A stretch of DNA of 64,000 nucleotides, from positions 608,001 to 672,000 of the forward strand of contig CAVYGB010000002.1 of assembly GCA_963767925.1 (NCBI GenBank), read 5' to 3'. Numbering within the stretch: position 1 is the stretch's first letter; every line of letters begins with the position of its first letter. The notes under the pieces were generated by a model. It had not been told where the DNA came from. It saw nothing but the letters and a program-made list of their open reading frames with translations, and did no database searches. The translations under genes and the position numbers were made by a program. Shown one piece after another: positions 1 to 64,000 of this stretch. This DNA is from an uncultured delta proteobacterium (lineage in GTDB: Bacteria > Myxococcota_A > Polyangia > Fen-1088).

Positions 1-417
1 CACGCCTCCACTCGCCCCAGGAAGGGTCCTTCCCCTCCTGCGCTCCGCTCCCGCCCGGCTGTCACGACCGCTGACGGGGGGCGGACCGGTCCCGCCCGGC
101 CCTATCGAACGCTGACGGGGCAGCAGACCGCTCAACCTGTTTCGAACGCTGACTGGCGGACCGCTCAACCCGGCTGTTCCGAACGCTGACTGGCGGACCG
201 CTCAACCCGGCTGTTTCGAACGCTGACTGGCGGACGCTCAACCCGGCTGTTTCGAACGCTGACGGGGCAGCAGGATCGATCGTTGTGAGTGAAGGGTCCG
301 TCCTTCTCTGCCCTGCCGGGTGTTGTGTCCGATCGCAACCAGCTGGCGTCAGCTACAGCCGCCGGGGTAGCGGAGCGGAGGAGGGGAAGGACCCTCCGTG
401 AGGCGAGTGGAGGCGTG
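1..417. repeat. ~50-bp imperfect inverted repeat (1-49 / 369-417) enclosing a ~37-bp tandem array
   Basis: cacgcctccactcgccccaggaagggtccttcccctcctgcgctccgct (1-49) is the near reverse complement of agcggagcggaggaggggaaggaccctccgtgaggcgagtggaggcgtg (369-417). About 5 copies of ttcgaacgctgactggcggaccgctcaacccggctgt lie between (~105-272). Confidence 0.85.
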
Positions 418-702
418 CAGCTCGCGTCTGCGCGAGCTTGCTAGCGCCGACGAACCGGGGCCCCCAAGCCGGTCTGCCGGCTTGGGGTGGTGAGGGCCAG
501 CGCGAAGCGCGTAAGGCCCGGCGAGCCGAGGGGAGGGACCTTTCCCTCCGAAGCGCAGCGGCAACATCCCCGGCGACCACGAACACCGAGTTTGGCGAGC
601 CGAAGGAAACACCTTTCCCTCCGGAGCCCAGCGGCGGCGACCTCGGACACCGAGTTCGGCGAGCCGAAGGAAGCACCTTTCCCTCCGAAGCGCAGCGGCA
701 AG
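369..702. repeat. MITE/REP-like dispersed element with triplicated end
   Basis: 369-560 matches the reverse complement of 9873-10027. The end unit ggcgagccga...acctttccctccg(a/g)agc(g/c)cagcggc occurs three times in ~520-700. Confidence 0.75.
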
Positions 703-785
703 ATCCACGCGAGCATCGAACCACTCCTCGAGAGGTGTGCGCTCTCCCGTCGGTGACTGCGAATGGCGGCCTGCCGCGGTGACCG

Positions 786-1976
786 GTGTCGGGTGGTGCA
801 GCCGGGGGCGGGAGCTGTCGATGGGGAAGGGAGGGGGAGCGACTGCTGCGCGGCCAGGAAGTGGGTGGGAGAACACGCGACGCTGGACCGCGCCGGTCCG
901 ATGGTGGGCGTGCCGTCGCCGCGGCCGCTGCGCGGGCGAGTCGCCGCCGGGCGATCGGCGGGATCGTGCTGCTGGTGCTGGCGGGCGGGTGCCTGAACCT
1001 GGCGCCGCCGTCGGTCACCCGGTGTGGCGAGGACCACCACATCTGCCGGGAGGACGCGGGCGCCGAAGACGGACGCAAGGATGCGTTCACCGGGGAGAGC
1101 GGGACCGACGCGGTGGCGCCGGACGCTGACTCTCCCGACTCGGACGGCCTGGACCACGCGGTCGACCTGGACCCAGCGGGCCCCGACGCGGATCCAGACA
1201 CAACGAGTGGCCCGTCGGACGTCGCCCCGGTCCCGAGCTCCGACGGACCGACCGACCTGGCCCCCGACACCGCCGTGGATCGCGCGCCCGACACCGCCAT
1301 CGACACCGCCGTGGACCGCGCGCCCGACACCGCCATCGACACCGCCCCGGACCGCGCCCCCGACACCGGTCCGGTCGCAACCTGCCCCGGCGACTCGTCG
1401 CTGCTGCTCTGCCTGCGGTTCGAGGGCGCGCTGGTCGACGAGTCGGCACCCGCCGCCACCGTCACGGGGAGCAACCTCGGCTACCAGTCCGGAACGGACA
1501 GCCAGGCGATCCGCCTCGCCAGCTCGAGCCTGCTGCGGGCGGCGGCGGGGTGGGGATCGTTCGCCAGCGCCTTCACGCTGGAGGTGTGGATCCGCCCCGA
1601 TCGCCTGCCCAGCAGCGGCGATCGCATGGGACTCTTCGACGCCGAGGGTCGCTTCGGCCTGTTCCTGCTGCCCGGCGGGGGCGTGAGCTGTTCCTCCCCG
1701 GGTGGTGAAGCGATCGCGGCGGGCGTTGTGTCGGCCGGGCGCTGGAGCGCCGTGGCCTGCACGGCGAGCGGGAGCACCCTCACCCTCTGGATCGACGGCC
1801 AGGCGGAGGACCAGGCGTACTTCGACGGCCTCTCCAGCGGATCGCCCGCCGCCCTCGCCATCGGCGGCAACCTCCCCTCGGGCGATCCCTTCGAGGGCAT
1901 GATCGACAACGTCCGCGTCTGGAGCGTCGCGCGCAACGCCCAGCAGATCGCCGCCCACCAGCCCGCCTCGCCGTAG
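786..1976 (+). CDS. LamG/concanavalin A-like jellyroll domain lipoprotein (start uncertain)
   Basis: Lipobox LAGGC, Asp/Pro-rich DTAVDRAP repeat linker, C-terminal FTLEVWIRP...LTLWIDG...FEGMIDNVRVWSVAR typical of LamG_3. Confidence 0.8.
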   Translation: MSGGAAGGGSCRWGREGERLLRGQEVGGRTRDAGPRRSDGGRAVAAAAARASRRRAIGGIVLLVLAGGCLNLAPPSVTRCGEDHHICREDAGAEDGRKDAFTGESGTDAVAPDADSPDSDGLDHAVDLDPAGPDADPDTTSGPSDVAPVPSSDGPTDLAPDTAVDRAPDTAIDTAVDRAPDTAIDTAPDRAPDTGPVATCPGDSSLLLCLRFEGALVDESAPAATVTGSNLGYQSGTDSQAIRLASSSLLRAAAGWGSFASAFTLEVWIRPDRLPSSGDRMGLFDAEGRFGLFLLPGGGVSCSSPGGEAIAAGVVSAGRWSAVACTASGSTLTLWIDGQAEDQAYFDGLSSGSPAALAIGGNLPSGDPFEGMIDNVRVWSVARNAQQIAAHQPASP

Positions 1977-2115
1977 CGCGCGCGCCGGGCTCATCGCCGA
2001 TCGCAGCGGCAGTTTCAACTCGATCGCCCCACAACGGCGCCGGCCGGCTCCGCATCTCGCGCGCGCGGCTCGAGGCGAAGATGAAAGGCGGGTACGTGTT
2101 AAACAAGCGGGCGGA

Positions 2116-2911
2116 ATGACCCTCTCACGCGGCCTGCCCGCGGCAGTGCTCGCCGCGCTCCTGTGTCTGGGCGCCTGCCGGCGCGAAAGCGCCGCGCCGG
2201 GCCTGCCGCCGCTGCTGCCCCCCGCGAACGCCGCAGCCCCTGCGCCGACCAACACCGCTGCCCCCGCTGCGCCGACTAGCGCTGTCGCCACCGCCGCGCC
2301 GGCCAACGCCGCTGCCCATGCGCCCGCCAGCGCCGCCCCCCCCCGCCGCGCCGGGCGGTTCCGGCGGGGCGACTCCGACGGCGTCCTGGACGCCCGAGCG
2401 GGTGCGTGCCTTCGTGCTCGAGGTCCACCTGTCGATCGAGAAGGTGGTCGACGACCTCACGAAGAAGCGCGACCGCAGCAAGATCATCGGCGAGTGTTTC
2501 GACGGCGAGCCGGCCGGGGCGCTGGCGAAGACGGGCGAGGTCTTGCCCCTGCTGGAGAAGAAGATCACCGGCACCGCCCTCCCCTGTTACCTGGCCAGCT
2601 ACTTCGGCTGCACGGTGGGGGCCTGGATCGGACGCGCCGGCATGGCCAAGATCGGCCCCGGCTTCGTGCCCTTCACCCGCTCGCGCGTGACCATCGTCGA
2701 ACAGACGCCCGAGCGCGTGGTCGCCGACGTCATCGAGGCCGACATCAATGTCGTCATCCACGGCGAGATCGACCGCGGCCAGATCAGCGAGAAGACCGAG
2801 GCCACCCTGAAGGAGAAGTCCCGCTACACCCTCACCCGCGGCGCCGCGGGCGTCTGGCGCATCTCCGACCGCCAGGTCTCCTTCGACGAATGGGAGTGCC
2901 GCCCCCGCTGA
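2116..2911 (+). CDS. Hypothetical lipoprotein, split by a frameshift in the C9 run at 2336-2344
   Basis: Signal/lipobox MTLSRGLPAAVLAALLCLGAC in the 2116 frame; globular, codon-biased domain in the 2318..2911 frame; the junction lies at a homopolymer. Confidence 0.65.
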
Positions 2912-2981
2912 GGCAAGGCCACGTTCCGTCGACCGCCCCGCCGTCGGCGGCCGGCACGGAGACGCACACGGATCCGTCTGA

Positions 2982-3115
2982 CAGTCGTGCACATCTCACG
3001 TGCTCGCGCTCGTATCGTGCACGTGCACGGAAGACGTGGACGGGATCCCAGTCGTGCACGTCTCACGTGCTCGGAAGACGTCCACGGGATCCGCCAGTCG
3101 TGCACGTCACACGCG
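2982..3115. repeat. Degenerate tandem repeat rich in GTGCAC/CACGTG palindromes
   Basis: 3-4 copies of cagtcgtgcacgtctcacgtgctcg(gaagacgt..acgggatcc). Confidence 0.7.
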
Positions 3116-3194
3116 GCGCCTCGACGGAGCGCCGGCGCCGGGGCGCGCAGCGCCGAGGGCGGGGCGGCGGCTATACTCGAGTGGTCCAACGCGC

Positions 3195-4409
3195 ATGCGC
3201 CGGTCGGTCTCAGCCTCGCCCTCCCTGCCGCTGGCGATCTCGGTGGTGGTGCATGCCCTGGCCGCGCTGCTGCTGGTCCGGGTGGGTCCGTGGCGGCCGG
3301 TGACCGCCCCGGCGCCGGCGCCGGAGCCCGCGCTGGAGGTGGAGCTGGTGGAGACCCCGCCGGCCACCGAGCCGGGGCCGGAACCGGCGCCGATCGCGCT
3401 GCCGCCGACCGCCCGCGCGCCCGAAGTCCCACCCCCGAGCCCACGCCCCGGGCCACGACCTGCGCCCGTCCGCGCACCGGCGCCCGCCAGGTCCGAACCC
3501 CGGGCGGCACCCCCCGCGGATCCGCCGCCGGCCACCCCCGCGCCGCGGGCGGCACCCCCCGCGAGCCCCTCGGCGGGCTCGCGCGGGCGGCCGCCGGTGG
3601 TGCTGGCGCTCGACTTCCGGGCGATCGATCGCCTCACCGACCGGGGGGTGCTGGCGCGGCCGGAGGCGCCCGGCGGGCCGCCGGCGCCGGCGGCGCCGCG
3701 GGTGTCTGCCTTCGGGCAGCGGCTGGCGGCGCGGGTGCGGGAGGATGGGGCCCGGCGCAACGTGGCTGCGGGCAAGGTGCACCCGCAGGTGTTCGACTAC
3801 ATGCGGGACGCGCGCAAGGTGTTCGCGCCGGACCCGGGCACGGTGGATCTGGACCCGCGCACGCCGAACAGCGTGAAGAACAGCCTGAAGCAGTGGGGTG
3901 GCGGCCTCCGCGAGGCGTACCGGAGCTGGCGGCGCGAGCTCGGCAATCTGAACGCCCGCACGCGCAATGATCTCGACCGGCGGGGCGTGCCCGACATCCT
4001 GGAGCACTACAACCGCATCCTCGAGGGGAACCGCAAGGGCGCGGAGGCCATCGCCTCGCAGGTCTGCCTGCTCCTCGCGCCGGGCGATCCGCCCCGGGTG
4101 GAGCTGGGCCGCAGCTCGAACAACGACGAGGTGGACCGGGCGGCGATCGATGCCCTCCGCCTCGCCGCCCGCAGCCGCCAGCCCGAGTCCGACCTCGCCC
4201 GGCAGCGCACCTGTTACCGCTTCGAGGTCAAGGTGGTGCGCGTGCCCCCGCTGCCGGTGGCCGGTTGCACCTTCGACGAGGTGGCGCTCACGGCGAGCTG
4301 CTATTACCCCCTCAAGAAGGCGATGGTCATCTCGGTGTCGGTCGACGGCGTCGACTACGACGAGGGCGCCGCCGTAGCTGGACCAGGTGCCGCGCCGGCG
4401 GCTCCCTGA
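3195..4409 (+). CDS. TonB/TolA-like membrane-anchored Pro-rich protein
   Basis: N-terminal TM with SxxxH (ISVVVHAL), long Pro-rich linker, C-terminal RSSNNDEVDRAAIDAL resembling TonB_C. Confidence 0.6.
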   Translation: MRRSVSASPSLPLAISVVVHALAALLLVRVGPWRPVTAPAPAPEPALEVELVETPPATEPGPEPAPIALPPTARAPEVPPPSPRPGPRPAPVRAPAPARSEPRAAPPADPPPATPAPRAAPPASPSAGSRGRPPVVLALDFRAIDRLTDRGVLARPEAPGGPPAPAAPRVSAFGQRLAARVREDGARRNVAAGKVHPQVFDYMRDARKVFAPDPGTVDLDPRTPNSVKNSLKQWGGGLREAYRSWRRELGNLNARTRNDLDRRGVPDILEHYNRILEGNRKGAEAIASQVCLLLAPGDPPRVELGRSSNNDEVDRAAIDALRLAARSRQPESDLARQRTCYRFEVKVVRVPPLPVAGCTFDEVALTASCYYPLKKAMVISVSVDGVDYDEGAAVAGPGAAPAAP

Positions 4410-4410
4410 C

Positions 4411-4495
4411 GCGAACCGGAGGCGAACCGGAGGCGAACCGGAGGCGAACCGAAGGCGAACCGGAGGCGAACCGGAGGCGAACCGGAGGCGAACCG
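4411..4495. repeat. 11-bp tandem repeat (ggcgaaccgga) x ~8
   Basis: Directly visible immediately after the stop codon at 4409. Confidence 0.95.
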
Positions 4496-4608
4496 CGTAG
4501 CCCGCCCGCCCCTTCCGCCCGACGCGCCCCCCCGCCCCCTTCCGCCCGGCGCGACCGCCCCCCCGCGGGCCCAAGGCTGGCGCAGAGGCGCACCTCGCGC
4601 GTGCGGCC

Positions 4609-4693
4609 GATGACCGGCTCACATGGGGTAGGCGGTCGATGACCGGTTCACATGGGGTAGCCGGTCGATGATCGGTTCCTGTGGGTAGGGATC
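4609..4693. repeat. 29-bp tandem repeat x3, each a small hairpin (gaccg...cggtc)
   Basis: gatgaccggctcacatggggtaggcggtc at 4609 and 4638, degenerate copy at 4667. Confidence 0.85.
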
Positions 4694-4795
4694 CCGAGCG
4701 AAAGATCGAAAAATCGTCTCTCTCCTGTCGGCCTGGCCGGCCCGTTATCGTCGTGTCGTTGACGCGCACCCACCGGGGTGCAACAAGGAGATGCG

Positions 4796-6103
4796 ATGCG
4801 CTCAGTGAACTTTGCCAACCTGGAGATGACGAGACGGCGATTCCTGGTGGGGTCCGGCAGCGCCGCGGCTGCCCTGGGCCTGCCCGGCTGTGCGAGCGCG
4901 CCTGCCACGCGGGCGCGGCTGACCGTGCCCGGCCTGCATGAGCTGATGGCCGCCCAGGTCGTCCCGGACAAGTTGCCGGGCGCCGTCTGGTTGATCGCCC
5001 GCGGGGACGACGTCGTCGTCGACACGGTGGGGGTCAGCGCCATCGGCGGCAGCGCGCCCATGCGCCGGGACACCATCTTCCGCATCGCCTCGATGACCAA
5101 GCCGATCACCTCGACCGCGGTGCTGATGCTGATCGAGGAGGGCAAGCTCACCCTCGATGCGCCGGTCGAGCGCTGGCTGCCCGAGCTCGCCAGCCGGCGC
5201 GTGCTCAAGCGCATGGACGGTCCGCTCGAGGAGACGGTCCCCGCCAGCCGCTCGATCACGGTGAAGGACCTGCTCACCTTCACCCAGGGGTTCGGCATCC
5301 TGTTCGAGGGGGCCCCGCCGATCGTGCGCGCCACCGTCGACCTGCAGCTCACCAACGCCGAGCCCATCCCGATGACGCCGCACGCGCCCGACGCCTGGAT
5401 GGCCAAGTTCGGGACCCTGCCGCTCATGCACCAGCCCGGCGAGCACTGGATGTACAACACCGGCAGCCTCCTGCAGGGCGTGCTGGTCAAGCGCGCGTCC
5501 GGGCAGGACTTCGACGACTTCCTCCGCGCGCGGATCTTCACCCCGCTCGGCATGCGCGACACCGGCTTCTTCGTCTCGCCCGACAAGCTCGAGCGGTTCG
5601 CCGGCTGCGGCGCCTTCACCCATCCGGAGAAGGGGCCCGTCCGCATGGACGCCGACGGCGCCCGCAGCGCCTACGCCACCGACCCGGTCTTCCCCTCGGG
5701 CGCCGGGGGGCTGGTCTCCACGGTCGACGACTACCTGAAGTTCGCCCGCATGTTGCTGGCCGGGGGGGTGCACGAGGGCCACCGGCTCCTCCGCGCCGAC
5801 ACGGTCCGCGACATGACGAAGGACCAGCTCACCGCCGAGCAGAAGGCGCGTTCCAGCTACTTCCCTCCGGGCTACTTCAACACCCACGGCTGGGGCTACG
5901 GCGTTGGCGTGAGCACCGCCCCCGACCCCATCTCCCCCACCCCCGGTCGCTACGGCTGGGACGGGGGCTTCGGCACCTCCTGGACCAACGACCCCACCCA
6001 CAACCTGGTGGCGATCGTGCTGACCCAGGGCACGGACTTCCTCTTCGCCGGCGGCCTCGAAAAGTTCTGGCGCACCCTCTACGCCGGCCTGCCCAAGGCC
6101 TGA
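4796..6103 (+). CDS. Serine hydrolase, beta-lactamase-related family, Tat-exported
   Basis: TRRRFL twin-arginine signal; FRIASMTK (SxxK), WMYN, GAGGLVSTVDDY, YGWDGGFGT motifs; alternative start 4826. Confidence 0.9.
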   Translation: MRSVNFANLEMTRRRFLVGSGSAAAALGLPGCASAPATRARLTVPGLHELMAAQVVPDKLPGAVWLIARGDDVVVDTVGVSAIGGSAPMRRDTIFRIASMTKPITSTAVLMLIEEGKLTLDAPVERWLPELASRRVLKRMDGPLEETVPASRSITVKDLLTFTQGFGILFEGAPPIVRATVDLQLTNAEPIPMTPHAPDAWMAKFGTLPLMHQPGEHWMYNTGSLLQGVLVKRASGQDFDDFLRARIFTPLGMRDTGFFVSPDKLERFAGCGAFTHPEKGPVRMDADGARSAYATDPVFPSGAGGLVSTVDDYLKFARMLLAGGVHEGHRLLRADTVRDMTKDQLTAEQKARSSYFPPGYFNTHGWGYGVGVSTAPDPISPTPGRYGWDGGFGTSWTNDPTHNLVAIVLTQGTDFLFAGGLEKFWRTLYAGLPKA

Positions 6104-6205
6104 GCGCCGAACAACCGATCTCGCCCGCGCCCGCGTCAAGCGACGTTGGTCAGCCCGATGTTCCCGGTAGCGCCGCCCTCCGGCGGGCGCTACAAGTCGA
6201 CGTCC

Positions 6206-7174
6206 ATGTCGCCGCTGCTCCTTGTCGCCGGCTTTCTGGGCGCGGGCAAGACCACCTTCCTGCGCGGGTTGATCCCTGCCGTGCGGGCGCGCGGCCTGCG
6301 GCCAAGGGTGGTGCTCAACGACTTCCAGAACGCCCGCGTGGACGCCGCCACCCTCACCGACGTCCTCCCGGATCTGGTGGCCCTCGACGGCGATTGCGTC
6401 TGCTGCGAGACCTTCGCCGACCTGCTCGAGGCGCTGGCCGCCATGACCGGAGCGCCAGGTGAGGTGGTGGTGGTCGAGACCAACGGCACCACCGACACCG
6501 GCGCCCTGCTCGAGCTGCTAGGGGGCGAGCCCCGGCTCGATCACCTGGCCCCGCCGCTCCAGGTCACGCTGGTGGACGCGCACCGCTTCGCGCGGCGAGG
6601 CTGGCAGGACACCATGGAGGAGGAGCAGATCGCCACCGCCACCCACCTCGCCATCAGCCGCCAGGACCTGGTGGACAAGGAGCGCCTGCGGCAGGTAGAG
6701 CACGCCCTGGCGGCCATGGCCCCGACCGCCCGACGAACCGACGCCCTCCGCTGCGCCGAGGAGCTGGCCGCGCTCGAGCAATCCCTGCGGGGGCGGGGCG
6801 GTCGGACGGCAAGCGGCGTGGCGGCCCCCGCCAGCGCAACGGCGCCGGGGCACCCGCACGATCACGCCCTCCACGACTTCGCCTCGTTGCAGGTGCCGCT
6901 CGATGGCGTTGTCGACGAGCTGGCCTTCCTCGATTTCCTGCGCCGGCTTCCGCCGGAGGTCCTGCGGGCCAAGGGGATCGTCGAGCTCACGGCGCCGCAG
7001 GGAGAGCGGCGCAGCTTTCACAAGGTCGACGTCCAGGTCGAGATCTCGCCCTGCCGCCTGGCGGACCCGGATGCCCTCGCCCCGGTGGCGATCTTCGTGG
7101 GCCCCAACCTTCCGGCGTCGGAGGTCCGCGCGCGCCTGCAGCGCCTGCTGGCAGCAGCCGCCGCTCCCGGGTGA
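6206..7174 (+). CDS. CobW/COG0523 G3E-family GTPase metallochaperone
   Basis: GFLGAGKTT Walker A, GDCVCC metal motif, VETNG, His-rich linker, VLRAKG CobW_C. Confidence 0.9.
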   Translation: MSPLLLVAGFLGAGKTTFLRGLIPAVRARGLRPRVVLNDFQNARVDAATLTDVLPDLVALDGDCVCCETFADLLEALAAMTGAPGEVVVVETNGTTDTGALLELLGGEPRLDHLAPPLQVTLVDAHRFARRGWQDTMEEEQIATATHLAISRQDLVDKERLRQVEHALAAMAPTARRTDALRCAEELAALEQSLRGRGGRTASGVAAPASATAPGHPHDHALHDFASLQVPLDGVVDELAFLDFLRRLPPEVLRAKGIVELTAPQGERRSFHKVDVQVEISPCRLADPDALAPVAIFVGPNLPASEVRARLQRLLAAAAAPG

Positions 7175-7344
7175 GCCCCCCGCGCCCCTCGCCGTCGCCG
7201 AGAGCCCGCTCATCTCGGCGGGGATGGCCCGGCGCGATGTTCTCCTTGAGCGGCTGGCGTCTGGCCCGCAGTCGCCGGGGGGAAGGGCAAACCCGCAGCG
7301 GCCGTCGCCTGCCCGCCTGGGACCCGGGCCTCCGGAAGCGGCCC

Positions 7345-7701
7345 TCACCTTTCTGGGAGGGGCAGACACTCCATGATCTCCACCGAGTCACCGGGGAAGA
7401 TGGTGAAGTGGGGGTGGTTGTCGAACAGCCTGGCGGCGGCTTCGTGCGACTCGGCCCGCACGATCACGTAGCCGACCATGACGTTCTTGATGTCCGTGAG
7501 GCCTTCGGGGGCGGCGCGCTTGGTCTTTCCCAGGGGTGTTCCCTTGTCGACGATGGCGGCGGCGTGTCTCGTGCCCCAGTCCATCCAGGCCTTCATGCCG
7601 GCCGCCTCGCGGGCCTTGCGTTTCTCCTCGTCCATCTGATTCCAGCCCGAGCGTTCCTGGGCGGCCTGGGTGCCGATGTAGATGGCCATGAAGTGTTTCA
7701 T
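7345..7701 (-). CDS. YciI-related protein
   Basis: AWMDW...GTPLG...GYVIVRAESHEAAARLFDNHPHF...VEIMEC; SD gaggagg upstream. Confidence 0.8.
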   Translation of the reverse strand: MKHFMAIYIGTQAAQERSGWNQMDEEKRKAREAAGMKAWMDWGTRHAAAIVDKGTPLGKTKRAAPEGLTDIKNVMVGYVIVRAESHEAAARLFDNHPHFTIFPGDSVEIMECLPLPER

Positions 7702-7734
7702 TGTCGTTGCCTCCTCGTCGGTTGCCTCTGTCGA

Positions 7735-7753
7735 TAGTCCTGATTTAGGACTA
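7735..7753. promoter_or_regulatory. Inverted repeat, putative operator between divergent YciI and HxlR genes
   Basis: tagtcct-gattt-aggacta in the AT-rich divergent intergenic region. Confidence 0.55.
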
Positions 7754-7787
7754 AAAAATCCTTCATCGCAAGTGTTATCCTCGCCGG

Positions 7788-8405
7788 GTGAGCGGGATAC
7801 GCAGCTATGGGGATCCCTGCGGGATCGCCCGAGGGCTCGACGTGGTCGGCGAGCGCTGGGCGCTGTTGATCGTGCGGGAGCTGCTCTATGGGCCCAAGCG
7901 CTTCACCGATCTCCGATCGGCCCTGGGCGCCAGCCCCAACGTCCTCTCCCAGCGGCTCGACGAGCTGGAAGCCGGGGGAGTCGTGCAGCGGCGCCAGGCC
8001 GGCGGAGCGCAATACGAGCTCACCACCTGGGGTCGAGGCCTCCAGCCCATCCTGCTGGAGCTGGGACGGTGGGGCGCGCGCGCCCAGCACCGGCCGGTGG
8101 CCGAGCTCAGCGTCGACGCGCTGATGGCCGCGCTCGAGTCCACCTTCGTCCCCGCGAACGCCACCGACCCCCGCGCCAGCTACGAGCTGCGGCTCGGGCT
8201 GGATCGCTTCGCCGTCGAGATCGCGCCCGGATCGATCGCCATCACGCGCGGCAGCCCGCCCCGACCCGACGTGGTGATCGAGACCGATCCCGGCACCCTG
8301 CGCGCCGTGGCCTTCGGCGACCGCAAGCTCGCCGGGGCGCCCCTCGAGATCCGGGGCGACGCCCGCCTGGCCCGGGCCTTCTTCAAGCTGTTCGCCCGCC
8401 CCTGA
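7788..8405 (+). CDS. HxlR-family wHTH transcriptional regulator with SCP2-like C-terminal domain
   Basis: YGDPCGIARGLDVVGERWALLIVRELLYGPKRFTDL; extended -10 TGnTATCCT 6 nt before the GTG. Confidence 0.9.
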   Translation: MSGIRSYGDPCGIARGLDVVGERWALLIVRELLYGPKRFTDLRSALGASPNVLSQRLDELEAGGVVQRRQAGGAQYELTTWGRGLQPILLELGRWGARAQHRPVAELSVDALMAALESTFVPANATDPRASYELRLGLDRFAVEIAPGSIAITRGSPPRPDVVIETDPGTLRAVAFGDRKLAGAPLEIRGDARLARAFFKLFARP

Positions 8406-8565
8406 CCGGCGGCCTGGCCCCCGTCGGCGAGAGGCCCGAATCGCACACGAGCTCGAGCAGATCGGAACCGTGAGCGCGCTCAGAGCAGGACAAAGTCGCG
8501 GGCTCACCATCGCAGTACGCCCTGACCGGGGCGCTCGCTGCCCGCCGACCGAGAGGAGCTTTCCC

Positions 8566-9507
8566 GTGAAAACAGCGTCGCCGATTCCGAGGGGTTTGCC
8601 GGAGGCACGGAGCCGAGGCGCATGCCGGCTCATGCTCGTGGTGGCCGTCGCCAGCCTGGCGTGCCGCTCCGAGACCCCAGCGCCCTCGCCCTTGCCGCGG
8701 CCGGCGCAAGCCGATGCCGGCCCCGATGGTGCGACGCCAGGTGGCGGTGGTACTGGCGGCGGTGGTGGCGGTGGCGCTGCAGGAGGTAGCGGGGGCAGCA
8801 GCCCGGAAGGTTCGCCGGGAGCTGGCGGGACCGGCCCGGACGCCGCCCCGGATCGGGCCCCCCCGCTGGACGCCGGCAGCACGCCCGACGTGCCCGCGCG
8901 CGGCCCCATCGGCAACCCGAAGCTGGACGACCTCGAGGACTGCGACCAGGCCATCCTGGCCAACGATGGCCGCGCCGGCACCTGGTACACCTACCTCGAC
9001 ATGTTCGGATCGACCCTCATGCCGGCCATGATCAGCCCGGAGATGGGCGGCGCGCCGGACAGCACCCGCTGCGCGATCCACGTGCGCGGCACCGTCGTCA
9101 GCGACCCCGCGATGATGAAATACGGCTTCGTCGGCGTGGGATTTTCCTTCACCGGCGCGACAGCTTTCGACTCGTCCGGGTATGAAGGGATCAGCTTCTG
9201 GACCCGGGGCAGCGGACAGATCCGGCTGGGCGTCGCGATCCCCGAGACCACCGACATGATGTTCGGCGGCGCCTGCACCAGCATGTGCGGAGACGCGTTC
9301 GGCGCGGTGGTCGAAGTGACGCCGGACTGGAAGAAGGTCGAGGTCAGATGGTCGGACCTGGCGCAAGCAGGCTGGGGCACCCCCGCCACCTTCGACAACA
9401 AGAAGATGGTCGGCCTCGACCTGGCCTTGCTGGGCGCCACCTTTGACCTCTGGATCGACGAAGTCGCCTACCTCCCCGCCGCCACCCCCCCAGCCACGTC
9501 ACCCTAG
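8566..9507 (+). CDS. Lipoprotein with CBM11/CIA30-like carbohydrate-binding domain
   Basis: Lipobox LAC, Gly linker, DGRAGTWYTY...FDSSGYEGISFW...WSDLAQAGWG...FDLWIDEVAY; SD gaggag before GTG 8566. Confidence 0.75.
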   Translation: MKTASPIPRGLPEARSRGACRLMLVVAVASLACRSETPAPSPLPRPAQADAGPDGATPGGGGTGGGGGGGAAGGSGGSSPEGSPGAGGTGPDAAPDRAPPLDAGSTPDVPARGPIGNPKLDDLEDCDQAILANDGRAGTWYTYLDMFGSTLMPAMISPEMGGAPDSTRCAIHVRGTVVSDPAMMKYGFVGVGFSFTGATAFDSSGYEGISFWTRGSGQIRLGVAIPETTDMMFGGACTSMCGDAFGAVVEVTPDWKKVEVRWSDLAQAGWGTPATFDNKKMVGLDLALLGATFDLWIDEVAYLPAATPPATSP

Positions 9508-9598
9508 TCGGGCCCGAGCGAAGCGAGGTAACCCGACTACTTTGAAAACAGTCCTTAGTCGGGCCCGAGCGAAGCGAGGAAACCCGACTACTTTGAAA
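9505..9598 (-). repeat. Two GTAG-type REP-like palindromes in tandem (51-bp period)
   Basis: tagtcggg-cccgagcgaagcgagg(t/a)aa-cccgactactttgaaa at 9505 and 9556; the minus strand starts GTAG; the first copy supplies the TAG stop of the upstream gene. Confidence 0.75.
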
Positions 9599-9613
9599 CG
9601 CTGCCTAGCGGCA

Positions 9614-9745
9614 ATCGGGGGAGGCCAGGGAGAGTGCCCTTCCCGGCCCCCCCACAGATCCGGACTTGCACGTCCCGAATCCGGCTCTTCGACTCACGGG
9701 GTTCGCTGCGCTCGGGCAGACGCTGTGGACCACGACCACAGCGCC
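9614..9745 (-). mobile_element. Degenerate group II intron 3' fragment (maturase tail, domain V, domain VI)
   Basis: Minus strand reads VVVHSVCPSAANP, then GAGCCGGATTCGGGACGTGCAAGTCCGGATC (D5-like, 9687-9657), then TGTGGGGGGGCCGGGAAGGGCACTCTCCCTGGCCTCCCCCGAT (D6-like, ends AT). Confidence 0.7.
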
Positions 9746-9872
9746 CAGCGCGGCGGCAACACACGCGCGCTTTTTCTTTGCGCGGGCGCTGCGGGCGCGC
9801 GGGCGGCTGGGGCGCTGCGATCGCGAGCGCGGGATGGCTGGGCGCTCGATCGCCGGCGCGGATGACTGGGGG

Positions 9873-10027
9873 CGCTGCGCTTCGGGGAGGGAAGGACTTG
9901 CTCGGGGCTCGCCGGGGCTCACAGCTTCGCGCTTGCCCCTCTGTCGGCGCTGGCAACTTCGCGCAGACGCGAAGTGCGCGCCTCCACTCGCCCCCGGCCA
10001 GGTCCTTCCCTCCCCTGCGCTCCGCTC
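9873..10027. repeat. Second copy (inverted) of the MITE/REP-like element at 369-560
   Basis: cgctgcgcttcgg...ggctcgccgggg...cttcgcgc...gtcggcgct..caa...cgcgcagacgcga...cgcctccactcgcc...ggtccttccc...ctgcgctccgct. Confidence 0.8.
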
Positions 10028-10156
10028 GCGTCGGGGCCCCGCGGGCGGTGGGTCTGGTTCCTTCCCGTCCATGGGAGTCGGAACCGGGAGTCCTTCCCCC
10101 CTTCTGGGGGGACCGGTATCACGCGCGCGAGCTGGCGACACCGCGGGCGACCGGGA

Positions 10157-10597
10157 TCAATCTTCGATGGTGCGCAGGCGCAGGATGACGCCGATCCCGA
10201 TCGCGACGAGCACGACCACCACGGCGACGGCGGCAGGAGAGGAGCCCACCCGCCACACGCTCACGCCCGCGCCGGCGAGGGTCATGCTGATGGCACCGAT
10301 CTTCGTCCGCCGGCGAACGCCGCGGTGGCGGTCCCAGTCGGCGAGCAGCCGCCCGAACAGCCGCGACCGCCGCAGCCAGGCGTGATGGCGCGGCGAGGAG
10401 CGCAGGAAGCAGAAGCTGGCCAGGAGAAGAAACGGGGTGGTCGGCAAGACCGGCGTGACAACCCCCAGCCCCCCGACCCCGACGAAAAACAGCCCCAGCC
10501 CCAGCCAGAGGAACCGCCGCCACCCGGTGGCCAGGGGGGGCCCCGCCGGCGGCGCGGACGGCGCCGGTTCGGGGCCGGATGGTTCGATCGAGGACAT
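10157..10597 (-). CDS. ybaN: YbaN/DUF454 family inner membrane protein
   Basis: LGVVTPVLPTTPFLLLASFCFLRSSPRHHAWL signature. Confidence 0.9.
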   Translation of the reverse strand: MSSIEPSGPEPAPSAPPAGPPLATGWRRFLWLGLGLFFVGVGGLGVVTPVLPTTPFLLLASFCFLRSSPRHHAWLRRSRLFGRLLADWDRHRGVRRRTKIGAISMTLAGAGVSVWRVGSSPAAVAVVVVLVAIGIGVILRLRTIED

Positions 10598-10762
10598 GGG
10601 GCAGGCTCGAGGCCGAGCAGGAAGTATAGCGCCCGCGAACCGCCCCCTCCCGCCCGGCCCCGGCCGGCCCGTCCCGACCGCGACCGCGACCGCACGCAGG
10701 CCGAACGGTGTGGGCGGAGCCCCCCGGCGTTCGCGCGCCCGCGAACCGCCCTTCCCGCCGGG

Positions 10763-13027
<2,265 letters not shown>

Positions 13028-13059
13028 CGCTTGCCTGCCTTCGCTGGGGTTCGCTGCCC

Positions 13060-14325
13060 CTAAGAAGTGAGGGTCTCGGCGCAGGCGGCGGCGCGGGCCA
13101 GCAGGGAGGCGCGCTCGCGCTGGTTGCGGGTCAGGCTGGCGGCGCGCTCGAACTCGACCAGGGCCTCGTCGAAGCGGCGGAGCTTGTGCAGCAGGTCGCC
13201 GCGCACCGCCGGCAGCAGGTGGTACCCGCGCAGGGCCGGCTCGGGCGCCAGCGCGTCGACGAGGGCCAGGCCGGCGGCCGGGCCGTAGGCCATCGCCACC
13301 GCCATGGCCCGGTTGACCTCGACGACCGGCGACGGCTGGCAGCGGGCCAGCGCGGTGTAGAGGTCCGCGATCTGCGGCCAGGCGGTCTCCTCGGCGGTGC
13401 TGGCCCGGGCGTGGCAGGCGGCGATGGCCGCCTGCAAGGTGTAGGGCCCATCGGCCCCGCCGAGCGCGCGGGCCCGCTCCAGGGCGGCCAGACCCCGGCG
13501 GATGAGGAGCTGGTCCCAGGTGCCGCGGTCCTGGGCGTGCAAGGCGACGGGCTGACCGCCGGGGCCGACCCGCGCCGCCGCGCGGGAGGCCTGGAGCTCC
13601 ATCAGCGCGATCAGCCCATGCACCTCGGGCTCGGCGGGCGCGAGCTCGGCCAGCACCCGGCCGAGGCGCAGGGCCTCGCCGCACAGGCCGGGGCGCATCC
13701 AGTCGTCGCCGGCGGTGGCCGAATACCCCTCGTTGAAGACCAGGTAGACCACCTCGAGCGCCGAGGCCAGGCGGTCGGCCAGCTCGGCGCCCCGCGGGAC
13801 CGCGAAGGGGACGCCCTTGTCCGCCAGGGTCCGCTTGGCCCGCAGCAGGCGCTGGGAGATGGTCGGCTCGGGCGTCAGGTAGGCCCGGGCGATCTCGTCG
13901 GTGGTCAGGCCGCAGACCAGCCGCAGGGTGAGCGCGACGCGCGCTTCGGTGGACAGGACCGGGTGGCAGGCGGTGAACACCAGCCGCAACAGATCGTCGC
14001 CGATGTCGTCGTCCATGATGGCTTCCATGTCTGGCCCCGCTTCCTCGCCAGCGCCCTGCGCCCGACCGATCTCCTGCCAGTTGCGCTCCAGGCGCTGGCG
14101 GCGGCGAAGCTCGTCGATGGCCCGATGCTTCGCGGTCTGCATCAGCCAGGCCGCCGGGCTGTCGGGGACGCCGTCGCGTGGCCAGCGCTCGAGCGCGGTC
14201 ACCAGGGCGTCCTGGGCCAGCTCCTCGGCGCGGCCCACGTCGCGGACCAGGCGGGCCAGCCCGGCGATGAGCCGGGCCCGCTCGATGCGGAAGACGGCGT
14301 GGATGGCGGCCTGGGCCTCGCTCAT
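13060..14325 (-). CDS. ECF sigma factor with C-terminal TPR/DUF6596 extension (ECF42 group)
   Basis: AEELAQDALVTALERWP, DDLLRLVFTACHPVL...ALTLRLVCGL, YLVFNEGY, LQAAIAACH; adjacent to a DGPF gene. Confidence 0.9.
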   Translation of the reverse strand: MSEAQAAIHAVFRIERARLIAGLARLVRDVGRAEELAQDALVTALERWPRDGVPDSPAAWLMQTAKHRAIDELRRRQRLERNWQEIGRAQGAGEEAGPDMEAIMDDDIGDDLLRLVFTACHPVLSTEARVALTLRLVCGLTTDEIARAYLTPEPTISQRLLRAKRTLADKGVPFAVPRGAELADRLASALEVVYLVFNEGYSATAGDDWMRPGLCGEALRLGRVLAELAPAEPEVHGLIALMELQASRAAARVGPGGQPVALHAQDRGTWDQLLIRRGLAALERARALGGADGPYTLQAAIAACHARASTAEETAWPQIADLYTALARCQPSPVVEVNRAMAVAMAYGPAAGLALVDALAPEPALRGYHLLPAVRGDLLHKLRRFDEALVEFERAASLTRNQRERASLLARAAACAETLTS

Positions 14326-15194
14326 GTCGGGCCGCTCCCGGGCGCGTCGAGGAAGGCCGGCACCAGGCGGGCCGAGCGCGCGACCATGCTGGGGTCGTGA
14401 TCGTATCCGGACAGCACCTCCAGCCGGGCGTCGGGGAGCAGCCGGCTCATCTCCAGGAGGTGGTCGGAGCGCACGACCCCGTATTCGCCCCCCACGACGA
14501 GGGTGGGCACCCGGATGTCGCGGAGCTGGCTCGGGCGCAGGCCGCCGTCGCTGCCGAACAGGTCCTTCACCCGGCTGACCGCCGCGCCCCACTGCCCGTC
14601 CTGGACCGCCACCCGCTGGAACTCGCGGCGAACCGGCGCCACCGCCGGGTTGCTGTCGATCCGCTCGATGGTGCGGAAGAAGGCCGGGTCGACCCCGGCC
14701 ATGTTGAAGCCGCCCGAGACGATGGCCAGCTTGCGCACGAGGCCGGGCCGGGCCCGCGCGACCTGCAGGGCGACCGAGCTGCCCATGCTGTAGCCGAACA
14801 GGTCCGCCTGCTCGATGTCGAGCTGGCGCAGCAGCTCGACCGTGTCGTCGGCCATCTGCTCGTAGGTCAGGCGCCGATCGATGTCGCCGGTGCGGCCGTG
14901 GGCCTGCTGCTCGATGGCGATCACCTGGCGGGATCCGGCCAGCGTCGACAGGATCTTGCTGAAGGTGATGTCGATGGTGGCGAGCGCGGCGTGCAGCAGC
15001 ACCAGCGGCCGGCCGCGCCCGTGGACCTCGTAGTACATCCGCAGCCCGTTGACCGAGGCGTAGCGGCCGGCGCGGGAGGGCCAGTCGCCCAGCAGCACCT
15101 CCTTTGTCTCGGCGAACGGTCCATCGAGCACCGGGCGGCGGCGGGCGGGGGCCGGGGCGGGCGGGGCGAGGGCGGGCTTGGGGTTGCGCCTCAT
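14322..15194 (-). CDS. Alpha/beta hydrolase with N-terminal DGPFAETKE peptide
   Basis: VNGLRMYYEVHG, LLH, EQQAHGRT, GYSMG nucleophile elbow; SD gaggtga; overlaps the sigma start (ATGA-type coupling). Confidence 0.85.
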   Translation of the reverse strand: MRRNPKPALAPPAPAPARRRPVLDGPFAETKEVLLGDWPSRAGRYASVNGLRMYYEVHGRGRPLVLLHAALATIDITFSKILSTLAGSRQVIAIEQQAHGRTGDIDRRLTYEQMADDTVELLRQLDIEQADLFGYSMGSSVALQVARARPGLVRKLAIVSGGFNMAGVDPAFFRTIERIDSNPAVAPVRREFQRVAVQDGQWGAAVSRVKDLFGSDGGLRPSQLRDIRVPTLVVGGEYGVVRSDHLLEMSRLLPDARLEVLSGYDHDPSMVARSARLVPAFLDAPGSGPT

Positions 15195-15224
15195 CGGGTC
15201 ACCTCATCGGATTCGTCGTTGCGG

Positions 15225-15650
15225 TCAATGCCCGGTCCGGGCGCGCGCCTGCGCCCGGGCACGCCGCTCGGGGGTGAGGGTCTCGCCGGGGTCGTCTCCC
15301 GCCAGGACCGGGCGCAGCTCGATCTCGGTGGCGAGGTTCTCCGGGTTGGGGATCCGCCTGGCCCATTCCAGCGCCTCTTCCATCGACCGTACCTGCCACA
15401 GCCAGAAGCCCGCCACCAGGTCCCGCGACGCCTCGAACGGTCCGTCGACGGCCGTCACTTCGCCGCGCGTGCGCCCCGGCAGGTGGACCCGCGCCCCCAG
15501 CGCGCTGGGCGTCAAGCCCCCCGCGGCCAGCAGCACCCCGGATCGGGCGAGCTCCCCATTGATCGCCATCATCCCGGCGAGCACCCGCTCCGCCGGGAGC
15601 ACCCCCGCCTCGCAGTCAGCAGTGGCCTTGATCATGACCATCACGCGCAT
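15225..15650 (-). CDS. YciI/DGPF-family protein
   Basis: MRVMVMIKAT..EAG...GVLLAAGGL..DGPF..LVAGFWLWQVRSMEEALEWARRIP..IELRP. Confidence 0.9.
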   Translation of the reverse strand: MRVMVMIKATADCEAGVLPAERVLAGMMAINGELARSGVLLAAGGLTPSALGARVHLPGRTRGEVTAVDGPFEASRDLVAGFWLWQVRSMEEALEWARRIPNPENLATEIELRPVLAGDDPGETLTPERRARAQARARTGH

Positions 15651-15701
15651 CGCGCCTCCCGCTCTCCAGGTGTGTCTGGCAGGTCCTGCATCTGGGGACC
15701 C

Positions 15702-15728
15702 GACGAACAACCCATCCGGAAAACGACA
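15702..15728 (-). promoter_or_regulatory. ECF42-type promoter upstream of the DGPF operon
   Basis: Minus strand TGTCGT-N17-CGTC, close to the described ECF42 consensus TGTCGA...CG(A/T)C. Confidence 0.65.
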
Positions 15729-16729
15729 CCCGTCCCTACTCTTTTTCGCGTCGGGGCAGCCGGGGACAGCCGGCCCGCAGGAGCGCCGCCGGGACCGCGG
15801 CGCCGCCGGGCTCGCGATTCGCAAGCTGCGCAAACTGGTGGTTGTGGGCGCCAGCTCGGGCGTGCTGCGGGGCGGCCGCGCCGCGCTGGCCCTCGCTCGG
15901 TCCCGTGCGACACCCGCCGGGAAGGACGGACGGGCGGCTCAGTCAACACAATAGAAAAGCGACAAACTAGCTTGGGCGCAATAGATTTACGTCTCGACGC
16001 GAGGTAGTTTTATGGATAACACTCATGACTTCCCCCGTAAAGACCTCTGCTCCTGCTGACGGCCAGACTACTCAGCAGTACTGATTCATCGACCGACGAA
16101 CAATCCGAGACGTGCACGGATAGGTCAGACGATCGGAGGTTGCGCCGATATGAGCGGATCGGGAGTCGGACCGGCCAATCGTGGCCAGCTCACGAATTGA
16201 ACCCTCCCATCAGGGGCGGCCGTGTTTCAGGCGGCTGTCCCTTGCGCGACGCAGCGCAGTCCGAGTGTGGTGAGGACAGTTGCCCGGACTCGCACCGGGA
16301 CGGAGAGTGCTCCCGAGCACCTCGATCCGTTGGCGCGATCGGCTTCCGGGAGAACGCGTTGCGGGCTGGGGCCGCGGCCGGCACTCGGATCATCTGCGCG
16401 CTCCTAGGCTAGATATCCTGTTCTAGGGACGTAGCGGATCGGTCCTGTCTACGAAGCGTCTCAAGGGGCGGACGATCCTCCCGCCGGGCGTTCGTCTGAA
16501 GCGACTTCGGTCACCTCGACATACTGACTTTCGCCACGCCAGCTCGACGGAATCGTCGTCATCGTCAAGTAGCCGCGCAAGCGGGATCCACCAAAGTCAC
16601 GGCGGCGTCGCCGGCGTAGAGGAAAGAAGTTTCCTCGATCATTTCGGTCGCTGGCGCGGCCGTCGCAAGGTGGGGAGCGTCACTGTCGTCGAGGCATTGA
16701 TCACGATCAATCCACACGAGTGGCGAGCG

Positions 16730-16835
16730 AGGACGTACCCCAAAAGGTCCCCGAGCGGAGCTGGTTTGCCTATCGACCGGAAGACCTTCTTGTTCGTCGG
16801 GCACGAGGAAGCCGGGGACGACAGCGCCGGCCGAG
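16730..16835 (+). pseudogene. IS66 transposase (TnpC) C-terminal relic, internally deleted
   Basis: Translation YPKRSPSG-AGLPID-RKTFLFVGHEEAGDDSAG resembles collapsed IS66 motifs PKSPLG / LPIDNN / GRKNFLFVG.EEAG. Confidence 0.55.
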
Positions 16836-16937
16836 CCCTGGCGAAGCCTCCACATGCCCGCCCCTCTGGGTCGTTCCTGCGTTCCGCGAGGGCCCGGGCG
16901 GTCGAACCACTCGCAAGGGGGGGGGGTAACGGACGGC

Positions 16938-18293
16938 TCAGGTGCAGCCGGGCTGGCCGCTGGTCGTGGGGCGCGGGGCGAGGATGGGGGTGGCGGCGAT
17001 CCGGCAGGTGGTGGCGGCGTTGATGCGCAGGACGCCGGCCGCTCCGCCGCCGCCGCCCCCGCCGCCGTTGCCGTTCTGTCCCCGCGCGCCTGCGCCGGGC
17101 AAGGTCGCGCCGCCGCCGCCGTTGCCGCCGTCGCCGCCGGCGGTCGATTGGCCAGCGCCGCCCGGAGCCGCGCTGGCGACGTCGGACCGGCCATCGTCGC
17201 CGGGGTCGTTGGCCGCTTCGTTGTTGTTGGCCCCGCCCTCGCCGCCGCCACCGCCGAGCGCGGTCACCTGCGCCTCCGGGCCGATGACGACCTGGTTGCC
17301 CTCGAGGAGCACGCCGCCGCCGCTGCCGCCCCCGCCGCCGCCCGCCCGCCGGGCACCGGCCCGTCCGCCGCCGCCGCTGGCGCTGATCTGCCCGTTGATG
17401 GTCAAGGTGCCGGCCGCGGAGATCTGCACCGCCCCGCCGCCGGCTCCCCCCGGACCGCCGGGCTCGGCGGCGCTGTCGCCGCCCTTGCCGCCCGCGCACC
17501 CGCCCCGCAGCGGGAGCAACATCGCCGCGCCGGCGGCCAGCGCGCCCCGGCTGCCTTTGGCGGCGCCCGCGCTGCCGTCACCGCCCTCGCCGCCCGGAGT
17601 ACCGAAGCCGGCGCCACCGCCGCCGCCGCCGTTGTCTCCCGTCCGGGCGCCGTCGCCGCCGCGGCTGCTTCCGCAGGCCGCGCCGCTGGATCCGCCGGGT
17701 CCCGGCGTCGTGCCGGCACCGCGCACGTCCACGGTGCCGTCGATGACCGCGTCGCCGAACACCGCGAACACGACCGGCCGGTCGCCCCGTATCTCCAGCT
17801 CGGCGTCCTCGGCCAGGCGGAGCTGCGCCAGGGCCAGGACGACAACACCGCCGGACACGACCGGGGTGGGCGGCGCCTGGCCACACCAGTTGCCGAACAC
17901 GTTCGAGGACGAGTCGAAGGTCGACTTGCCACAGTCCAGGGTCGTCGCGGCGCCGGGCAGGAGATCATCGGCCACGAAGTTGCTCGTCGGGTAGGGATAG
18001 GCCGGCTCCCGGGCATCGGGCATTCCAGCGTCCGGCAGCCGGGCGTCGCCCGCGGCGGCGCTGCCTTCCGGATCCGCGTCCGCCGGGGAGGGCCCGCCAT
18101 CGTCGCCCCCGACGACAACAGGAGGCCGCACCGGCGGTGGCGCCAGCGGATCGATGGAAGCGGGAGGGGAGCCCCCACCCCTTCGACCGGCGTCCGGAGG
18201 TCCCATCGGGCTCGGCACTTCGGAGCCGGCAACCCCCGAGGCGTCCAGCGAACACCCCAGCGCCAGCCAGGCAAGCAAGGTCAGCGCGCGCAC
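16938..18293 (-). CDS. Gly-rich secreted lipoprotein, hypothetical
   Basis: Lipobox LALGC after GTG 18293; repeated GGGGG..G..GG.GG and GGGSGGGVLL motifs. Confidence 0.75.
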   Translation of the reverse strand: MRALTLLAWLALGCSLDASGVAGSEVPSPMGPPDAGRRGGGSPPASIDPLAPPPVRPPVVVGGDDGGPSPADADPEGSAAAGDARLPDAGMPDAREPAYPYPTSNFVADDLLPGAATTLDCGKSTFDSSSNVFGNWCGQAPPTPVVSGGVVVLALAQLRLAEDAELEIRGDRPVVFAVFGDAVIDGTVDVRGAGTTPGPGGSSGAACGSSRGGDGARTGDNGGGGGGAGFGTPGGEGGDGSAGAAKGSRGALAAGAAMLLPLRGGCAGGKGGDSAAEPGGPGGAGGGAVQISAAGTLTINGQISASGGGGRAGARRAGGGGGGSGGGVLLEGNQVVIGPEAQVTALGGGGGEGGANNNEAANDPGDDGRSDVASAAPGGAGQSTAGGDGGNGGGGATLPGAGARGQNGNGGGGGGGGAAGVLRINAATTCRIAATPILAPRPTTSGQPGCT

Positions 18294-18446
18294 CCCTGAT
18301 GTTTGCCACGAAACCCCCTCAGACCGCGACAGGTACGACACGCTCCCGGTCCTCCCGGGCCCGACGCGGCGCCGTCGCGACGGCGGTTGACGCGAAAACC
18401 CCCACGTTTCCGGGAACAAATCGCCGGGGCGGCCCCGGGCTCCGGA

Positions 18447-19556
18447 TCAAGGGGACTGGGGGCGGGCAGCCAGGAACGCGGCCACCCGTCTGGTCGCGTT
18501 CTGGCGCAGGTTCATGAAGAAGAGCTGGTACTCGATGGCGTGGTAGTTGCCCGCGCCGAGCAGGTGGTCGAGGATCCGGCTGGGGAGATCGCGCGCCACC
18601 GGGCCGAGCTGGGTGATGAGGAGGGTGCCGCCCCGGCACTGCGCGTCCGCGAAGCCGGGGCGCGGCCGGGGGTCGCGCTCCAGGAACACGGCACCCAGGT
18701 TCAGCGCGGCCGGCGCGACGGCGCCGTCGTTGCGCCAGGAGAGGGGGTTGCTGCAGAGGCGCTCGCGGCGATCCGGCAGGTGCATCTCGAACGCGCTCGC
18801 CACGTACCGGGGGCTCTTTGCGTTCCAGGCCACGACACAGTGGAGGTCATCGGCCGCGCCGCAGGCGGCCAGGTCGGGCGCGCGCTCGCGCAGGCCCGCC
18901 GCCGTGAGGCGCCCACCAGGCAGGTAGGCGGCGACGAGCTGGTCCCGGAGGGCCCCGCCCGAGACGACCTCGTACAGGAGCCGTTCGGCCAGCACCGTCC
19001 CCTGGCTGTGGGCGGCCAGGAGGAACGGGCGGCCGGGGCCGCGCCTCGCCTGAAAGGCGTCGAAGGCGCGCCGCACGTCCTGGAACGCCAGCTCGAAGGC
19101 GCGCTCGCCGTCGGCCGACGGCCAGGGGAACGACATCCCGTTGGCCTGGCGGTACCTCGGCGCGTACACCGCGCAGCAGCCGTTGAACGCGGCGGCCTGG
19201 ATGCCGGTGGCCACCCGGTCGGTCGCCGCGTTCAGCGAGGCGTCGTCGGTGGGCCCGTTCCAGCGCCCGCCGAGATAAGACGTCGGGTGCAGGTAGAAGA
19301 CGTCGGCGGGCGCGCGGCGCTGGTCCACGGCCGGCGCCCCCGTCGGCGACCGATCCGCCAGGTCGTCGCGCTCCGGAAGGGCGCTCCAGCTTCCGGGATC
19401 CGTGTAGTCGGGCGGCGCCGGCGGCCCCTGGGCGGCGAAGGGCCCCCGGGGCGAGCTCGCCAGTCGAACCAGCCGACCCAGGTTCAGGAACAGCGCCCCC
19501 CCGATCACGACGCCGCCGAGCCCGATCCAGCCCGCGACCCGCAGCGGTCTGCTCAC
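18447..19556 (-). CDS. DUF3089 family alpha/beta hydrolase
   Basis: DVFYLHPT, YAPRYRQ, PFLLAAHSQG, LVAAYL, CSNPLSW, YH..EY.LF. Confidence 0.9.
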   Translation of the reverse strand: MSRPLRVAGWIGLGGVVIGGALFLNLGRLVRLASSPRGPFAAQGPPAPPDYTDPGSWSALPERDDLADRSPTGAPAVDQRRAPADVFYLHPTSYLGGRWNGPTDDASLNAATDRVATGIQAAAFNGCCAVYAPRYRQANGMSFPWPSADGERAFELAFQDVRRAFDAFQARRGPGRPFLLAAHSQGTVLAERLLYEVVSGGALRDQLVAAYLPGGRLTAAGLRERAPDLAACGAADDLHCVVAWNAKSPRYVASAFEMHLPDRRERLCSNPLSWRNDGAVAPAALNLGAVFLERDPRPRPGFADAQCRGGTLLITQLGPVARDLPSRILDHLLGAGNYHAIEYQLFFMNLRQNATRRVAAFLAARPQSP

Positions 19557-19654
19557 GGGGCCCTCATCGAGCCCGCGCCCTTCGTCCGGGAGCCATCTCG
19601 CCGAATGTAGGCGGCCGCCGTCGAGGACGCCACCGCCATTGGCGGCGGTTCGTT

Positions 19655-19682
19655 TGTCAGACCGGCGGGTGGCGCCGCAAAC
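19655..19682 (+). promoter_or_regulatory. Putative ECF promoter TGTCAG-N16-GCAAAC (copy 1)
   Basis: Same hexamer, pentamer and 16-nt spacing as 20344 and 25488. Confidence 0.7.
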
Positions 19683-19743
19683 AAGCCAGGGAGGACGGCG
19701 CGGTTGTCGCGCTGGCTCGAGGAATCAGCAAAGGAGTGGGGAC

Positions 19744-20226
19744 ATGACGAACGTGAAGATGGGGCTCTTGATCGCGGCAGTCGGATTCACGGCGGTGGCG
19801 TGCGTTCCGCCCGAGGAGGCGGGGGTCGAGGATGTGTCGGCGGCGCCGGTGGCAGCGGAGGCGGTCGAGACGACGACCCAGGCCCTCGGGTCGGAGACCT
19901 GCAAGAACGTCGACCTCTATATCCGGAACAACTTCACGGACGGGTCGCGCACGCCGACCATCCAGATCGACTGGATCGAATATCGGCTGCCGTCGGGCTG
20001 GAACCGGGAGGACCTGCCCAACGACGAGATCACCACCGGCGCCAACCACAAGTTCGACAACGAGGATCTCGGCCACGCTTACAACGACCCGCTGGAGTCG
20101 TGGAACATCCGCTTTCGCTTCCGGGAGAGCGACGGGGACTGGTCGGACTGGGACACGCAGAGCTTCAGCTACACCGGCTCGCCCACCTGTACCGACAGCC
20201 GCGTCTATTCGCTCGTCGTCGACTGA
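19744..20226 (+). CDS. Hypothetical lipoprotein (beta-rich, two further Cys)
   Basis: SD aaggag; lipobox AVAC; VETTTQAL linker typical of myxobacterial secreted proteins. Confidence 0.8.
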   Translation: MTNVKMGLLIAAVGFTAVACVPPEEAGVEDVSAAPVAAEAVETTTQALGSETCKNVDLYIRNNFTDGSRTPTIQIDWIEYRLPSGWNREDLPNDEITTGANHKFDNEDLGHAYNDPLESWNIRFRFRESDGDWSDWDTQSFSYTGSPTCTDSRVYSLVVD

Positions 20227-20343
20227 TCCGGACCTGCGCGCAAAGCGGCGGCGACGCCCCCTCTCCGTCCAACGGGGAGGGGGCGTCGCCCGTTTTGCGA
20301 CCGCGCGCGCGAAAGAGAGGCCCGGCGCGAACGGCGGGATCGC

Positions 20344-20371
20344 TGTCAGACCGCGGCCGCCCGGCGCAAAC
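20344..20371 (+). promoter_or_regulatory. Putative ECF promoter TGTCAG-N16-GCAAAC (copy 2)
   Basis: tgtcag accgcggccgcccggc gcaaac. Confidence 0.7.
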
Positions 20372-20431
20372 GGGTCTGGTGGAGACGGAAGGTATCCGCC
20401 TCCTTCAGACCGTAGACGAGAGGAGATCGCC

Positions 20432-21139
20432 ATGACCTCGAACCACGACCGCACCCACATCGCCACCGGCACGGACCGGCGGCCCAGCGACACCACCCAC
20501 CCCGCTGGCCGCGGCTGGCGCACGCGCCGCTGGCTCGCGCTCGGTGGGCCGGCGCTGCTGCTCGCCAGCGCCGGCCTGGCCGCCGCCGCCATCAGCAACG
20601 TCGTCGGCATGGCGGCCCAGGTCGCGCCGCCGGCGACGGTGCTGCCCGCCGCCAACCAGGGGGCCGTCATCCAGGCCTTCAACGAGCTGCAGAACGTGAT
20701 CCTCCCGGTCGACCTGCCGGTGGACGCCCGGGGCACCAACCCGCCGACGGAGCTGCGGAACGAGCAGGACCTGCGACCGGGGAAGATCCCGGCGGGCACC
20801 TGCGTGAGCAGCCACTACCTGCACTTCGACCCCGCCGCCGCCGCCGCCGTCACCGGCGGGGTGGCCTTCGATGGGCCGATCCTCGGCGTGGCGGTCATGC
20901 CCGACACGCTCGACGCCACCAACCCGCTGGGGTGGCCCTGGACGAGCTACCCGGCCGACGCGAACGCGGGTAGCTGCGCGGTGGGCGCCAACCACTGCGG
21001 CCTGGAGCTGACCGGGCAGGACCTGCTGCGGGTGGGGATCGATCGGGTCGAGCTGTCGGCCTTCGCGGCCAACCCGGGCGACCGCATCCGGGTGATCACG
21101 GCCGGCGACTGCCGGTGCAACAACCCCGGCAAACCCTGA
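20432..21139 (+). CDS. Hypothetical secreted protein
   Basis: SD gaggag; signal RRWLALGGPALLLASAGLAAAA; AFNELQNV..GTCVSSHYLHFDP..FDGPILG..GLE..DRIRVIT domain. Confidence 0.8.
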   Translation: MTSNHDRTHIATGTDRRPSDTTHPAGRGWRTRRWLALGGPALLLASAGLAAAAISNVVGMAAQVAPPATVLPAANQGAVIQAFNELQNVILPVDLPVDARGTNPPTELRNEQDLRPGKIPAGTCVSSHYLHFDPAAAAAVTGGVAFDGPILGVAVMPDTLDATNPLGWPWTSYPADANAGSCAVGANHCGLELTGQDLLRVGIDRVELSAFAANPGDRIRVITAGDCRCNNPGKP

Positions 21140-21195
21140 TGGCTTGCCTCGGGGGCGCGCGGTCGCTAGGGTCGGTCGGTGTGAGGGAACCGGGG

Positions 21196-21912
21196 ATGGG
21201 TGATGTCGGCGCCGTGGGCGCCACCGAGCGACCGCGTGCACCGGAGGCGGCTCCGGCGCCCCCCTCGCGGGCGGATCTGGAGCTGGTGACGCGCGCGCTG
21301 GCGGGAGAGGCGACGGCGATGCGCGCGCTGATCGATCGGCTGCTGCCGGTTATCCAGACGCGGGTGGGCCTGGCCCTGATGCGCCGGCGTGGCCAGGCCC
21401 GCGGCCGCGACCTGCGCGCCGAGGTGGAGGATCTGAGCCAGGAGGTGTTCCTGGCGCTGCTCGAGCGGGAGGGGCGGGTCCTGCGCGGGTGGCAACCGGA
21501 GCGTGGGCTCTCGCTCAACGGGTTCGTGGGGCTGGTGGCCGAGCGCGAGGCGGGCGCCATCCTCCGCACCGGCAAGCGCAGCCCCTTCACCGAGGACCCC
21601 ACCGCGGACGACACGCTCCACCAGCTCGGGTCGGCGGCCCCCGGCGAGCGGGCGCCGGTCAGCGAGGCGATCGAGTCCCGCGACCTGCTGGAGGTTGTCG
21701 TCGATCGCCTGCGCGAGCGGCTCAGCCCGCAGGGCTTCTGGCTGTTCCAGCTCCTGTACGTGGAGGAGCGCTCGATCGAGGAGGCCTGCGCGTCGACCGG
21801 CATGAAGGCCGACGCCCTGTACGCCTGGCGCAGCCGCATCGGCAAGCTGGCGCGCGAGGTTCGCGACGAGCTGGCCGGCGCGCCCGGCCCCGGAGAGAGA
21901 GGACCATCATGA
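21196..21912 (+). CDS. RNA polymerase sigma-70 factor, ECF subfamily
   Basis: DLELVTRALAGE..AMRALIDRL, VEDLSQEVFLALL (region 2), SIEEACASTGMKADALYAWRSR (region 4); alternative start GTG 21181. Confidence 0.9.
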   Translation: MGDVGAVGATERPRAPEAAPAPPSRADLELVTRALAGEATAMRALIDRLLPVIQTRVGLALMRRRGQARGRDLRAEVEDLSQEVFLALLEREGRVLRGWQPERGLSLNGFVGLVAEREAGAILRTGKRSPFTEDPTADDTLHQLGSAAPGERAPVSEAIESRDLLEVVVDRLRERLSPQGFWLFQLLYVEERSIEEACASTGMKADALYAWRSRIGKLAREVRDELAGAPGPGERGPS

Positions 21913-22616
21913 GCAGCGACGACGAACGCCTGCTGAGCCGCATGGGGCAGGCCCTGCGCGATCGGCAGGGGCGCGAAGAGGCGGCGGCGAGCGAGGGGCT
22001 CCCGCGGGAGCTGACCGAGCCGCTGCCGGCGAGCTTCCGCGAGGCGCTGGCCGAGCGGGCGTTGCAGACCCTGGGACCGGCGCGGGCGGCGCCGGCGGTG
22101 GCCGCCCGGCCCATCGCGAGCGCCCGGCCCCGCCGCCGGTGGCTGGCGCCCTCCTTCGTGCTGGCGCTCGGGGCCGCGGCGGCCGCCTGGATGATGTGGC
22201 GGGCGCCGGCGTTGCCCGCCTACGCCCTGGCGCTCGAGGGGGGCGACGCGCCCCTGCGTGGGGCGCCGGCGGCGGCGGGACCCGGGCGCGTGACCCTGGC
22301 CCGCGATTCGCGCCTCGAGCTCGTGTTGCGTCCGGCCACCCCGGTCGAGGGGGCGGTGCAGGCGCGGATCTACCTCGCGGGCGATCCGCCGGTTCCCCTC
22401 GACGCCGCCGTGGAGGTGGCGCCCAGCGGAGCCGTGCGCTGGTCCGGCACCGCCGAGCAGCTCGTGGGGGCCCGCACCGGGGAGGTCGATCTCCTGGTGG
22501 TGGTGGGCCGCCCGGCCGCCTTGCCCGCCCCCGGCGAGCTCGCGCGGCAGCCGGAGGGCGGGCGCACCTGGCAGCGCTTCCGGGTCCCGCTGCGGGTTGT
22601 CGTCAGCGAACGATGA
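21909..22616 (+). CDS. Putative single-TM anti-sigma factor
   Basis: ATGA overlap with the sigma; short cytoplasmic N-terminus, RRRW + TM (FVLALGAAAAAWMMW), C-terminal beta domain. Confidence 0.7.
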   Translation: MSSDDERLLSRMGQALRDRQGREEAAASEGLPRELTEPLPASFREALAERALQTLGPARAAPAVAARPIASARPRRRWLAPSFVLALGAAAAAWMMWRAPALPAYALALEGGDAPLRGAPAAAGPGRVTLARDSRLELVLRPATPVEGAVQARIYLAGDPPVPLDAAVEVAPSGAVRWSGTAEQLVGARTGEVDLLVVVGRPAALPAPGELARQPEGGRTWQRFRVPLRVVVSER

Positions 22617-25476
22617 CCCGGAAGGCGGCCCAGTCGGCGTCCGGCCGGTCGCGCGCCAGGCTCCGCTGCGCCAGGCGCAGGGCCTCGCCCAGGTCGGCGA
22701 GGTCGCTGCGGTGAAGGCGGGTGGCCAGCTCGCGCGCCACCCCGTCGCCCACCTCGCGCACGCTGGCCACCACCGCCTCCGACCCGGCGAGCACGAAGGC
22801 GTGGGCCAGCCCCAGCTCGGCCCCGGCCTGGCGCTGGCTGCGCCCGGTCTCGCAGCCCGAGAGCACCACCGTGCGCGGGACGGCGTCCGCGGAGAGGGCC
22901 AGCACGTCGGCCACCGCCAGGGCGGTCCCGCCCGCCAGCGGCAGCTCGCTGCCCATCCCGTCGGGCGCCGCGAAGCGGCCGTGGCCGGCGTAGTGAAACA
23001 GGTCGGCCCCCGCCAGCAGCGGCCGCACCCGCGCCGCCGACAGCTCCCCCTGCAGCCCGACCGCCTCCAGCACCCGCGTCGCGCCACGCGCGCGCAGCAA
23101 GGCCACCACCTCGGCCCCCTCGCGGCGCGCCCCGGGCAGGTCGCCGCCCGGATCGGCCACCACCACCGCGGGCCCCGGGACCGCGGGGCGTGACGGCGAC
23201 GGCGGCAGATCCAGGCTGTAGACAACCTGCCGGCGGGAGCCGAGCGGCTCGCCCTGGAACGGCAGGGCGTGGAAGTCCACCCCCGACAGCGGGCCGTAGC
23301 CGAGCACCCGCACCCGGCGCGCGGCCGCCAGCGGCGGTCCGAACGGGCGCAGCAGCCGGGCGGCCAGCTCGGCGGGCGGCGCCGCCGGGTCCACCGGCCC
23401 GAGCTGCACCAGCTCCGTCGCGCCTTCGCTGATCAGGTAGCCCTGCCAGGTTGTCGGGCCGGCGGGGCCCCGGCTGGCGGGATGAAAGCCCAGGATGGCC
23501 TCGCCGGGCCCCGGCGGGGACAGCGGCGCCCGCTGCGCCGCCGGGGCGAGCCGGGCCAGCGCGGCGGCCAGCTCCTGCCGCGCTTCCCGGGCGATCTGCT
23601 GCTCGGACGCCCGGGCCGCCGCCAGCTCCGATCCGGGCAGGCTCCAGCGCCGCTCGGCCAGGGCCTCGAGGCGGGCCCGCGCGGCCAGGAACGCGCCGGC
23701 GGCCCGCTCCCAGCTCCGCCGCAGCGCCGGGTCGAGGGCGCGCGCGCCGTCGTGCAGGCGGGCGTGCAGGAGATCCCGGGGACGCAGGCCCACCAGGGTG
23801 CGGCCGCGCCCGCGGCGGGCCACCTCGATCGCCTCCACCGTCCGCCCGGCCGCCTGCAGCGCCGCGATCAGCTCGCCGGTGGCCAGGTCGCGGGCGCCGA
23901 GGAAGTCGCTGCGCCCCTCGCCCAGCGGCACCTGGTTGATCTGATCGTCGAGCAGCGCTTCGGCCTCCTGGTAGGCGGCGATGGCCTCCATTCGCTGACC
24001 CTGCAGCGCCCGGGCGCGGGCGCGCCCCACCGCCGCCCGCCAGCGCGCCTCACCGGCCAGCGTGCGGGCCGCCAGCTCCTCGAGCCGCTGGTAGGCCGCC
24101 AGCGCCGCGGCAGGCTCCCCCGCCGCCAGGGCGGCGCGCCCCTCGAGATCGATCCGCCACAGCTCGATGAAGGTCTGCGGCGGCTGCTCGCCCGCGCCTG
24201 CCGCCGCGAGCGACTCCCGGGCTGGCCCCACCTGCCCCGCCTGCAGGTGGGCCAGCGCCAGGTTGACCGCGGCGTTGGCGAGCTGGCCGCCCGCGGTGGG
24301 ACAGGCGCCGCGATAGAGCGCGAGCGCCTGCTCGGCCCGCGCGATGGTCCCATGCACGGAGCCCGCCACCGCCGGCGAGGTCCCCGCCTCGCGGGCCATC
24401 GCCTCCTGCCAGGCCAGGCTGCTCAGGAACCCGGCGCGCTCGCAGGGCGCGCGGCCTGCCGCCGCGCCGGCCAGCGCGCGAAAGGCTGCCAGCGCCTCCT
24501 CGAAGCGGCCGAGGGCGCCCAGCATGGCCGCCTCCTGCCGCCGGGCCAGCCAGACATCCAGCGGCTGGTCGAGCCGCTCGGCCCGCGCCGCGGACGAGGC
24601 GAACGCCGCCAGCGCGCCGGCCAGGTCCCCCGACCGCTGCGCCAGGTACCCGCGCTGCATGTCCTGCCACAGCGCCGCCATCCCGCTCACCTGCAGGGCG
24701 GCTGCCTGCTCCAGGCGCGCCCGCGCCGCTGCCAGATCGTGCCGCCGGGTCAGGTGGCCATGGGCGAGGGCCAGGTGGTACCGCGCGGCCGACAGCCGCG
24801 CCCCCGACCGCGCCGCCTGCTCCGCCGCCTGGCCCCGCAGGTCGAACCACCGCCCGACCTCCCCGCGCGCCTGCGCCACCTCCGCCCGCAGGGCCAGGCC
24901 GAGCGCGCGCTGCCGATCGTTCAGCGCGGGCCAGGCGCGATCGACCAGGCTGGCCGCCCCGGGCCCGTCGCCCGCAGCCAGCCGGGCGATCGCCGCCTGC
25001 AACGCCGGGTGCGGCTGGGCGGCGACGAGGTCGAGCTGCCAGCGCCAGCGGCGTCCGGCCTGCCGCACCTCGAGCGCGATCGCCTGCCGCGGATCGGGCG
25101 CGGACACGACGAGCTGGACGCCGCCCGGCAGGCGCTGCTGCCGCGCCCCCGCCGGCGCCCGCACCTCGGCCCCGGGCGCGACGGGCGCCCAGATCACAAG
25201 CCGCGTCCGTGGCCCCACGGCGCAGCCGCCACCGGCGAGCACCTCCTCGCACCCGGCCACCTCCACCCCGGCGAGCGCCTCCAGGGGCCCGCCGTGAAGG
25301 CCGAGCCCGGCGGCCACCGCGAGGGGGACGGCGCTGGCGGCGAGCGCCAGGGCGATCCGACGGCCCACCGGGACCGCCCATCCGGGCGGGTGCACCTGCG
25401 CGTCGAGCTCCGGCGGTGTCAGGCCCGGGGCAGCCGGGGTCGAGGGAAGTCCGCTGGCCACCGGCTCGCTCTTCAT
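22603..25476 (-). CDS. TPR-CHAT domain protein (caspase/separase-like protease) with N-terminal hydrophobic anchor
   Basis: C-terminal LFHYAGHG (His) and VVLSGCETG (Cys) dyad, GLAHAFVLAG, WAAF; TPR-like helices; N-terminal IALALAASAVPLAVAAGLGL. Confidence 0.9.
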   Translation of the reverse strand: MKSEPVASGLPSTPAAPGLTPPELDAQVHPPGWAVPVGRRIALALAASAVPLAVAAGLGLHGGPLEALAGVEVAGCEEVLAGGGCAVGPRTRLVIWAPVAPGAEVRAPAGARQQRLPGGVQLVVSAPDPRQAIALEVRQAGRRWRWQLDLVAAQPHPALQAAIARLAAGDGPGAASLVDRAWPALNDRQRALGLALRAEVAQARGEVGRWFDLRGQAAEQAARSGARLSAARYHLALAHGHLTRRHDLAAARARLEQAAALQVSGMAALWQDMQRGYLAQRSGDLAGALAAFASSAARAERLDQPLDVWLARRQEAAMLGALGRFEEALAAFRALAGAAAGRAPCERAGFLSSLAWQEAMAREAGTSPAVAGSVHGTIARAEQALALYRGACPTAGGQLANAAVNLALAHLQAGQVGPARESLAAAGAGEQPPQTFIELWRIDLEGRAALAAGEPAAALAAYQRLEELAARTLAGEARWRAAVGRARARALQGQRMEAIAAYQEAEALLDDQINQVPLGEGRSDFLGARDLATGELIAALQAAGRTVEAIEVARRGRGRTLVGLRPRDLLHARLHDGARALDPALRRSWERAAGAFLAARARLEALAERRWSLPGSELAAARASEQQIAREARQELAAALARLAPAAQRAPLSPPGPGEAILGFHPASRGPAGPTTWQGYLISEGATELVQLGPVDPAAPPAELAARLLRPFGPPLAAARRVRVLGYGPLSGVDFHALPFQGEPLGSRRQVVYSLDLPPSPSRPAVPGPAVVVADPGGDLPGARREGAEVVALLRARGATRVLEAVGLQGELSAARVRPLLAGADLFHYAGHGRFAAPDGMGSELPLAGGTALAVADVLALSADAVPRTVVLSGCETGRSQRQAGAELGLAHAFVLAGSEAVVASVREVGDGVARELATRLHRSDLADLGEALRLAQRSLARDRPDADWAAFRVIVR

Positions 25477-25487
25477 CTTCGACTCCC

Positions 25488-25515
25488 TGTCAGGAAGGAC
25501 GCCTCGCCGGCAAAA
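25488..25515 (+). promoter_or_regulatory. Putative ECF promoter TGTCAG-N16-GCAAAA (copy 3)
   Basis: tgtcag gaaggacgcctcgccg gcaaaa, 43 nt upstream of the S8 gene. Confidence 0.7.
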
Positions 25516-25558
25516 GATTCCCGGGGGTGAAGCGTTCACTCTCCGAGGAGGTCCTTCC

Positions 25559-27747
25559 ATGTACATCCGGATCGCGCTGTCTGCACTCTCCCTGCTGGCC
25601 CTGTCGCCCGCCTGCCGGCCCGACGACCCGACCGCGACCGCCGCGGCGCTGGCGCTCGACGACGACCTGGAGGCGGAGCTGCTGGCCCAGTCCTGCTCGG
25701 GCACCGTGCTCGTCGCCGAGGGCAAGGCCTGCGTCCCGCACCCACAGTGGCGGGCGCGGCCGCTGTTCGACGAGGCGAACCGCGGCGCCGGACGGCTCGA
25801 CCGCTACTGTGTGTTCGAGTGGGAGGGCGACGGCGTGCCCCGGCCCGACCAGTACCCGCACGCCGACGACCCGGATCCCCCCGCCCCGACTGCGCCGCCG
25901 CGAGCCCCCTGGCCCCCCTGCCCCCGGAGCCCCCGCTGCTCACCGAGGGGCAGCTCGAGGCGCGTTTCCTCGATCACGTGCGCGCCCTGCCCGCCCTGCC
26001 GGCGGCCACCGATCCCGCCGCGGTCCCGGTGGCGGTCTCGGTGATCGACACCGCCCGGGAGCTCGGCGCGCCCGGCGCGCCCGGCGCCGGCAACGCCCCC
26101 CACGGGCGGGCCATGGGCCTGCTCATCGACCGGCTCGCCTGCCCGCCCGGCGGCGCCTGCGCCGCCCGCATCGACAACGTCCCCGCGCTGCGCATGGTCC
26201 GCACGCCCGCGGGCCTACGCCGCGACAGCAACGGCGGCTACTGGGGCTACCTCGGCGACATCGCCTGGGGCATCGGGCTGGCGGTCGCCGGGCGCCCCGC
26301 CGGCCACCACCACATCCTGAACCTCAGCCTCGGCTGGAACGCCGAGCTCGGGGACGTGGGGGCCGCCACCCGGCCGCACGTGCGGGCGGTCCACGATGCC
26401 CTCCGCTACGCCCGCTGCAGCGGCGCCCTGCCGATCGCCGCCGCCGGCAACACGCGCGGGCAGCGGCCGCCGCCCGAGGGCCCGCTGGTGCCGGCCGCCT
26501 GGCAACGGCTGCCCGCCCCCACCGCCGCCGCCTGCCAGAGCGACTTCGGCATCACGCCGCCGGCGCCGCTGGCCGGCCCGCTGGTCTTCGCGGTCAGCGC
26601 CGTCGATCCCTTCGACCGCGCCCTCACCACCACCCCGCCGGGCGGCGTCGCCCCGCTGGCCGCCCCCGGGCTGCAGGTGGTGGTGAGCGACGGCAACCCA
26701 CCGCCCGGCCCGCCACCGGTCGGCCCCCAGACCGGCTCGTCGCCGGCCGCCGCCACCGCCTCGGCGCTGGCCGCCATCGTCTGGACCTATTACCCCGAGC
26801 TGCCGCCCGACCAGGTCATGGCTCGAGTCGCCGCCGCCGGCGTCGAGCTCGACGAGCCGGCGGACTTCTGCTTCCAGAAGAGCCCCTGCCCCCCGGTGCG
26901 CCGCCTCTCCACCTGCGCCCTGGTCCAGGCCGCCTGCCAGGACGGCCGCTGCAGCCCCGTCCCCGCCTGCGAGCCCGACGCGCCCCGCGGCGCTCCCCTG
27001 CCCGGCGGCCCGCACGCGCCGCTGCCCCGCACCTGCGCTGAAACCCGCGCCCCCCACGGCTGCGCCGAAGATCCCCGGGACGCCATCGGCAACCGCCGCA
27101 TGTTGCCCCTCGGCGACCCCCAGCCCAACGAAGACCCCTGCGGCTCGACCTGCGGGCTCGGCGCCGCGGAGTCCCTGCACGCAACAGCCCGCGCGGCGCC
27201 CGCGGAACCGCCCGCCGCGCGCCCCGCCACCGCCCCGCTGCGCCTCGAGCTGCCCATCAACCCCAACCTCTCCGGCTACGCCTTCTCCGCCCACCGCCTC
27301 TGGATCCGCGACGACGCCACCCCCACCCGCGGCTGGCTGCAGATCGACCTGCGCGCCCGCCTCCCCGCCGACCAGCCCGGCGGCGCCACCTTGCGCCTCG
27401 AGCTCGACCCGGGCGCCGAAGGCATCACCGGCCAGATCCACGCCGCCCAGATCGACTTCACCTTCGAAGAGCGCCTCCTCGACGGCCGCCCCCTCCGCCG
27501 CCTCGTCGGCAGCCCCATCACCGTCCCCCCGCCTCCGGCCCACCCGCCCCCGCCCGGTCGCGCTGAACGGCGCCCGCGCGACCTGCTCGCCATTTTGCAT
27601 GACCGCGGCGGAGGCCGGTCGGCGCCGAGCCGCCCGCGCGAGCTCCTGCTCGCTGGAGATCGGGTTGGCGGTCCGCATCCGGGGCCTGCGGCCGGGCGCT
27701 GCAGGGCCGGCCTTTTACCAGTCGGACTTTTACCAGTCCTGGCTTGA
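25559..27747 (+). CDS. S8 subtilisin-like serine peptidase lipoprotein, frameshifted at C6 25877-25882 (true stop may be 27566)
   Basis: SD gaggagg; lipobox SPAC; triad VIDT / HGRAM / TGSS, oxyanion AAAGN, ILNLSLG; one extra C in the C6 run joins the two frames. Confidence 0.8.
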
Positions 27748-27785
27748 CCGGCCACTGCCGCGCTTCTAACGTCCGGCCCGCCGCC

Positions 27786-28676
27786 ATGAAGCCGAAGCGC
27801 GCGTTCCTGGTCTCCCGGTCCTGGCTGTGGCTGCTGGCGCCGCTCGCCGCCTGCGCCGCGCGATCACCGGTCCCGTCGGTCCTGGTCAAGCCCCTGGTCG
27901 CGGGCGAGCAGCTGTTCGGCGAGTCGCTCCCCCCCATGACCGTCGTGCTCACCTACGACGACGGCCCCGACGAATCCACCCTGCCAATCGCGCGCTACCT
28001 GCAGAGCGAGGGCCTCTCGGTCACCTTCTTCGTCAACGGCGGCCGCTTCTGCAAGCAGGCCGACGCCGCCGGCAATTGCCTGCAACCGATGGAGACCCGC
28101 CCCTGCGACGACGGCCGCGCCCAGGCCGCGGTGACCACCCCGCGCTACTACCCCGAATCGCTGCTCGACGAGCTGCAGGCCCTGGGCCACCGCATCGGCA
28201 ACCACACCCAGAGCCACTGCCACCTCACCAAGCAGACCGATCCGGAGCACCTCGACTGGGAGATCAGCGCCACCCAGGAGATCCTCGACCGGCACATCCG
28301 CGACGGCGTGTACCTGTTCCGCGCCCCCTTCGGCCACTGGGACCAGGCCACCGCCGATCGGCTCGCGAAGTCGAAGGTGTGGCCCCGGCTCACCGGCCCC
28401 ATCAACTGGGACGTCGACGGGGACGACTGGGACTGCTGGCGCGCGCAGAGCTCGCCCGATCAGTGCGTGGAGAACTACATCCGCATCCTGGCCGCCCGCC
28501 CCAACCACAACGGCGTCTTCATCATGCACGACCGCCCCGAGTTCAACGTGGGCATCGACGGCCCCCTACAAATGACGAAGATCCTCATCCCCCGCCTACG
28601 CGCCCACGGCTACAAGTTCGCCACCGTAACCGACCTCCTCGCCCTCCCCCCCCAGGCCCGCCTCGCCCAGCGCTGA
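27786..28676 (+). CDS. Polysaccharide deacetylase (CE4/NodB) lipoprotein
   Basis: LTYDDGP, TFFVNG, IGNHTQSH, FRAPFG, WDVDGDDW, IMHD. Confidence 0.9.
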   Translation: MKPKRAFLVSRSWLWLLAPLAACAARSPVPSVLVKPLVAGEQLFGESLPPMTVVLTYDDGPDESTLPIARYLQSEGLSVTFFVNGGRFCKQADAAGNCLQPMETRPCDDGRAQAAVTTPRYYPESLLDELQALGHRIGNHTQSHCHLTKQTDPEHLDWEISATQEILDRHIRDGVYLFRAPFGHWDQATADRLAKSKVWPRLTGPINWDVDGDDWDCWRAQSSPDQCVENYIRILAARPNHNGVFIMHDRPEFNVGIDGPLQMTKILIPRLRAHGYKFATVTDLLALPPQARLAQR

Positions 28677-28688
28677 AGGCCCCCGGCA

Positions 28689-28779
28689 GCGAGCGTCGTC
28701 GCGGTCGAGCGGCGCCGGGGCTCGCACGACGGCATCATGATGCTACTCGCCTGTTCGTCCGAAAACAGAGCGTCAAGCC
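28689..28779. repeat. Degenerate direct repeat of 30208-30300 (vapB 5' end plus operator/promoter)
   Basis: gcgagcg.cgtcg.ggtcgagcg...tcgca.ga.ggcatcatgatgc...aaaca.agcgtca.agcc shared by both sites. Confidence 0.75.
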
Positions 28780-28844
28780 GTGGATGCCGGACGCAAGGCG
28801 AGGCTCTTGCTGGCGGGCGGGCGGAGGAGGAGTATGATCTTCGT

Positions 28845-29072
28845 ATGCAGAAGGCCCGCGTGACCGTGACGGTGAGACGAGACATCCTCGCCAAGGCCGA
28901 GCGGCAAGTGAAAAAGGGGCGAGCGAAGTCTGTGAGCGCGTGGGTCGACTCCGCCATGGAGGAAAAGGCGCGTCGTGAGGATCTGGCGTCTCTCCTGGCG
29001 GAGATGAAGGCGGAGAGCGGCCCCGCCAGCCCTGAAGAGGAAGCTTGGGCGCGCGACGTCCTCGGCCTGTAG
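28845..29072 (+). CDS. Antitoxin, ribbon-helix-helix type
   Basis: ARVTVTVRRDIL..VSAWVDSAMEEK; overlaps the PIN gene; -10 TATGAT 6 nt before the ATG. Confidence 0.8.
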   Translation: MQKARVTVTVRRDILAKAERQVKKGRAKSVSAWVDSAMEEKARREDLASLLAEMKAESGPASPEEEAWARDVLGL

Positions 29073-29437
29073 TCCTCGACGCCGGTGCGCTCATTGCTTT
29101 CGAGCGCAACGATGCCCGGGTGCGCACCTTGATCGAACTGGCGCTGCGCCACGGCGCCGCACTCTTTGCCCCCGCGGGCGTCGTCGCGCAAGTCTGGCGC
29201 GACGGCAGTCGGCAAGCGCGACTCGCTCGTCTCATCGGTTCGGGCCTGGTTTCGGTTCAGGTGCTCGATCTCGAGGAGGCACAAGCAGCCGGCGTGTTGT
29301 GCGGGCGCCGCAAGAGCCGCGACATCGTTGACGCGAGTGTTGCATTGCTCGCCCGTCGGCATGGCGCGAAAGTCGTGACCAGCGATCCAGAAGACCTCCG
29401 GCGGATCGATCAGACCCTGGATCTCGTGGTCTGCTGA
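29045..29437 (+). CDS. vapC: PIN-domain (VapC) toxin
   Basis: VLDAGALIA...VVAQVWR...DIVDASVALLA...VVTSDPEDL. Confidence 0.85.
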   Translation: MGARRPRPVVLDAGALIAFERNDARVRTLIELALRHGAALFAPAGVVAQVWRDGSRQARLARLIGSGLVSVQVLDLEEAQAAGVLCGRRKSRDIVDASVALLARRHGAKVVTSDPEDLRRIDQTLDLVVC

Positions 29438-29551
29438 GCCAGCTCGGGCGGCCCGGCGGATCACGCCGCGAGGTAAGGCTTCGTCGACGCCCCCCCGGCG
29501 CAACGATTGCCCGTAACGCCGCGTGCTTCGTCGCGAAGCCATCGCAGGCGT

Positions 29552-29983
29552 TCACGCGCGCAGCGGGTTGACCCAGCGAAGGCCTTCGAACCGGCCGAAG
29601 TCGCCGTCGGTCGAGTGGACCTCGCCGTTGACCTCGATCGCGTGCGCGGCGATCTGCACGTCGGTCGTGAGATTGGCGGCCGTCCCCAGGCGCCGGAGCA
29701 GGCGAAAGGCCGTCTGCAGATGGGTGCGCCCGGGGACGAGCGTGCTGACGTTGGCTCGGTCGAGCCAGGCCTCGACCCGGTCGATGGCGTCGGTCACAGG
29801 CAGCGGCGCGGTGAAGACCCGGCGGTTGGTCGCCAGGCGAATGAAGCCGAACAGACAGACCGGCGCGAGGCCCACCTGGCGATCTCCGCTGAGGGCGTCT
29901 TCCCACCACTTCCGCGCGGCAGGGTGCAATGGGTGAGCGTCGATCTCGGCGAAGAGCAGCAGGTTGACGTCGGGAACGATCAC
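29552..29983 (-). CDS. vapC: VapC PIN-domain toxin
   Basis: PDVNLLL...GFIRLATN...NLTTDVQIAAHAIE...STDGDFGRF..WVNPL. Confidence 0.92.
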   Translation of the reverse strand: MIVPDVNLLLFAEIDAHPLHPAARKWWEDALSGDRQVGLAPVCLFGFIRLATNRRVFTAPLPVTDAIDRVEAWLDRANVSTLVPGRTHLQTAFRLLRRLGTAANLTTDVQIAAHAIEVNGEVHSTDGDFGRFEGLRWVNPLRA

Positions 29984-30246
29984 CGACCCGCCCGCATCTT
30001 CTCGACAACGGCATCGTCCTCGAGCTCATCGGCCAGGCGGTTGAGCCCTTCGGCGTCGATGCCAGGTCGCAAGGTGGTCCGGTGTGGCGACACGCGATAG
30101 GGCGCGGGCCGCTTGCCCGCCGCGCGGGGCGCCAGCCCCCTCCGGATGGCCTCGTTCACCACCTGCTTGAAAGGCTTGCGCTGTCGGTGCGCCTCCTCCT
30201 CCAGCATGCGAGCGACGTCGGGGTCGAGCGTCAAGGTGGTTCGCAT
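29980..30246 (-). CDS. vapB: VapB antitoxin (RHH)
   Basis: MRTTLTLDPDV...FKQVVNEAIRRGL; 4-nt overlap with vapC. Confidence 0.9.
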   Translation of the reverse strand: MRTTLTLDPDVARMLEEEAHRQRKPFKQVVNEAIRRGLAPRAAGKRPAPYRVSPHRTTLRPGIDAEGLNRLADELEDDAVVEKMRAGR

Positions 30247-30266
30247 GAAGGCATCATGATGCCTTC
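30247..30266. promoter_or_regulatory. Perfect 20-bp palindrome, putative VapB operator overlapping the -10
   Basis: gaaggcatca|tgatgccttc immediately upstream of the vapB ATG. Confidence 0.75.
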
Positions 30267-30616
30267 CGGTCGCCCGATCAAGAAACACAGCGTCATAGCC
30301 TTGTACGCCGGTGCTTCCGGAGGGAGCGACATGAAAGCCGCGGCGCTGGTCCTGTCGGTACGCTCATCACTCGGGCGCCTGGAGACGGATGTACGACTAT
30401 TGGTTGCCGTGATCACGCCAGCAAGCATTCGGGGCGCGGCTATTTCTTCGCGTCGGTGACGTTCCTGAAACCGTTCCTCGGCCTCGGCACGCTGGCTCCC
30501 GAAGCCATTCCTTGGCCGCGCCAGCCGCGGAGAAGCCGGACCCGCGGCCTCGCTCCGGTTTCATCGCGCTGGCCTTTTGCCGCCCTTCTGTTCGATCGTC
30601 GGATGAAGGGGGCGCT

Positions 30617-32338
30617 GTGCAAAAGTATCGACTTCGTAAACAGGGGGACGGGCCGCCCGCGGTCGAGGTCCCTCACCGCGGCGACGCGCTCTTGCGGCAG
30701 CCCATGTTCAGCAAGGGCACCGCCTTCAGCCGCGAGGAGCGGGCGGCCTTCGGGCTCGAGGGGCTGCTGCCGGACGCGGTGAGCACGATGGAGCAGCAGG
30801 TGCGGCGCATGTACCGCAGCATCGAGCGCAAGGAGGATCCGCTCGAGCGGTACATCGGCCTGGCGGCGCTGCAGGACCGCAACGAGCACCTGTTTTTCCG
30901 GCTCCTGGTCGAGCACCTGGAGGACCTGCTGCCCATCGTCTACACCCCGACGGTGGGGCTGGCCTGCCAGCGCTACAGCCACATCTTTCGCCGGGGGCGT
31001 GGCCTCTGGATCACCCCCGGCCACCGCGGGCGCATCGCCGAGGTCCTCGGCAACGCGCCCTTCGAAGACGTGCGCCTCGTCTGCGTCACCGACAACGAGC
31101 GCATCCTGGGCCTCGGCGATCAGGGCGCCGGGGGCATGGGGATCCCCATCGGCAAGCTGGCGATCTACACCGCCGCCGCGGGGATCCACCCCACCCGGAC
31201 GCTGCCGCTGAGCCTCGACGTCGGCACCGACAACCAGGACCTGCTGGCCGACGACCTGTACCTCGGCTGGCGGCAGCCGCGGCTGCGGGGGGCCGCCTAC
31301 GACAGCCTGGTCGAGGAGCTGGTCCAGGCGGTCAAGCTGCGTTTCCCCCTGGCGATCCTGCAGTGGGAGGACTTCAAGAAGGTCAACGCCATCGACCTGC
31401 TGGTCCGCTACCGCGAGACCTTGCCCAGCTTCAACGACGACATCCAGGGGACCGCCGCGGTGGCGGTGGCGGGGATCCTGGCGGCGGGGAGGGTCACGGG
31501 GACGCCCCTGCGCGCGCAGCGGATCGTGATGCTGGGGGCCGGCGCGGCGGGGATCGGCATCGCCCGCCTCCTGCGGTCGGCGCTGCGCGAGGAGGGGCTC
31601 GCCGGCGAGCCGCTGCTGCGGGCGGTGGCCACCGTCGACAGCCGCGGGCTGCTCGTCGACGACCAGGAGATCCGCGACCTGCACAAGCGCGACTTCGCCT
31701 GGCCGGCCGCCCTGGCCGCCGGGCTGGGCCTGGGGCCCGACCGCCCCCGCGACCTCGCCGCCGTGGTGGCGGCGCTGCGGCCCACCGTGCTCATCGGCAC
31801 CACCGGCGAGCCGGGCACCTTCACCGAGCCGGTCATCCGCAGCATGGCGGCGGAGGTCGCCCGACCGGTCGTGATGCCGCTGTCCAACCCGACGAGCTGC
31901 TCGGAGGCCCGCCCGGCCGACGTCATCGCCTGGACGGAGGGCCGCGCGCTCGTCGCCGCGGGCAGCCCTTGCCCCCCGGTCACCTGGGGCGGTCGCACCC
32001 ACCGCATCGGCCAGGGCAACAACGCCTTCGTGTTCCCCGGCATCGGCCTGGGCGCGCTCGTCGTCGAGGCCCGCGCGATCACCGACGGGATGTTCGCGGC
32101 GGCCGCCCGCCGCCTGGCCGAGGAGACCAGCGCGCAGGACCTGGAGGCCGGCAGCCTGTTCCCCGCGGTGGCGGACCTCCGCCGGGTCACCCGGGGCATC
32201 GCCCAGGCGGTCGCGCTCCAGGCCGGCCGCGAAGGGGTGGGCCGCCCGATCGCGGAGGAGGCTGTCGCCGCCGCGGTGGCCGAGGAGACCTGGTTCCCGG
32301 AGTACCCCCGCTATCTGCCTGCCAGCGGCGGGGCCTGA
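30617..32338 (+). CDS. maeA: NAD-dependent malic enzyme
   Basis: LQDRNEHLFF, PIVYTPTVG, VTDNERILGLGDQG, QWEDF, FNDDIQGT, GAGAAGIG, PLSNPT, QGNNAFVFPGIG. Confidence 0.95.
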   Translation: MQKYRLRKQGDGPPAVEVPHRGDALLRQPMFSKGTAFSREERAAFGLEGLLPDAVSTMEQQVRRMYRSIERKEDPLERYIGLAALQDRNEHLFFRLLVEHLEDLLPIVYTPTVGLACQRYSHIFRRGRGLWITPGHRGRIAEVLGNAPFEDVRLVCVTDNERILGLGDQGAGGMGIPIGKLAIYTAAAGIHPTRTLPLSLDVGTDNQDLLADDLYLGWRQPRLRGAAYDSLVEELVQAVKLRFPLAILQWEDFKKVNAIDLLVRYRETLPSFNDDIQGTAAVAVAGILAAGRVTGTPLRAQRIVMLGAGAAGIGIARLLRSALREEGLAGEPLLRAVATVDSRGLLVDDQEIRDLHKRDFAWPAALAAGLGLGPDRPRDLAAVVAALRPTVLIGTTGEPGTFTEPVIRSMAAEVARPVVMPLSNPTSCSEARPADVIAWTEGRALVAAGSPCPPVTWGGRTHRIGQGNNAFVFPGIGLGALVVEARAITDGMFAAAARRLAEETSAQDLEAGSLFPAVADLRRVTRGIAQAVALQAGREGVGRPIAEEAVAAAVAEETWFPEYPRYLPASGGA

Positions 32339-32453
32339 TCCGCCGGGTCACAGGGGATCGCAGGTGAAGGCGGCGGAGGCGGCGCTGGAATTTTTACTCG
32401 ATCGCGTGCCCCCTTGGCGTGCTGCACGGTCGAATTCGGGTAGGATGCGGCAC

Positions 32454-34094
32454 ATGTACGGGCGCGCGGCTTTCACCTTGGTTTTCTTCATTTTCTTCGG
32501 CCTCGGCATGGCCTGCGACGGGTCTTCGTCGGTCCCGGAGACCGCGCTGGCCGACGCGGGCGTGGATGCGCCCGGGGGCCGGACCGGCGCGGCGGATGGA
32601 TCGCCGGCGGGGGAAACGCCGGCGCCCGACGACCGGATCGCGCGCCTCACGCGCGCCCTCGACACGGCGCTGTTCGACTGTCCCGACCGGGTGTGGCCGG
32701 AGACCGCGGCCAGCTACCGCACCAGCCAGGTGCTCTTCGTCTCGCCGAAGACGAAGACGGCGCACCTGTGGAACGACCAGCGACAGGGCCCGACGGCCGA
32801 GCGCCCCCGCGTGAGCGAGGTGCCCTTCGGCGACCTGGGGCCAGAGTGGCTGTCCACCTTCCACGTCGACCGGCTGTTCGGTCATCCGACCCTCGGCATC
32901 TCGCTCGACGCCGCCGCCCGCGTCGACCAGATCCTCGCCGAGGTGGGCGCGCCCCGCTGGCACGAATACGCCGTGGAGCTGACGCTGCACGAGGCCTTCC
33001 ACTTCATCGGATCGCAACCCCGCTGGCCGTCGCCCGGCCCGGGCGGAACACGGTCCATCGCCTACCCCGAGCGGGTCGAGCCGCGCCAGGTGCGCGCCGC
33101 CCTGGCGGGATCGCTGCTGGCCCACCTGCGCGAGGGGCGGGGCCTGGGCGCGGCCGCGTTCTGGCAGGCGCGCTTCACCGGCGAGCACGCCGCCGAGGCC
33201 AGCGCCATCCGCCGCACGGACATCAACGAGGGGACGGCCGAATACGCCGCGCTGGCCGGCAGCGCGCTGGTCGAGCACGGCTGCGGGGCCAGCGAGGCGA
33301 CGCTGGTGCAGGCGATGCTGGCCCACCTCGACGCCTTCCTGGACAGCGGCAGCTTCAACGGCGGCAGCGAGCCCTACCAGCTCGGCCTGCTCGCCGGGCT
33401 CGCCGCCCGGGCGCAGGGCGCCGCCAGCGCCGGGTGGGAGGCGCGGGTGCAGGCGGGCGAGACGCCGGTCCAGGTGCTGGTCGGCGCCACGACGCCCACC
33501 CCGGAGGCCGACGATCCCGCCCTGATCGCCCGCGTACGCACCGCGGTCGGCGCTCGCAACCGCGAGATCGAGGTCGAGGTGGGGCCGCTGCTGGCGCGCA
33601 TGCGCAGCAAGGACCACGTCCGGTTGCCGATCCCCTCGGCCTGGACCGCCGGCTCGTTCCGGCTCGCGGGCTTCGTGACCCTGGTCGACGAACCCGGGCA
33701 GCCCGACGTGCTGCTGGAGTACAGCGCCAGCCACCGCGTTCCGGAGACCGGCTCCACCATCACCGTCACCGGCCAGACCCTGATGGAGGGCCGCCCCGAC
33801 GCCTGCGGCCCGGCGACCCGGGACATGCGCATCGCCACCTTCCCCACCACCGCCGCAGTCGCCGACCCCACCGGCGCCAGCTTCACCGTCGGCACCCCCG
33901 AGGTGAAGTTCAGCGGCCTGGCCGCGACGCTGGTCGAGGACGCCACCGGCCTCACCTGGATGTGCCCCGCCGCCAGCGCCCCACCCGCCGCCGCCGCCGT
34001 CGCGACGGCACCCCGAGCAACGGCGATCCCCTCCCCCGCCGCCACCCCCCCGCTCCCCTGCGACCGCCTCCGCTGGCTCGCCAAGCCGATGTAG
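32454..34094 (+). CDS. Hypothetical lipoprotein, gluzincin-like Zn metallopeptidase
   Basis: Lipobox GMAC; LHEAFH plus downstream NEGTAEY. Confidence 0.7.
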   Translation: MYGRAAFTLVFFIFFGLGMACDGSSSVPETALADAGVDAPGGRTGAADGSPAGETPAPDDRIARLTRALDTALFDCPDRVWPETAASYRTSQVLFVSPKTKTAHLWNDQRQGPTAERPRVSEVPFGDLGPEWLSTFHVDRLFGHPTLGISLDAAARVDQILAEVGAPRWHEYAVELTLHEAFHFIGSQPRWPSPGPGGTRSIAYPERVEPRQVRAALAGSLLAHLREGRGLGAAAFWQARFTGEHAAEASAIRRTDINEGTAEYAALAGSALVEHGCGASEATLVQAMLAHLDAFLDSGSFNGGSEPYQLGLLAGLAARAQGAASAGWEARVQAGETPVQVLVGATTPTPEADDPALIARVRTAVGARNREIEVEVGPLLARMRSKDHVRLPIPSAWTAGSFRLAGFVTLVDEPGQPDVLLEYSASHRVPETGSTITVTGQTLMEGRPDACGPATRDMRIATFPTTAAVADPTGASFTVGTPEVKFSGLAATLVEDATGLTWMCPAASAPPAAAAVATAPRATAIPSPAATPPLPCDRLRWLAKPM

Positions 34095-34174
34095 CCGACC
34101 AACTCGACGCACGCCCCAATTCCCGACCGACCTCGCCGAGCGGATGGCCGCCCGCCTGCCCCGACGCTGAAGAC

Positions 34175-34327
34175 GGCCCGCGCGAGGCCGGCGCGCACGC
34201 GGATCACGCGGGCGACGGATTCGCGGCCCGCGCGAGGCCGGCGCGAACGCGGATCACGCGGGCGACGGATTCGCGGCCTGCTCGAGGACGGCGCGCACGC
34301 GGGTCACGCGGGCGACGGATTCGCGGC
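34175..34327. repeat. 50-bp tandem repeat x3
   Basis: ggcccgcgcgaggccggcgcgcacgcggatcacgcgggcgacggattcgc at 34175, 34225 and 34275. Confidence 0.95.
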
Positions 34328-34362
34328 GTGACTGGGAGGGGCGGCCATGGCAAGAGTCGGGC

Positions 34363-35499
34363 ATGCGAGCCCGCTCACCGGCCACCGACTGCGCGCAGGC
34401 GCTCCACACAATCGACCCCGCTACCGGCGGGATCGTGCCGCCGCTGCAGCCCTCGACCACCTACGCGCGCGGCGCCGACTACCAGCCGGTCGGCGGGCGC
34501 GTCTACGTCCGGGACGCGCTGCCCACGGTCGAGCCGGCAGAGCGGCTGATCGCCCGGCTGGAGGGCGGCGCCGAGGCGCTGCTGTTCGCCAGCGGGATGG
34601 CGGCGGCGACGGCGGTGTTCCGGGCGCTGTGCCGGCCCGGCGACCACCTGGTGGCCCAGGACGTGATGTACTTCGGGCTGCGGGTCTGGCTGCGCGACTT
34701 CGCCGCCCGCTGGGGGGTGGACCTTGACCTGGTGGACGCGGGCCAGCCCGGGGCGCTCGCCGGCGCCGTGCGGCCGGGCAAGACCCGGCTGGTCTGGGTG
34801 GAGACGCCCGCCAACCCGAGCTGGGACGTCGTCGATCTGGCGGCGGCCGCGCAGGTGGCCCACCAGGCGGGGGCGCTCCTGGCGGTCGACTCGACGGTGG
34901 CCACCCCCGTGCACACCCGCCCGATCGAACACGGCGCGGACGTGGTCATGCACGCCGCGACCAAGTACCTCAACGGACACAGCGACGTCCTGGCCGGCGC
35001 GCTGGTGACCCCCCAGCGCGACGCCGTCTGGGAGGCCCTGCGCGAGCACCGCCAGCAGGACGGAGGCTGCCTGGGCGCCTTCGAGGCCTGGCTGCTGCTG
35101 CGGGGCATGCGCACGCTCTACCCGCGGGTCGAGCGCCAGAGCGCCAGCGCCCTCGAGCTGGCCACCCGCCTGCAACGGGTGCCCGGCGTGCAGGTGCTCT
35201 ACCCGGGGCTCCCCGGCCATCCCGGCCACGCCACCGCCCTCCGCCAGATGCGGGGCGGCTTCGGGGGGATGCTCTCCCTCCGCCTGGCCGCCGGGCGGGA
35301 GGCCGCCCTCGCCGTCGCCGCCCGCCTCGAGCTGTTCGTCCGGGCGACCTCGCTGGGCGGCGTCGAGAGCCTCGTCGAGCACCGCCACACCGTCGAGGGC
35401 CGCGACACCGTCGCCCCCCCCGACCTGCTCCGCCTCTCGGTCGGCATCGAGGACGTCGAGGACCTCTGGGCCGACCTCGAACAGGCCCTGCGCCCCTGA
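34363..35499 (+). CDS. Cys/Met metabolism PLP-dependent enzyme (cystathionine gamma-synthase/lyase family)
   Basis: FASGMAA, WVETPANP, VDST, HAATKYLNGHSDV (PLP Lys), SLGGVESL, LRLSVGIED. Confidence 0.92.
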   Translation: MRARSPATDCAQALHTIDPATGGIVPPLQPSTTYARGADYQPVGGRVYVRDALPTVEPAERLIARLEGGAEALLFASGMAAATAVFRALCRPGDHLVAQDVMYFGLRVWLRDFAARWGVDLDLVDAGQPGALAGAVRPGKTRLVWVETPANPSWDVVDLAAAAQVAHQAGALLAVDSTVATPVHTRPIEHGADVVMHAATKYLNGHSDVLAGALVTPQRDAVWEALREHRQQDGGCLGAFEAWLLLRGMRTLYPRVERQSASALELATRLQRVPGVQVLYPGLPGHPGHATALRQMRGGFGGMLSLRLAAGREAALAVAARLELFVRATSLGGVESLVEHRHTVEGRDTVAPPDLLRLSVGIEDVEDLWADLEQALRP

Positions 35500-35500
35500 C

Positions 35501-35686
35501 CTAGGCCCGGGGCGTCGAGGGGTGGCGGGGGGCGCGGGCGGCGGTGTCGAAGGCGAGGTCGAGGAAGGTGGTCCGCCGGCCGCGGATCAGCGCCCCGAGG
35601 CAGCGTATGGCGCATCGCGGACCGAACTCGCGCCAGATCAGCCCGAGGTGCCTCGCGACCTGCTTGTTGCCGATGATGCCGACCAT
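35501..35686 (-). CDS. Small hypothetical protein (61 aa)
   Basis: SD aaggag 7 nt before the ATG; non-repetitive amphipathic sequence. Confidence 0.55.
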   Translation of the reverse strand: MVGIIGNKQVARHLGLIWREFGPRCAIRCLGALIRGRRTTFLDLAFDTAARAPRHPSTPRA

Positions 35687-35730
35687 GACGATCTCCTTCC
35701 AGCAATACGACGAAGCAGACCCCTCGGTTT

Positions 35731-36000
35731 CTACAAACCGGGCTCAACTTTTCGGCGGCGCCTCCGGGCGATGACGATCCCGCCGAGCCCCCCGAGCGCC
35801 AGGGCCAGCGGCAAGGCGCCGATCGGTGAGGCACCCGACGCCCCGGCCGCGACGGCGCAGCCCTGAGCGCGGGCGGGCGCCGGGTCGGGCGACAGCGGCG
35901 CGGCGGCGGCGGGGCCGAAGGTCTCGGGCGGCTGGGCGTTGCACGGCAGGTCGGCGGTGATCGCCTCTCCCGTGTGGGCGACAGCGAGGACCCGATGTGG
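35731..36000 (-). pseudogene. Orphan MYXO-CTERM-like C-terminal sorting tail
   Basis: Pro linker-QGCAVAAG...LPLALALGGLGGIVIA-RRRRRK; no credible upstream coding body. Confidence 0.5.
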
Positions 36001-36212
36001 TCCCCGGCACCCGGCGGCCCCGCGGACGCCGACGCGCGGTCGACGTGCCCACCAACGCGCGCATTTTTTACCTGACCCCGGGGCGAACCGGCGGTCCCTG
36101 GGGTTGTTTTCCGCGTTCAATGGGCTGTCCTCGCCACCTCGAACAGCACCCTTCATGCCAGACCAGGCACCCCGGGGAGCGGCCCCGATCGCGGGGCCGG
36201 GGCGCTCCGGTC

Positions 36213-37397
36213 TCAGGGCACGGGGAGGTTCGCCGGGACGAGGTCGAGCGTGCGCTTCGGCGTGTAGCGGGGGGCGCCAGGGTGGCCGGGGAAGCCGCGG
36301 GCTCCCACCGGGATGCGGTAGACGCCGTTCGAGGCGACGGTGGTGAAGACCTCGTCCAGGTTGGGCCCGCCGAAGGTGAGGTTGGTGGTGCTGGGCCCGC
36401 CGGCGCCGATGGTGGCGAGGACCTGGCGCCGGGTCACGTCGACGATGGCGAGGCGGCCCGGTCCGTAGAGCGCGACCCACAGGTTGCCCCAGGCGTCGAA
36501 CGCGCAGCCGTCGCCGCCGCTCTCGAGGGTGATCACGGCCTCGACCGGGCCGAACGCGCCGCCCGCCCCGGGCAAGGCCGCGCGCAGCACGCGCGCCCCG
36601 CTGATGAAGTAGAGGTTCTCGCTCGCGGGATCGACCTCGACGCCGTTGGGGCTGGCGAGGTTGGCCAGGACGCGCGACACCTGCCCCTCGGGCGTGATGC
36701 GGAAGATCGCAGTACGGTAGTCGGAGAAGTAGATGTTTCCCTCGGCGTCGACCGTGACGTCGTTGCTGTTGGTGGCGAGATCGTCGGAGAGGACGGCGAC
36801 CTTTCCATCGGGGAGCACCTGCATCAGCTTGTGCTCCCGCCCGCAGACGAGCAGGCTGCCGTCGGCCAGCCGGTACGAGCCGACCGAAAACGCCAGCTCG
36901 GGGAGATAGCGGTAGAGCTTCCGATCGGCGGCGATGCGCATGAGCCCGTCGCGGTGGCCGAAGAACACCTCGCCGTCGCGCCAGCTCGGACCCTCGCAGG
37001 GGGTCGCCACCTGCACCAGCCGCTCGGGCCGCGCCGCCCGCACCGCCGCCAGCGGAAACACCCCCAGCCCCGGCGCGGCGTCGGCGGCACCCGCATCGGC
37101 GATCGCCCCATCCTCCCCGCCCCCCGCATCTGGCGCCGCCGGCGGAGCGGTCTCGGCGGCGGCCGCGTCGATCGCCGGTGACGGCGGGGGCACCGACGGC
37201 GCCGGCGCGGGTCCCGGCTCCATCCGCGGCGCCGCGTCCCTGAAGTCCGGGCCCCCAGGCTTGCCCGCCGGCTGCCCCCCCGGCAGCGCCGGAGGCGGGA
37301 CCGGCGATTCCGGATCGTTCCCCGAGGAGCAGGCCAGGGTGATCAGGGTGATCGCGAACGGCAGCAACAAGGAGAGGCGGCGATGGGGGGGCATCAC
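36213..37397 (-). CDS. SMP-30/gluconolactonase/LRE family lipoprotein
   Basis: Lipobox TLAC; CEGPSW, SNDVTVD..GNIYFSD, SPNGV, GDGCAFDAWGNLWV, TNLTFGG. Confidence 0.9.
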   Translation of the reverse strand: MMPPHRRLSLLLPFAITLITLACSSGNDPESPVPPPALPGGQPAGKPGGPDFRDAAPRMEPGPAPAPSVPPPSPAIDAAAAETAPPAAPDAGGGEDGAIADAGAADAAPGLGVFPLAAVRAARPERLVQVATPCEGPSWRDGEVFFGHRDGLMRIAADRKLYRYLPELAFSVGSYRLADGSLLVCGREHKLMQVLPDGKVAVLSDDLATNSNDVTVDAEGNIYFSDYRTAIFRITPEGQVSRVLANLASPNGVEVDPASENLYFISGARVLRAALPGAGGAFGPVEAVITLESGGDGCAFDAWGNLWVALYGPGRLAIVDVTRRQVLATIGAGGPSTTNLTFGGPNLDEVFTTVASNGVYRIPVGARGFPGHPGAPRYTPKRTLDLVPANLPVP

Positions 37398-37515
37398 CCG
37401 GCGCATCCTAGTCGATCGGCACCGCCGCGAAGGGCTCGCGGGTCGGGCGCCCCTCATCCGTGCGCCGCCCCCCAACGTCAGACCCGTCAGGCCACGGGCA
37501 GGGGGGATGCGACCG

Positions 37516-37986
37516 TCAGGACGGCTTCACGCCGCCGCTGCGAGACGGTGTCGGCCGGCCGAGAGGGGGCGGAGCCCCGCCTGCGTCGGGCAAGGGCACC
37601 GGCGGCGTCTGGCCCCCGGGCGTGGCCAGCGCGTGGACGAGGGCCACGAGGGCGGCGGGGTCGAAGGGCTTGCGGATCATGCGGGCCTCGGGCACCGGGG
37701 CGCCGAGCTGCGAGCTCAGCCCGGTCATGCCGAGGACGGGGATGTTGGCGAGCTTCTCGCGCCGGCCCATCTCCGCGATCAGCTCCCAGGCGTTGAGGCC
37801 GGGCATGAGCACGTCCAGCAGCACCACCGCCGGCCGCTCGTTCTGGCACAGGTAGCTGAGGGCGGCCTTTCCATTGGCCACGGCGATGACCTTGTATCCC
37901 GCGTCCTCGAGGAGGGTGGATATGCTTTGACGAACGTCCGGGTCGTCGTCTGCGACGAGCACCGATTGCATCAGATCCTGCGACAT
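37516..37986 (-). CDS. Single-domain response regulator (REC)
   Basis: VLVADDD, LLDVLMP, MTG, RKPFD. Confidence 0.9.
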   Translation of the reverse strand: MSQDLMQSVLVADDDPDVRQSISTLLEDAGYKVIAVANGKAALSYLCQNERPAVVLLDVLMPGLNAWELIAEMGRREKLANIPVLGMTGLSSQLGAPVPEARMIRKPFDPAALVALVHALATPGGQTPPVPLPDAGGAPPPLGRPTPSRSGGVKPS

Positions 37987-38168
37987 CACTCGCCAGCAAA
38001 GGTAAACGTTGACGCGCCCCCGGACAAGCCGCCGGAGGCAGGGCTTACTACCGAATCGTGGAAAGGCGCCCTGCGGACCCACCGGGCGTGCAGGCGACGC
38101 GCAGGAACTGGTGCGGGGCCCGGGCCATTCCCGCCGCTGCCGGCTGCGCCCGCGTTATCCTGCGGGAC

Positions 38169-39062
38169 ATGGGTTCGCTGCTGGCCGTCTTCTGGGTGCT
38201 CTCCGCAACCGCGACCGCCGCCCCCGCGAAAGGGGGACCCCCGTCGGTCGCGCTGACCTTCGACGACGCCACCGACAAGCCGGACACGAACGCCGGGATC
38301 CTGAAGGCGCTGGCCGACGCGAAGCTCGGCAGCGTGCTGTTCGTCGCCGGCAGGCACGTGGACTCGCCGCAGGGGCTGGCGCAGGTGCGCCGCTGGGGAG
38401 CCGCCGGCCACCTGATCGGAAACCACTCCTACGCCCACGAGAGCCTCAGCAGCCCGGAGATCTCCCTGGACGCCTTCCAGGCGGACGTCCTGCGAAACGA
38501 GACGCTGCTGCGCGACCTGCCGAAGTTCACCCGCATCTTCCGCTTTCCCTTCCTGCACGAGGGGGATACCGCCGCCAAGCGGGATGGCTTCCGGGCGTTC
38601 CTGCGCGAGAAGAAGTACCGGCTCGGGACGGTGACCATCGACGCCAGCGACTGGTACTACGACGCCCGCTTCCGCCGCTGGAAGAAGCAGCACCCGGGCG
38701 CCGACCCCGCCCCCTTCCGGGCCGCGTACCTGGCCCACCTGTGGGATCGCACCCAGTTCTACGATGGCCTGGCCAGGAAGGTCCTGGGGCGGAACGTGAA
38801 ACACACGCTCCTGCTGCACACCAACCCGCTCAACGCCGCGTTCCTCCCCGACGTCATCCGGATGTTCCGCGAGAAGAAGTGGTTGCTGATCGATGCCACG
38901 GAGGCCTTCCAGGACCCGGTCAACGCCCAGCAACCCGACATCTTGCCCGCCGGCCACAGCGTGATCTGGGGCCTGGCCAGCGCCCGCGGAGAAAGGGCGC
39001 TGCGGCTTCCGGCCGAGGACGAGCAATACGAAAAGCCGATCCTGGACGCCGCCGGCCTGTAG
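38169..39062 (+). CDS. Polysaccharide deacetylase (CE4)
   Basis: ALTFDD, IGNHSYAH, FRFPFL, DASDW, LLLH. Confidence 0.9.
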   Translation: MGSLLAVFWVLSATATAAPAKGGPPSVALTFDDATDKPDTNAGILKALADAKLGSVLFVAGRHVDSPQGLAQVRRWGAAGHLIGNHSYAHESLSSPEISLDAFQADVLRNETLLRDLPKFTRIFRFPFLHEGDTAAKRDGFRAFLREKKYRLGTVTIDASDWYYDARFRRWKKQHPGADPAPFRAAYLAHLWDRTQFYDGLARKVLGRNVKHTLLLHTNPLNAAFLPDVIRMFREKKWLLIDATEAFQDPVNAQQPDILPAGHSVIWGLASARGERALRLPAEDEQYEKPILDAAGL

Positions 39063-39134
39063 CCCGGGACGACGGCGCCAAGCAAGGACGCCGCCGGCGG
39101 TAGGCGCGCGGGTGACCGCGGCGATCGAGGCGGG

Positions 39135-39674
39135 TCAGAGACTGAAGGGGGCCTTGCCGGCGCAGGGGGGCTCGACGGTGGAGGGGACAGTGAGAGCGAA
39201 GGTGCTGTCGCCGTGGCGGACCTGGTAGGTCCCCGGCGGCAGGGGGCCGGTCGAGCAGGTCGCGGACAGGGAGCGGCAATCGGCGCTGCAGATCGAGCCC
39301 GCCTCCCGGTAAGAGGCGCGGCTGCGCACGCGGATGACGTCGTCGCCTTCCATGGTCGCGGTGCAGGTGGCCTGCTCGTCGTGGCTGCAGGAGCTGCTCA
39401 GGCAGTCGGGCGCGGTGACGACGATGTCGATCCCGCGATTGGCCGGGTAGCTGAACGGTTCGCTCTGGAGTCGCGATTGGCCAGGGGTGCCGGCCGGGTA
39501 AAGGCATATCTGTCCCTCGTCCTCGAAGCTGTGGCTGGTGCCGAGCGGATCACAGGACAGCGCGAGCAGCGACAGGATCGCGACATGCAGGTCGCGCGAC
39601 GCGGGCGCGCAGGGCGTACGGTGGGTTGCAGGCTCATGGGATCGACAGGCAGCAATGGGCGGGCCAGCGCGCAA
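39135..39674 (-). CDS. Cys-rich hypothetical lipoprotein (start uncertain)
   Basis: Lipobox LALSC; CLSSSC, ICSADC, LPPGTYQVRHG. Confidence 0.6.
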   Translation of the reverse strand: MRAGPPIAACRSHEPATHRTPCAPASRDLHVAILSLLALSCDPLGTSHSFEDEGQICLYPAGTPGQSRLQSEPFSYPANRGIDIVVTAPDCLSSSCSHDEQATCTATMEGDDVIRVRSRASYREAGSICSADCRSLSATCSTGPLPPGTYQVRHGDSTFALTVPSTVEPPCAGKAPFSL

Positions 39675-39808
39675 CGGCCCCGCACGGGGCGGCGGTGACG
39701 CAGGCGCGCGACAGCGCGGCTTCCTTTTCGTCCACCCTGCGCTAACCTGAGGCCGGTGGAGCGGGCGGCGCGCGCGGGCGGTTCAATCGAGCAACGCCGA
39801 GGTTTCGA

Positions 39809-40606
39809 ATGATGGATCCAAGGAAACGCAGCCTGTGGTTGGCCGTGCTTGCGCTCGCGACGCCGGCTTGCATCGAGGTGGTCGACAGGGGTCGCGGCGA
39901 CGGCGGCGCCCGGACCGATGCGCCCGCCTCGGCCGACGGGGCGTCGATGCCGTCCGCCTCCGCGCCGGGCGGCGGGCTGAGCGCCGGCCTCATCAGCCGC
40001 TGGAAGCTCGACGAGCCCTCGGGAGACACGACCGCGGACGGCAGCGGCCCCAACCCCGGGATGCTGAGCGGCCCCGCCCGCACCACCACCGGGTTTCCCG
40101 GGGCCAAGTACCCCAACCCGGGGGCGCTGCGCTTCGACGGCGACGACGACTTCGTCGAGCTGGGCACCATGAACCTGCCGGCCAACAACCGCCCGCAGAG
40201 CGTGAGCTTCTGGTTCGAGATCGCCGCCATGCCGGCCGCCGAGCAGATCTGCGTCTCGCTGACCGATGGCATGGACGGCGGCTCCCGCCTGAAGCTCGGC
40301 TTCCGGGGCAACCGGGTGGCCGCCTGGAAGCGGGGGGGCGACGACCTCGCGAGCGGCCCGCCCGTGACGGCCGGCTGGCACCACTTCGCCTACACCTTCG
40401 ACGGAACCACGCACACCCTCTACATCGACGGCATGCAGGCCGGCACCTCCATGATGCCCGGCGATACCGGCCCTGCCGCCAGCGCCCGCCTGGGCGCCGG
40501 CCACAACAACGCCGAGAACTTCGCCGGCCAGATCGACGAGGTCCGCGTCTACGGCCGCGCCCTCACCGCCGCCGAGGTGACCGCCCTGCGCGAGGGCCGC
40601 GAGTAG
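39809..40606 (+). CDS. LamG-like jellyroll domain lipoprotein
   Basis: Lipobox TPAC; LISRWKLDE, ALRFDG, WHHFAYTFDG..LYIDG, FAGQIDEVRVYGRALT. Confidence 0.9.
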   Translation: MMDPRKRSLWLAVLALATPACIEVVDRGRGDGGARTDAPASADGASMPSASAPGGGLSAGLISRWKLDEPSGDTTADGSGPNPGMLSGPARTTTGFPGAKYPNPGALRFDGDDDFVELGTMNLPANNRPQSVSFWFEIAAMPAAEQICVSLTDGMDGGSRLKLGFRGNRVAAWKRGGDDLASGPPVTAGWHHFAYTFDGTTHTLYIDGMQAGTSMMPGDTGPAASARLGAGHNNAENFAGQIDEVRVYGRALTAAEVTALREGRE

Positions 40607-40746
40607 CCGCAGGAAGGGGCGTCACCTCATCCACAGGCGGTGACCTCGGTCTCACGCCGCCGCGGTTCTCGGCGCCGGAGACGACCCCGGCAAGATTGGC
40701 GGTTTTGTTCAAGAGCGCACGGGGCGCTCTGTGGGACTTTAGGCCC

Positions 40747-41715
40747 ATGAAACACGACATCGCCGCCCGCCCGCTCCCCTTCGCCGCCTTGCCCATCCTG
40801 CTGGCCCTCGCCGGCGCCTGCGCGAACGCCAGCGCCAGCGCGCGCGTCGGTCCCACCCCGCCGGCCGGCTTTCGCAGCGAGATGACCCGGGTCAACGGCA
40901 TCGACCTGCACTACGTGATCGGCGGCAAGGGCGAGCCCCTGGTGCTGCTGCACGGCTGGCCCCAGACCTGGTACGAGTTCCACCGGGTCATGCCCGGCCT
41001 GGCCGAGCAGTACACCGTGATCGTCCCCGACCTGCGCGGCGCCGGCGACAGCGAGGCTCCCGCCGCCGGCTACGACAAGGAGACCATGGCCGAGGACGTG
41101 CGCGGCCTGCTCGATCACCTCAAGCTCGACGCCGTCCACCTGGTGGGCCACGACATCGGGGCCATGGTGGCCTACCCCCTGGCCGCCAAGTACCCCGCAC
41201 GGATCAAGACCGTGACCCTGGCCGAAGCCCCCATCCCCGGCGTCGAGCCGAGCTGGACCGCCGCCACCAGCCTGCCCTTCCTCTGGCACTTCGGCTTTCA
41301 CAACGAAGCGGAGATCCCCGAGCTGCTCACCGCCGGCCGCGAGCGCCCCTACCTGCAGTCGTTCTACAAGAAGTTCTCGGTGGTCCCCGGAGCCTTCCCC
41401 GACGACGAGGTCGACGTCTACGCCCGGGCCTACGCCCGCCCGGGACGCATGACCGCCGGCTTCGCCTGGTACCGGGCCTTCGCCACCGACGTCACCCGCA
41501 ACACCGACCTGCAGAAGACCAAGCTCTCGATGCCCCTCCTGATGATGAGCGGCGGCGCCTTCGGAACCACCGAGGAAGCCCTCGTCAGCCAGGGCCAGGT
41601 CATCGCAACCAACGTGCGGGGCGCCGTGATCGCCGGCAGCGGCCACTGGGTCCTGGAGGAGCAGCCGGAGCTCTTCCTCACCGCCTTGCGCGCCTTCCTC
41701 GACGGCTCCCGCTGA
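40747..41715 (+). CDS. Alpha/beta hydrolase, epoxide hydrolase-like
   Basis: LLHGWPQ, PDLRG, VGHDIGA (Asp nucleophile), GHWVLEEQP. Confidence 0.9.
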   Translation: MKHDIAARPLPFAALPILLALAGACANASASARVGPTPPAGFRSEMTRVNGIDLHYVIGGKGEPLVLLHGWPQTWYEFHRVMPGLAEQYTVIVPDLRGAGDSEAPAAGYDKETMAEDVRGLLDHLKLDAVHLVGHDIGAMVAYPLAAKYPARIKTVTLAEAPIPGVEPSWTAATSLPFLWHFGFHNEAEIPELLTAGRERPYLQSFYKKFSVVPGAFPDDEVDVYARAYARPGRMTAGFAWYRAFATDVTRNTDLQKTKLSMPLLMMSGGAFGTTEEALVSQGQVIATNVRGAVIAGSGHWVLEEQPELFLTALRAFLDGSR

Positions 41716-41774
41716 GTCGCCCGGCCCGGCGGGCGGACAGGACACACCTTTGCGGCGGGAGGCATCGAACAGAC

Positions 41775-42587
41775 ATGGCGAACTTGCAAGCGGTGGAGAG
41801 TGGGGACCGGCGCGTGACGGCGGCAGCGGCGTTCATGCTCCGGTCGCCGGGCTGGCTGTCGGAGCTGTTCCAGTACCTGCCGGCGGCGGTGATGCTGTCG
41901 GTGGGCGCGCTGGGCGGGGCGGCCCTGGCGGGTCGGGGGCCGCAGATCTTGCGCGAGCGCAAGGCGCTGGGCGGGCTGCTGGTGGCGGGGGCGGCGCTGG
42001 GGCTGGCCAAGTGGCAGCTCGACCGGTTCTTCACCGAGCAGCCGGACTTCACGCTGGAGGGCAAGGTCGGCGGCCTCGAGCTGCGGCGCTACCACGCGCG
42101 GGTGGTGGCGGAGACGACGGTCGAGCAGCCGGACTGGGACGAGGCGCTGAACGAGGGGTTTCGCCGGCTGGCCGGGTACATCTTCGGGGCCAACGACGGC
42201 AAGCAGAAGATCGCCATGACCACGCCGGTCAACGCCACCCGGAGCCGGCCCGAGAAGATCGCGATGACCACGCCGGTCACCGCCAGCGCGCAGGCCGGCG
42301 CCGTGACCGTCACCTTCAGCATGCCGAAGGGGCGCGACCTCGCCTCGCTGCCCAGCCCCGTCGACCCGCGCGTACGCCTGCGCGTGCAACCGGCCGGGCG
42401 GGTGGCGGCCCTGCGCTCCCACGGCCGCTACGACGACCGGCGCATCGAGACCCTGAAGGCCGACCTGCTCGCCCGCCTGAACACGGCTGACCTGCAGCCG
42501 ACCGGCCCCGCCCTGTTCGCCGGCTACGATCCCCCGTCCACCCTCCCCTTCCTGCGCCGCCTCGAGGTCTGGGCGCCGATCGCCTGA
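41775..42587 (+). CDS. SOUL heme-binding protein with N-terminal TM segments
   Basis: GFRRLAGYIFGAN, KIAMTTPV (twice), YDPPSTLPFLRR.EVW. Confidence 0.9.
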   Translation: MANLQAVESGDRRVTAAAAFMLRSPGWLSELFQYLPAAVMLSVGALGGAALAGRGPQILRERKALGGLLVAGAALGLAKWQLDRFFTEQPDFTLEGKVGGLELRRYHARVVAETTVEQPDWDEALNEGFRRLAGYIFGANDGKQKIAMTTPVNATRSRPEKIAMTTPVTASAQAGAVTVTFSMPKGRDLASLPSPVDPRVRLRVQPAGRVAALRSHGRYDDRRIETLKADLLARLNTADLQPTGPALFAGYDPPSTLPFLRRLEVWAPIA

Positions 42588-42639
42588 CCCGGCTAAAGCT
42601 GACGGCCGGTTCGACACCCCGAACAACGAGGACCCGAAC

Positions 42640-42876
42640 ATGGCAGACAGACCGACCCGAGACGTCGAGAAGGACTACCCGAAGACCGAGCTCATCGCCA
42701 AGCTGCGCCGGCTGGCCGACGCCCTCGAGCAGGGCGAACGCTTCGAGATCCAGATCGCCGGCGAACGCATCCAGGTCCCCGTGCGGGCCAGCTTCAACAT
42801 CGAGCACGAACGCTCGGACGACGAGGAAGAGATCGAGTTCCAGATCAAATGGCGCCGCTCCCCCACCGAACCGTAG
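42640..42876 (+). CDS. Amphi-Trp domain protein
   Basis: RDVEKDY...KLRRLADALE...EHE...EIEFQIKW. Confidence 0.85.
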   Translation: MADRPTRDVEKDYPKTELIAKLRRLADALEQGERFEIQIAGERIQVPVRASFNIEHERSDDEEEIEFQIKWRRSPTEP

Positions 42877-42929
42877 CCCCAGGCGCAAACGCCATCACCT
42901 CTACCAGGCGCCGGTCCATCACCGCCCGC

Positions 42930-43075
42930 AGGCGCCTCTCCCTCACCTCTCCCCGCGGTCTGCCGTGGGGAGAGGTCGACGCATCTGCGCGGCGGGTGAG
43001 GGGCCTCCGGCGCGGCAACCGCCCCTCACCCTTGTCCCTCGCCCCACGGCCGCAGACGGCCGCGGGGCGAGGGCA
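42930..43075. repeat. Cluster of REP-like GC-rich hairpins between convergent genes
   Basis: cctctccccgcgg..ccgtgggggagagg-type stem; gggtgagggg..cccctcaccc; ccctcgcccc..ggggcgaggg. Confidence 0.6.
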
Positions 43076-43088
43076 AACGGAAGGGTCG

Positions 43089-43466
43089 CTAGCCGTTCAT
43101 GAGGGAGATGATGTTGCCGTCGGGGTCCTTGAACCAGGCGGTCTTGAAATCCCCGCTGCTGTGGATGTGGCCCTTGAGCGTGAGCCCGGGGAGGTCGTAG
43201 TGCTCGAAGGTGACGCCCCGATCCGCGAGCCCCTGGACGATCTTCTCGATGTCCTTGCCGACCAGCCAGCTGGCGCCGGTGGCCTTGTTGGTCCCGGCGT
43301 ATTGCGACCGGTACACGATCACCTTCGAGCTGCCGCTCTTGTAGCTGACCGCCTCGTCGCCCTGGCTGTCCACCGGCTTGAGCCCCAGCGTGCCCTCGTA
43401 GAACTTCCGGGCAGCGGCCAGGTCCTTCACCGCGAGCGTGGCGATCGCTTCCTTGTCTCCGAGCAT
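43089..43466 (-). CDS. VOC/glyoxalase family protein
   Basis: LAVKDLAAARKFYEGTLGL...GVTFEHYD...AWFKDPDGNII; SD ggagg. Confidence 0.92.
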   Translation of the reverse strand: MLGDKEAIATLAVKDLAAARKFYEGTLGLKPVDSQGDEAVSYKSGSSKVIVYRSQYAGTNKATGASWLVGKDIEKIVQGLADRGVTFEHYDLPGLTLKGHIHSSGDFKTAWFKDPDGNIISLMNG

Positions 43467-43778
43467 GTCGTTCCTCCCTTCGGGTTTGTCGTCGCCCCGA
43501 TCTTCCCAGGGCGGCGCCGGGCTGACCAACGTTCCCGGCACAATCAGGGTCCCCCGCTACAGAGCACCCAGGTCATGCCGCTGGTTGGCGACCGGCTCGC
43601 CGGTACGACGATCGACCCGCCGCCGGACCGACGCGCCGATCGGTAAATCCCCACCTCCCCGTAGCCCGGGCCCGCCGTGCGAACCGGCGGGGACGCAAGG
43701 ATCGCCGGCGACGCCAACGACTTGACCGGTCCCGGGCGCTCACCGAAACTCCGTCGTCCATTTCCCGGGGAGGGCCAG

Positions 43779-44747
43779 ATGAAGCCATTGTTCGGTGTGT
43801 CGCTGATGTTCTCGATGATCGCCCCTGCCGCGCTGACCGCGGCCCACGCCGGCGCGCCGGCCAGAGCCGCCGAGGGGCAGCAGGCCTGCGACAAGGGTGA
43901 CGGCGCCGCCTGCGCGCGCCTGGCGGAGCAGTACCGGAAGGGCACCGGCGTCGCGAAGGACGACCTGAAGGTGGGCGAGCTGCTGGGCAAGGCCTGCGAG
44001 GCGAAGGAGATGAAGGCCTGCTTCGACCTCGCGAGGCTGGCCTGGAGCGGCGACGTCACCGGGTGGATCGACTGGAAGACCGCCTGGGGCTCCTTCCAGA
44101 AGGGGGTGGAGATCGACAAGGCCAGGGCCCTCGCCCTCCACGAGAAGGCCTGCGCCGGCGGGTCGGCCGCGGGCTGTTACGACCTCGGGCTCATGCACGC
44201 CAACGGCTGGGGCGTCCCCAAGGACGAGACCAAGGCCGCGCAGGCCTACCAGAAGTCGTGCGACGGCGGCGACGCCGCCGGCTGCTACGGCCTGGGCCAG
44301 GCCATCCGCCAGGGCAAGGGCGTGGCCAAGGACGAGGCCCGCGCCCTGCAGGTCTACAAGAAGTCCTGCGACGCCGCCTACGCCCCCGGCTGCTACAAAC
44401 ACGCGTACATGTACGAAGAGGGCCTCAGCGTGGCCAAGAACGACGCCCGCGCCCTGCCCATCTACGAGAAATCCTGCGACCGCGGCGACTCCGGCGCCTG
44501 CGGCAAGGTCGGCGTGATGTACGAAACCGGCCAGGGCGTGGCGAAGAACGAGGCCAAGGCCGCCCGCTACTACCAAAAAGGCTGCGACGGCCGCAACCTG
44601 CGCGGCTGCCACAAGCTCGCCGGCCTCTACGAAAGAGGCCTCGGCGTCTCGAAGGACCCCGCCCGCGCCACCGCCCTCTACCAGGACGCCTGCAACCGCG
44701 GCTTCGCCGACGCCTGCACCACCATCAAACCCCGCTCCCTCAACTGA
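43779..44747 (+). CDS. Sel1-like repeat (Hcp-type Cys-containing) secreted protein
   Basis: Repeated GCY.LG..Y..G.GV.KD..KA...Y.KSCD units; signal peptide. Confidence 0.92.
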   Translation: MKPLFGVSLMFSMIAPAALTAAHAGAPARAAEGQQACDKGDGAACARLAEQYRKGTGVAKDDLKVGELLGKACEAKEMKACFDLARLAWSGDVTGWIDWKTAWGSFQKGVEIDKARALALHEKACAGGSAAGCYDLGLMHANGWGVPKDETKAAQAYQKSCDGGDAAGCYGLGQAIRQGKGVAKDEARALQVYKKSCDAAYAPGCYKHAYMYEEGLSVAKNDARALPIYEKSCDRGDSGACGKVGVMYETGQGVAKNEAKAARYYQKGCDGRNLRGCHKLAGLYERGLGVSKDPARATALYQDACNRGFADACTTIKPRSLN

Positions 44748-44779
44748 CCCCCCCCCCGGAGAGGGGCGCTCGATCGCAA

Positions 44780-44805
44780 GAAGGGCCCGGTGAACCGGGC
44801 CCTTC
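44780..44805. terminator. 12-bp hairpin downstream of the Sel1 gene
   Basis: gaagggcccggt-ga-accgggcccttc. Confidence 0.5.
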
Positions 44806-44936
44806 GCCGTTCTCCTCCCGGAGTGGCCTCGAGGTTAGTCGACCAGAACCTACCCGGGACCGAGGCGCTGAGCCGGCAGCGCCGGGATCAACAGAGCGCT
44901 GGTCTCGGGGCGGGGCGCTGGCAAGATAGGTGGATC

Positions 44937-46991
44937 GTGAAGGTCCAACGTCTCGCTGTCGCCGTTGCTGCGCTCTGCTGGTCTCTCGTCGCGCCGGGGG
45001 GGCTGGCGCGGGCGGCGCCGCGGGCGCTGGCGGTGGCGGACCTGATCACCGCCGTCCGGGTGGGCAGCCCGACGCTGTCGCCCGATGGGAAGCTTGTGGT
45101 CTACTCCGTCACCACCACCGACGGCGACTCGCTGGCGCGGGTGGCCCACCTCTGGGTGGTGCCGGCCGACGGCAGCGCGCCGCCGCGGCAGCTCACCGCC
45201 GGGGACAAGGGGGAGAGCGACCCGGCGTTTTCACCCGACGGGCGCGAGCTGGCCTTCATCGCCGATCGGAGCGGCACCCCGCAGGTGCACCTGATGCGGG
45301 TGGACGGCGGCGAGGCGCGCCGGCTGACCTCGGTCGCCACCGGCGTGCAGGGGCCCCTGCGCTGGTCGCCCGACGGCGCCCGCCTGGCGTTCGTCAGCGA
45401 CGTGTTTCCGCCCTGCACCACCGACGGTTGCAACAAGCAGCGCCAGGAGGCCAGGGAGAAGGGGCCGGTGGTGCACCACGCCCGCCGCCTGCTGTTTCGC
45501 CACTGGCGGGACTGGCGCACGGACGTCCGGCACCACGTCCTGGTGACCGAGGTGGCCGGCGGCGCCACCCGCGACGTCACCCCGGGTGACTTCGATTCGC
45601 CCCCGTTCTTCAACGAGGGGGGCAACCTGACCTTCTCGCCGGACGGCAAGGAGCTCTGCTTCGTCTCCAACCGCGACGGCCCCGACGAGGAGGCCTGGTC
45701 GACCAACCACGACCTGTGGACAGTCCCCGTCACCGGCGGCGCGGCCGTCCGGCGGACCAGCGGCAAGGGCGCCGACCTGGAGCCGCACTACACCCCCGAC
45801 GGGCGGCACATCGTGTTTCGCTCGCAGGCCCGCGCCGGGTTCGAGGCCGATCGCTGGCGGATCGTGACCCTCGACCGCAAGAGCGGCGCCACAAAGGTGC
45901 TGTTCGAGACGCCCGATCTGTCGGCCCACGACCTGCGCCTCACCCGGGACGGCCGCACCGTCCTGTTCACCGCCGACCAGGGCGGCCGGCTGAACCTGTT
46001 CGCCGTCGAGGTGGCCGGCGGAACGCCGCGGCTGGTCCGGCAGGGGGGATCGTTCCACGACGTGGTCCCCACCCCCGACGGACGCCAGGCGGTTGTGGCG
46101 CTGTCGACCTTCACCGCGCCGGCCGACCTGTTCCGGATCTCGCTGGTCGGGCAGGAGGCCCCCGTGCGGCTGACCGACCACAACCGCCGCTGGCTGGCCG
46201 ACGTGGCCATCCCGGCCCCCGAGGTGATGACCGTGAAAGGCGCGGGCGGCGCCGACGTGATGTCCTGGCTGTTCACCCCGCCCGGCTTCGAGCGCGGCCG
46301 CCGCTACCCGGTCGTGTTCCTGATCCACGGCGGGCCGCAGGGCGCCTGGTCGGACGCCTGGTCCTACCGCTGGAACCCCGCCCTCTGGGCCGCGCAGGGC
46401 TGGGTGGTGGTGGCCCCCAACCCGCGCGGGTCGACCGGCTTCGGCCAGCGCTTCGTCGACGAGATCTCGCGCGACTGGTCGGGCAAGGTGATGGAGGACC
46501 TCGCCGCCGTATTCGACGCCGCCGTCAAGAAGCCCTTCATCGATCCGCGCCGCCAGGCCATCGCCGGGGCCAGCTACGGCGGCTACGCCGTCAACTGGCT
46601 GATCGGCCAGAGCGACCGCTTCCGCGCCGCCGTCAGCCACGCCGGCCTGTGGAACCTGGAGTCGATGGCCGCCACGACCGAGGAGCTGTGGTTCACCGAG
46701 TGGGAGTTCGGCGGGCCCGCCCACGCCCCCGCCGTGCAGGAGCACCTCCGCCGCGCCTCACCCCACCGCTTCGCCGAGCGGATCAAGACCCCCACCCTGG
46801 TGATCAGCAACGACCTCGACTTCCGCGTCCCGGTCGACCAGGGCCTCCAGCTCTTCACCACCTTGCGCCGCCGGGGCATCGCCGCCGAGCTGATGACCTT
46901 CCCCACCGAAGGCCACTGGGTCCTCTCTCCCCGCAACTCCCGCTACTGGCACGAGCAGACCTTCGCCTGGCTCCACCGCTGGCTGAAGTGA
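44937..46991 (+). CDS. S9 prolyl oligopeptidase family (DPP5/acylaminoacyl-peptidase-like)
   Basis: PD40-like SPDG repeats, IHGGPQ, NPRGSTGFG, GASYGGY, DFRVP, EGHWV. Confidence 0.95.
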   Translation: MKVQRLAVAVAALCWSLVAPGGLARAAPRALAVADLITAVRVGSPTLSPDGKLVVYSVTTTDGDSLARVAHLWVVPADGSAPPRQLTAGDKGESDPAFSPDGRELAFIADRSGTPQVHLMRVDGGEARRLTSVATGVQGPLRWSPDGARLAFVSDVFPPCTTDGCNKQRQEAREKGPVVHHARRLLFRHWRDWRTDVRHHVLVTEVAGGATRDVTPGDFDSPPFFNEGGNLTFSPDGKELCFVSNRDGPDEEAWSTNHDLWTVPVTGGAAVRRTSGKGADLEPHYTPDGRHIVFRSQARAGFEADRWRIVTLDRKSGATKVLFETPDLSAHDLRLTRDGRTVLFTADQGGRLNLFAVEVAGGTPRLVRQGGSFHDVVPTPDGRQAVVALSTFTAPADLFRISLVGQEAPVRLTDHNRRWLADVAIPAPEVMTVKGAGGADVMSWLFTPPGFERGRRYPVVFLIHGGPQGAWSDAWSYRWNPALWAAQGWVVVAPNPRGSTGFGQRFVDEISRDWSGKVMEDLAAVFDAAVKKPFIDPRRQAIAGASYGGYAVNWLIGQSDRFRAAVSHAGLWNLESMAATTEELWFTEWEFGGPAHAPAVQEHLRRASPHRFAERIKTPTLVISNDLDFRVPVDQGLQLFTTLRRRGIAAELMTFPTEGHWVLSPRNSRYWHEQTFAWLHRWLK

Positions 46992-47225
46992 TCGCCGCCG
47001 CGTCGGTCGCCCCTCTCGCTACCAGCGTCCATCGGGCGGCGCGTAGGCGTCGCTGGCGTCGGGCCCGGGCTGGCAGCGAGGCGGTCGACAAGGGCACGGA
47101 CGGCGGCGGGGCGAGGGGGACGGGGCGGTTCCTCGGCGGCAGAGATGACTGGCCGCATTGTGCGACTTGGTGTGACGGAGGGTGGGTGGGGGTCACTTGT
47201 CTCCGGTCTTCCCTGAGGGTTTCGT

Positions 47226-47890
47226 ATGTCCGCGCGTCACGCAATCGTTCTCGCTAACCTGGTGCTCCTGGCGGCGGTCGCCGCGGCAAGTGCTTGCAGC
47301 ACCGGCGAAAAGCCGGGGTCCGGCCCGCCGGGCGAGCCGGCCGGTCAGGCGGGCAGCGGCGGCCGGGGCGGAGGCGCCGGCGATGGCGGCGGCGGCGCGG
47401 GGACGGCGGGGGTGCGACGTCGGCCCCGGCACCGCCGAGGAGCTGAACCTGGTGACCGCCCCCGGCCAGAACTTCGGCTGGAACGGCACCCGCGTCGGCC
47501 CCTGCGCCACCTGCGCCGGCCTCACCAACCCCATCTCCACCTACCGCATCTCCAGCGACCCCTACGAGGGCGACGGCAACCCGGTCTGGGAGGCGCGCCC
47601 CCGCCGCTCGGTCTGGGTTGGCGTGCAATACGAGGACTGCGGCAACGACCGCTACGGCGGCGCCATGACCGGCGTCTACCTCTTCGGCGACCTGTTCGCC
47701 GGCTGGGTGCGCGGCGCGGTCATCGACGACGCCGGCAAGAAGATCGCCGACCCCCCTGGCCGACATGCCCGCCCTGTCCGCCTGGGCCCAGGGCCCCGAC
47801 GGCTACCTCTACGCCCTGCGCTTCGGCAACTACGGCGACCACCTCACCGGCCATCAGATCGGCATCTACCGCGTCGAGCGCGCGCCGTAG
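47226..47890 (+). pseudogene. Internally deleted PQQ-dependent sugar (glucose/sorbosone) dehydrogenase-like lipoprotein gene
   Basis: Lipoprotein signal + Gly linker joined out of frame (~47412) to DVG...EELN...GQNFGW...YLFGD, then a second shift (~47755) to QGPDGYLY...IYRV. Confidence 0.7.
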
Positions 47891-47957
47891 CGCACGTTCG
47901 CGCGCGAAGCACGGGCCCCCATCCCGTCCGGTCATCGCGAGCCAAACGGGAACAACA

Positions 47958-48025
47958 CCCCTCTCGCACAGGGGACACAACTCTCCCGCACGGGGGACAT
48001 CACCTCTCCCGCACGGGAAAACCAC
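47958..48025. repeat. ~23-bp tandem repeat x3
   Basis: ctctcccgcacggggacac-like units. Confidence 0.7.
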
Positions 48026-48412
48026 GCCCACGAATCCGAGCAGCGATTCGAGCGACCGGTCACCCCTTGATCAGGGGCCACGCCGACGGCGATCGAGCGC
48101 GCGCCCGTCGGCCTTCGACCTCGGCGCGCAGACGATGCGTCGAGGCATCTGCGAGCTGTTTTGATGAAAGGCGCGCTCTCCGTACTCCGACTAACCGGCG
48201 GGCAACGGCAGGGACCGAACCGGACCTCCGCAGAACTGGCCTGGATCACAGATGTGCGCGCATACTTCAAACAGCGACGGATGCAGGGCGATCGGCGATG
48301 CTGTGCGGATCGAACGCGCGGGCCACGTGGGACATGTAGGCAAATTGGCGGCCTCGTTTCGGAGGACGCGCGTTGGTGCACGAGACCACTTAGATAGAAG
48401 CGAGGTTCGCCA

Positions 48413-48784
48413 ATGAAGAGACCAGCGTTCGTCCTGATGCTCGTGCTGCTGTCGGCCGCCTGTGCCCACCGGAGGGTGGCCGCCCCCTCGGCGGACCCGG
48501 CGGCGGCGGTCACGGCGACCGAGCAGCAGCTGGCGAAACACGCGGCGGCGCTGATGGCTCCCGAGGCGACCGAGAAGCCCGATTGCGCCAGCGCCCGCAC
48601 CTTGCGCGACAACGTCTGCACGCTGGGCCAGCGGGTCTGCCTCCTCGTCGACGGGGATCAGGCCATCCCCGACGGGGCCATCCGCTGCAAGAAGGCCAGC
48701 CTCCAGTGTCAGAAGGCGAGCACCCACGCCACCGGGACCTGCCGCAAGCCCAAGGCCAGCAAGCCGAGATACTCCCGCCGATAG
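48413..48784 (+). CDS. Small Cys-rich lipoprotein
   Basis: MKR + hydrophobic + SAAC lipobox; six further Cys in a helical domain. Confidence 0.75.
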   Translation: MKRPAFVLMLVLLSAACAHRRVAAPSADPAAAVTATEQQLAKHAAALMAPEATEKPDCASARTLRDNVCTLGQRVCLLVDGDQAIPDGAIRCKKASLQCQKASTHATGTCRKPKASKPRYSRR

Positions 48785-48918
48785 GGCCGCGCGCCCCGAG
48801 GCAGCTCCCTCCTGAGGGAGATCCTTCCCGGGCCCTGCCCGCGCGCTCCGGCCAGCGGTCCCGGACGAGCCGCCCGTCCCGGAGCGGCCCGACCGGAACG
48901 CGCCCGCGCGCGCCGGAG

Positions 48919-49155
48919 TCAGCGGCGGCCCAGGCGGGCGAGCAGGTAGCCGAGCGTCAGCGCGCCGGCCAGGGCCTTGCCCGGATGCTTGCGCGCCAGG
49001 GACAGGCCCTTCTCGCCGTACGGCCGCAGATCGTTCGAGAGCCGACCCATCTGCCTGGCGTACGGCTTCATCCACTTCGACAGCCGGTGTAGCTGGTCGC
49101 CGAACTGGTCCTGAAGATCATGCGTCACGTCGCCGAACCTCTGCAAAGTCGTCAT
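48919..49155 (-). CDS. Small tail-anchored protein (ElaB/YqjD/DUF883-like tail)
   Basis: SD ggagg; RKHPGKALAGALTLGYLLARLGRR C-terminus. Confidence 0.7.
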   Translation of the reverse strand: MTTLQRFGDVTHDLQDQFGDQLHRLSKWMKPYARQMGRLSNDLRPYGEKGLSLARKHPGKALAGALTLGYLLARLGRR

Positions 49156-49269
49156 AGGTGTTCCTCCGTTGCGCTGGTGTCCCGCCAATGTGGGTCTCCA
49201 GGTCAGCCGATCCAGGGAGAAAAAGCGTGGGTCGGCAATAACCCGTAAAACGTCCAACGCGTCCCGCGA

Positions 49270-50898
49270 TCAGGTCGCCGTCTGACCGGCGGTCGTCTCC
49301 CCCTTGCCCCCCTTGGCGAACAGCACCGGGCCGCCGGGCGGTGGCTCGGTCCAGCGGCCGCGGCCCCAGGAGAGGGCGGCGGGCCAGTCGCCGGGCGTGG
49401 GCGGAGGCTGGGCGAGCTGGGCGCTGATGGCGGCGGACGTGGCGGGGAGGAAGGGGGCGAGGGCCAGGCCGGTGATCCGGACCGCCTCGATGGCGTGGTA
49501 CAGGACCGCGGCGAGGCGGGCGCCCGCGGCCTCGGCAGCGGGGGAGTCGGCGGCGGCGGCGCGGGCCAGGGTCCAGGGGGCCGTCTGCTCGAGGTAGCGG
49601 TTGGCGCCGGCGACGCACTCGAAGACCGCGGCCAGCGCCTCGTCGGCGGCGTGGCCGGCGAGCGCGCCCTCGAGGCGGCCGGGCAGCGCTTGCAGATGGG
49701 CGCGCAGGGCGTGGTCGGGGGCCTCGTCCGTCCCGGCGCGCGGGGGGTGCCGGGACCAGCTCCGCTGCACGAGGGTGATCGTCCGGCGCACCAGGTTGCC
49801 GAGCTGATCGGCCAGCTCGGCGTCGCGCGCGCCGACCAGCCGGGCCTCGCTGAAGTCGGTGTCCTCGAAGGGGCGGATGTGGCGCAGCAGGTAGTGGCGC
49901 ACGGCCTCGGTGCCGTGGCGGGCGACCAGCGCCTCGGGATCGACGGCGTTGCCCAGCGACTTTCCGATCTTCCGTCCGTCGACGGTGAGGTAGCCGTGCA
50001 CCAGCAGATCGCTGGGCAGCGGCAGGCCCGCCGACAGCAGGATGGCCGGCCAGTGGACGGCGTGAAAGCGGAGGATGCCCTTGCCCAGGACGTGCAGGCG
50101 GCCCCCAGCGCCGGCCCAGAACCGCCGGTAGGCCGGGGCGTCGCCGGTCCAGCCGAGCGTGTTCACGTAGCTCGAGAGCGCATCGAACCAGACGTAGACC
50201 ACCTGCCCGGGATCGCCGGGGACCGGGATGCCCCAGCCGCGCGCCCGCCCGCGCGCCCGCGACACGCTGATGTCCTCGAGCCCGCCCGCGAGGAACCCCA
50301 GCACCTCGTTGCGCCGCGAGCGGGGGGCGATCTGCAGGTGGCCCGCCTCGATCAGGCGCAGGAGGGGATCCCGGTAGCGCGACAGGCGGAAGAACCAGTT
50401 CTCCTCCTCGACCACCTCGGGGGCGGTGCCGTGTTCGGGGCAGCGGCCGTCGGTGAGGTCGGCGGCGTCGAAGAACCCTTCGCAGCCGACACAATACAGC
50501 CCGCGGTAGGGACGCCGGTACAGGTCGCCCGCGCGCAAGCAGGCGCGCCACAGCGCCTCGACCCCCGCGCGGTGGCGGGGGTCGGCGCCGGTGTGAATGA
50601 AGTCGTCGTACGACAGGTCGAGGGCCCGGCCGAGCGCCAGGAACCGCCCCGCGTTCTCCGCCACCAGCGCCTGGGGCGACACCTGCGCCCGCTCGGCCGC
50701 CTGCACGTTCTTCAGGCTGTTGTCGTCGGTGCCGCTCTGCAGGTGCACGGGCCGCCCACGCAGGCGCTGGTAGCGCGCGAGCGCATCGGCCAGCACCGCC
50801 TCGTAGGCGAAGCCGACGTGGGGGGCGGCGTTCACGTAGGGGATGGCGGTGCTGATGTAGAAGGGCTGGCAGAGAGACGGGGCAGCGTTCGCGTTCAT
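49270..50898 (-). CDS. metG: Methionine--tRNA ligase, short divergent type
   Basis: FYISTAIPYVNAAPHVG, YCVGCE..CPEH knuckle, ENWFFRLS, DISVSR..WGIPVP, YVWFDAL, RFHAVHWP, KIGKSLGN, LGNLVRRT, NRYLEQTAPW. Confidence 0.92.
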   Translation of the reverse strand: MNANAAPSLCQPFYISTAIPYVNAAPHVGFAYEAVLADALARYQRLRGRPVHLQSGTDDNSLKNVQAAERAQVSPQALVAENAGRFLALGRALDLSYDDFIHTGADPRHRAGVEALWRACLRAGDLYRRPYRGLYCVGCEGFFDAADLTDGRCPEHGTAPEVVEEENWFFRLSRYRDPLLRLIEAGHLQIAPRSRRNEVLGFLAGGLEDISVSRARGRARGWGIPVPGDPGQVVYVWFDALSSYVNTLGWTGDAPAYRRFWAGAGGRLHVLGKGILRFHAVHWPAILLSAGLPLPSDLLVHGYLTVDGRKIGKSLGNAVDPEALVARHGTEAVRHYLLRHIRPFEDTDFSEARLVGARDAELADQLGNLVRRTITLVQRSWSRHPPRAGTDEAPDHALRAHLQALPGRLEGALAGHAADEALAAVFECVAGANRYLEQTAPWTLARAAAADSPAAEAAGARLAAVLYHAIEAVRITGLALAPFLPATSAAISAQLAQPPPTPGDWPAALSWGRGRWTEPPPGGPVLFAKGGKGETTAGQTAT

Positions 50899-50899
50899 G

Positions 50900-50993
50900 G
50901 TGGTCCTCCTCGGGGAAGGCCCGGGCACAGCCGAGGACCACGGCGGCACGACCAGACGCGCCCCGGGTCCCCGACGGCGACCCGGGCGTCTGG
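50900..50993 (-). promoter_or_regulatory. SD-sequestering hairpin (50900-50941) and upstream GC hairpin (50952-50993) in the metG leader
   Basis: mRNA GUGGUCCU...AGGACCAC pairs over the GAGGAGG SD; CCAGACGC/CCCGGGUC stems. Confidence 0.75.
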
Positions 50994-51007
50994 CTGGCTC
51001 GTTGCGC

Positions 51008-51085
51008 TCAGCTCATCGGCCGCACGGGTGCACCGCGCATGGTCATGCGCATGGACATCCGGCGGCGAGAGCAGTGAACGGTCAC
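51008..51085 (-). CDS. Met-rich leader peptide (MTVHCSRRRMSMRMTMRGAPVRPMS)
   Basis: Five ATG codons, four within 7 codons, ~110 nt upstream of metG; extended -10 TGCTATCTT ~10 nt before the GTG. Confidence 0.75.
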   Translation of the reverse strand: MTVHCSRRRMSMRMTMRGAPVRPMS

Positions 51086-51287
51086 GATCGGCTCGAAGAT
51101 AGCAGAAGCAGCGGCGGAGAAGCGAGGGCGCCAGATCCGGCGCGGGCCGTAGGGCGACGGAAGCGGTGGGTGGCCGTCCGCCCGACGGCCTTGTATTGTC
51201 GCCTCCCATCACATGCCCATACGATTGTTTCCCCGCGAGATCTCCCCGTCGACCCGTTCGGGGCGCCCCTGATGACCGAGGCCGCTC

Positions 51288-52301
51288 TTGGATAGCCACT
51301 TCCTGCTCGTGTGCGCGGTGGTGCTGGCCGCGCTGGTGTTCGACTTCATCAACGGCTTTCACGACGCCGCCAACTCCATCGCCACCGTCGTGTCGACCCG
51401 GGTGCTCAGCCCGCGGCAGGCGGTGGCCTGGGCGGCGTTCTTCAACTTCGTGGCCTTCGCCGTCTTCGACCTGCACGTCGCCAGCACCATCGGCAAGGGC
51501 ATCGTCGCCCCCGACGTGGTCGACATGGCGGTCATCATCGGCGCCCTCGGCGGGGCCATCGCCTGGAACCTGCTCACCTGGTGGGGGGGCCTGCCCTCCA
51601 GCTCCTCGCACGCCCTGGTGGGGGGGCTGATCGGGGCGGGGATCTGCAAGGCCGGGCTGGGCGCCCTCGGCTGGTCGAAGATCGGCATCACCGCCCTGTT
51701 CATCGTCGTCTCGCCGGTGCTGGGCCTCCTCGGGTCGAGCCTGCTGATGATCGGCCTGAGCTGGCTGCTGCGCCGGCAGTCCCACGGCCGGGTGGACCTG
51801 TGGTTCCGCCGCTTGCAGCTCGTCTCCGCCGCCGCCTTCAGCCTCAACCACGGCGGCAACGACGCCCAGAAGACCATGGGCATCATCGTGGTGCTGCTCT
51901 TCTCCCAGGGCTACATGGGCCAGACCTTCCCCACCAGCGAGCAGATCCCCTTCTGGATCGTGCTCTCCTGCCACGCCGCCATGGGCCTCGGCACCCTCAG
52001 CGGCGGCTGGCGCATCGTCAAGACCATGGGCATGCGCCTGACCAAGCTGCGCCCCTTCGGCGGCTTCTGCGCCGAGACCGGCGGCTCCGCCGCCATCTTC
52101 ATCGCGACCTTGCTGGGCGTCCCCGTCTCCACCACCCACACCATCACCGGCGCCATCGTCGGCGTCGGCGCCGTGACCCGCCCCAGCTCCGTCCGCTGGG
52201 CCATCGCCCGCCGCATCCTCTGGGCCTGGATCTTCACCATCCCCGCCTCCGCCGCCATCGCCGCCATCACCTACCTCCTGGCCCGCGCCGCCGGCATCTG
52301 A
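51288..52301 (+). CDS. pit: Inorganic phosphate transporter, PiT family
   Basis: NGFHDAANSIAT, GLPSSSSHALVGG, HGGNDAQKTMG, PVSTTH. Confidence 0.95.
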   Translation: MDSHFLLVCAVVLAALVFDFINGFHDAANSIATVVSTRVLSPRQAVAWAAFFNFVAFAVFDLHVASTIGKGIVAPDVVDMAVIIGALGGAIAWNLLTWWGGLPSSSSHALVGGLIGAGICKAGLGALGWSKIGITALFIVVSPVLGLLGSSLLMIGLSWLLRRQSHGRVDLWFRRLQLVSAAAFSLNHGGNDAQKTMGIIVVLLFSQGYMGQTFPTSEQIPFWIVLSCHAAMGLGTLSGGWRIVKTMGMRLTKLRPFGGFCAETGGSAAIFIATLLGVPVSTTHTITGAIVGVGAVTRPSSVRWAIARRILWAWIFTIPASAAIAAITYLLARAAGI

Positions 52302-52512
52302 CCCGGGTCAGGCGTGGCCTGCACGCCTCTGCAGATGGAAGAGGTTTTCCACCTACTCCCGCGTCCATGAAGATCGGGAACATCGCGCGATCATCGACCC
52401 CCAAGACGATTCAGCCAGTTCCGCTGATTGACGACATCGTCGCCTCGCTTCTCCTAGGCTCTCTCGAGCTCTTCGAGCTTGTCCGCGTGCAGGGAGTGCG
52501 GACCAAATAGCT

Positions 52513-53085
52513 TCAGCCGGCGCTGCCGATGCCAGAAGCTCGGGAGGCGGCGTCCCACTGGTCGTGTAGACCCAGATCGGCAATCCACCGACGAAGGTAG
52601 TCGAAGTCCAGCTGTCCCGCTCGAATCCGAAGAATTCCAGCGGCATCGTCAATCTGCCTGTCAGAGGCTCCGAGCTTGGCCCACTCGAGCTTGGCAAGGA
52701 GAACGTCTTCAGCCGTGGCGACAGCGAGTCTGACTCCCTGGATGTCGACAAATTCACGGCGATCGAACTCCGTCCGACTGAACGGCCGTGCCTTACGAAC
52801 GATGAGGTCGACCTTCCAACCAGTGGCAAAATCAATCACGTTGAATTGCCCCTGCCGCTTCTGAGCGTCCAGTGCCGACTCCTCATCGACGTAGTATTCG
52901 GTTTCGGGCAGCGCCTTCACGAGAGCCTTGATCTGCTCCGCCGTGGGAGCGATGACGACGTCGATGTCTTGAGTCGCCCGCGGAGATCCATGGTACGAGC
53001 TCGCGAACGAGCCGGTCAGCATGTATGGAATGCCAGCACGCTCGAGGATGCCGACCATTCGTCGGAACACATCCTCCGCGGTCAT
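52513..53085 (-). CDS. Nucleotidyltransferase-fold toxin, MenT1/DUF6036-like
   Basis: YMLTGSFASSYHGSPRATQDIDVVI (GS..DxD), VATAEDVLLAKL, DRQIDD; lower GC than flanks. Confidence 0.75.
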   Translation of the reverse strand: MTAEDVFRRMVGILERAGIPYMLTGSFASSYHGSPRATQDIDVVIAPTAEQIKALVKALPETEYYVDEESALDAQKRQGQFNVIDFATGWKVDLIVRKARPFSRTEFDRREFVDIQGVRLAVATAEDVLLAKLEWAKLGASDRQIDDAAGILRIRAGQLDFDYLRRWIADLGLHDQWDAASRASGIGSAG

Positions 53086-53306
53086 CTCAGGGGCGGTGGA
53101 AGGGGCGTTGTTCCGAATGCGTAGCGCAGCAGCTCGCGCTTGAGATCTGAATCTGACCAGTCGGGATGCTCGCGCCGGAGCCGAGCGATGGATAGCTGGC
53201 GCGTCATGATGCTCATCTCGAGCGCGAGCTGCAGGCGTTCGGCCCCCGAGAGCCTTCTGTGGATTCCGACCTGGATGGCAATCGCCTGTGAGGTTGTGTC
53301 GCGCAT
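53082..53306 (-). CDS. Small helical antitoxin, MenA1-like
   Basis: AERLQLALEM...ARLRREHPD; ATGA overlap with the NTase gene. Confidence 0.7.
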   Translation of the reverse strand: MRDTTSQAIAIQVGIHRRLSGAERLQLALEMSIMTRQLSIARLRREHPDWSDSDLKRELLRYAFGTTPLPPPLR

Positions 53307-53518
53307 TTCGTTCTCGACGGTGGAGCCGGCCAACCTCGTCGAGAAGGGTGATCCTAACATAAGAAACAGCGCATCCTTTCGTGCCGCCACGGCCACCTGC
53401 TGACCTCGAGTCCTGCCAAATCTCCGGGAATCGAAGTCCCGGGCGCAAGGTCGCGGACCGGAACCGGAGCAGCAAGAAACGTCAGGAAGGGCCCAGGGGG
53501 ATGGGATACCGGAGGGGG

Positions 53519-53968
53519 ATGGGTACCTTTTCTGGAGCGGACGCGGCGCCTGAGGCGGAGCGGATCCGCTGGCCTTGGGCGCTGCTCGGGTTCGTCCTCC
53601 TGGAGGTCGCGCTGATCGGCGCGGCGTTTGGGTGGGTGGCGATCTACTCGTATCTGATCGAACCGGGGCGGGATCGAGCGGCGTACGAGGCGTATGCCCA
53701 GGTGGCCAGCCCGATCGTCTCGATCGTGGCGGGTGTGCCGGTGTTCTGGGGGGCGGGGCGGATCCTGCGTGGGCGCCTGCAGCGGGACGCGTCCCGCACG
53801 GCGTTGCTGCTGGGCGGGGTCTACCTGGCGGTGGACGGGCTGATGGTCCTCACCATGGCGGGCGGCCAGCGGTACATTCTGGCGGTGGCTGCGGTCGGCT
53901 ATCTGACGAAGATCGGCGCGCTCTACCTGGGGGTGCGGGGTCTCCCGCCGGCGGCGCGCGGGGGGTGA
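53519..53968 (+). CDS. Four-TM hypothetical membrane protein
   Basis: Four hydrophobic segments; SD ggagg. Confidence 0.75.
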   Translation: MGTFSGADAAPEAERIRWPWALLGFVLLEVALIGAAFGWVAIYSYLIEPGRDRAAYEAYAQVASPIVSIVAGVPVFWGAGRILRGRLQRDASRTALLLGGVYLAVDGLMVLTMAGGQRYILAVAAVGYLTKIGALYLGVRGLPPAARGG

Positions 53969-53975
53969 GGGGGAC

Positions 53976-54983
53976 GTGCGGGCGGAGGTGTTGAACCGCG
54001 TCCTGGTGCACGTGCAGGCCAACCTCGAGGAGGACCTGGCGCTGGGGAGCCTGGCGCGGCTGGCCGGGCTGTCTCCGTTTCACTTCGAGCGCCAGTTCTC
54101 GCGGCTGGTCGGCGAGACCGTCAAGCAGTACACCCAGCGGCTCCGCCTCGAGCGCGCCGCCATCCGCCTCCTCCTGCACCGGAGCCGCGTCCTCGACATC
54201 GCCCTCGACTGCGGCTTCCAGGGCCCCGAGACCTTCACCCGCGCCTTTCGCCGCCGCTACGGCCTGTCCCCCCGTGGCTACCGCCAGCGCGGGTTCCCCC
54301 GCCCGCCGCGCCCCGCCCCGCCGCCCCGGACAGCGCGTCCGCTGGACGGCGCCGTCACCGAGCTGTCGTCGACCACGCTGCAGTCTCTGGAAGACCTGCA
54401 CCTCGCCTTCATCCGCCACACCGGCCCCTACGAGCAGGTCAGCGAGACCCTCTGGGCCGATCTGACCACCTGGGCCCGCCGCCACCGGATCCCCGAGCCC
54501 TTCATCCTGCTCGGCATCGGCCACGACGCCCCCGGCATCACCGCGCCCGACAAGCTGCGCTTCGACGCCGCCCTCCGCGTCCCCGGCCCCCTCCGGACCA
54601 CGGGCCGCATCGGCTATCAGCTCCTCACCGGCCGAACCTTCGCCGTCACCACCCACGTCGGCCCCTACGACCTCCTCCCCGCCGCCTACCACGAGCTCGT
54701 GTACGGCGCGAGCCGCCTTCCAGTCGGCAAGCGACGAACCGCCCTGGAGGAATACCTCCACGGCGTCGTGCGACGGTCGTTTCCCGTGCTTCCGTACGAC
54801 GACACCGCGGCGGAATGGCATGGAAAGGAAAGAGCCCGGCTCGAGGAGAGCGGACCAACACCGCCGTTTGTCGATGGCCAGATCGCGGCCATCGCATGCA
54901 CCATGGGCCTCACTCTGGTCACCTCGAACACGAGGGACTTTGCATGGTTCTCGGATCTGAAGATCGCGGATTGGAGCCGCTGA
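53976..54983 (+). CDS. AraC HTH + partial GyrI-like domain fused in frame to the C-terminal part of a PIN/VapC domain
   Basis: LARLAGLSPFHFERQF..IALDCGF..FTRAFRR; HTGPY..LRFDA..HVGPY; then HELVYG..LPYD..VDGQIAAIA..LVTSNTRDF..DW. Confidence 0.85.
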   Translation: MRAEVLNRVLVHVQANLEEDLALGSLARLAGLSPFHFERQFSRLVGETVKQYTQRLRLERAAIRLLLHRSRVLDIALDCGFQGPETFTRAFRRRYGLSPRGYRQRGFPRPPRPAPPPRTARPLDGAVTELSSTTLQSLEDLHLAFIRHTGPYEQVSETLWADLTTWARRHRIPEPFILLGIGHDAPGITAPDKLRFDAALRVPGPLRTTGRIGYQLLTGRTFAVTTHVGPYDLLPAAYHELVYGASRLPVGKRRTALEEYLHGVVRRSFPVLPYDDTAAEWHGKERARLEESGPTPPFVDGQIAAIACTMGLTLVTSNTRDFAWFSDLKIADWSR

Positions 54984-55026
54984 ACGCGATCTAACCCCCC
55001 CATCGCCCGCGCAATCTCGACGCGGT

Positions 55027-55072
55027 GCCCACCCCCCCTTGTAATGACGCTGCTTCACAAGGGGGGGTGGGC
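55027..55072. terminator. 16-bp perfect inverted repeat (terminator/REP-like)
   Basis: gcccacccccccttgt ... acaagggggggtgggc. Confidence 0.6.
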
Positions 55073-55223
55073 CCAATATAATGGTGTGCACTCGCGAGCG
55101 GTTGCGCCCACACGAGCCCCAGACCTTCATCGGGGGGCGGTTCGGCTTGCTGGTCCGGTAGCGGAAGTCCGGGATCCTTTGGGGGTTCCGGGCGGCGATG
55201 GACGACCATTGGAGGTCCCGGTC

Positions 55224-57314
55224 ATGAAGAACCGTGTGGTGCTCGTGTTGGGCTGGCCTGCGCTCGTGCTGGCGCTGGGCGGCTGCATCGGCAACCTGGG
55301 GGGGACGGTCGAGGGGGTGCCGGGAATGGCGCCGGGGCCGGGGCAGCCGACTGACCCGCTGCCGCCGCCGCCCTTCGAGGCGGTGTCGCCGGCTGCGGCG
55401 GCGGCGAAGGTGAAAGACGTCCTCACGGGGTTGCCGCTGGCGGCGGAGGAGCTGGCGGCGGTGACGGGGGATCGGGGGGCGCTGCGCGGGTTGATCGACG
55501 TCTGGATGGGGTTGCCCCAGTTCGACGAGAAGATGCTCGAGTTCTGGAAGAGCGCTTTTCAGCAGACCCAGCTCGACGTGACCGACCTCGACGAGCAGCT
55601 CCGGCTCGACAGCGCGGACGTCAACCGCGAGGACCAGCGGCGCATGCTCACCAGCGTCGAGGAGAGCTTCACCCGCACGGTGATGGCGCTCGTCGACGAG
55701 GGGCGGCCCTTCACCGAGACGGTGACCACCACCCGGTTCATGTTGAACCTGCCGATGATGGTGGCGCTGTCGTACATGGACGCCGCTCCCCGCAACGACA
55801 CCGGGCGGGCGGTGGCGGGCGGCTACTGGCTGATGAACAAATACGGGGGCCCCTCCTTCCGCATGACCATGGTGACGGGGGTCGACCCGCTCACCGGGCT
55901 GGCGGCGGCGCCCATCCCGATCGAGCAGACGCTGGATCCGACAAGCCCGAACTTCATGCGCTTCAACTTCCAGCAGCCCGATCCGGCCCGCTACATGCCG
56001 TGCGCCGAGCCGGTGACGGTGATGGGGGCACGGGCGTTCGAGCGGGTGTTCGGGGCCCTGTTCGGCAGCCGCGACGCCTGCCAGGGGGCGCCCAATGGGC
56101 CTTCGCAGTTCAGCGAGGCGGACTGGAACACCTGGCGCATGGTGGAGATCCGGCCGCCCCGCGCGGGCGAGGAGCGGACGGCCTTCTGGGACCTCGGCCG
56201 CCTGCGCGATCCCGCCACCCGCGAGCTGGTGCTGGCCATGCCCCGGGTCGGGTTCATGACCACCCTGGGCTTCTTCGCCAACTGGCCCACCAACCCGAGC
56301 AACACCTTCCGCGTCACCACCAACCAGGCGCTGATCGTGGCGCTGGGGCGCAGCTTCGACGATCGCACCACCACCGTGCAGGTGGCGGAGACCAGCGTCG
56401 AGGCGATGCACGTGGAGCCCAACTCGCCCTGCTACGGCTGCCACGTGACGCTGGATCCGATGCGGGACTTCTTCCGCCAGAGCTACTCCATCACCTATTA
56501 CCAGCAGCTCGAGGTGAGCCGACGCAACCCGGTGCCGGTCGAGGCGGTCTTCACGGTCGACGGCAGCACGCCGGTGCGAGGCAAGGGGGTGCAGGCCTTC
56601 GCCCAGGCGATGGTGGCCCACCCCCGCTTCGCGGTGGCCTGGGCCCAGAAGCTGTGCCACTTCGCCAACGCCACCTCTTGCCACGAGGACGATCCGGAGT
56701 TCGAGCGGGTCGTCGCCGCCTTCCGGGCCAGCAACCACGACTGGAAGACGCTGGTGCGCGAGCTGTACGCCTCGCCGCTGGTGACCTACGGCGCGCAGAC
56801 CAAGACCACCGAGGCCGACGGCGCCGTCATCTCCATCGCCCGCCGGGAGACGCTGTGCACCCGCCTGAGCAACCGGCTGGGGATGCCCGACGCTTGCAAC
56901 ATCAAGGGGCAGTCCGGGCTGGCCCGGGCCGCCGCCACCTCGGCCCGCAACCTGTCGTTCGGCATCGCCGGGTCGTCTTACGCCCGGGCCGACGAGAAGC
57001 CGGTCATGCCCCACGACCCCAACCTGTTCTTCTCCTCGGCCACCGAGAAGCTGTGCATGTTGCTGGCCGCCCAGCTCGTCGACGGCAACCTGAGCCCCCG
57101 CTGGCGGGCCGCCGCCTTCAACCCCGCCCTCGACGACTTCGTGCACGTCGTGATGGGGGTGCCGGCCAACGACGAGCGCGCGGCCGCCCTGCGGCTGGTG
57201 CTGGCTCGCCACTTCGACGCCGCCCTCGCGGCGAAAGAGCGGCCGGCCGACGCGCTCCGATCCACCTTCGTGCTGGCGTGCTCCTCACCGCTGGCGGTTT
57301 CTTCAGGCCTGTAG
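55224..57314 (+). CDS. Large lipoprotein of the DUF1549/1553/1585/1588-like class with one CxxCH
   Basis: SD ggagg; lipobox LGGC; KVKDVLTG, GFMTT..FF..WPTN..N..R, CYGCHVTLDP; upstream of a DUF1501 gene. Confidence 0.7.
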   Translation: MKNRVVLVLGWPALVLALGGCIGNLGGTVEGVPGMAPGPGQPTDPLPPPPFEAVSPAAAAAKVKDVLTGLPLAAEELAAVTGDRGALRGLIDVWMGLPQFDEKMLEFWKSAFQQTQLDVTDLDEQLRLDSADVNREDQRRMLTSVEESFTRTVMALVDEGRPFTETVTTTRFMLNLPMMVALSYMDAAPRNDTGRAVAGGYWLMNKYGGPSFRMTMVTGVDPLTGLAAAPIPIEQTLDPTSPNFMRFNFQQPDPARYMPCAEPVTVMGARAFERVFGALFGSRDACQGAPNGPSQFSEADWNTWRMVEIRPPRAGEERTAFWDLGRLRDPATRELVLAMPRVGFMTTLGFFANWPTNPSNTFRVTTNQALIVALGRSFDDRTTTVQVAETSVEAMHVEPNSPCYGCHVTLDPMRDFFRQSYSITYYQQLEVSRRNPVPVEAVFTVDGSTPVRGKGVQAFAQAMVAHPRFAVAWAQKLCHFANATSCHEDDPEFERVVAAFRASNHDWKTLVRELYASPLVTYGAQTKTTEADGAVISIARRETLCTRLSNRLGMPDACNIKGQSGLARAAATSARNLSFGIAGSSYARADEKPVMPHDPNLFFSSATEKLCMLLAAQLVDGNLSPRWRAAAFNPALDDFVHVVMGVPANDERAAALRLVLARHFDAALAAKERPADALRSTFVLACSSPLAVSSGL

Positions 57315-57327
57315 AAAGGGAGACGCC

Positions 57328-58653
57328 ATGGACAACGACAACCGTGGAACCCACAGCCGCCGCAGCCTCCTCAAGACCACGCTGTTCGGGGGCAGCGGCC
57401 TCGGCCTCAAGGCGCTCGCCGCCGGCGTGCCGGTCTCCTTCCTCGTCCGCCCGCTCGAGGCCCGGGCCGAGGTGTACCAGTGCGCCGACAAGCCCAAGGC
57501 GCAGTACCTGATCCTCAGCACCAGCTCGGCCGGCGATCCCCTCAACGCCAACGTGCCCGGGACCTACGACTTCCCGGACATCGTGCACGCCGCCGATCCG
57601 CGCATGGCCCCTACCCCGATCAGCCTCGGCGGCAAGCCCTACACGGCGGCCCAGCTCTGGTCGACCTTGCCCCCCTGGGTGCTCGATCGGACGGCGTTTT
57701 TCCACCACGCCACCCTCACCAACAACCACGCCAACCTGCCCAAGGTGCTGCGCCTGATGGGCCAGACCGCCAAGCAGGAGATGTTGCCCTCCATCTTCGC
57801 CAAGTACCTGGCCCCCTGCTTCGGCACCGTGCAGGTGGATCCCATCTCGGCCGGGGCGGGCGACCTGCTCAGCATCGATGGGCGCAGCTTGCCCAACGTG
57901 GCCCCCACCGGCCTGCGCGATCTCCTCACCCGCCCCAACAGCCCCCTCACCCGGCTGCAGGCCATGCGCGACAGCGGGCTCGACGAGATCAACACCATCC
58001 TCAAGGAGCGGGGCACCCAGGCCCAGCGGCGTTACCTCGACAGCCTGGCCCTGTCCCGGCAGCAGGCCCGCTCGCTGGGCAGCGACCTGCTCGACATGCT
58101 CTCGGCCATCCGCAGCGACCGGCCCGACGGGCAGGTGGCGGCGGCGGTGGCCCTCATCAAGATGAACGTGGCCCCGGTTGTCACCATCCGCATCCCCTTC
58201 GGGGGGGACAACCACACCGACGACCAGCTCATGCGCTCGGAGGTCCCGCAGCACGCCACCGCCATCGCCCAGATCGGCGTCCTCATGGAGTCGCTGCGCG
58301 CGGCCGGGCTGCAGGACCAGGTGACCTTCGCGGCCTACAACGTCTTCGGGCGCACCCTGAAGAAGAACGGGCTCGAGGGGCGCGACCACTGGGGCAGCCA
58401 CCACGCCACCGTCATGATGGGCAAGCAGATCCGGGCCGGCGTCATCGGCGGGCTCGAGCCCAAGGCGATGGACTACTACGCCACCCCCATCGACAGCGCG
58501 AGCGGCCTGCCCCGCCCGGGCGGCGGCGACATCCCCTTCGGCGAGACCCTGGCCGCCATGGGCAAGACCCTCGGCGCGGCGCTGGGCATCGCCCCCGACG
58601 CCCTCGACCGGAACATCTCCGGCGGCAAGGTGGTCAGCGCCGCGGTGACCTAG
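57328..58653 (+). CDS. DUF1501-like Tat-exported protein
   Basis: SRRSLLK Tat motif; GGDNH, FGRT..GRDHW, GVIGG. Confidence 0.75.
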   Translation: MDNDNRGTHSRRSLLKTTLFGGSGLGLKALAAGVPVSFLVRPLEARAEVYQCADKPKAQYLILSTSSAGDPLNANVPGTYDFPDIVHAADPRMAPTPISLGGKPYTAAQLWSTLPPWVLDRTAFFHHATLTNNHANLPKVLRLMGQTAKQEMLPSIFAKYLAPCFGTVQVDPISAGAGDLLSIDGRSLPNVAPTGLRDLLTRPNSPLTRLQAMRDSGLDEINTILKERGTQAQRRYLDSLALSRQQARSLGSDLLDMLSAIRSDRPDGQVAAAVALIKMNVAPVVTIRIPFGGDNHTDDQLMRSEVPQHATAIAQIGVLMESLRAAGLQDQVTFAAYNVFGRTLKKNGLEGRDHWGSHHATVMMGKQIRAGVIGGLEPKAMDYYATPIDSASGLPRPGGGDIPFGETLAAMGKTLGAALGIAPDALDRNISGGKVVSAAVT

Positions 58654-60703
58654 CGAGGGTCGAGCCGGGGGCCCCGCCGGAGACGGCGGGGCGCGCCGAG
58701 GGCAGGGTCTCGCGACGCAGGTCGCGGGAAAAGTCGATCAGCAGGCGGTGCCCGGCGTGGACCAGGTCGTAGCGCGAGCGGCCGTAGGCGACGCGGGTGT
58801 AGGGGTTGTCGAAGCGGGGGTGATCCCCCTGGGGGATCACGGTGCCGTCGACCCGCAGGGGGCCGTCCCAGTCGAAGGTGACGAGGCCGACCCCGGGGGC
58901 GCCGTAGCGGACGGAGCGGTTGGTGGCGCGGATGGGGGCGGCGAGGATGCGGTGGACGAAGACGGCGAACGAGCCGTCGACCTTCTCCCGCCCCATCTGG
59001 CAGACCCAGACGTGGTGCCGGCCCTGGGCGACGAGCCCGTCGCCGCCGAGGCCGTCGCCGGGTGACCAGGTGGTCGGCAGGCGCGACCAGAGCGCCAGGT
59101 AGCCCTGCCCCTTGCGCCCGAAGGTCCAGCCCCCCGCCTGCACCACCTCGTCGAACGACTCGCGCCGGAACATGGCCCGGGTGCGCAGGACGAGCGGCTC
59201 CTCCGAGGGGGCCAGTGAGGGGACGGCGTCGTCGACCGCGTCGGGGGGCAAGACGGTGCGCGGTCCCGGCGGGCGGTCGGCGGGCAGGTCGTAGATCGCC
59301 ACCAGCACGTTGCGGTGCTGGGCGGCCCGGGGCAGCCGCCCCTGCCAGTACTTGCGCGAGGCCCCCGGGTTCATGGTGAAGACCGAGGTGCTGGGCCCCA
59401 GCGTCGCCTGCCAGATGTGCTGCTGCGAGCCGGGCGCCCCCTTGCGGTAGTCGAGCGCGGCCGAGAGCTGGTAGTCGGGGGTGCGGAAGGTGACCTTGTC
59501 GACCCGGCGCAGACTGCTGCTGTCGAGGTCGTCCACCGGCGCCCCCCGCCGCTGCAGCTCCCGGTAGGTCTCGAGCAGGGCCACGATGTAGGGGCGCATC
59601 ACCAGCCCGTAGCGATAAAACTGCAGCCCGTCGGTGACGCGCAGGCTGCGCTCGATGTACCCGATCGAGGAGAGCTTGCCCCCCTCGTGCAGCAGGAAGA
59701 AGTCGTCGGGGTCGTCGAAGCTCAGCCCCAGGCGGGGGCCGTCCTCGACCCGCAGGCTCTGGCGCTCGCGGTTGATGAGCTCCTCCGGCCGGTCCTGGGC
59801 GATGCGCTCGATGGTGCGCGGCACCCGGTAGCGCCGGCCGGTGGCCAGATAGATGCTGGCGTAGTTGTCCGGCTTGCCGAGGCTGCCCACCCCCCAGGCC
59901 AGCCGCTGCAGGCCGCCGCTGTCCTCGCCGGGGCCGCCGGCCAGGATGCCCCGGAGCTGGGCCCGGCCGTGGGAGGTGCCGTAATTGCCCTGGAAGGTGT
60001 CGACTGCCATGTCGAAGAACATGACGTCGAGGAGCATGGACGCCCGCCGGCGCAGCCGTTCGTCCTGGCCCAGCTCGGTCACGTTGAGCAGAGCCGAGAT
60101 GGAGGCGACGTAACAGTTGTTCGAGTCCCACTCGTTGAACCCGGTGCGCGCCTTGATGTCGATCCAGCGCAACAGCCGTTCCTTGCCCCGTTGCTCGTGC
60201 CAGCGCCCCGGTTTGCCGTTGTTGCTGAAGATCTCGTCGGGGAAGGCCTGGCCGGCCAGGTACTGGGCGGCGTGATAGGCCACCTGATGGTTCTCCGCCC
60301 ACATCGACAGCAGGTCCCGGCCGCCCGGCTCGTCGGCCCAATATTTGAACCCCAGCAGCGCCGCCTCGATCTCCGCGCGAAGCGCGGGCGAGACCAGCGG
60401 GCTGTCCCGGTAGCTAAGGATGCGCAGCAGGCCGTTGGCGACGAAGTTGCCGCCATCGCGGCGGGCGCGCAGGCCCGCCACCGCGTTGCGCACGGCCTGC
60501 TCGTCGAGCGGTCCCCGCGCCAGCTCGAGCCGGGCGATCTGCGAATACAGGCCGCCCGAGGCGGCGGAGGCCGCGTGCTCGAGGAACATCGCGCGCCGGC
60601 TCTCGTAGGTGCCGCGCGGCTCGGCCCAGTAGGCCGCGGGCCCCGGCGAACCCGGGCCGTTCGCCGCGACCAGCAAGACCAAGATTGGCAAGAACACCGA
60701 CAT
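58634..60703 (-). CDS. Secreted hypothetical protein (possible heparinase II/III- or lyase-like fold)
   Basis: Signal peptide; FKYW, WAENHQ, GFNEWDS, SHGR, QQHIWQATL; strong codon bias. Confidence 0.65.
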   Translation of the reverse strand: MSVFLPILVLLVAANGPGSPGPAAYWAEPRGTYESRRAMFLEHAASAASGGLYSQIARLELARGPLDEQAVRNAVAGLRARRDGGNFVANGLLRILSYRDSPLVSPALRAEIEAALLGFKYWADEPGGRDLLSMWAENHQVAYHAAQYLAGQAFPDEIFSNNGKPGRWHEQRGKERLLRWIDIKARTGFNEWDSNNCYVASISALLNVTELGQDERLRRRASMLLDVMFFDMAVDTFQGNYGTSHGRAQLRGILAGGPGEDSGGLQRLAWGVGSLGKPDNYASIYLATGRRYRVPRTIERIAQDRPEELINRERQSLRVEDGPRLGLSFDDPDDFFLLHEGGKLSSIGYIERSLRVTDGLQFYRYGLVMRPYIVALLETYRELQRRGAPVDDLDSSSLRRVDKVTFRTPDYQLSAALDYRKGAPGSQQHIWQATLGPSTSVFTMNPGASRKYWQGRLPRAAQHRNVLVAIYDLPADRPPGPRTVLPPDAVDDAVPSLAPSEEPLVLRTRAMFRRESFDEVVQAGGWTFGRKGQGYLALWSRLPTTWSPGDGLGGDGLVAQGRHHVWVCQMGREKVDGSFAVFVHRILAAPIRATNRSVRYGAPGVGLVTFDWDGPLRVDGTVIPQGDHPRFDNPYTRVAYGRSRYDLVHAGHRLLIDFSRDLRRETLPSARPAVSGGAPGSTLARSPRR

Positions 60704-60952
60704 ACGTATTCGCCTCCGCTCCGGTGCTCACGCGACGCGCATGCACCGGTCCGCTCGCTGGTCCGGCAAACTACCGCGCCCTTGACTCTCTTGGGGCAAA
60801 TCAACCAGGTGTCTCCGAAAAAACCGACCGCCGCACCGTCAGAGCCAACGGCTGACCCGCAGCGACGCGCGGACCGCCTGGGGACATCGTGGAATTTCAA
60901 TCAGGGAAAAGTCCCGGGTGGTGGGGGGCCGGGCCGTGCGAAGCTCACGAAG

Positions 60953-61414
60953 ATGCGGGGTGGCTACGTTTTCGTGGCGGTTGCGGCCCTCGCGCCGGGG
61001 GTCGCCTGCCGGTCGTTCTCCGGGCCGGCGGACGCCGCCGCGCCGAAGGCCGAGCCGGCGATCCGCGCGCTGCTCGAGCAGCAGGCGCAGGCCTGGAACG
61101 CGGGCGACCTGGCCGGGTACATGGCCGCCTACCAGCGGTCCGACCGGCTGCGGTTTCACTCCGGAGGGGACGTCACGCTGGGCTGGCAGACCGTCTTCGA
61201 CCGCTACCGCAAGCGGTACCAGGACCGGGCGGCCATGGGGCGGCTGACCTTCTCCGAGCTGCACGTCGAGCCGCTGGGGCCGGACGTGGCGCTGGCCCGC
61301 GGGCGCTGGCGGCTGCAGCGGGCGGCCGACGAGCCGTCGGGGCTGTTCACCCTGCTATTGCGCCGGGAGCCCGCCGGCTGGCGCATCGAATACGACCACA
61401 CCTCATCGAAATGA
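60953..61414 (+). CDS. NTF2-like (DUF4440/YybH) lipoprotein
   Basis: QAWNAGDLAGYM..Y, GWQ...RY, MGRLTF, GLFTLL..WRIEYDHTS. Confidence 0.85.
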   Translation: MRGGYVFVAVAALAPGVACRSFSGPADAAAPKAEPAIRALLEQQAQAWNAGDLAGYMAAYQRSDRLRFHSGGDVTLGWQTVFDRYRKRYQDRAAMGRLTFSELHVEPLGPDVALARGRWRLQRAADEPSGLFTLLLRREPAGWRIEYDHTSSK

Positions 61415-62658
61415 GGGGACGCCGGCCCGGGCCGCCGGCCCCGCCGACGCGCTGTCGGCGCGCGCGACCGGCAGGGTGAAGGCGAAGGTGCTGCCCTGGC
61501 CCAGCGCGCTGGTCACGGTGATGTCGCCGCCGTGGGCCTCGACGATGCCCTTGCTGATGTACAGGCCCAGGCCCAGCCCGGGCCGCGCCCGGTCGACCTG
61601 CCAGTAGCGCTCGAACAGGCGGGGCAGGTGCTCGGGCGCGATCCCCTGGCCGGTGTCGGCCACCGAAAACGAGACGCGCTCGCCGGCCACGCTCAGGCGC
61701 AGCGTGACCAGGCCGCTCTCGGCGGTGTATTTGATGGCGTTGCCGAGCAGGTTCGAGAGCACCTGGAAGACCCGGGTGCGATCGGCCTGCACGGGGGGCA
61801 GGGCCTCACCCAGCTCCAGCCCCAGTCGGACGGCCTTGCTGGTCGCCACCGCGGTGAGCAGCTCCACCGCCTCGCGGGCCAGGTCGGCGGCGTCGCACGG
61901 CCGCGGCTCGACCGAGAGGCGCCCCTTCTCGATGGCGGTGGCGTCCATCAGCAGGCGCAGGAGCTCGCTCATCTGCTTGCCCGCGCGCACGATGCCCTCC
62001 AGGCTGCGGGCCACCGCCCCCTCCTGCTCCCCGGGGGGATCTGGCGCTGGGCCAGCGAGGCCTTCATCAGCAGGGCCATCAGCGGGTTCTGCAGATCGTG
62101 GGAGACCACCGCCAGCAGCTCCTCGCGCGCGCTGGCGGCGCGCTCGGCCACCCGGAACAGGCGGGCGTTCTCGGCGGAGTAGGCCTCGGCGGACCGGCGG
62201 GCCGAGTCGGCCACCGCGATCTCGAGAGCCTTGCGCTTGAGCTCCTCGCCGCGCTGGTACAGCAGCACGAACGAGGCGGCCTTCAGGCGCAGCAGGGCCG
62301 GGTCGACCGGCTTGGTGACGTAGTCGATGGCGCCGGCGGCGTAGCCCCGCTGCACGTAGCTGGCCGAGTCGGCGTAGCCGGTCACGAACACGACCGGGGT
62401 GGCCCGGGTCCCCTCGATCTGGCGCATGCGGGCGACGGTCTCGAAGCCGTCCATGCCCTTCATGGTCACGTCGACGAGGGCCAGGGCGTAGGCCCGCTCA
62501 CCGGCCCGGGCGACCGCCTCCTGCCCGGAGCGCGCGGTGACGATGGTGTGCCCCAGGGGGGCCAGCACCGCCTCGAGCGCGACCAGGTTGCCCGGATCGT
62601 CGTCGACGATCAGGAGGGCGGCGGCCGGATAAAATTCCCCGGTGGCGAGCAGCTCCAC
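61403..62658 (-). CDS. Hybrid REC-histidine kinase, frameshifted at the G6 run 62033-62038
   Basis: LIVDDD..VDVTM..KPVD REC; VSHDLQNPL H-box; NLLGNAIKY, DTGQGI, GLGLGL; one added base joins the frames. Confidence 0.85.
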
Positions 62659-62823
62659 GGAATGGCACCTCGAGGGAGTGTCCAGAGACCAACGACGGTT
62701 CAAATGTACCCGGTTTCCCGGGTGACGCATCTCCTGTACAACACCCCCTGATCGGGACCGCGTGCATGGCCCGACCCCCGGCGCGGTGCCGCGCGGGGGC
62801 CGGGCAGGGGCGCTCGCTGGATC

Positions 62824-63042
62824 TCAGGCCCGCCCCGACTTCCCGGTCTTGCTCTTGCGGCACTGCTCGAGGTGGGCCTTGCACTCATCCAGGAGCTTTC
62901 CGTCTTCGGGCGGCACGAGGTACAGCATCGTCCGCCCGTAGCGGGTCAGCTTCACCCTCTGTCCCCGCCGCCGGATCTCGTCCGCCAGGTCGCTGAGCGA
63001 CGCCCGCGCCTCGGCCATGGCAATACGTCTGAGCTTGGCCAT
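62824..63042 (-). CDS. Phd/YefM-type antitoxin-like protein (orphan)
   Basis: IAMAEARASLSDLADEI...VKLTRYGR...LVP. Confidence 0.75.
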   Translation of the reverse strand: MAKLRRIAMAEARASLSDLADEIRRRGQRVKLTRYGRTMLYLVPPEDGKLLDECKAHLEQCRKSKTGKSGRA

Positions 63043-63346
63043 TTATCGAACTGCCTCCGTTGAGTAACTAGCTGGCCCGACCGAAGTCCACGATCCGTGC
63101 CACCGGAAACCCTGAGGCCGCCACGCCTTCGTAACCTCCGATCTGTTACCCACCTCGGACCGACACATCGTTCCCAGGTAACCAGGTAGGGTTCGGGGAC
63201 GACAGCGTCCAGCGGCGGTGACCTGGAGGGACTCGGAAGCGCGGGACGGCCCGGAGGGCCCTCCCCGCCTGCCGGAGCGAGCCAGCCCGGCGCAGCGCGG
63301 ATTGTGGAGGTGCGCGTCGCGGCCGTTGTGGTCTATAAGAGCGCTC

Positions 63347-64000
63347 GTGGTCGTCCAGGTGCTCGGCGACAAGGTCGCCCTCGGCCGCGCCGCCGCCCAG
63401 CGGGGCGCGGCGATCCTGAACGACGCGATCGCCGCCCGCGGGCAGGCCCGCATCGTCGCCGCCACCGGCGCCTCGCAGTTCGAGTTCCTGGAGGCCCTCA
63501 CCGGGGAGGTCGGGCAGGCGGCCGGGATCGACTGGAAGCGGGTCGAGCTGTTCCACCTCGACGAATACATCGGGCTGCCGATCACCCACCCGGCCAGCTT
63601 CCGCCGCTACCTGCGCGAGCGCCTGATCGACCGGACCGGCATCGAGCGGTACCACCTGCTCGACGGCGAGGGGGACGTGGCCGCCGTGCTGCGCGCGACC
63701 GGCCAGGCCATCGCCGAGCGCCCGATCGACGTCGCCTTCGTCGGCATCGGGGAAAACGGCCACCTGGCCTTCAACGACCCGCCCGCCGACTTTCTCACCG
63801 AGGAGCCTTACCTGGTGGTGGACCTCGACGAGGCTTGCCGGCGGCAGCAGGTGGGTGAGGGCTGGTTCGCCAGCCTGGCCGAGGTGCCCACCCGGGCCAT
63901 CTCCATGTCGGTGCGCCAGATCCTGCGCGCCGAGGAGATCCTGTGCATCGTCCCGGACAACCGCAAGGCCGAGGCGGTGCGGGCCACCTTGCGCGGCGAG
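63347..64000 (+). CDS. nagB: Glucosamine-6-phosphate deaminase/isomerase family (runs off the window end)
   Basis: [51 protein letters not shown]; -10 TATAAG 7 nt before the GTG. Confidence 0.88.

Follow-up and report, generated by a model that had tools for sequence, protein, structure and literature searches.

Three copies of a bipartite element, TGTCAG-N16-GCAAA, are very probably the cognate promoters of the ECF-type sigma factor encoded beside them, and would define three transcription units of a protease module that recurs across phyla. The sequence-only reading of the window, by which we mean the whole 64,000-nt stretch of DNA analysed, had claimed three exact boxes with identical 16-nt spacing, each shortly upstream of a secreted-protein gene, with no further complete copy in the window and none directly upstream of the sigma gene. 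All of this was borne out, with 44–62 nt separating each box from the ATG that follows it; only the end coordinates had been given 1 nt too long. An exact scan of the 64-kb window returned 3 matches, all on the plus strand, against an expectation of 0.01 (mean of 100 dinucleotide-preserving shuffles, none of which reached 3 matches). The features of the locus are collected in Table 1.

Table 1 Promoter boxes, genes and hairpin of the sigma factor locus (positions in the window).
Feature	Position	Strand	Remarks
Promoter box 1 (P_g1)	19655..19681	+	-35 TGTCAG, 16-nt spacer, -10 GCAAA; end 62 nt from ATG 19744
g1, 160 aa, lipoprotein-type signal (…FTAVAC…)	19744..20226	+	From translation; no family known
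GC-rich hairpin, then GUUUUG	20235..20300	+	-62.7 kcal/mol, z-score -5.7, none of 200 shuffles as good
Promoter box 2 (P_g2)	20344..20370	+	End 61 nt from ATG 20432
g2, 235 aa	20432..21139	+	Arg-rich N-terminus, then hydrophobic segment (signal or anchor)
Divergent ECF-type sigma factor, 238 aa	21196..21912	+	Profile and AlphaFold model match ECF sigmas
+1 gene, single-pass membrane protein	21909..22616	+	Start overlaps sigma stop (ATGA)
TPR-CHAT caspase-like protease, 957 aa	22603..25476	-	Pfam CHAT E 5.4e-28; N-terminal hydrophobic anchor
Promoter box 3 (P_S8)	25488..25514	+	End 44 nt from ATG 25559
S8 subtilase, lipoprotein-type signal	25559..27747	+	Pfam S8 E 7e-8
Polysaccharide deacetylase	27744..28676	+	PF01522 E 2.8e-21; abuts S8 stop codon

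The genome-wide pattern scan that had been suggested as a check showed that the same three copies are the only ones in the assembly (9,336,993 bp, 13 contigs, both strands), and that they cluster within 5.9 kb on a single strand. With other spacers, the same boxes occurred twice at 15 nt, once at 18 nt and never at 12, 14, 17 or 20 nt in the whole assembly. From the frequencies of the two boxes on both strands (TGTCAG 888, GCAAA 4836), about 0.23 copies are expected genome-wide, and the Poisson probability of finding at least 3 is 0.0017, with the clustering not yet counted in. A GGAG-type ribosome-binding site precedes each of the three downstream ATGs, and transcription from box 1 is predicted to start at about 19688. 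Box 3 lies within the 82 nt that separate the divergently oriented CHAT and S8 genes.

Two of the boxes have counterparts in a same-genus genome (G001, 86% complete), where CGTCAG-N16-GCAAA stands 83 nt before the g2 orthologue and TGTCAG-N16-GCCAA falls within the best-conserved block of the CHAT/S8 intergenic region, the boxes being kept while the flanking sequence diverges. When the three sites were aligned with these two counterparts, nothing was invariant except GTCAG and some positions of the -10 element, and the boxes are therefore not pieces of a longer duplicated segment.

The two genes behind boxes 1 and 2 matched no family in Pfam or NCBIfam and only unnamed clusters in the protein atlas. 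No g1 was found in the same-genus genome, and the hairpin that follows g1 is a probable terminator separating it from g2. The g2 gene has an orthologue in that genome (66% identity) directly upstream of the sigma gene, and among 80 related loci it was found in one, namely the same contig again. A gap of 56 nt separates the g2 stop (21139) from the sigma ATG (21196), and no terminator-like site was found between the two. The transcript from box 2 thus most likely comprises g2, the sigma gene and the membrane protein gene, a read-through judged from the 56-nt gap and the lack of a terminator-like site only. Since the window has no box directly before the sigma gene, autoregulation of the sigma factor would depend on this read-through.

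Judged from profile and structural evidence, the product of 21196–21912 is a divergent ECF sigma factor. Pfam Sigma70_r2 and r4_2 matched in the right order at scores below their cut-offs (13.5 bits against 24 and 13.9 bits against 25.7), as did NCBIfam TIGR02937 (24.9 bits against 42.9), and precomputed PF04542 assignments were present in 4 of the 120 sigma homologues listed and in none of the remaining 116. A profile built from 26 homologues (A1), compared with the PDB, matched 9isn_F, annotated as 'ECF sigma factor', with an E-value of 3.6e-8 over positions 15–208 of 227; this was the single sigma-factor chain matched at E up to 1, the nine remaining matches being unrelated proteins. The AlphaFold model (pLDDT 82.8) shows two helical bundles joined by a low-confidence linker, and its top Foldseek matches were AlgU, SigE, SigL and SigH, all with probability 1.00. 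By profile and model, homology to a solved ECF sigma factor extends over both domains, without regions 1.1 or 3. The family has a single copy in the source genome.

The +1 protein is modelled (pLDDT 81.9) with two N-terminal helices, a transmembrane helix at residues 82–97 and a periplasmic Ig-like beta-sandwich, the fold matches of which were generic Ig-like domains. Pfam gave no match to it even at E up to 10. We infer that it is a putative anti-sigma factor. The CHAT protease has His832 and Cys875 in 52 of 52 aligned homologues; its gene is inverted relative to the usual gene order of the family, and is likewise divergent in the same-genus genome. All 13 sequences in the S8 protease alignment retain the catalytic Asp, His and Ser as well as the oxyanion Asn. 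The S8 reading frame shifts in a C run at about 25877–25890 in the source assembly; the same-genus orthologue is in one frame. The deacetylase gene is possibly co-transcribed with the S8 gene, a membership that is uncertain because no deacetylase was found next to the S8 gene in the same-genus genome.

The module was compared across the 80 best loci around relatives of the sigma factor, 79 of which were used for spacer and position counts. These loci come from Myxococcota, Bradymonadia, Acidobacteriota and unclassified bacteria, none being named an actinobacterium. Near the sigma gene, the membrane protein was present in 56/80, the TPR-CHAT protease in 59/80 and an S8 protease, counted when within 10 kb of the sigma gene, in 36/80, in the usual order sigma, +1, CHAT, S8. 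An element of the form TGTCA…CAA was found directly upstream of the sigma orthologue in only 1 of the 80 loci, and a generalised -10 element was therefore sought. The resulting pattern,.GTCAG-N16-[GC]C[GA][TA]A (in short GTCAG-N16-GC[GA][TA]A), gave 120 matches in the 80 loci compared with 8 for the reversed pattern, so that the suggested check on orthologous loci also came out in favour of the sequence-only reading. The spacer is strict: in 79 loci, 97 matches were obtained at 16 nt and 0–6 at every other spacer from 12 to 21. The family consensus is tGTCAGa-N15-gCGaA, with GCGAA, GCGTA and GCAAA as -10 forms. The proposal of GCAAA as the -10 element stands for this locus, but as a local variant, the -10 element of the family being mostly GCGAA or GCGTA.

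At least one strict match was present in 63/79 loci and none in the other 16, with 84 matches on the sigma strand and 35 opposite. In 28/79 loci the motif stands before the +1 gene, where the sigma gene ends, and some matches fall within the last part of the sigma coding sequence; in 14/79 it precedes the sigma gene itself. Upstream of the sigma genes there is an excess of TATAAT and TTGAC, words characteristic of housekeeping promoters. Of the 36 S8-bearing loci, 20 have a same-strand motif before the S8 gene; this and the recurrence of an S8 gene near the sigma gene are two independent lines that tie this non-adjacent gene to the system as had been suggested. For 47 of 119 motif matches, no recognised module gene follows. 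The distance to the next start codon, estimated with a crude ORF rule, has a median of 32.5 nt, based on 92 of 103 matches with a downstream ORF. The -10 variant is locus-specific: the pentamer was identical in 53 of 64 within-locus site pairs, compared with 36 ± 3.6 after shuffling, and none of 2000 shuffles reached 53, a significance overstated by shuffle statistics since related genomes are non-independent samples. In two other whole genomes the motif is rare and clusters beside the sigma gene, with 3 of 7 matches within 7.3 kb in a 14.6 Mb genome and 3 of 10 within 8 kb in an 8.8 Mb genome.

The distribution of the motif bears directly on who reads it. The boxes might be real promoters recognised by another alternative sigma factor encoded elsewhere, the adjacency being incidental. 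A first-look screen of the genome yielded 62 sigma-like candidates, so that other ECF sigmas probably exist, and several ECF groups have -35 boxes of the TGTCA type, such elements and a GCGAA-type -10 element being described among ECF41, ECF37 and ECF22 in the accessible part of the classification supplement (PMC7826278). However, the motif accompanies this sigma family in Myxococcota, Bradymonadia and Acidobacteriota alike, clusters beside its gene in whole genomes and varies in its -10 element by locus, and no other regulator is conserved in the module; we regard a different sigma factor as improbable. Marginally less credible still is the idea that the boxes are operator sites for a repressor or activator and not promoter elements. 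The transcription starts of the boxes are predictions only, and some matches in related loci lie inside the sigma coding region, as an operator reading would allow; against it, the element is asymmetric and bipartite and points to the gene that follows it, the strict 16-nt spacer is what a -35/-10 pair would show, its usual distance to the next start codon is short, and no transcription-factor gene is conserved in the related loci. An origin of the three copies by chance, or from a segment that was duplicated, is effectively refuted, since, although only 11 bases are specified in a large genome, the genome-wide expectation is far exceeded before clustering is counted, the sites are dissimilar beyond the boxes and the boxes are conserved in the same-genus genome.

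The interpretation of the boxes as cognate ECF promoters is accordingly the one that the sequence comparisons support. The regulon had been drawn from the boxes alone; these hold, but the sigma gene is probably inside its own regulon, via the transcript from box 2. In the mechanism that we propose, TGTCAG(A) at -35 would be recognised by region 4 of the sigma factor and GCAAA at -10 by region 2, with the spacer fixed at 16 nt. Unit 1 would consist of the lipoprotein gene g1 and end at the strong hairpin. Unit 2 would carry g2, the sigma gene and the overlapping putative anti-sigma gene, and so provide both positive and negative feedback. Unit 3 would be the S8 protease gene, perhaps with the deacetylase gene. 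Across phyla, the conserved module comprises the sigma factor, the membrane protein, the S8 protease and a caspase-like TPR-CHAT protease of the periplasm. Most likely, the membrane protein would hold the sigma factor; upon an envelope signal, the CHAT protease, the S8 protease or both would cleave the membrane protein, and the freed sigma factor would transcribe the module genes together with lineage-specific secreted proteins, here g1 and g2.

This scheme resembles autoregulated operons of the RpoE-RseA type, in which a two-domain sigma factor with a fixed-spacing bipartite promoter is followed by a downstream membrane anti-sigma gene, the local regulon is small and the sigma factor is released by regulated proteolysis. 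The usual AAC/CGT boxes of those systems are replaced here by TGTCAG(A)/GCGAA, and in most members of the present family the sigma-type promoter precedes the +1 and S8 genes rather than the sigma gene. Another related system is formed by the ECF54 sigma factors of Actinobacteria, reportedly described by Huang et al. in 2015.

In the accessible part of the ECF classification (Casas-Pastor et al. 2021, PMC7826278), ECF54 is reported to be 100% actinobacterial, with the gene order sigma, +1, subtilase, CHAT, a +1 protein with a carboxypeptidase-regulatory-like domain that is not regarded as an anti-sigma factor, and a predicted promoter with -35 GTATCAG and -10 CTCC; its regulation by proteolysis has been proposed and not tested, according to the portion of PMC8999054 available. 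As far as these descriptions go, the two groups share a sigma gene placed beside subtilase and CHAT-TPR genes with a conserved +1 protein, and the TCAG core common to GTATCAG and TGTCAG, but nothing else of the promoter. In contrast to ECF54, the present family has its hosts among Myxococcota, Acidobacteriota and Bradymonadia, its genes follow the order sigma, +1, CHAT, S8, its -10 element is GCGAA/GCAAA, and its +1 protein, which spans the membrane once, has no Pfam match. In the accessible portions of the literature and of the classification supplement (PMC7826278), no description of the present module or motif was found, the supplement showing no GTCAG or TCAGA promoter and mentioning CHAT only under ECF54.

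The second point of comparison is DdvS/DdvA of Myxococcus xanthus, which the accessible parts of PMC6061681 and PMC11506125 describe as an ECF sigma factor under the control of a single-pass membrane anti-sigma factor, with which a periplasmic TPR-CHAT protease module with a His-Cys dyad is associated. In DdvA the TPR-CHAT part is fused to the anti-sigma factor, which has a cytoplasmic zinc-binding CHCC domain (PMC6061681, PMC11506125); DdvS promoters have the form GTAA-N16-CGT (PMC6061681), and the DdvS regulon consists of a defence island with CBASS and CRISPR-Cas (PMC6061681, PMC11506125). On that description, the present system is similar in having a membrane-bound putative anti-sigma factor linked to a periplasmic TPR-CHAT module with a His-Cys dyad, a peptidase gene in the operon and several sigma-dependent promoters, here predicted ones, clustered in one locus. 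It differs in that CHAT is a separate gene in every locus examined, in a different frame or on a different strand from the +1 gene, that the N-terminal part of the +1 protein of the window (residues 1–80) has no Cys or His, and that the promoter is TGTCAG-N16-GCAAA with secreted proteins and proteases as targets. Proteins that an ORF rule had returned as anti-sigma-CHAT fusions were rejected as out-of-frame ORFs running across the anti-sigma gene.

A more far-reaching reading is that these loci represent an undescribed multi-phylum family of ECF-like sigma factors, largely overlooked by standard domain models and each linked to a 'split DdvA-like' periplasmic protease cascade, in which a stand-alone TPR-CHAT caspase-like protease and an S8 subtilase would cleave an Ig-domain membrane anti-sigma factor and the sigma factor's promoters (TGTCAGA-N15-GCGAA) would stand before the anti-sigma/CHAT and S8 genes, not before the sigma gene. 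We advance it tentatively, judging it somewhat likelier to be wrong than right; if true, the system would re-arm or amplify its protease sensor rather than simply autoinduce its sigma factor.

The outcome is a promoter consensus, together with a minimal regulon, for a family of sigma factors that mostly escapes curated models and that is present in the cultured myxobacteria Sorangium, Polyangium, Pyxidicoccus, Chondromyces and Plesiocystis as well as in Acidobacteriota. The analysis would connect sigma signalling with a subtilase and a periplasmic CHAT (caspase-like) protease in an arrangement that differs from ECF54, a prediction only, and from the fused DdvA, as far as both are described in the accessible sources, and offers a tractable system in which to ask whether CHAT proteases make the site-1 cut in anti-sigma factors. 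Because the strict motif is rare genome-wide, it may also serve to annotate regulon members in large genomes.

Looser searches were noisier. In the window, allowing one mismatch added a single site, 41749–41775 on the minus strand, which was rejected: it follows the end of a plus-strand hydrolase gene and has no minus-strand gene downstream. No Rfam family was found in 19000–29000, and a metagenome scan for closer relatives returned only 4 contigs, short and distant. Among sequencing runs, none of RNA was listed as containing this DNA, and one run of soil DNA contained a small share of its sequence words. A relaxed 25-mer scan of the same-genus genome was uninformative (57 matches vs 23 for the control). 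The family position-weight matrix gave 655 matches at 10 bits or more in the source genome, compared with 309 for the reversed matrix, and did not single out the three boxes, which ranked 5th, 8th and lower. A relaxed motif pattern gave 17 matches there vs 9 for the control; among these 17, exact TGTCAG combined with a promoter-like leader of 44–62 nt occurred at the three known sites only, and five others have a downstream ORF by the crude rule at 8–34 nt, with CGTCAG in four of the five.

A pattern scan of the window recovered the three exact copies of TGTCAG-N16-GCAAA reported by the sequence-only reading, all on the + strand (see table). Dinucleotide-preserving shuffles of the window contained the pattern 0.01 times on average, and none of 100 reached three copies. 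Scanning both strands of the whole assembly to which the window belongs (9,336,993 bp, 13 contigs, 71% G+C) returned the same three copies and none besides, with ~0.23 expected from the single-box counts of 888 and 4836. At other spacings, the same boxes occurred twice with N15, once with N18 and not at all with N12, N14, N17 or N20. In an alignment, the similarity among the three sites was confined to the boxes, so they are not copies of a duplicated segment. Allowing one mismatch added a single site in the window, at 41749-41775 (-), which was dismissed: it lies just beyond a + strand hydrolase gene, and no gene on the - strand follows it.

Because the genome is very G+C-rich, genes around the boxes were called by third-position G+C content combined with similarity, and signal peptides were assigned by eye from the translations.

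Predicted promoters and genes around the three boxes (window coordinates)
Feature	Position	Strand	Remark
Box 1 (P_g1)	19655-19681	+	ends 62 nt before g1 ATG
g1, lipoprotein-like, 160 aa	19744-20226	+	
Box 2 (P_g2)	20344-20370	+	ends 61 nt before g2
g2, 235 aa	20432-21139	+	Arg-rich N-terminus and hydrophobic segment
Sigma gene	21196-21912	+	start 56 nt after g2 stop
+1 gene, single-pass membrane protein, 235 aa	21909-22616	+	overlaps sigma stop
TPR-CHAT gene, 957 aa	22603-25476	-	opposite strand to sigma
Box 3 (P_S8)	25488-25514	+	within 82-nt divergent CHAT/S8 gap
S8 subtilase gene	ATG 25559	+	44 nt after box 3

Neither g1 nor g2 matched a Pfam or NCBIfam family, and their protein-atlas matches were unnamed clusters only. 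A very stable hairpin (-62.7 kcal/mol, z-score -5.7) followed by GUUUUG lies 3' of g1. Simple scans found no terminator-like site between g2 and sigma, and no sigma-70-type promoter in 19400-29000. By eye, TTGCCT-N17-TAGGGT at 21144-21172, between g2 and sigma, resembles a housekeeping promoter and could provide basal sigma expression; its equivalent in a same-genus genome (G001) reads TTGCCC-N17-TAACGT. These two candidates were not aligned with each other by MAFFT, nor called by the consensus scan. A small terminator-like hairpin was also seen at 19632-19649 (+), its T-rich tail running into the -35 box of P_g1, with no + strand gene upstream of it.

The sigma protein scored weakly, under the cut-off, against the Pfam r2 (13.5 bits) and r4_2 (13.9 bits) models, and reached 24.9 bits against TIGR02937, whose cut-off is 42.9. 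Its 627 homologues at E values up to 1e-5 are, where the sources name them, ECF-subfamily sigma-70 factors; among the homologues listed, a Pfam sigma domain had been precomputed for 4 of 120. The profile A1, built from 26 homologues, matched the solved "ECF sigma factor" 9isn_F over both domains (E = 3.6e-8), and the structures closest to the AlphaFold model (pLDDT 82.8) were ECF sigmas, among them AlgU, SigL, SigE and SigH. We therefore accept the protein, encoded once in the genome, as a divergent ECF-type sigma; compared with the listed ECF groups by description, it may belong to one of them.

Relatives of this sigma were found in 12 of 89 genomes of the order, the window's own included. 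A search with A1, taking one genome per species, returned 206 relatives, the best 80 of which served as the locus set. These 80 loci come from Myxococcota (including Sorangium, Polyangium, Pyxidicoccus, Chondromyces, Plesiocystis and Haliangium), Bradymonadia and Acidobacteriota (Thermoanaerobaculia, Holophagales). Searching them by tblastn with the window's proteins detected the membrane protein in 56, CHAT in 59 and S8 in 36, usually arranged co-directionally as sigma, membrane protein, CHAT and S8. None of the 80 loci had g1, and g2 was confined to that of the same-genus genome. The CHAT His-Cys dyad was retained in 52 of 52 aligned homologues, and the S8 Asp, His, Asn and Ser in 13 of 13 aligned sequences, so that both proteases look active from their sequences. 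The model of the membrane protein shows a pair of N-terminal helices, a TM helix and, in the periplasm, an Ig-like sandwich. Most of 19 aligned orthologues share an N-terminal stretch of ~30 conserved residues (consensus RWDRLAAGxLxxEE) that the window's copy lacks.

Directly upstream of the sigma orthologues, the window's exact boxes were found in only 1 of 80 loci. Listing all GTCAG occurrences in these upstream regions revealed a recurrent tGTCAGa-N15-GCGTA/GCGAA. The pattern.GTCAG-N16-[GC]C[GA][TA]A gave 120 matches over the 80 loci (1.38 Mb), compared with 8 when the pattern was reversed. Outside the window's genus (79 loci), 97 matches had the 16-nt spacer, while spacers of 12, 13, 14, 15, 17, 18, 19, 20 and 21 nt gave 3, 4, 6, 3, 1, 2, 2, 0 and 0, respectively. 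At least one match was present in 63 of these loci, with 84 matches on the strand of sigma and 35 on the other. An ORF start, by a crude ORF rule, followed within 300 nt for 92 of 103 matches (median 32.5 nt). The -10 element was GCGAA in 74 cases, GCGTA in 21, GCAAA in 7 and another form in 17. The GCAAA proposed earlier as the cognate -10 thus holds as the local form, and is better described as a lineage variant of the family element. Pairs within a locus shared the same pentamer in 53 of 64 cases, compared with 36 ± 3.6 in shuffled data (none of 2000 shuffles reached 53), a figure that is only indicative since the relatives are not independent. Strict matches numbered 7 in a 14.6-Mb genome (control 3), three of them within 7.3 kb beside the sigma gene, and 10 in an 8.8-Mb genome (control 3), three within 8 kb beside it.

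The genes preceded by the motif recur across loci. It stood before S8 in 20 of the 36 loci having that gene. In 28 of 79 loci it faced the +1 gene from the extreme 3' end of sigma; it preceded sigma in 14 of 79 and was divergent from the upstream region of sigma in 10 of 79. The remaining 47 matches precede other or unrecognised genes, mostly without a Pfam family; in Sorangium (loci L070, L074 and L084) they include genes near sigma for LamG/reprolysin-like metallopeptidases and DUF4214 proteins, probably lineage-specific regulon members. In the 28 loci with the motif at the 3' end of sigma (among L048-L122), it lies inside or just past the last sigma codons, ~570-640 nt after the aligned sigma start. 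The 330 nt upstream of sigma are enriched in words typical of housekeeping promoters, TATAAT (6 of 78 loci, 0.2 expected) and ATTGAC (8 of 78, 1.1 expected). Together with the promoter at the 3' end of sigma, this suggests constitutive sigma expression and sigma-dependent expression of a putative anti-sigma in the related loci.

In the same-genus genome, which is 86% complete, the sigma is 75% identical to that of the window by genome search and 77% by tblastn. CGTCAG-N16-GCAAA stands in front of its g2 orthologue. The divergent CHAT-S8 arrangement of the window is kept, with TGTCAG-N16-GCCAA inside the best-conserved block between the two genes. We did not find g1 in this genome.

The sequences show a unique, oriented two-part element of strict spacing that accompanies one sigma family and, in several phyla, stands ahead of the same classes of gene. 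The family-wide motif, its spacer and these shared gene classes support the proposal that the boxes are cognate promoters of the adjacent ECF sigma. As the sequence-only reading noted, no copy lies directly upstream of sigma, but sigma is probably part of the operon that starts at P_g2.

We propose a model in which the sigma would recognise TGTCAG(A) as its -35 and GCAAA as its -10 element, and transcription is predicted to start near 19688, 20377 and 25521. P_g1 would drive the monocistronic lipoprotein gene g1, P_S8 the subtilase gene, and P_g2 would drive g2, sigma and the membrane protein, creating feedback in the window's genome. The +1 protein would act as a putative anti-sigma, whose removal may be triggered by the periplasmic CHAT and/or S8 protease, by analogy with DdvA and ECF54.

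The closest characterised system is DdvS/DdvA of M. xanthus, whose anti-sigma carries a fused TPR-CHAT domain, with autoproteolysis as the proposed mechanism (PMC11506125). As described, it differs in this fusion, in a zinc-binding domain, in its promoter, GTAA-N16-CGT (PMC6061681), and in its defence-island regulon. By gene neighbourhood the closest is ECF54, which as described shares a subtilase, a CHAT-TPR protein and a conserved +1 protein, but has another host phylum, a different +1 protein and gene order, and GTATCAG/CTCC as its predicted promoter; control by proteolysis has been proposed for the actinobacterial ECF54 group and awaits a test (PMC8999054). In the text examined of the ECF classification's supplementary group descriptions (PMC7826278), CHAT is named only under ECF54, and no GTCAG or TCAGA promoter is given. 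Full-text literature searches found no description of the sigma/protease module. ECF sigmas paired with cognate promoters are a known kind of system; the multi-phylum sigma/protease module is apparently undescribed.

In the window, the TPR-CHAT gene points the opposite way from the arrangement usual in the family (sigma, +1, CHAT and S8), an inversion also present in the same-genus genome. The gene is thereby separated from the promoter that serves CHAT elsewhere in the family, and no motif copy faces it. The S8 gene changes frame within a C run at ~25877-25890 (viewed in 25860-25930), its signal-peptide part being in the frame of 25559 and its catalytic part in that of 25747. The same-genus orthologue has a single frame, and the change reflects either an indel in the assembly or a frameshift of recent origin.

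Follow-up and report, generated by a model that had tools for sequence, protein, structure and literature searches.

A candidate methionine-codon leader-peptide attenuator upstream of an accessory methionyl-tRNA synthetase gene in an uncultured member of the Polyangia

How is a second methionyl-tRNA synthetase (MetRS) gene controlled, and does a short, Met-rich reading frame lying in front of it take part in that control? The question is raised by a 64,000-nucleotide stretch of DNA from an uncultured delta proteobacterium (Myxococcota_A, Polyangia), referred to herein as the window, in which the initial annotation had proposed a leader peptide with Met codons as a Met-tRNA sensor ahead of metG. 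Based on the comparative sequence analysis presented here, we consider it quite probable that an accessory MetRS gene is under the control of a leader-peptide attenuator that is ribosome-mediated and senses Met-tRNA. Read in this way, the leader most likely switches metG on when charged Met-tRNA is short.

The accessory metG gene and its leader reading frame

The gene and the upstream open reading frame (uORF) consist of the following features.

49270..50898, minus strand: metG, start ATG at 50898, encoding a 542-residue short-form methionyl-tRNA synthetase; accessory second copy
51008..51085, minus strand: leader peptide uORF VTVHCSRRRMSMRMTMRGAPVRPMS, start GTG at 51085, 25 codons followed by UGA at 51010-51008
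51038..51058, minus strand: putative regulatory Met codons 10, 12, 14, and 16 (AUG UCC AUG CGC AUG ACC AUG)
51096..51104, minus strand: extended -10-like element TGCTATCTT, 10 nt upstream of the uORF GTG

The metG product is a true MetRS, with a match to Pfam tRNA-synt_1g (PF09334) and a score of 360.7 bits against TIGR00398, above the cut-off of 336.35. The window metG is the accessory (spare) MetRS copy, a point of which the initial annotation was unaware. The second metG gene of the window's own genome (G000) encodes the long form and is located on contig C8, two metG genes were present in each of the 12 genomes checked, and the window type was found in 23 of 401 genomes of the class. Every genome checked has the controlled gene alongside one further metG copy, which points to a general logic in which a spare synthetase is induced upon charging failure. 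It also raises the question of what selects for a spare MetRS, for which natural inhibitors are one possible answer.

The Met-rich uORF contains Met at codons 10, 12, 14, 16, and 24, and it ends 109 nt before the metG AUG. Reading the sequence, the spacer 3' of the uORF stop codon is C-rich and G-poor. The extended -10 element of the initial annotation is present at 51104-51096, and the near-leaderless start proposed along with it is supported by comparison: in the window, in its sole congener (G001), and in four relatives, an in-frame GTG follows the pattern TGnTAnnnT at a distance of 6-10 nt. The window GTG is found 10 nt past the -10 element and the spacing in the relatives is shorter, at 6-7 nt. 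The reduced pattern TAnnnT occupies the same position relative to the uORF start in 11 of 19 class leaders. A consensus promoter scan of the window left the -10 element uncalled, and called no promoter, because the scan needs a -35 element and none is present.

Spurious ORFs are abundant in high-GC DNA, and a genome-wide scan of G000 (9.3 Mb) revealed 23 non-coding triple-Met clusters; a functionless chance ORF is one alternative. We consider its probability negligible, given the strength of conservation and enrichment. Among 131 non-redundant homologous metG loci, the 300 nt preceding the gene held an in-frame ATG pair on the sense strand in 74; the antisense strand gave 19 such loci, and shuffled sequences gave 13.6 ± 3.2. 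ATG ranked first of the 61 codons by clustering in these upstream regions (z 18.8), and the runner-up, GAT, is a frame-shifted reading of ATGATG. An earlier test for at least three in-frame ATG codons within seven codons, which covered the 71 genome-collection loci then usable, gave 16/71 on the sense strand, 6/71 on the antisense strand, and 15/1420 in shuffles. Among same-class orthologues, 17 of 18 carry an MxMxM uORF with Met at approximately codons 7-13 and a common ...RGA(S/P)xRA tail, and the homologous uORF of G001 reads MSMRMTLRR... Moreover, only one of the 23 clusters in G000 is in a leader-like position directly upstream of a gene, and that cluster is the metG uORF; the same scan provided no other convincing Met leader in this genome. 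The uORF that was initially described is thus present, conserved, and beyond chance by comparison across homologues, and we regard it and its Met codons as established.

The leader is also confined to the accessory MetRS clade. At 28 housekeeping-type metG loci, which served as the negative control, the ATG pair was found once on the sense strand and once on the antisense strand. We regard this restriction as established as well. Upstream of this one MetRS clade, the Met leader spans Myxococcota, Actinomycetota, Alpha- and Gammaproteobacteria, Chloroflexota, Acidobacteriota, Dormibacteraeota, and Latescibacterota.

The same data bear on whether the reading frame could be incidental to a protein-binding operator (for instance, MetRS autoregulation via tRNA-like CAU/CAUG hairpins) or to a riboswitch of a new type. 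Such an explanation would draw on the CAUG palindromes, which contain both a Met codon and the tRNAMet anticodon triplet, and on the leader fold, which is more stable than that of shuffles (z -2.99). We find it highly improbable because the clustered ATG codons share a reading frame that has a start codon (leaderless or SD-led), a stop codon, and a constant offset of 7-13 codons, and because this in-frame pattern spans many phyla in sequences that are otherwise unrelated. In addition, the antisense strand holds the same CATG palindromes and yet is unenriched (19 versus 74 loci). No Rfam family was matched either. A search of positions 50600-51500 at E values up to 10 returned a chance miRNA match only (E 0.74), with no T-box or SAM riboswitch, and 20 homologous loci searched at the gathering score gave 0 matches.

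The proposed sensor hairpin and its alternative partner

The Met codons are part of a hairpin, P1, which can be described as segments 1 and 2 of a longer chain.

51019..51066, minus strand: hairpin P1 (segments 1:2), with the Met codons as the 5' arm and the RGAPVR codons as the 3' arm
51018..51040, minus strand: segment 2, AUGCGCGGUGCACCCGUGCGGCC, which pairs with either segment 1 or segment 3

Our current hypothesis is that a near-leaderless transcript would start a few bases before the GTG at 51085 and that the uORF would be translated, with ribosomes liable to stall at its Met codons. Met codons 10, 12, 14, and 16 would form the sensor, as segment 1 in the 5' arm of P1, with segment 2 as its 3' arm. 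When Met-tRNAMet is plentiful, the ribosome would reach the stop codon and leave, helices 1:2, 3:4 (hairpin A, described below), and 5:6 would form, and metG would be off. When charged Met-tRNA is scarce, through either starvation or MetRS failure, the ribosome would stall on the Met codons and cover segment 1. Helix 2:3 could then pair, hairpin A would be blocked, the freed segment 4 would take up the anti-SD segment 5, and the metG Shine-Dalgarno (SD) region would open.

Comparison across homologues supports the first part of this scheme. The P1 helix is kept in nine sequences, with 86.8% of cells paired. When P1 and the next hairpin downstream were considered together in these nine sequences, 85.5% of cells were paired versus at most 44% with the partner slid, six pairs were changed on both sides, and the covariation score was reached by 0 of 500 shuffles. 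P1 and its covariation are thereby established. The initial annotation had suggested a search for Met-rich uORFs and covarying stems upstream of orthologous metG genes, and both are found, the former in 17 of 18 class orthologues and the latter in nine sequences.

The exchange of partners was analyzed by masking a ribosome on the second Met codon. Under this constraint, the 5' arm of the following hairpin is the predicted partner of segment 2 in 9/9 relatives; in unmasked folds, P1 forms instead of 2:3. The 2:3 duplex of the window has a predicted energy of -24.7 kcal/mol, and 18 of 500 shuffles were as good. The complementarity is modest across sequences, with z between -0.02 and -2.55, and 62 of 500 shuffles were as good for G001. 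The exclusive 1:2, 2:3, and 3:4 helices of classical attenuators, with regulatory codons in segment 1, are present, with modest statistics for 2:3. The idea that Met-tRNA is sensed through the Met codons of a leader peptide is strongly backed by codon enrichment, orthologous uORFs, P1 covariation, ribosome masking, and the housekeeping control.

Downstream hairpins and the regulated output

Downstream of P1, the chain continues through three further hairpins to the start of metG.

50955..50990, minus strand: GC hairpin A (segments 3:4), -24.2 kcal/mol, with the tail UGGUCGUGCC
50919..50987, minus strand: alternative long hairpin B', in which segment 4, GGGGACCCGGGGCGC, pairs with the anti-SD segment 5, GUGCCGCCGUGGUCCUCGG, and segment 3 pairs with GCCCGGG
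50900..50941, minus strand: SD hairpin C (segments 5:6), a 9-bp stem with the anti-SD pairing GUGGUCCUC/GAGGACCAC beside the start codon, -22.9 kcal/mol
50904..50911, minus strand: Shine-Dalgarno region GAGGAGGA of metG

In both the window and G001, the helices 2:3, 3:4, 4:5, and 5:6 form a relay that extends as far as the SD. In the order given, 18, 11, 6, and 17 of 500 shuffles were as good as the window helices, and 62, 0, 1, and 11 of 500 were as good as those of G001; the 4:5 duplex of the window has an energy of -29.4 kcal/mol. We regard the complementarity of successive segments as established for these two species. The hairpin that buries the metG SD in the initial annotation is present as hairpin C, at 50941-50900, and G001 contains an equivalent SD-sequestering hairpin (GGUCCU/AGGACC, -18.1 kcal/mol). 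The window and G001 helices were compared from individual folds rather than from pair counts because a pairwise MAFFT alignment of the downstream region had register shifts. It should be noted that covariation of the 4:5:6 portion is minimal because only the window and G001 carry it. A DNA similarity search with the leader against 40 relatives gave a meaningful match in G001 only, and the best hit in a metagenome scan for closer relatives was a partial match with 64% identity, which supplied no third sequence for the 4:5:6 relay.

The energetics of the relay are less straightforward. Hairpin B' is the minimum-free-energy structure in the window, at -63.5 kcal/mol versus -48.6 kcal/mol for A and C together, and it is favored over A plus C by 15 kcal/mol in the window and by 10 kcal/mol in G001. 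By eye, G001 keeps B', although one U-G pair has become A-U there and the inner helix has been re-made. In plain minimum-free-energy folds, hairpin C consequently loses to B', and folds with a ribosome footprint masked at Met10, Met12, Met14, Met16, or the stop codon left the state of the SD unchanged. The claim that stalling opens the SD was thus not borne out by the masked minimum-free-energy folds. As B' is more stable than A plus C and masking leaves the SD state as it is, the OFF state would need to be kinetic. In a crude test of 45 leaders whose hairpins are without a U-tract, the SD pairing probability was 0.61 versus 0.58 in shuffled controls, which is no difference, and 18 terminator-type leaders were likewise no different from shuffles.

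Hairpin A was initially described as a GC hairpin without a U-tract, which it is (50990-50955, -24.2 kcal/mol), and was treated as incidental. Instead, it is central, as it forms the 3:4 helix and aligns with the terminator-like hairpins of relatives L199-L206, of which it is the positional homologue. In an alternative reading, the Met-sensing uORF is kept and the regulated step would be purely transcriptional. Hairpin A would then act as an intrinsic terminator whose poor U-tract is compensated for by NusA/NusG, as a pause, or as a site of Rho entry, and B' and C would be non-regulatory. In the seven class relatives aligned with hairpin A, the tails begin with UUU or UUUU in 5/7 and contain 5-6 U in 10 nt, and canonical U-tract terminators follow the Met uORF in lower-GC homologues from alpha- and gammaproteobacteria and Caldilineaceae. 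The 1:2, 2:3, 3:4 logic, which suffices for this reading, is predicted in 9/9, and the C-rich, G-poor spacer would also suit it. Furthermore, because B' is the thermodynamic ground state, read-through transcripts would carry a largely open SD. Against this stand the tail UGGUCGUGCC itself, with 3 U in 10 nt (4 in 10 in G001), and the conserved 4:5 and 5:6 complementarity, which is left unexplained in both species. A consensus scan called no intrinsic terminator on the minus strand of the window, and a strict scan missed the hairpins of the two relatives tried (L202 and L203) as well, despite UUUU after the stem. Overall, we regard a purely transcriptional step as a possible, lesser alternative that deserves to be kept in view.

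A direct route to the SD was proposed in the initial annotation, in which stalling lets the uORF segment GACCAUGCGCGGUGCAC pair with the anti-SD arm GUGCCGCCGUGGUC itself (2:5) and hairpin A is uninvolved. In the window this pairing does stand out, as a 14-bp duplex of -23.7 kcal/mol with 0 of 500 shuffles as good. It is not conserved in G001, however, where the equivalent is -12.2 kcal/mol, approximately 20% of shuffles are as good, and the partner strand is partly deleted. When the segment limits are shifted slightly, 2:5 no longer stands out (122 and 203 of 500 shuffles do as well), and the segment would lie under a ribosome stalled at either Met14 or Met16. Given that segment 3 is matched by segment 2 as well as by segment 4, complementarity between 2 and 5 is an expected by-product of the relay, and we find the direct model unlikely.

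Because the direct pairing is not conserved, masking did not open the SD in the folds, and hairpin A is central, purely translational control is only one of several live options. The leader may regulate access to the SD, may cause termination or a pause at hairpin A, or may do both. Translational platforms are seen in relatives. In a sister group of 13 sequences, a conserved hairpin covers the SD together with the bases preceding the AUG, and in an actinobacterial group the start codon lies within a conserved helix. The family thus spans canonical terminators to platforms that sequester the SD or the start codon, which makes the evolution of attenuator output directly testable.

More tentatively, the locus may encode a horizontally spread back-up or resistance MetRS that is induced by any fall in Met-tRNA charging, and whose classical three-helix terminator attenuator has, in this myxobacterial lineage, been converted to a relay of six segments that ends in SD sequestration and has a leaderless uORF as its reader. 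If so, Met starvation, damage to the housekeeping enzyme, and natural MetRS inhibitors in soil would all be inducers, and the rewiring would be a documented conversion of transcriptional to translational attenuation inside one homologous family.

Comparison with known attenuators

The E. coli pheM-pheST and trpL/hisL/leuL/thrL systems are the classical leader-peptide attenuators. The window leader resembles this class in having a short uORF with a codon cluster cognate to the regulated aminoacyl-tRNA synthetase (four Met within codons 10-16) and in its exclusive 1:2, 2:3, and 3:4 helices, which would be read by ribosome position. Unlike this class, it uses Met codons, has a 3:4 helix without a U-tract, has segments 5 and 6 that extend the chain to the SD, seems to have a near-leaderless uORF, and has an accessory paralogue as its target. 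In translational attenuation of the ermC/cat type, SD sequestration is relieved by a stalled ribosome, and the window leader is similar in that hairpin C covers the SD of the regulated gene.

A second synthetase copy is also controlled in Bacillus subtilis, where a T-box reads uncharged tRNA directly to regulate thrZ. Both systems would have a spare synthetase gene induced by falling charging of the cognate tRNA, whereas no T-box was found in the window leader. PMC4787780 cites a title on thrZ of B. subtilis, and PMC1262725 mentions pheST. The mycobacterial polycysteine attenuators (bioRxiv 10.1101/834739) are reported to be leaderless uORFs and, as proposed for the window leader, use a short ORF rich in the codons of a single amino acid to sense conditions and set the expression of downstream genes in a high-GC bacterium. 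They differ in their Cys codons, in their Cys metabolism genes, in belonging to another phylum, and in having no sequence relation to the leader described here.

A likeness in logic is also seen with the Streptomyces attenuators of duplicated or auxiliary synthetases, which combine a second synthetase copy in a high-GC soil bacterium, a leader with cognate codons, and induction when charging fails, as proposed here. The spare-MetRS logic is comparable to that of the auxiliary TrpRS genes of Streptomyces, although the Streptomyces cases concern Trp or Leu and are described as transcriptional attenuators. The initial annotation knew of no characterised Met example, and our literature search, which covered the main texts of papers, likewise found no Met or metG leader-peptide attenuator described. 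Among the holders listed for public sequencing runs, none was an RNA run and all shares were small. The amino acids with a known leader-peptide attenuator are Trp, His, Phe, Leu, Thr, and Ile/Val, with Cys as a more recent addition. A Met/metG attenuator would thus fill a gap in the textbook set.

The metG leader and the start of its reading frame

The metG leader region lies between the divergent genes for metG and a PHO4-family phosphate transporter (pit). The elements listed for it in the initial annotation, an extended -10, a Met-rich uORF, a GC hairpin (A), a hairpin over the Shine-Dalgarno sequence (SD; hairpin C) and an alternative uORF/anti-SD pairing, are all present on the minus strand. 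The layout is as follows:

49270-50898, minus: metG, 542 aa, Pfam tRNA-synt_1g match
50941-50900, minus: hairpin C, predicted 9-bp stem GUGGUCCUC/GAGGACCAC over the bases lying between SD and AUG
50990-50955, minus: predicted GC hairpin A, lacking a U-tract
51085 (GTG start) to 51010-51008 (stop), minus: uORF VTVHCSRRRMSMRMTMRGAPVRPMS, 25 codons, frame read from sequence
51104-51096, minus: promoter-like element TGCTATCTT, read from sequence
51288-52301, plus: pit

The metG product scored 360.7 bits against TIGR00398 (cut-off 336.35). The whole leader folds better than its shuffles (z -2.99) and matched no Rfam family, and a consensus scan of the window called neither a promoter nor a minus-strand terminator. 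A TGnTAnnnT element precedes the in-frame GTG by 6 to 7 nt in a congener genome (G001) and in four sister-group leaders, and by 10 nt in the window; 11 of 19 class leaders have TAnnnT at that position. In the other group, the uORFs begin with an SD-led AUG. Since the -10-like element sits just before the GTG, a leaderless or near-leaderless uORF is plausible.

Two features of the plus strand were also recorded. A terminator-like hairpin, GGCCGTCCGCCCGACGGCC then TTGTATTGTC, lies at 51172-51190 between the metG leader promoter and the start of pit; it may belong to a leader of pit or stop transcription in both directions. Opposite the Met-codon stretch (51008-51085) a Met-rich frame, MVMRMDIRRREQ, can be read; it was rejected as a second uORF because CATG is palindromic and the frame is a mirror artefact.

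Met-rich uORFs upstream of an accessory MetRS gene

The window's own genome and G001 each carry two MetRS genes, one of the window type, whose two versions share 68% identity, and a long form typical of the family that bears a tRNA-binding domain at its C terminus and is ∼41% identical to the window's MetRS. Only 23 of 401 class genomes sampled carried the window type (E <= 1e-120), with family counts of 1/71 (f1), 8/71 (f11) and 10/67 (f15), and the long-form copy was also present in all five further class genomes tested. Therefore, the gene that the leader would control is an accessory, patchily distributed MetRS paralogue. Two metG genes also occur in five carriers from other phyla (two Rhizobiaceae and MAGs of Actinomycetes, Gammaproteobacteria and Caldilineaceae), in each of which the leader-bearing copy had the lower metG model score.

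At the class I HIGH and KMSKS positions, the accessory enzyme has HVGF and KIGKS in the window and HIGF and KIGKS in G001; the housekeeping copy has HLGT and KISKS. The long-form metG of the window's genome (contig C8, ∼3095080-3097100; locus L197, 1080-3103) has no single open frame and is split over three that overlap (ORFs 1080-1937, from 1462, and 1652-3103), which implies two apparent frameshifts. These may have arisen in the assembly of this long-contig MAG or mark a real pseudogene, in which case the accessory MetRS would be the sole intact MetRS of this genome.

Homologues of the window's MetRS were collected from species-representative genomes (80 loci), metagenome contigs (80 loci) and the window's own class. 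Met-cluster uORFs ending ∼60 to 110 nt before metG were found in many lineages, namely Actinomycetota, Alphaproteobacteria (with a ...MMMP... pattern), Gammaproteobacteria, Caldilineaceae, Terriglobales, Dormibacteraeota, Latescibacterota and Myxococcota; most Patescibacteria and archaeal loci of the set had none. For each of the 61 sense codons, we counted the loci whose 300 nt of upstream sequence held the codon twice in the same frame, either side by side or separated by one codon, using 153 loci with at least 250 nt of upstream sequence (131 after near-duplicate removal). An ATG pair was present in 74 of the 131 loci in sense and 19 in antisense, compared to 13.6 ± 3.2 in dinucleotide shuffles (z 18.8), and the Met-pair frame closed before metG in 71. 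ATG was far ahead of the second codon, GAT (z 9.6), which is a shifted reading of ATGATG. As a control, housekeeping-type metG genes of the same family or class had the pair in 1 of 28 loci in sense and 1 of 28 in antisense. Within the class, MxMxM uORFs precede 17 of 18 orthologues, leaving out one locus lacking upstream DNA and one whose genome is flagged as unpublished; at the equivalent position, G001 reads MSMRMTLRR.... The expectation that Met-rich uORFs would recur upstream of orthologous metG is thus borne out, and the leader peptide very likely senses Met.

The conserved probable sensor and its candidate outputs

An alignment of nine leaders (window, G001 and seven class orthologues from L199-L206) bore out the expected covarying stems. 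The first, P1, has the Met-codon stretch as its 5' arm (GAUGCCnAUGCGCGA; in the window AUGUCCAUGCGCAUG), and its 3' arm codes the conserved ...RGA(S/P)VR tail; the second is a strong downstream GC hairpin, where the alignment places the window and G001 slightly out of register although each forms its own hairpin. Across both, 85.5% of cells were paired, compared to 32 to 44% with the 3' partner slid; six pairs were altered on both sides, and 0 of 500 shuffles reached the covariation score. In predicted folds of transcripts ending ahead of the second hairpin's 3' arm, P1 formed in the absence of a ribosome; with 28 nt around the second Met codon masked, its 3' arm instead paired with that hairpin's 5' arm in all nine sequences. 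With segments numbered so that P1 is 1:2, the folding points to the classical 1:2/2:3/3:4 logic, with hairpin A as the predicted 3:4 element.

In both the window and G001, segment 4 (GGGGACCCGG..., the 3' arm of A) is also complementary to the anti-SD segment 5 (...GUGGUCCUCGG), which in turn is complementary to the SD-proximal segment 6, the 3' strand of hairpin C. The successive duplexes were better than most shuffles in both species, and 4:5 is retained in G001 despite a 7-nt deletion, with one U-G pair replaced by A-U and the inner helix built differently.

Successive leader duplexes: number of 500 shuffles as good as the real pair
2:3: window 18, G001 62
3:4: window 11, G001 0
4:5: window 6, G001 1
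5:6: window 17, G001 11

The direct uORF/anti-SD pairing proposed earlier is real in the window (-23.7 kcal/mol, 0/500 shuffles as good) but is not conserved in G001 (-12.2 kcal/mol, ∼20% as good); complementarity of this kind is to be expected if segment 3 is matched by segment 2 as well as by segment 4. In the proposed relay, the OFF state would combine 1:2, 3:4 and 5:6, and the ON state 2:3 and 4:5, which would leave the SD either free or in no more than a 5-bp CUUCC/GGAGG stem. The predicted opening of the SD on ribosome stalling was not reproduced by footprint-constrained folding, in which minimum-free-energy folds never switch, and B', an alternative long hairpin containing 4:5, is more stable than A plus C by 15 kcal/mol in the window and 10 kcal/mol in G001. 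Thus, either the OFF state would have to be trapped kinetically during transcription, or hairpin A is where the decision falls, via termination, pausing or Rho. Tails after the second hairpin in the seven relatives have 5 to 6 U in the first 10 nt (UUU or UUUU start in 5/7); those after hairpin A have three in the window and four in G001. A strict terminator scan called nothing in the two relatives tried, and lower-GC homologues in other lineages have textbook terminators after the Met uORF. The output in the window may be the SD relay or termination at hairpin A, or the two may act together.

Translational platforms do occur in relatives. The sister group (13 sequences, alignment A4: L208, L210-L216, L161, L166, L174, L178, L184) retains a hairpin that covers the SD together with the four bases preceding the AUG, and an actinobacterial group of 15 (among them L050, L092, L051, L094, L104, L075, L056, L131, L134, L149, L153 and L155) keeps a helix, CUCGUCGG/CCGAUGAG, in which the start codon of metG is paired. 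Across the class, a crude test for SD pairing probability gave a negative result. Sister-group uORFs have a predicted leaderless GTG/ATG start and read ..MRMPM..GHPxAR; a conserved hairpin there, GCGGCUGCC/GGCAGCUGC, has a CCCUCG loop that matches a downstream CGAGGG. The peptide encoded by actinobacterial Met leaders, ...MMALRSGPSGVL, is conserved, 21 aa long and has MM at codons 10-11.

Relation to known leader peptides

The underlying principle, leader-peptide attenuation, is already known, and we take pheM-pheST to be among the closest functional analogues of this leader. In agreement with the initial annotation, which knew of no characterised example, full-text searches and term look-ups in the main text of individual papers turned up neither a leader peptide with Met codons nor an attenuator of metG. 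Seliverstov et al. 2005 (PMC1262725) screened actinobacterial synthetase operons, and the available excerpts give attenuators for trpS2 and leuS and a T-box for ileS, with nothing for methionine; those of Narunsky et al. 2024 (PMC11109978) give eight uORF candidates and mention metG with none in the main text. Also among the closest functional analogues are an auxiliary TrpRS gene in Streptomyces, which is reported to be under ribosome-mediated attenuation, and the mycobacterial polycysteine leaderless uORFs. The window adds myxobacterial and high-GC forms of the Met leader, a form without the U-tract that may relay to the SD, and a link to an accessory MetRS paralogue, with the housekeeping copies as a negative control.
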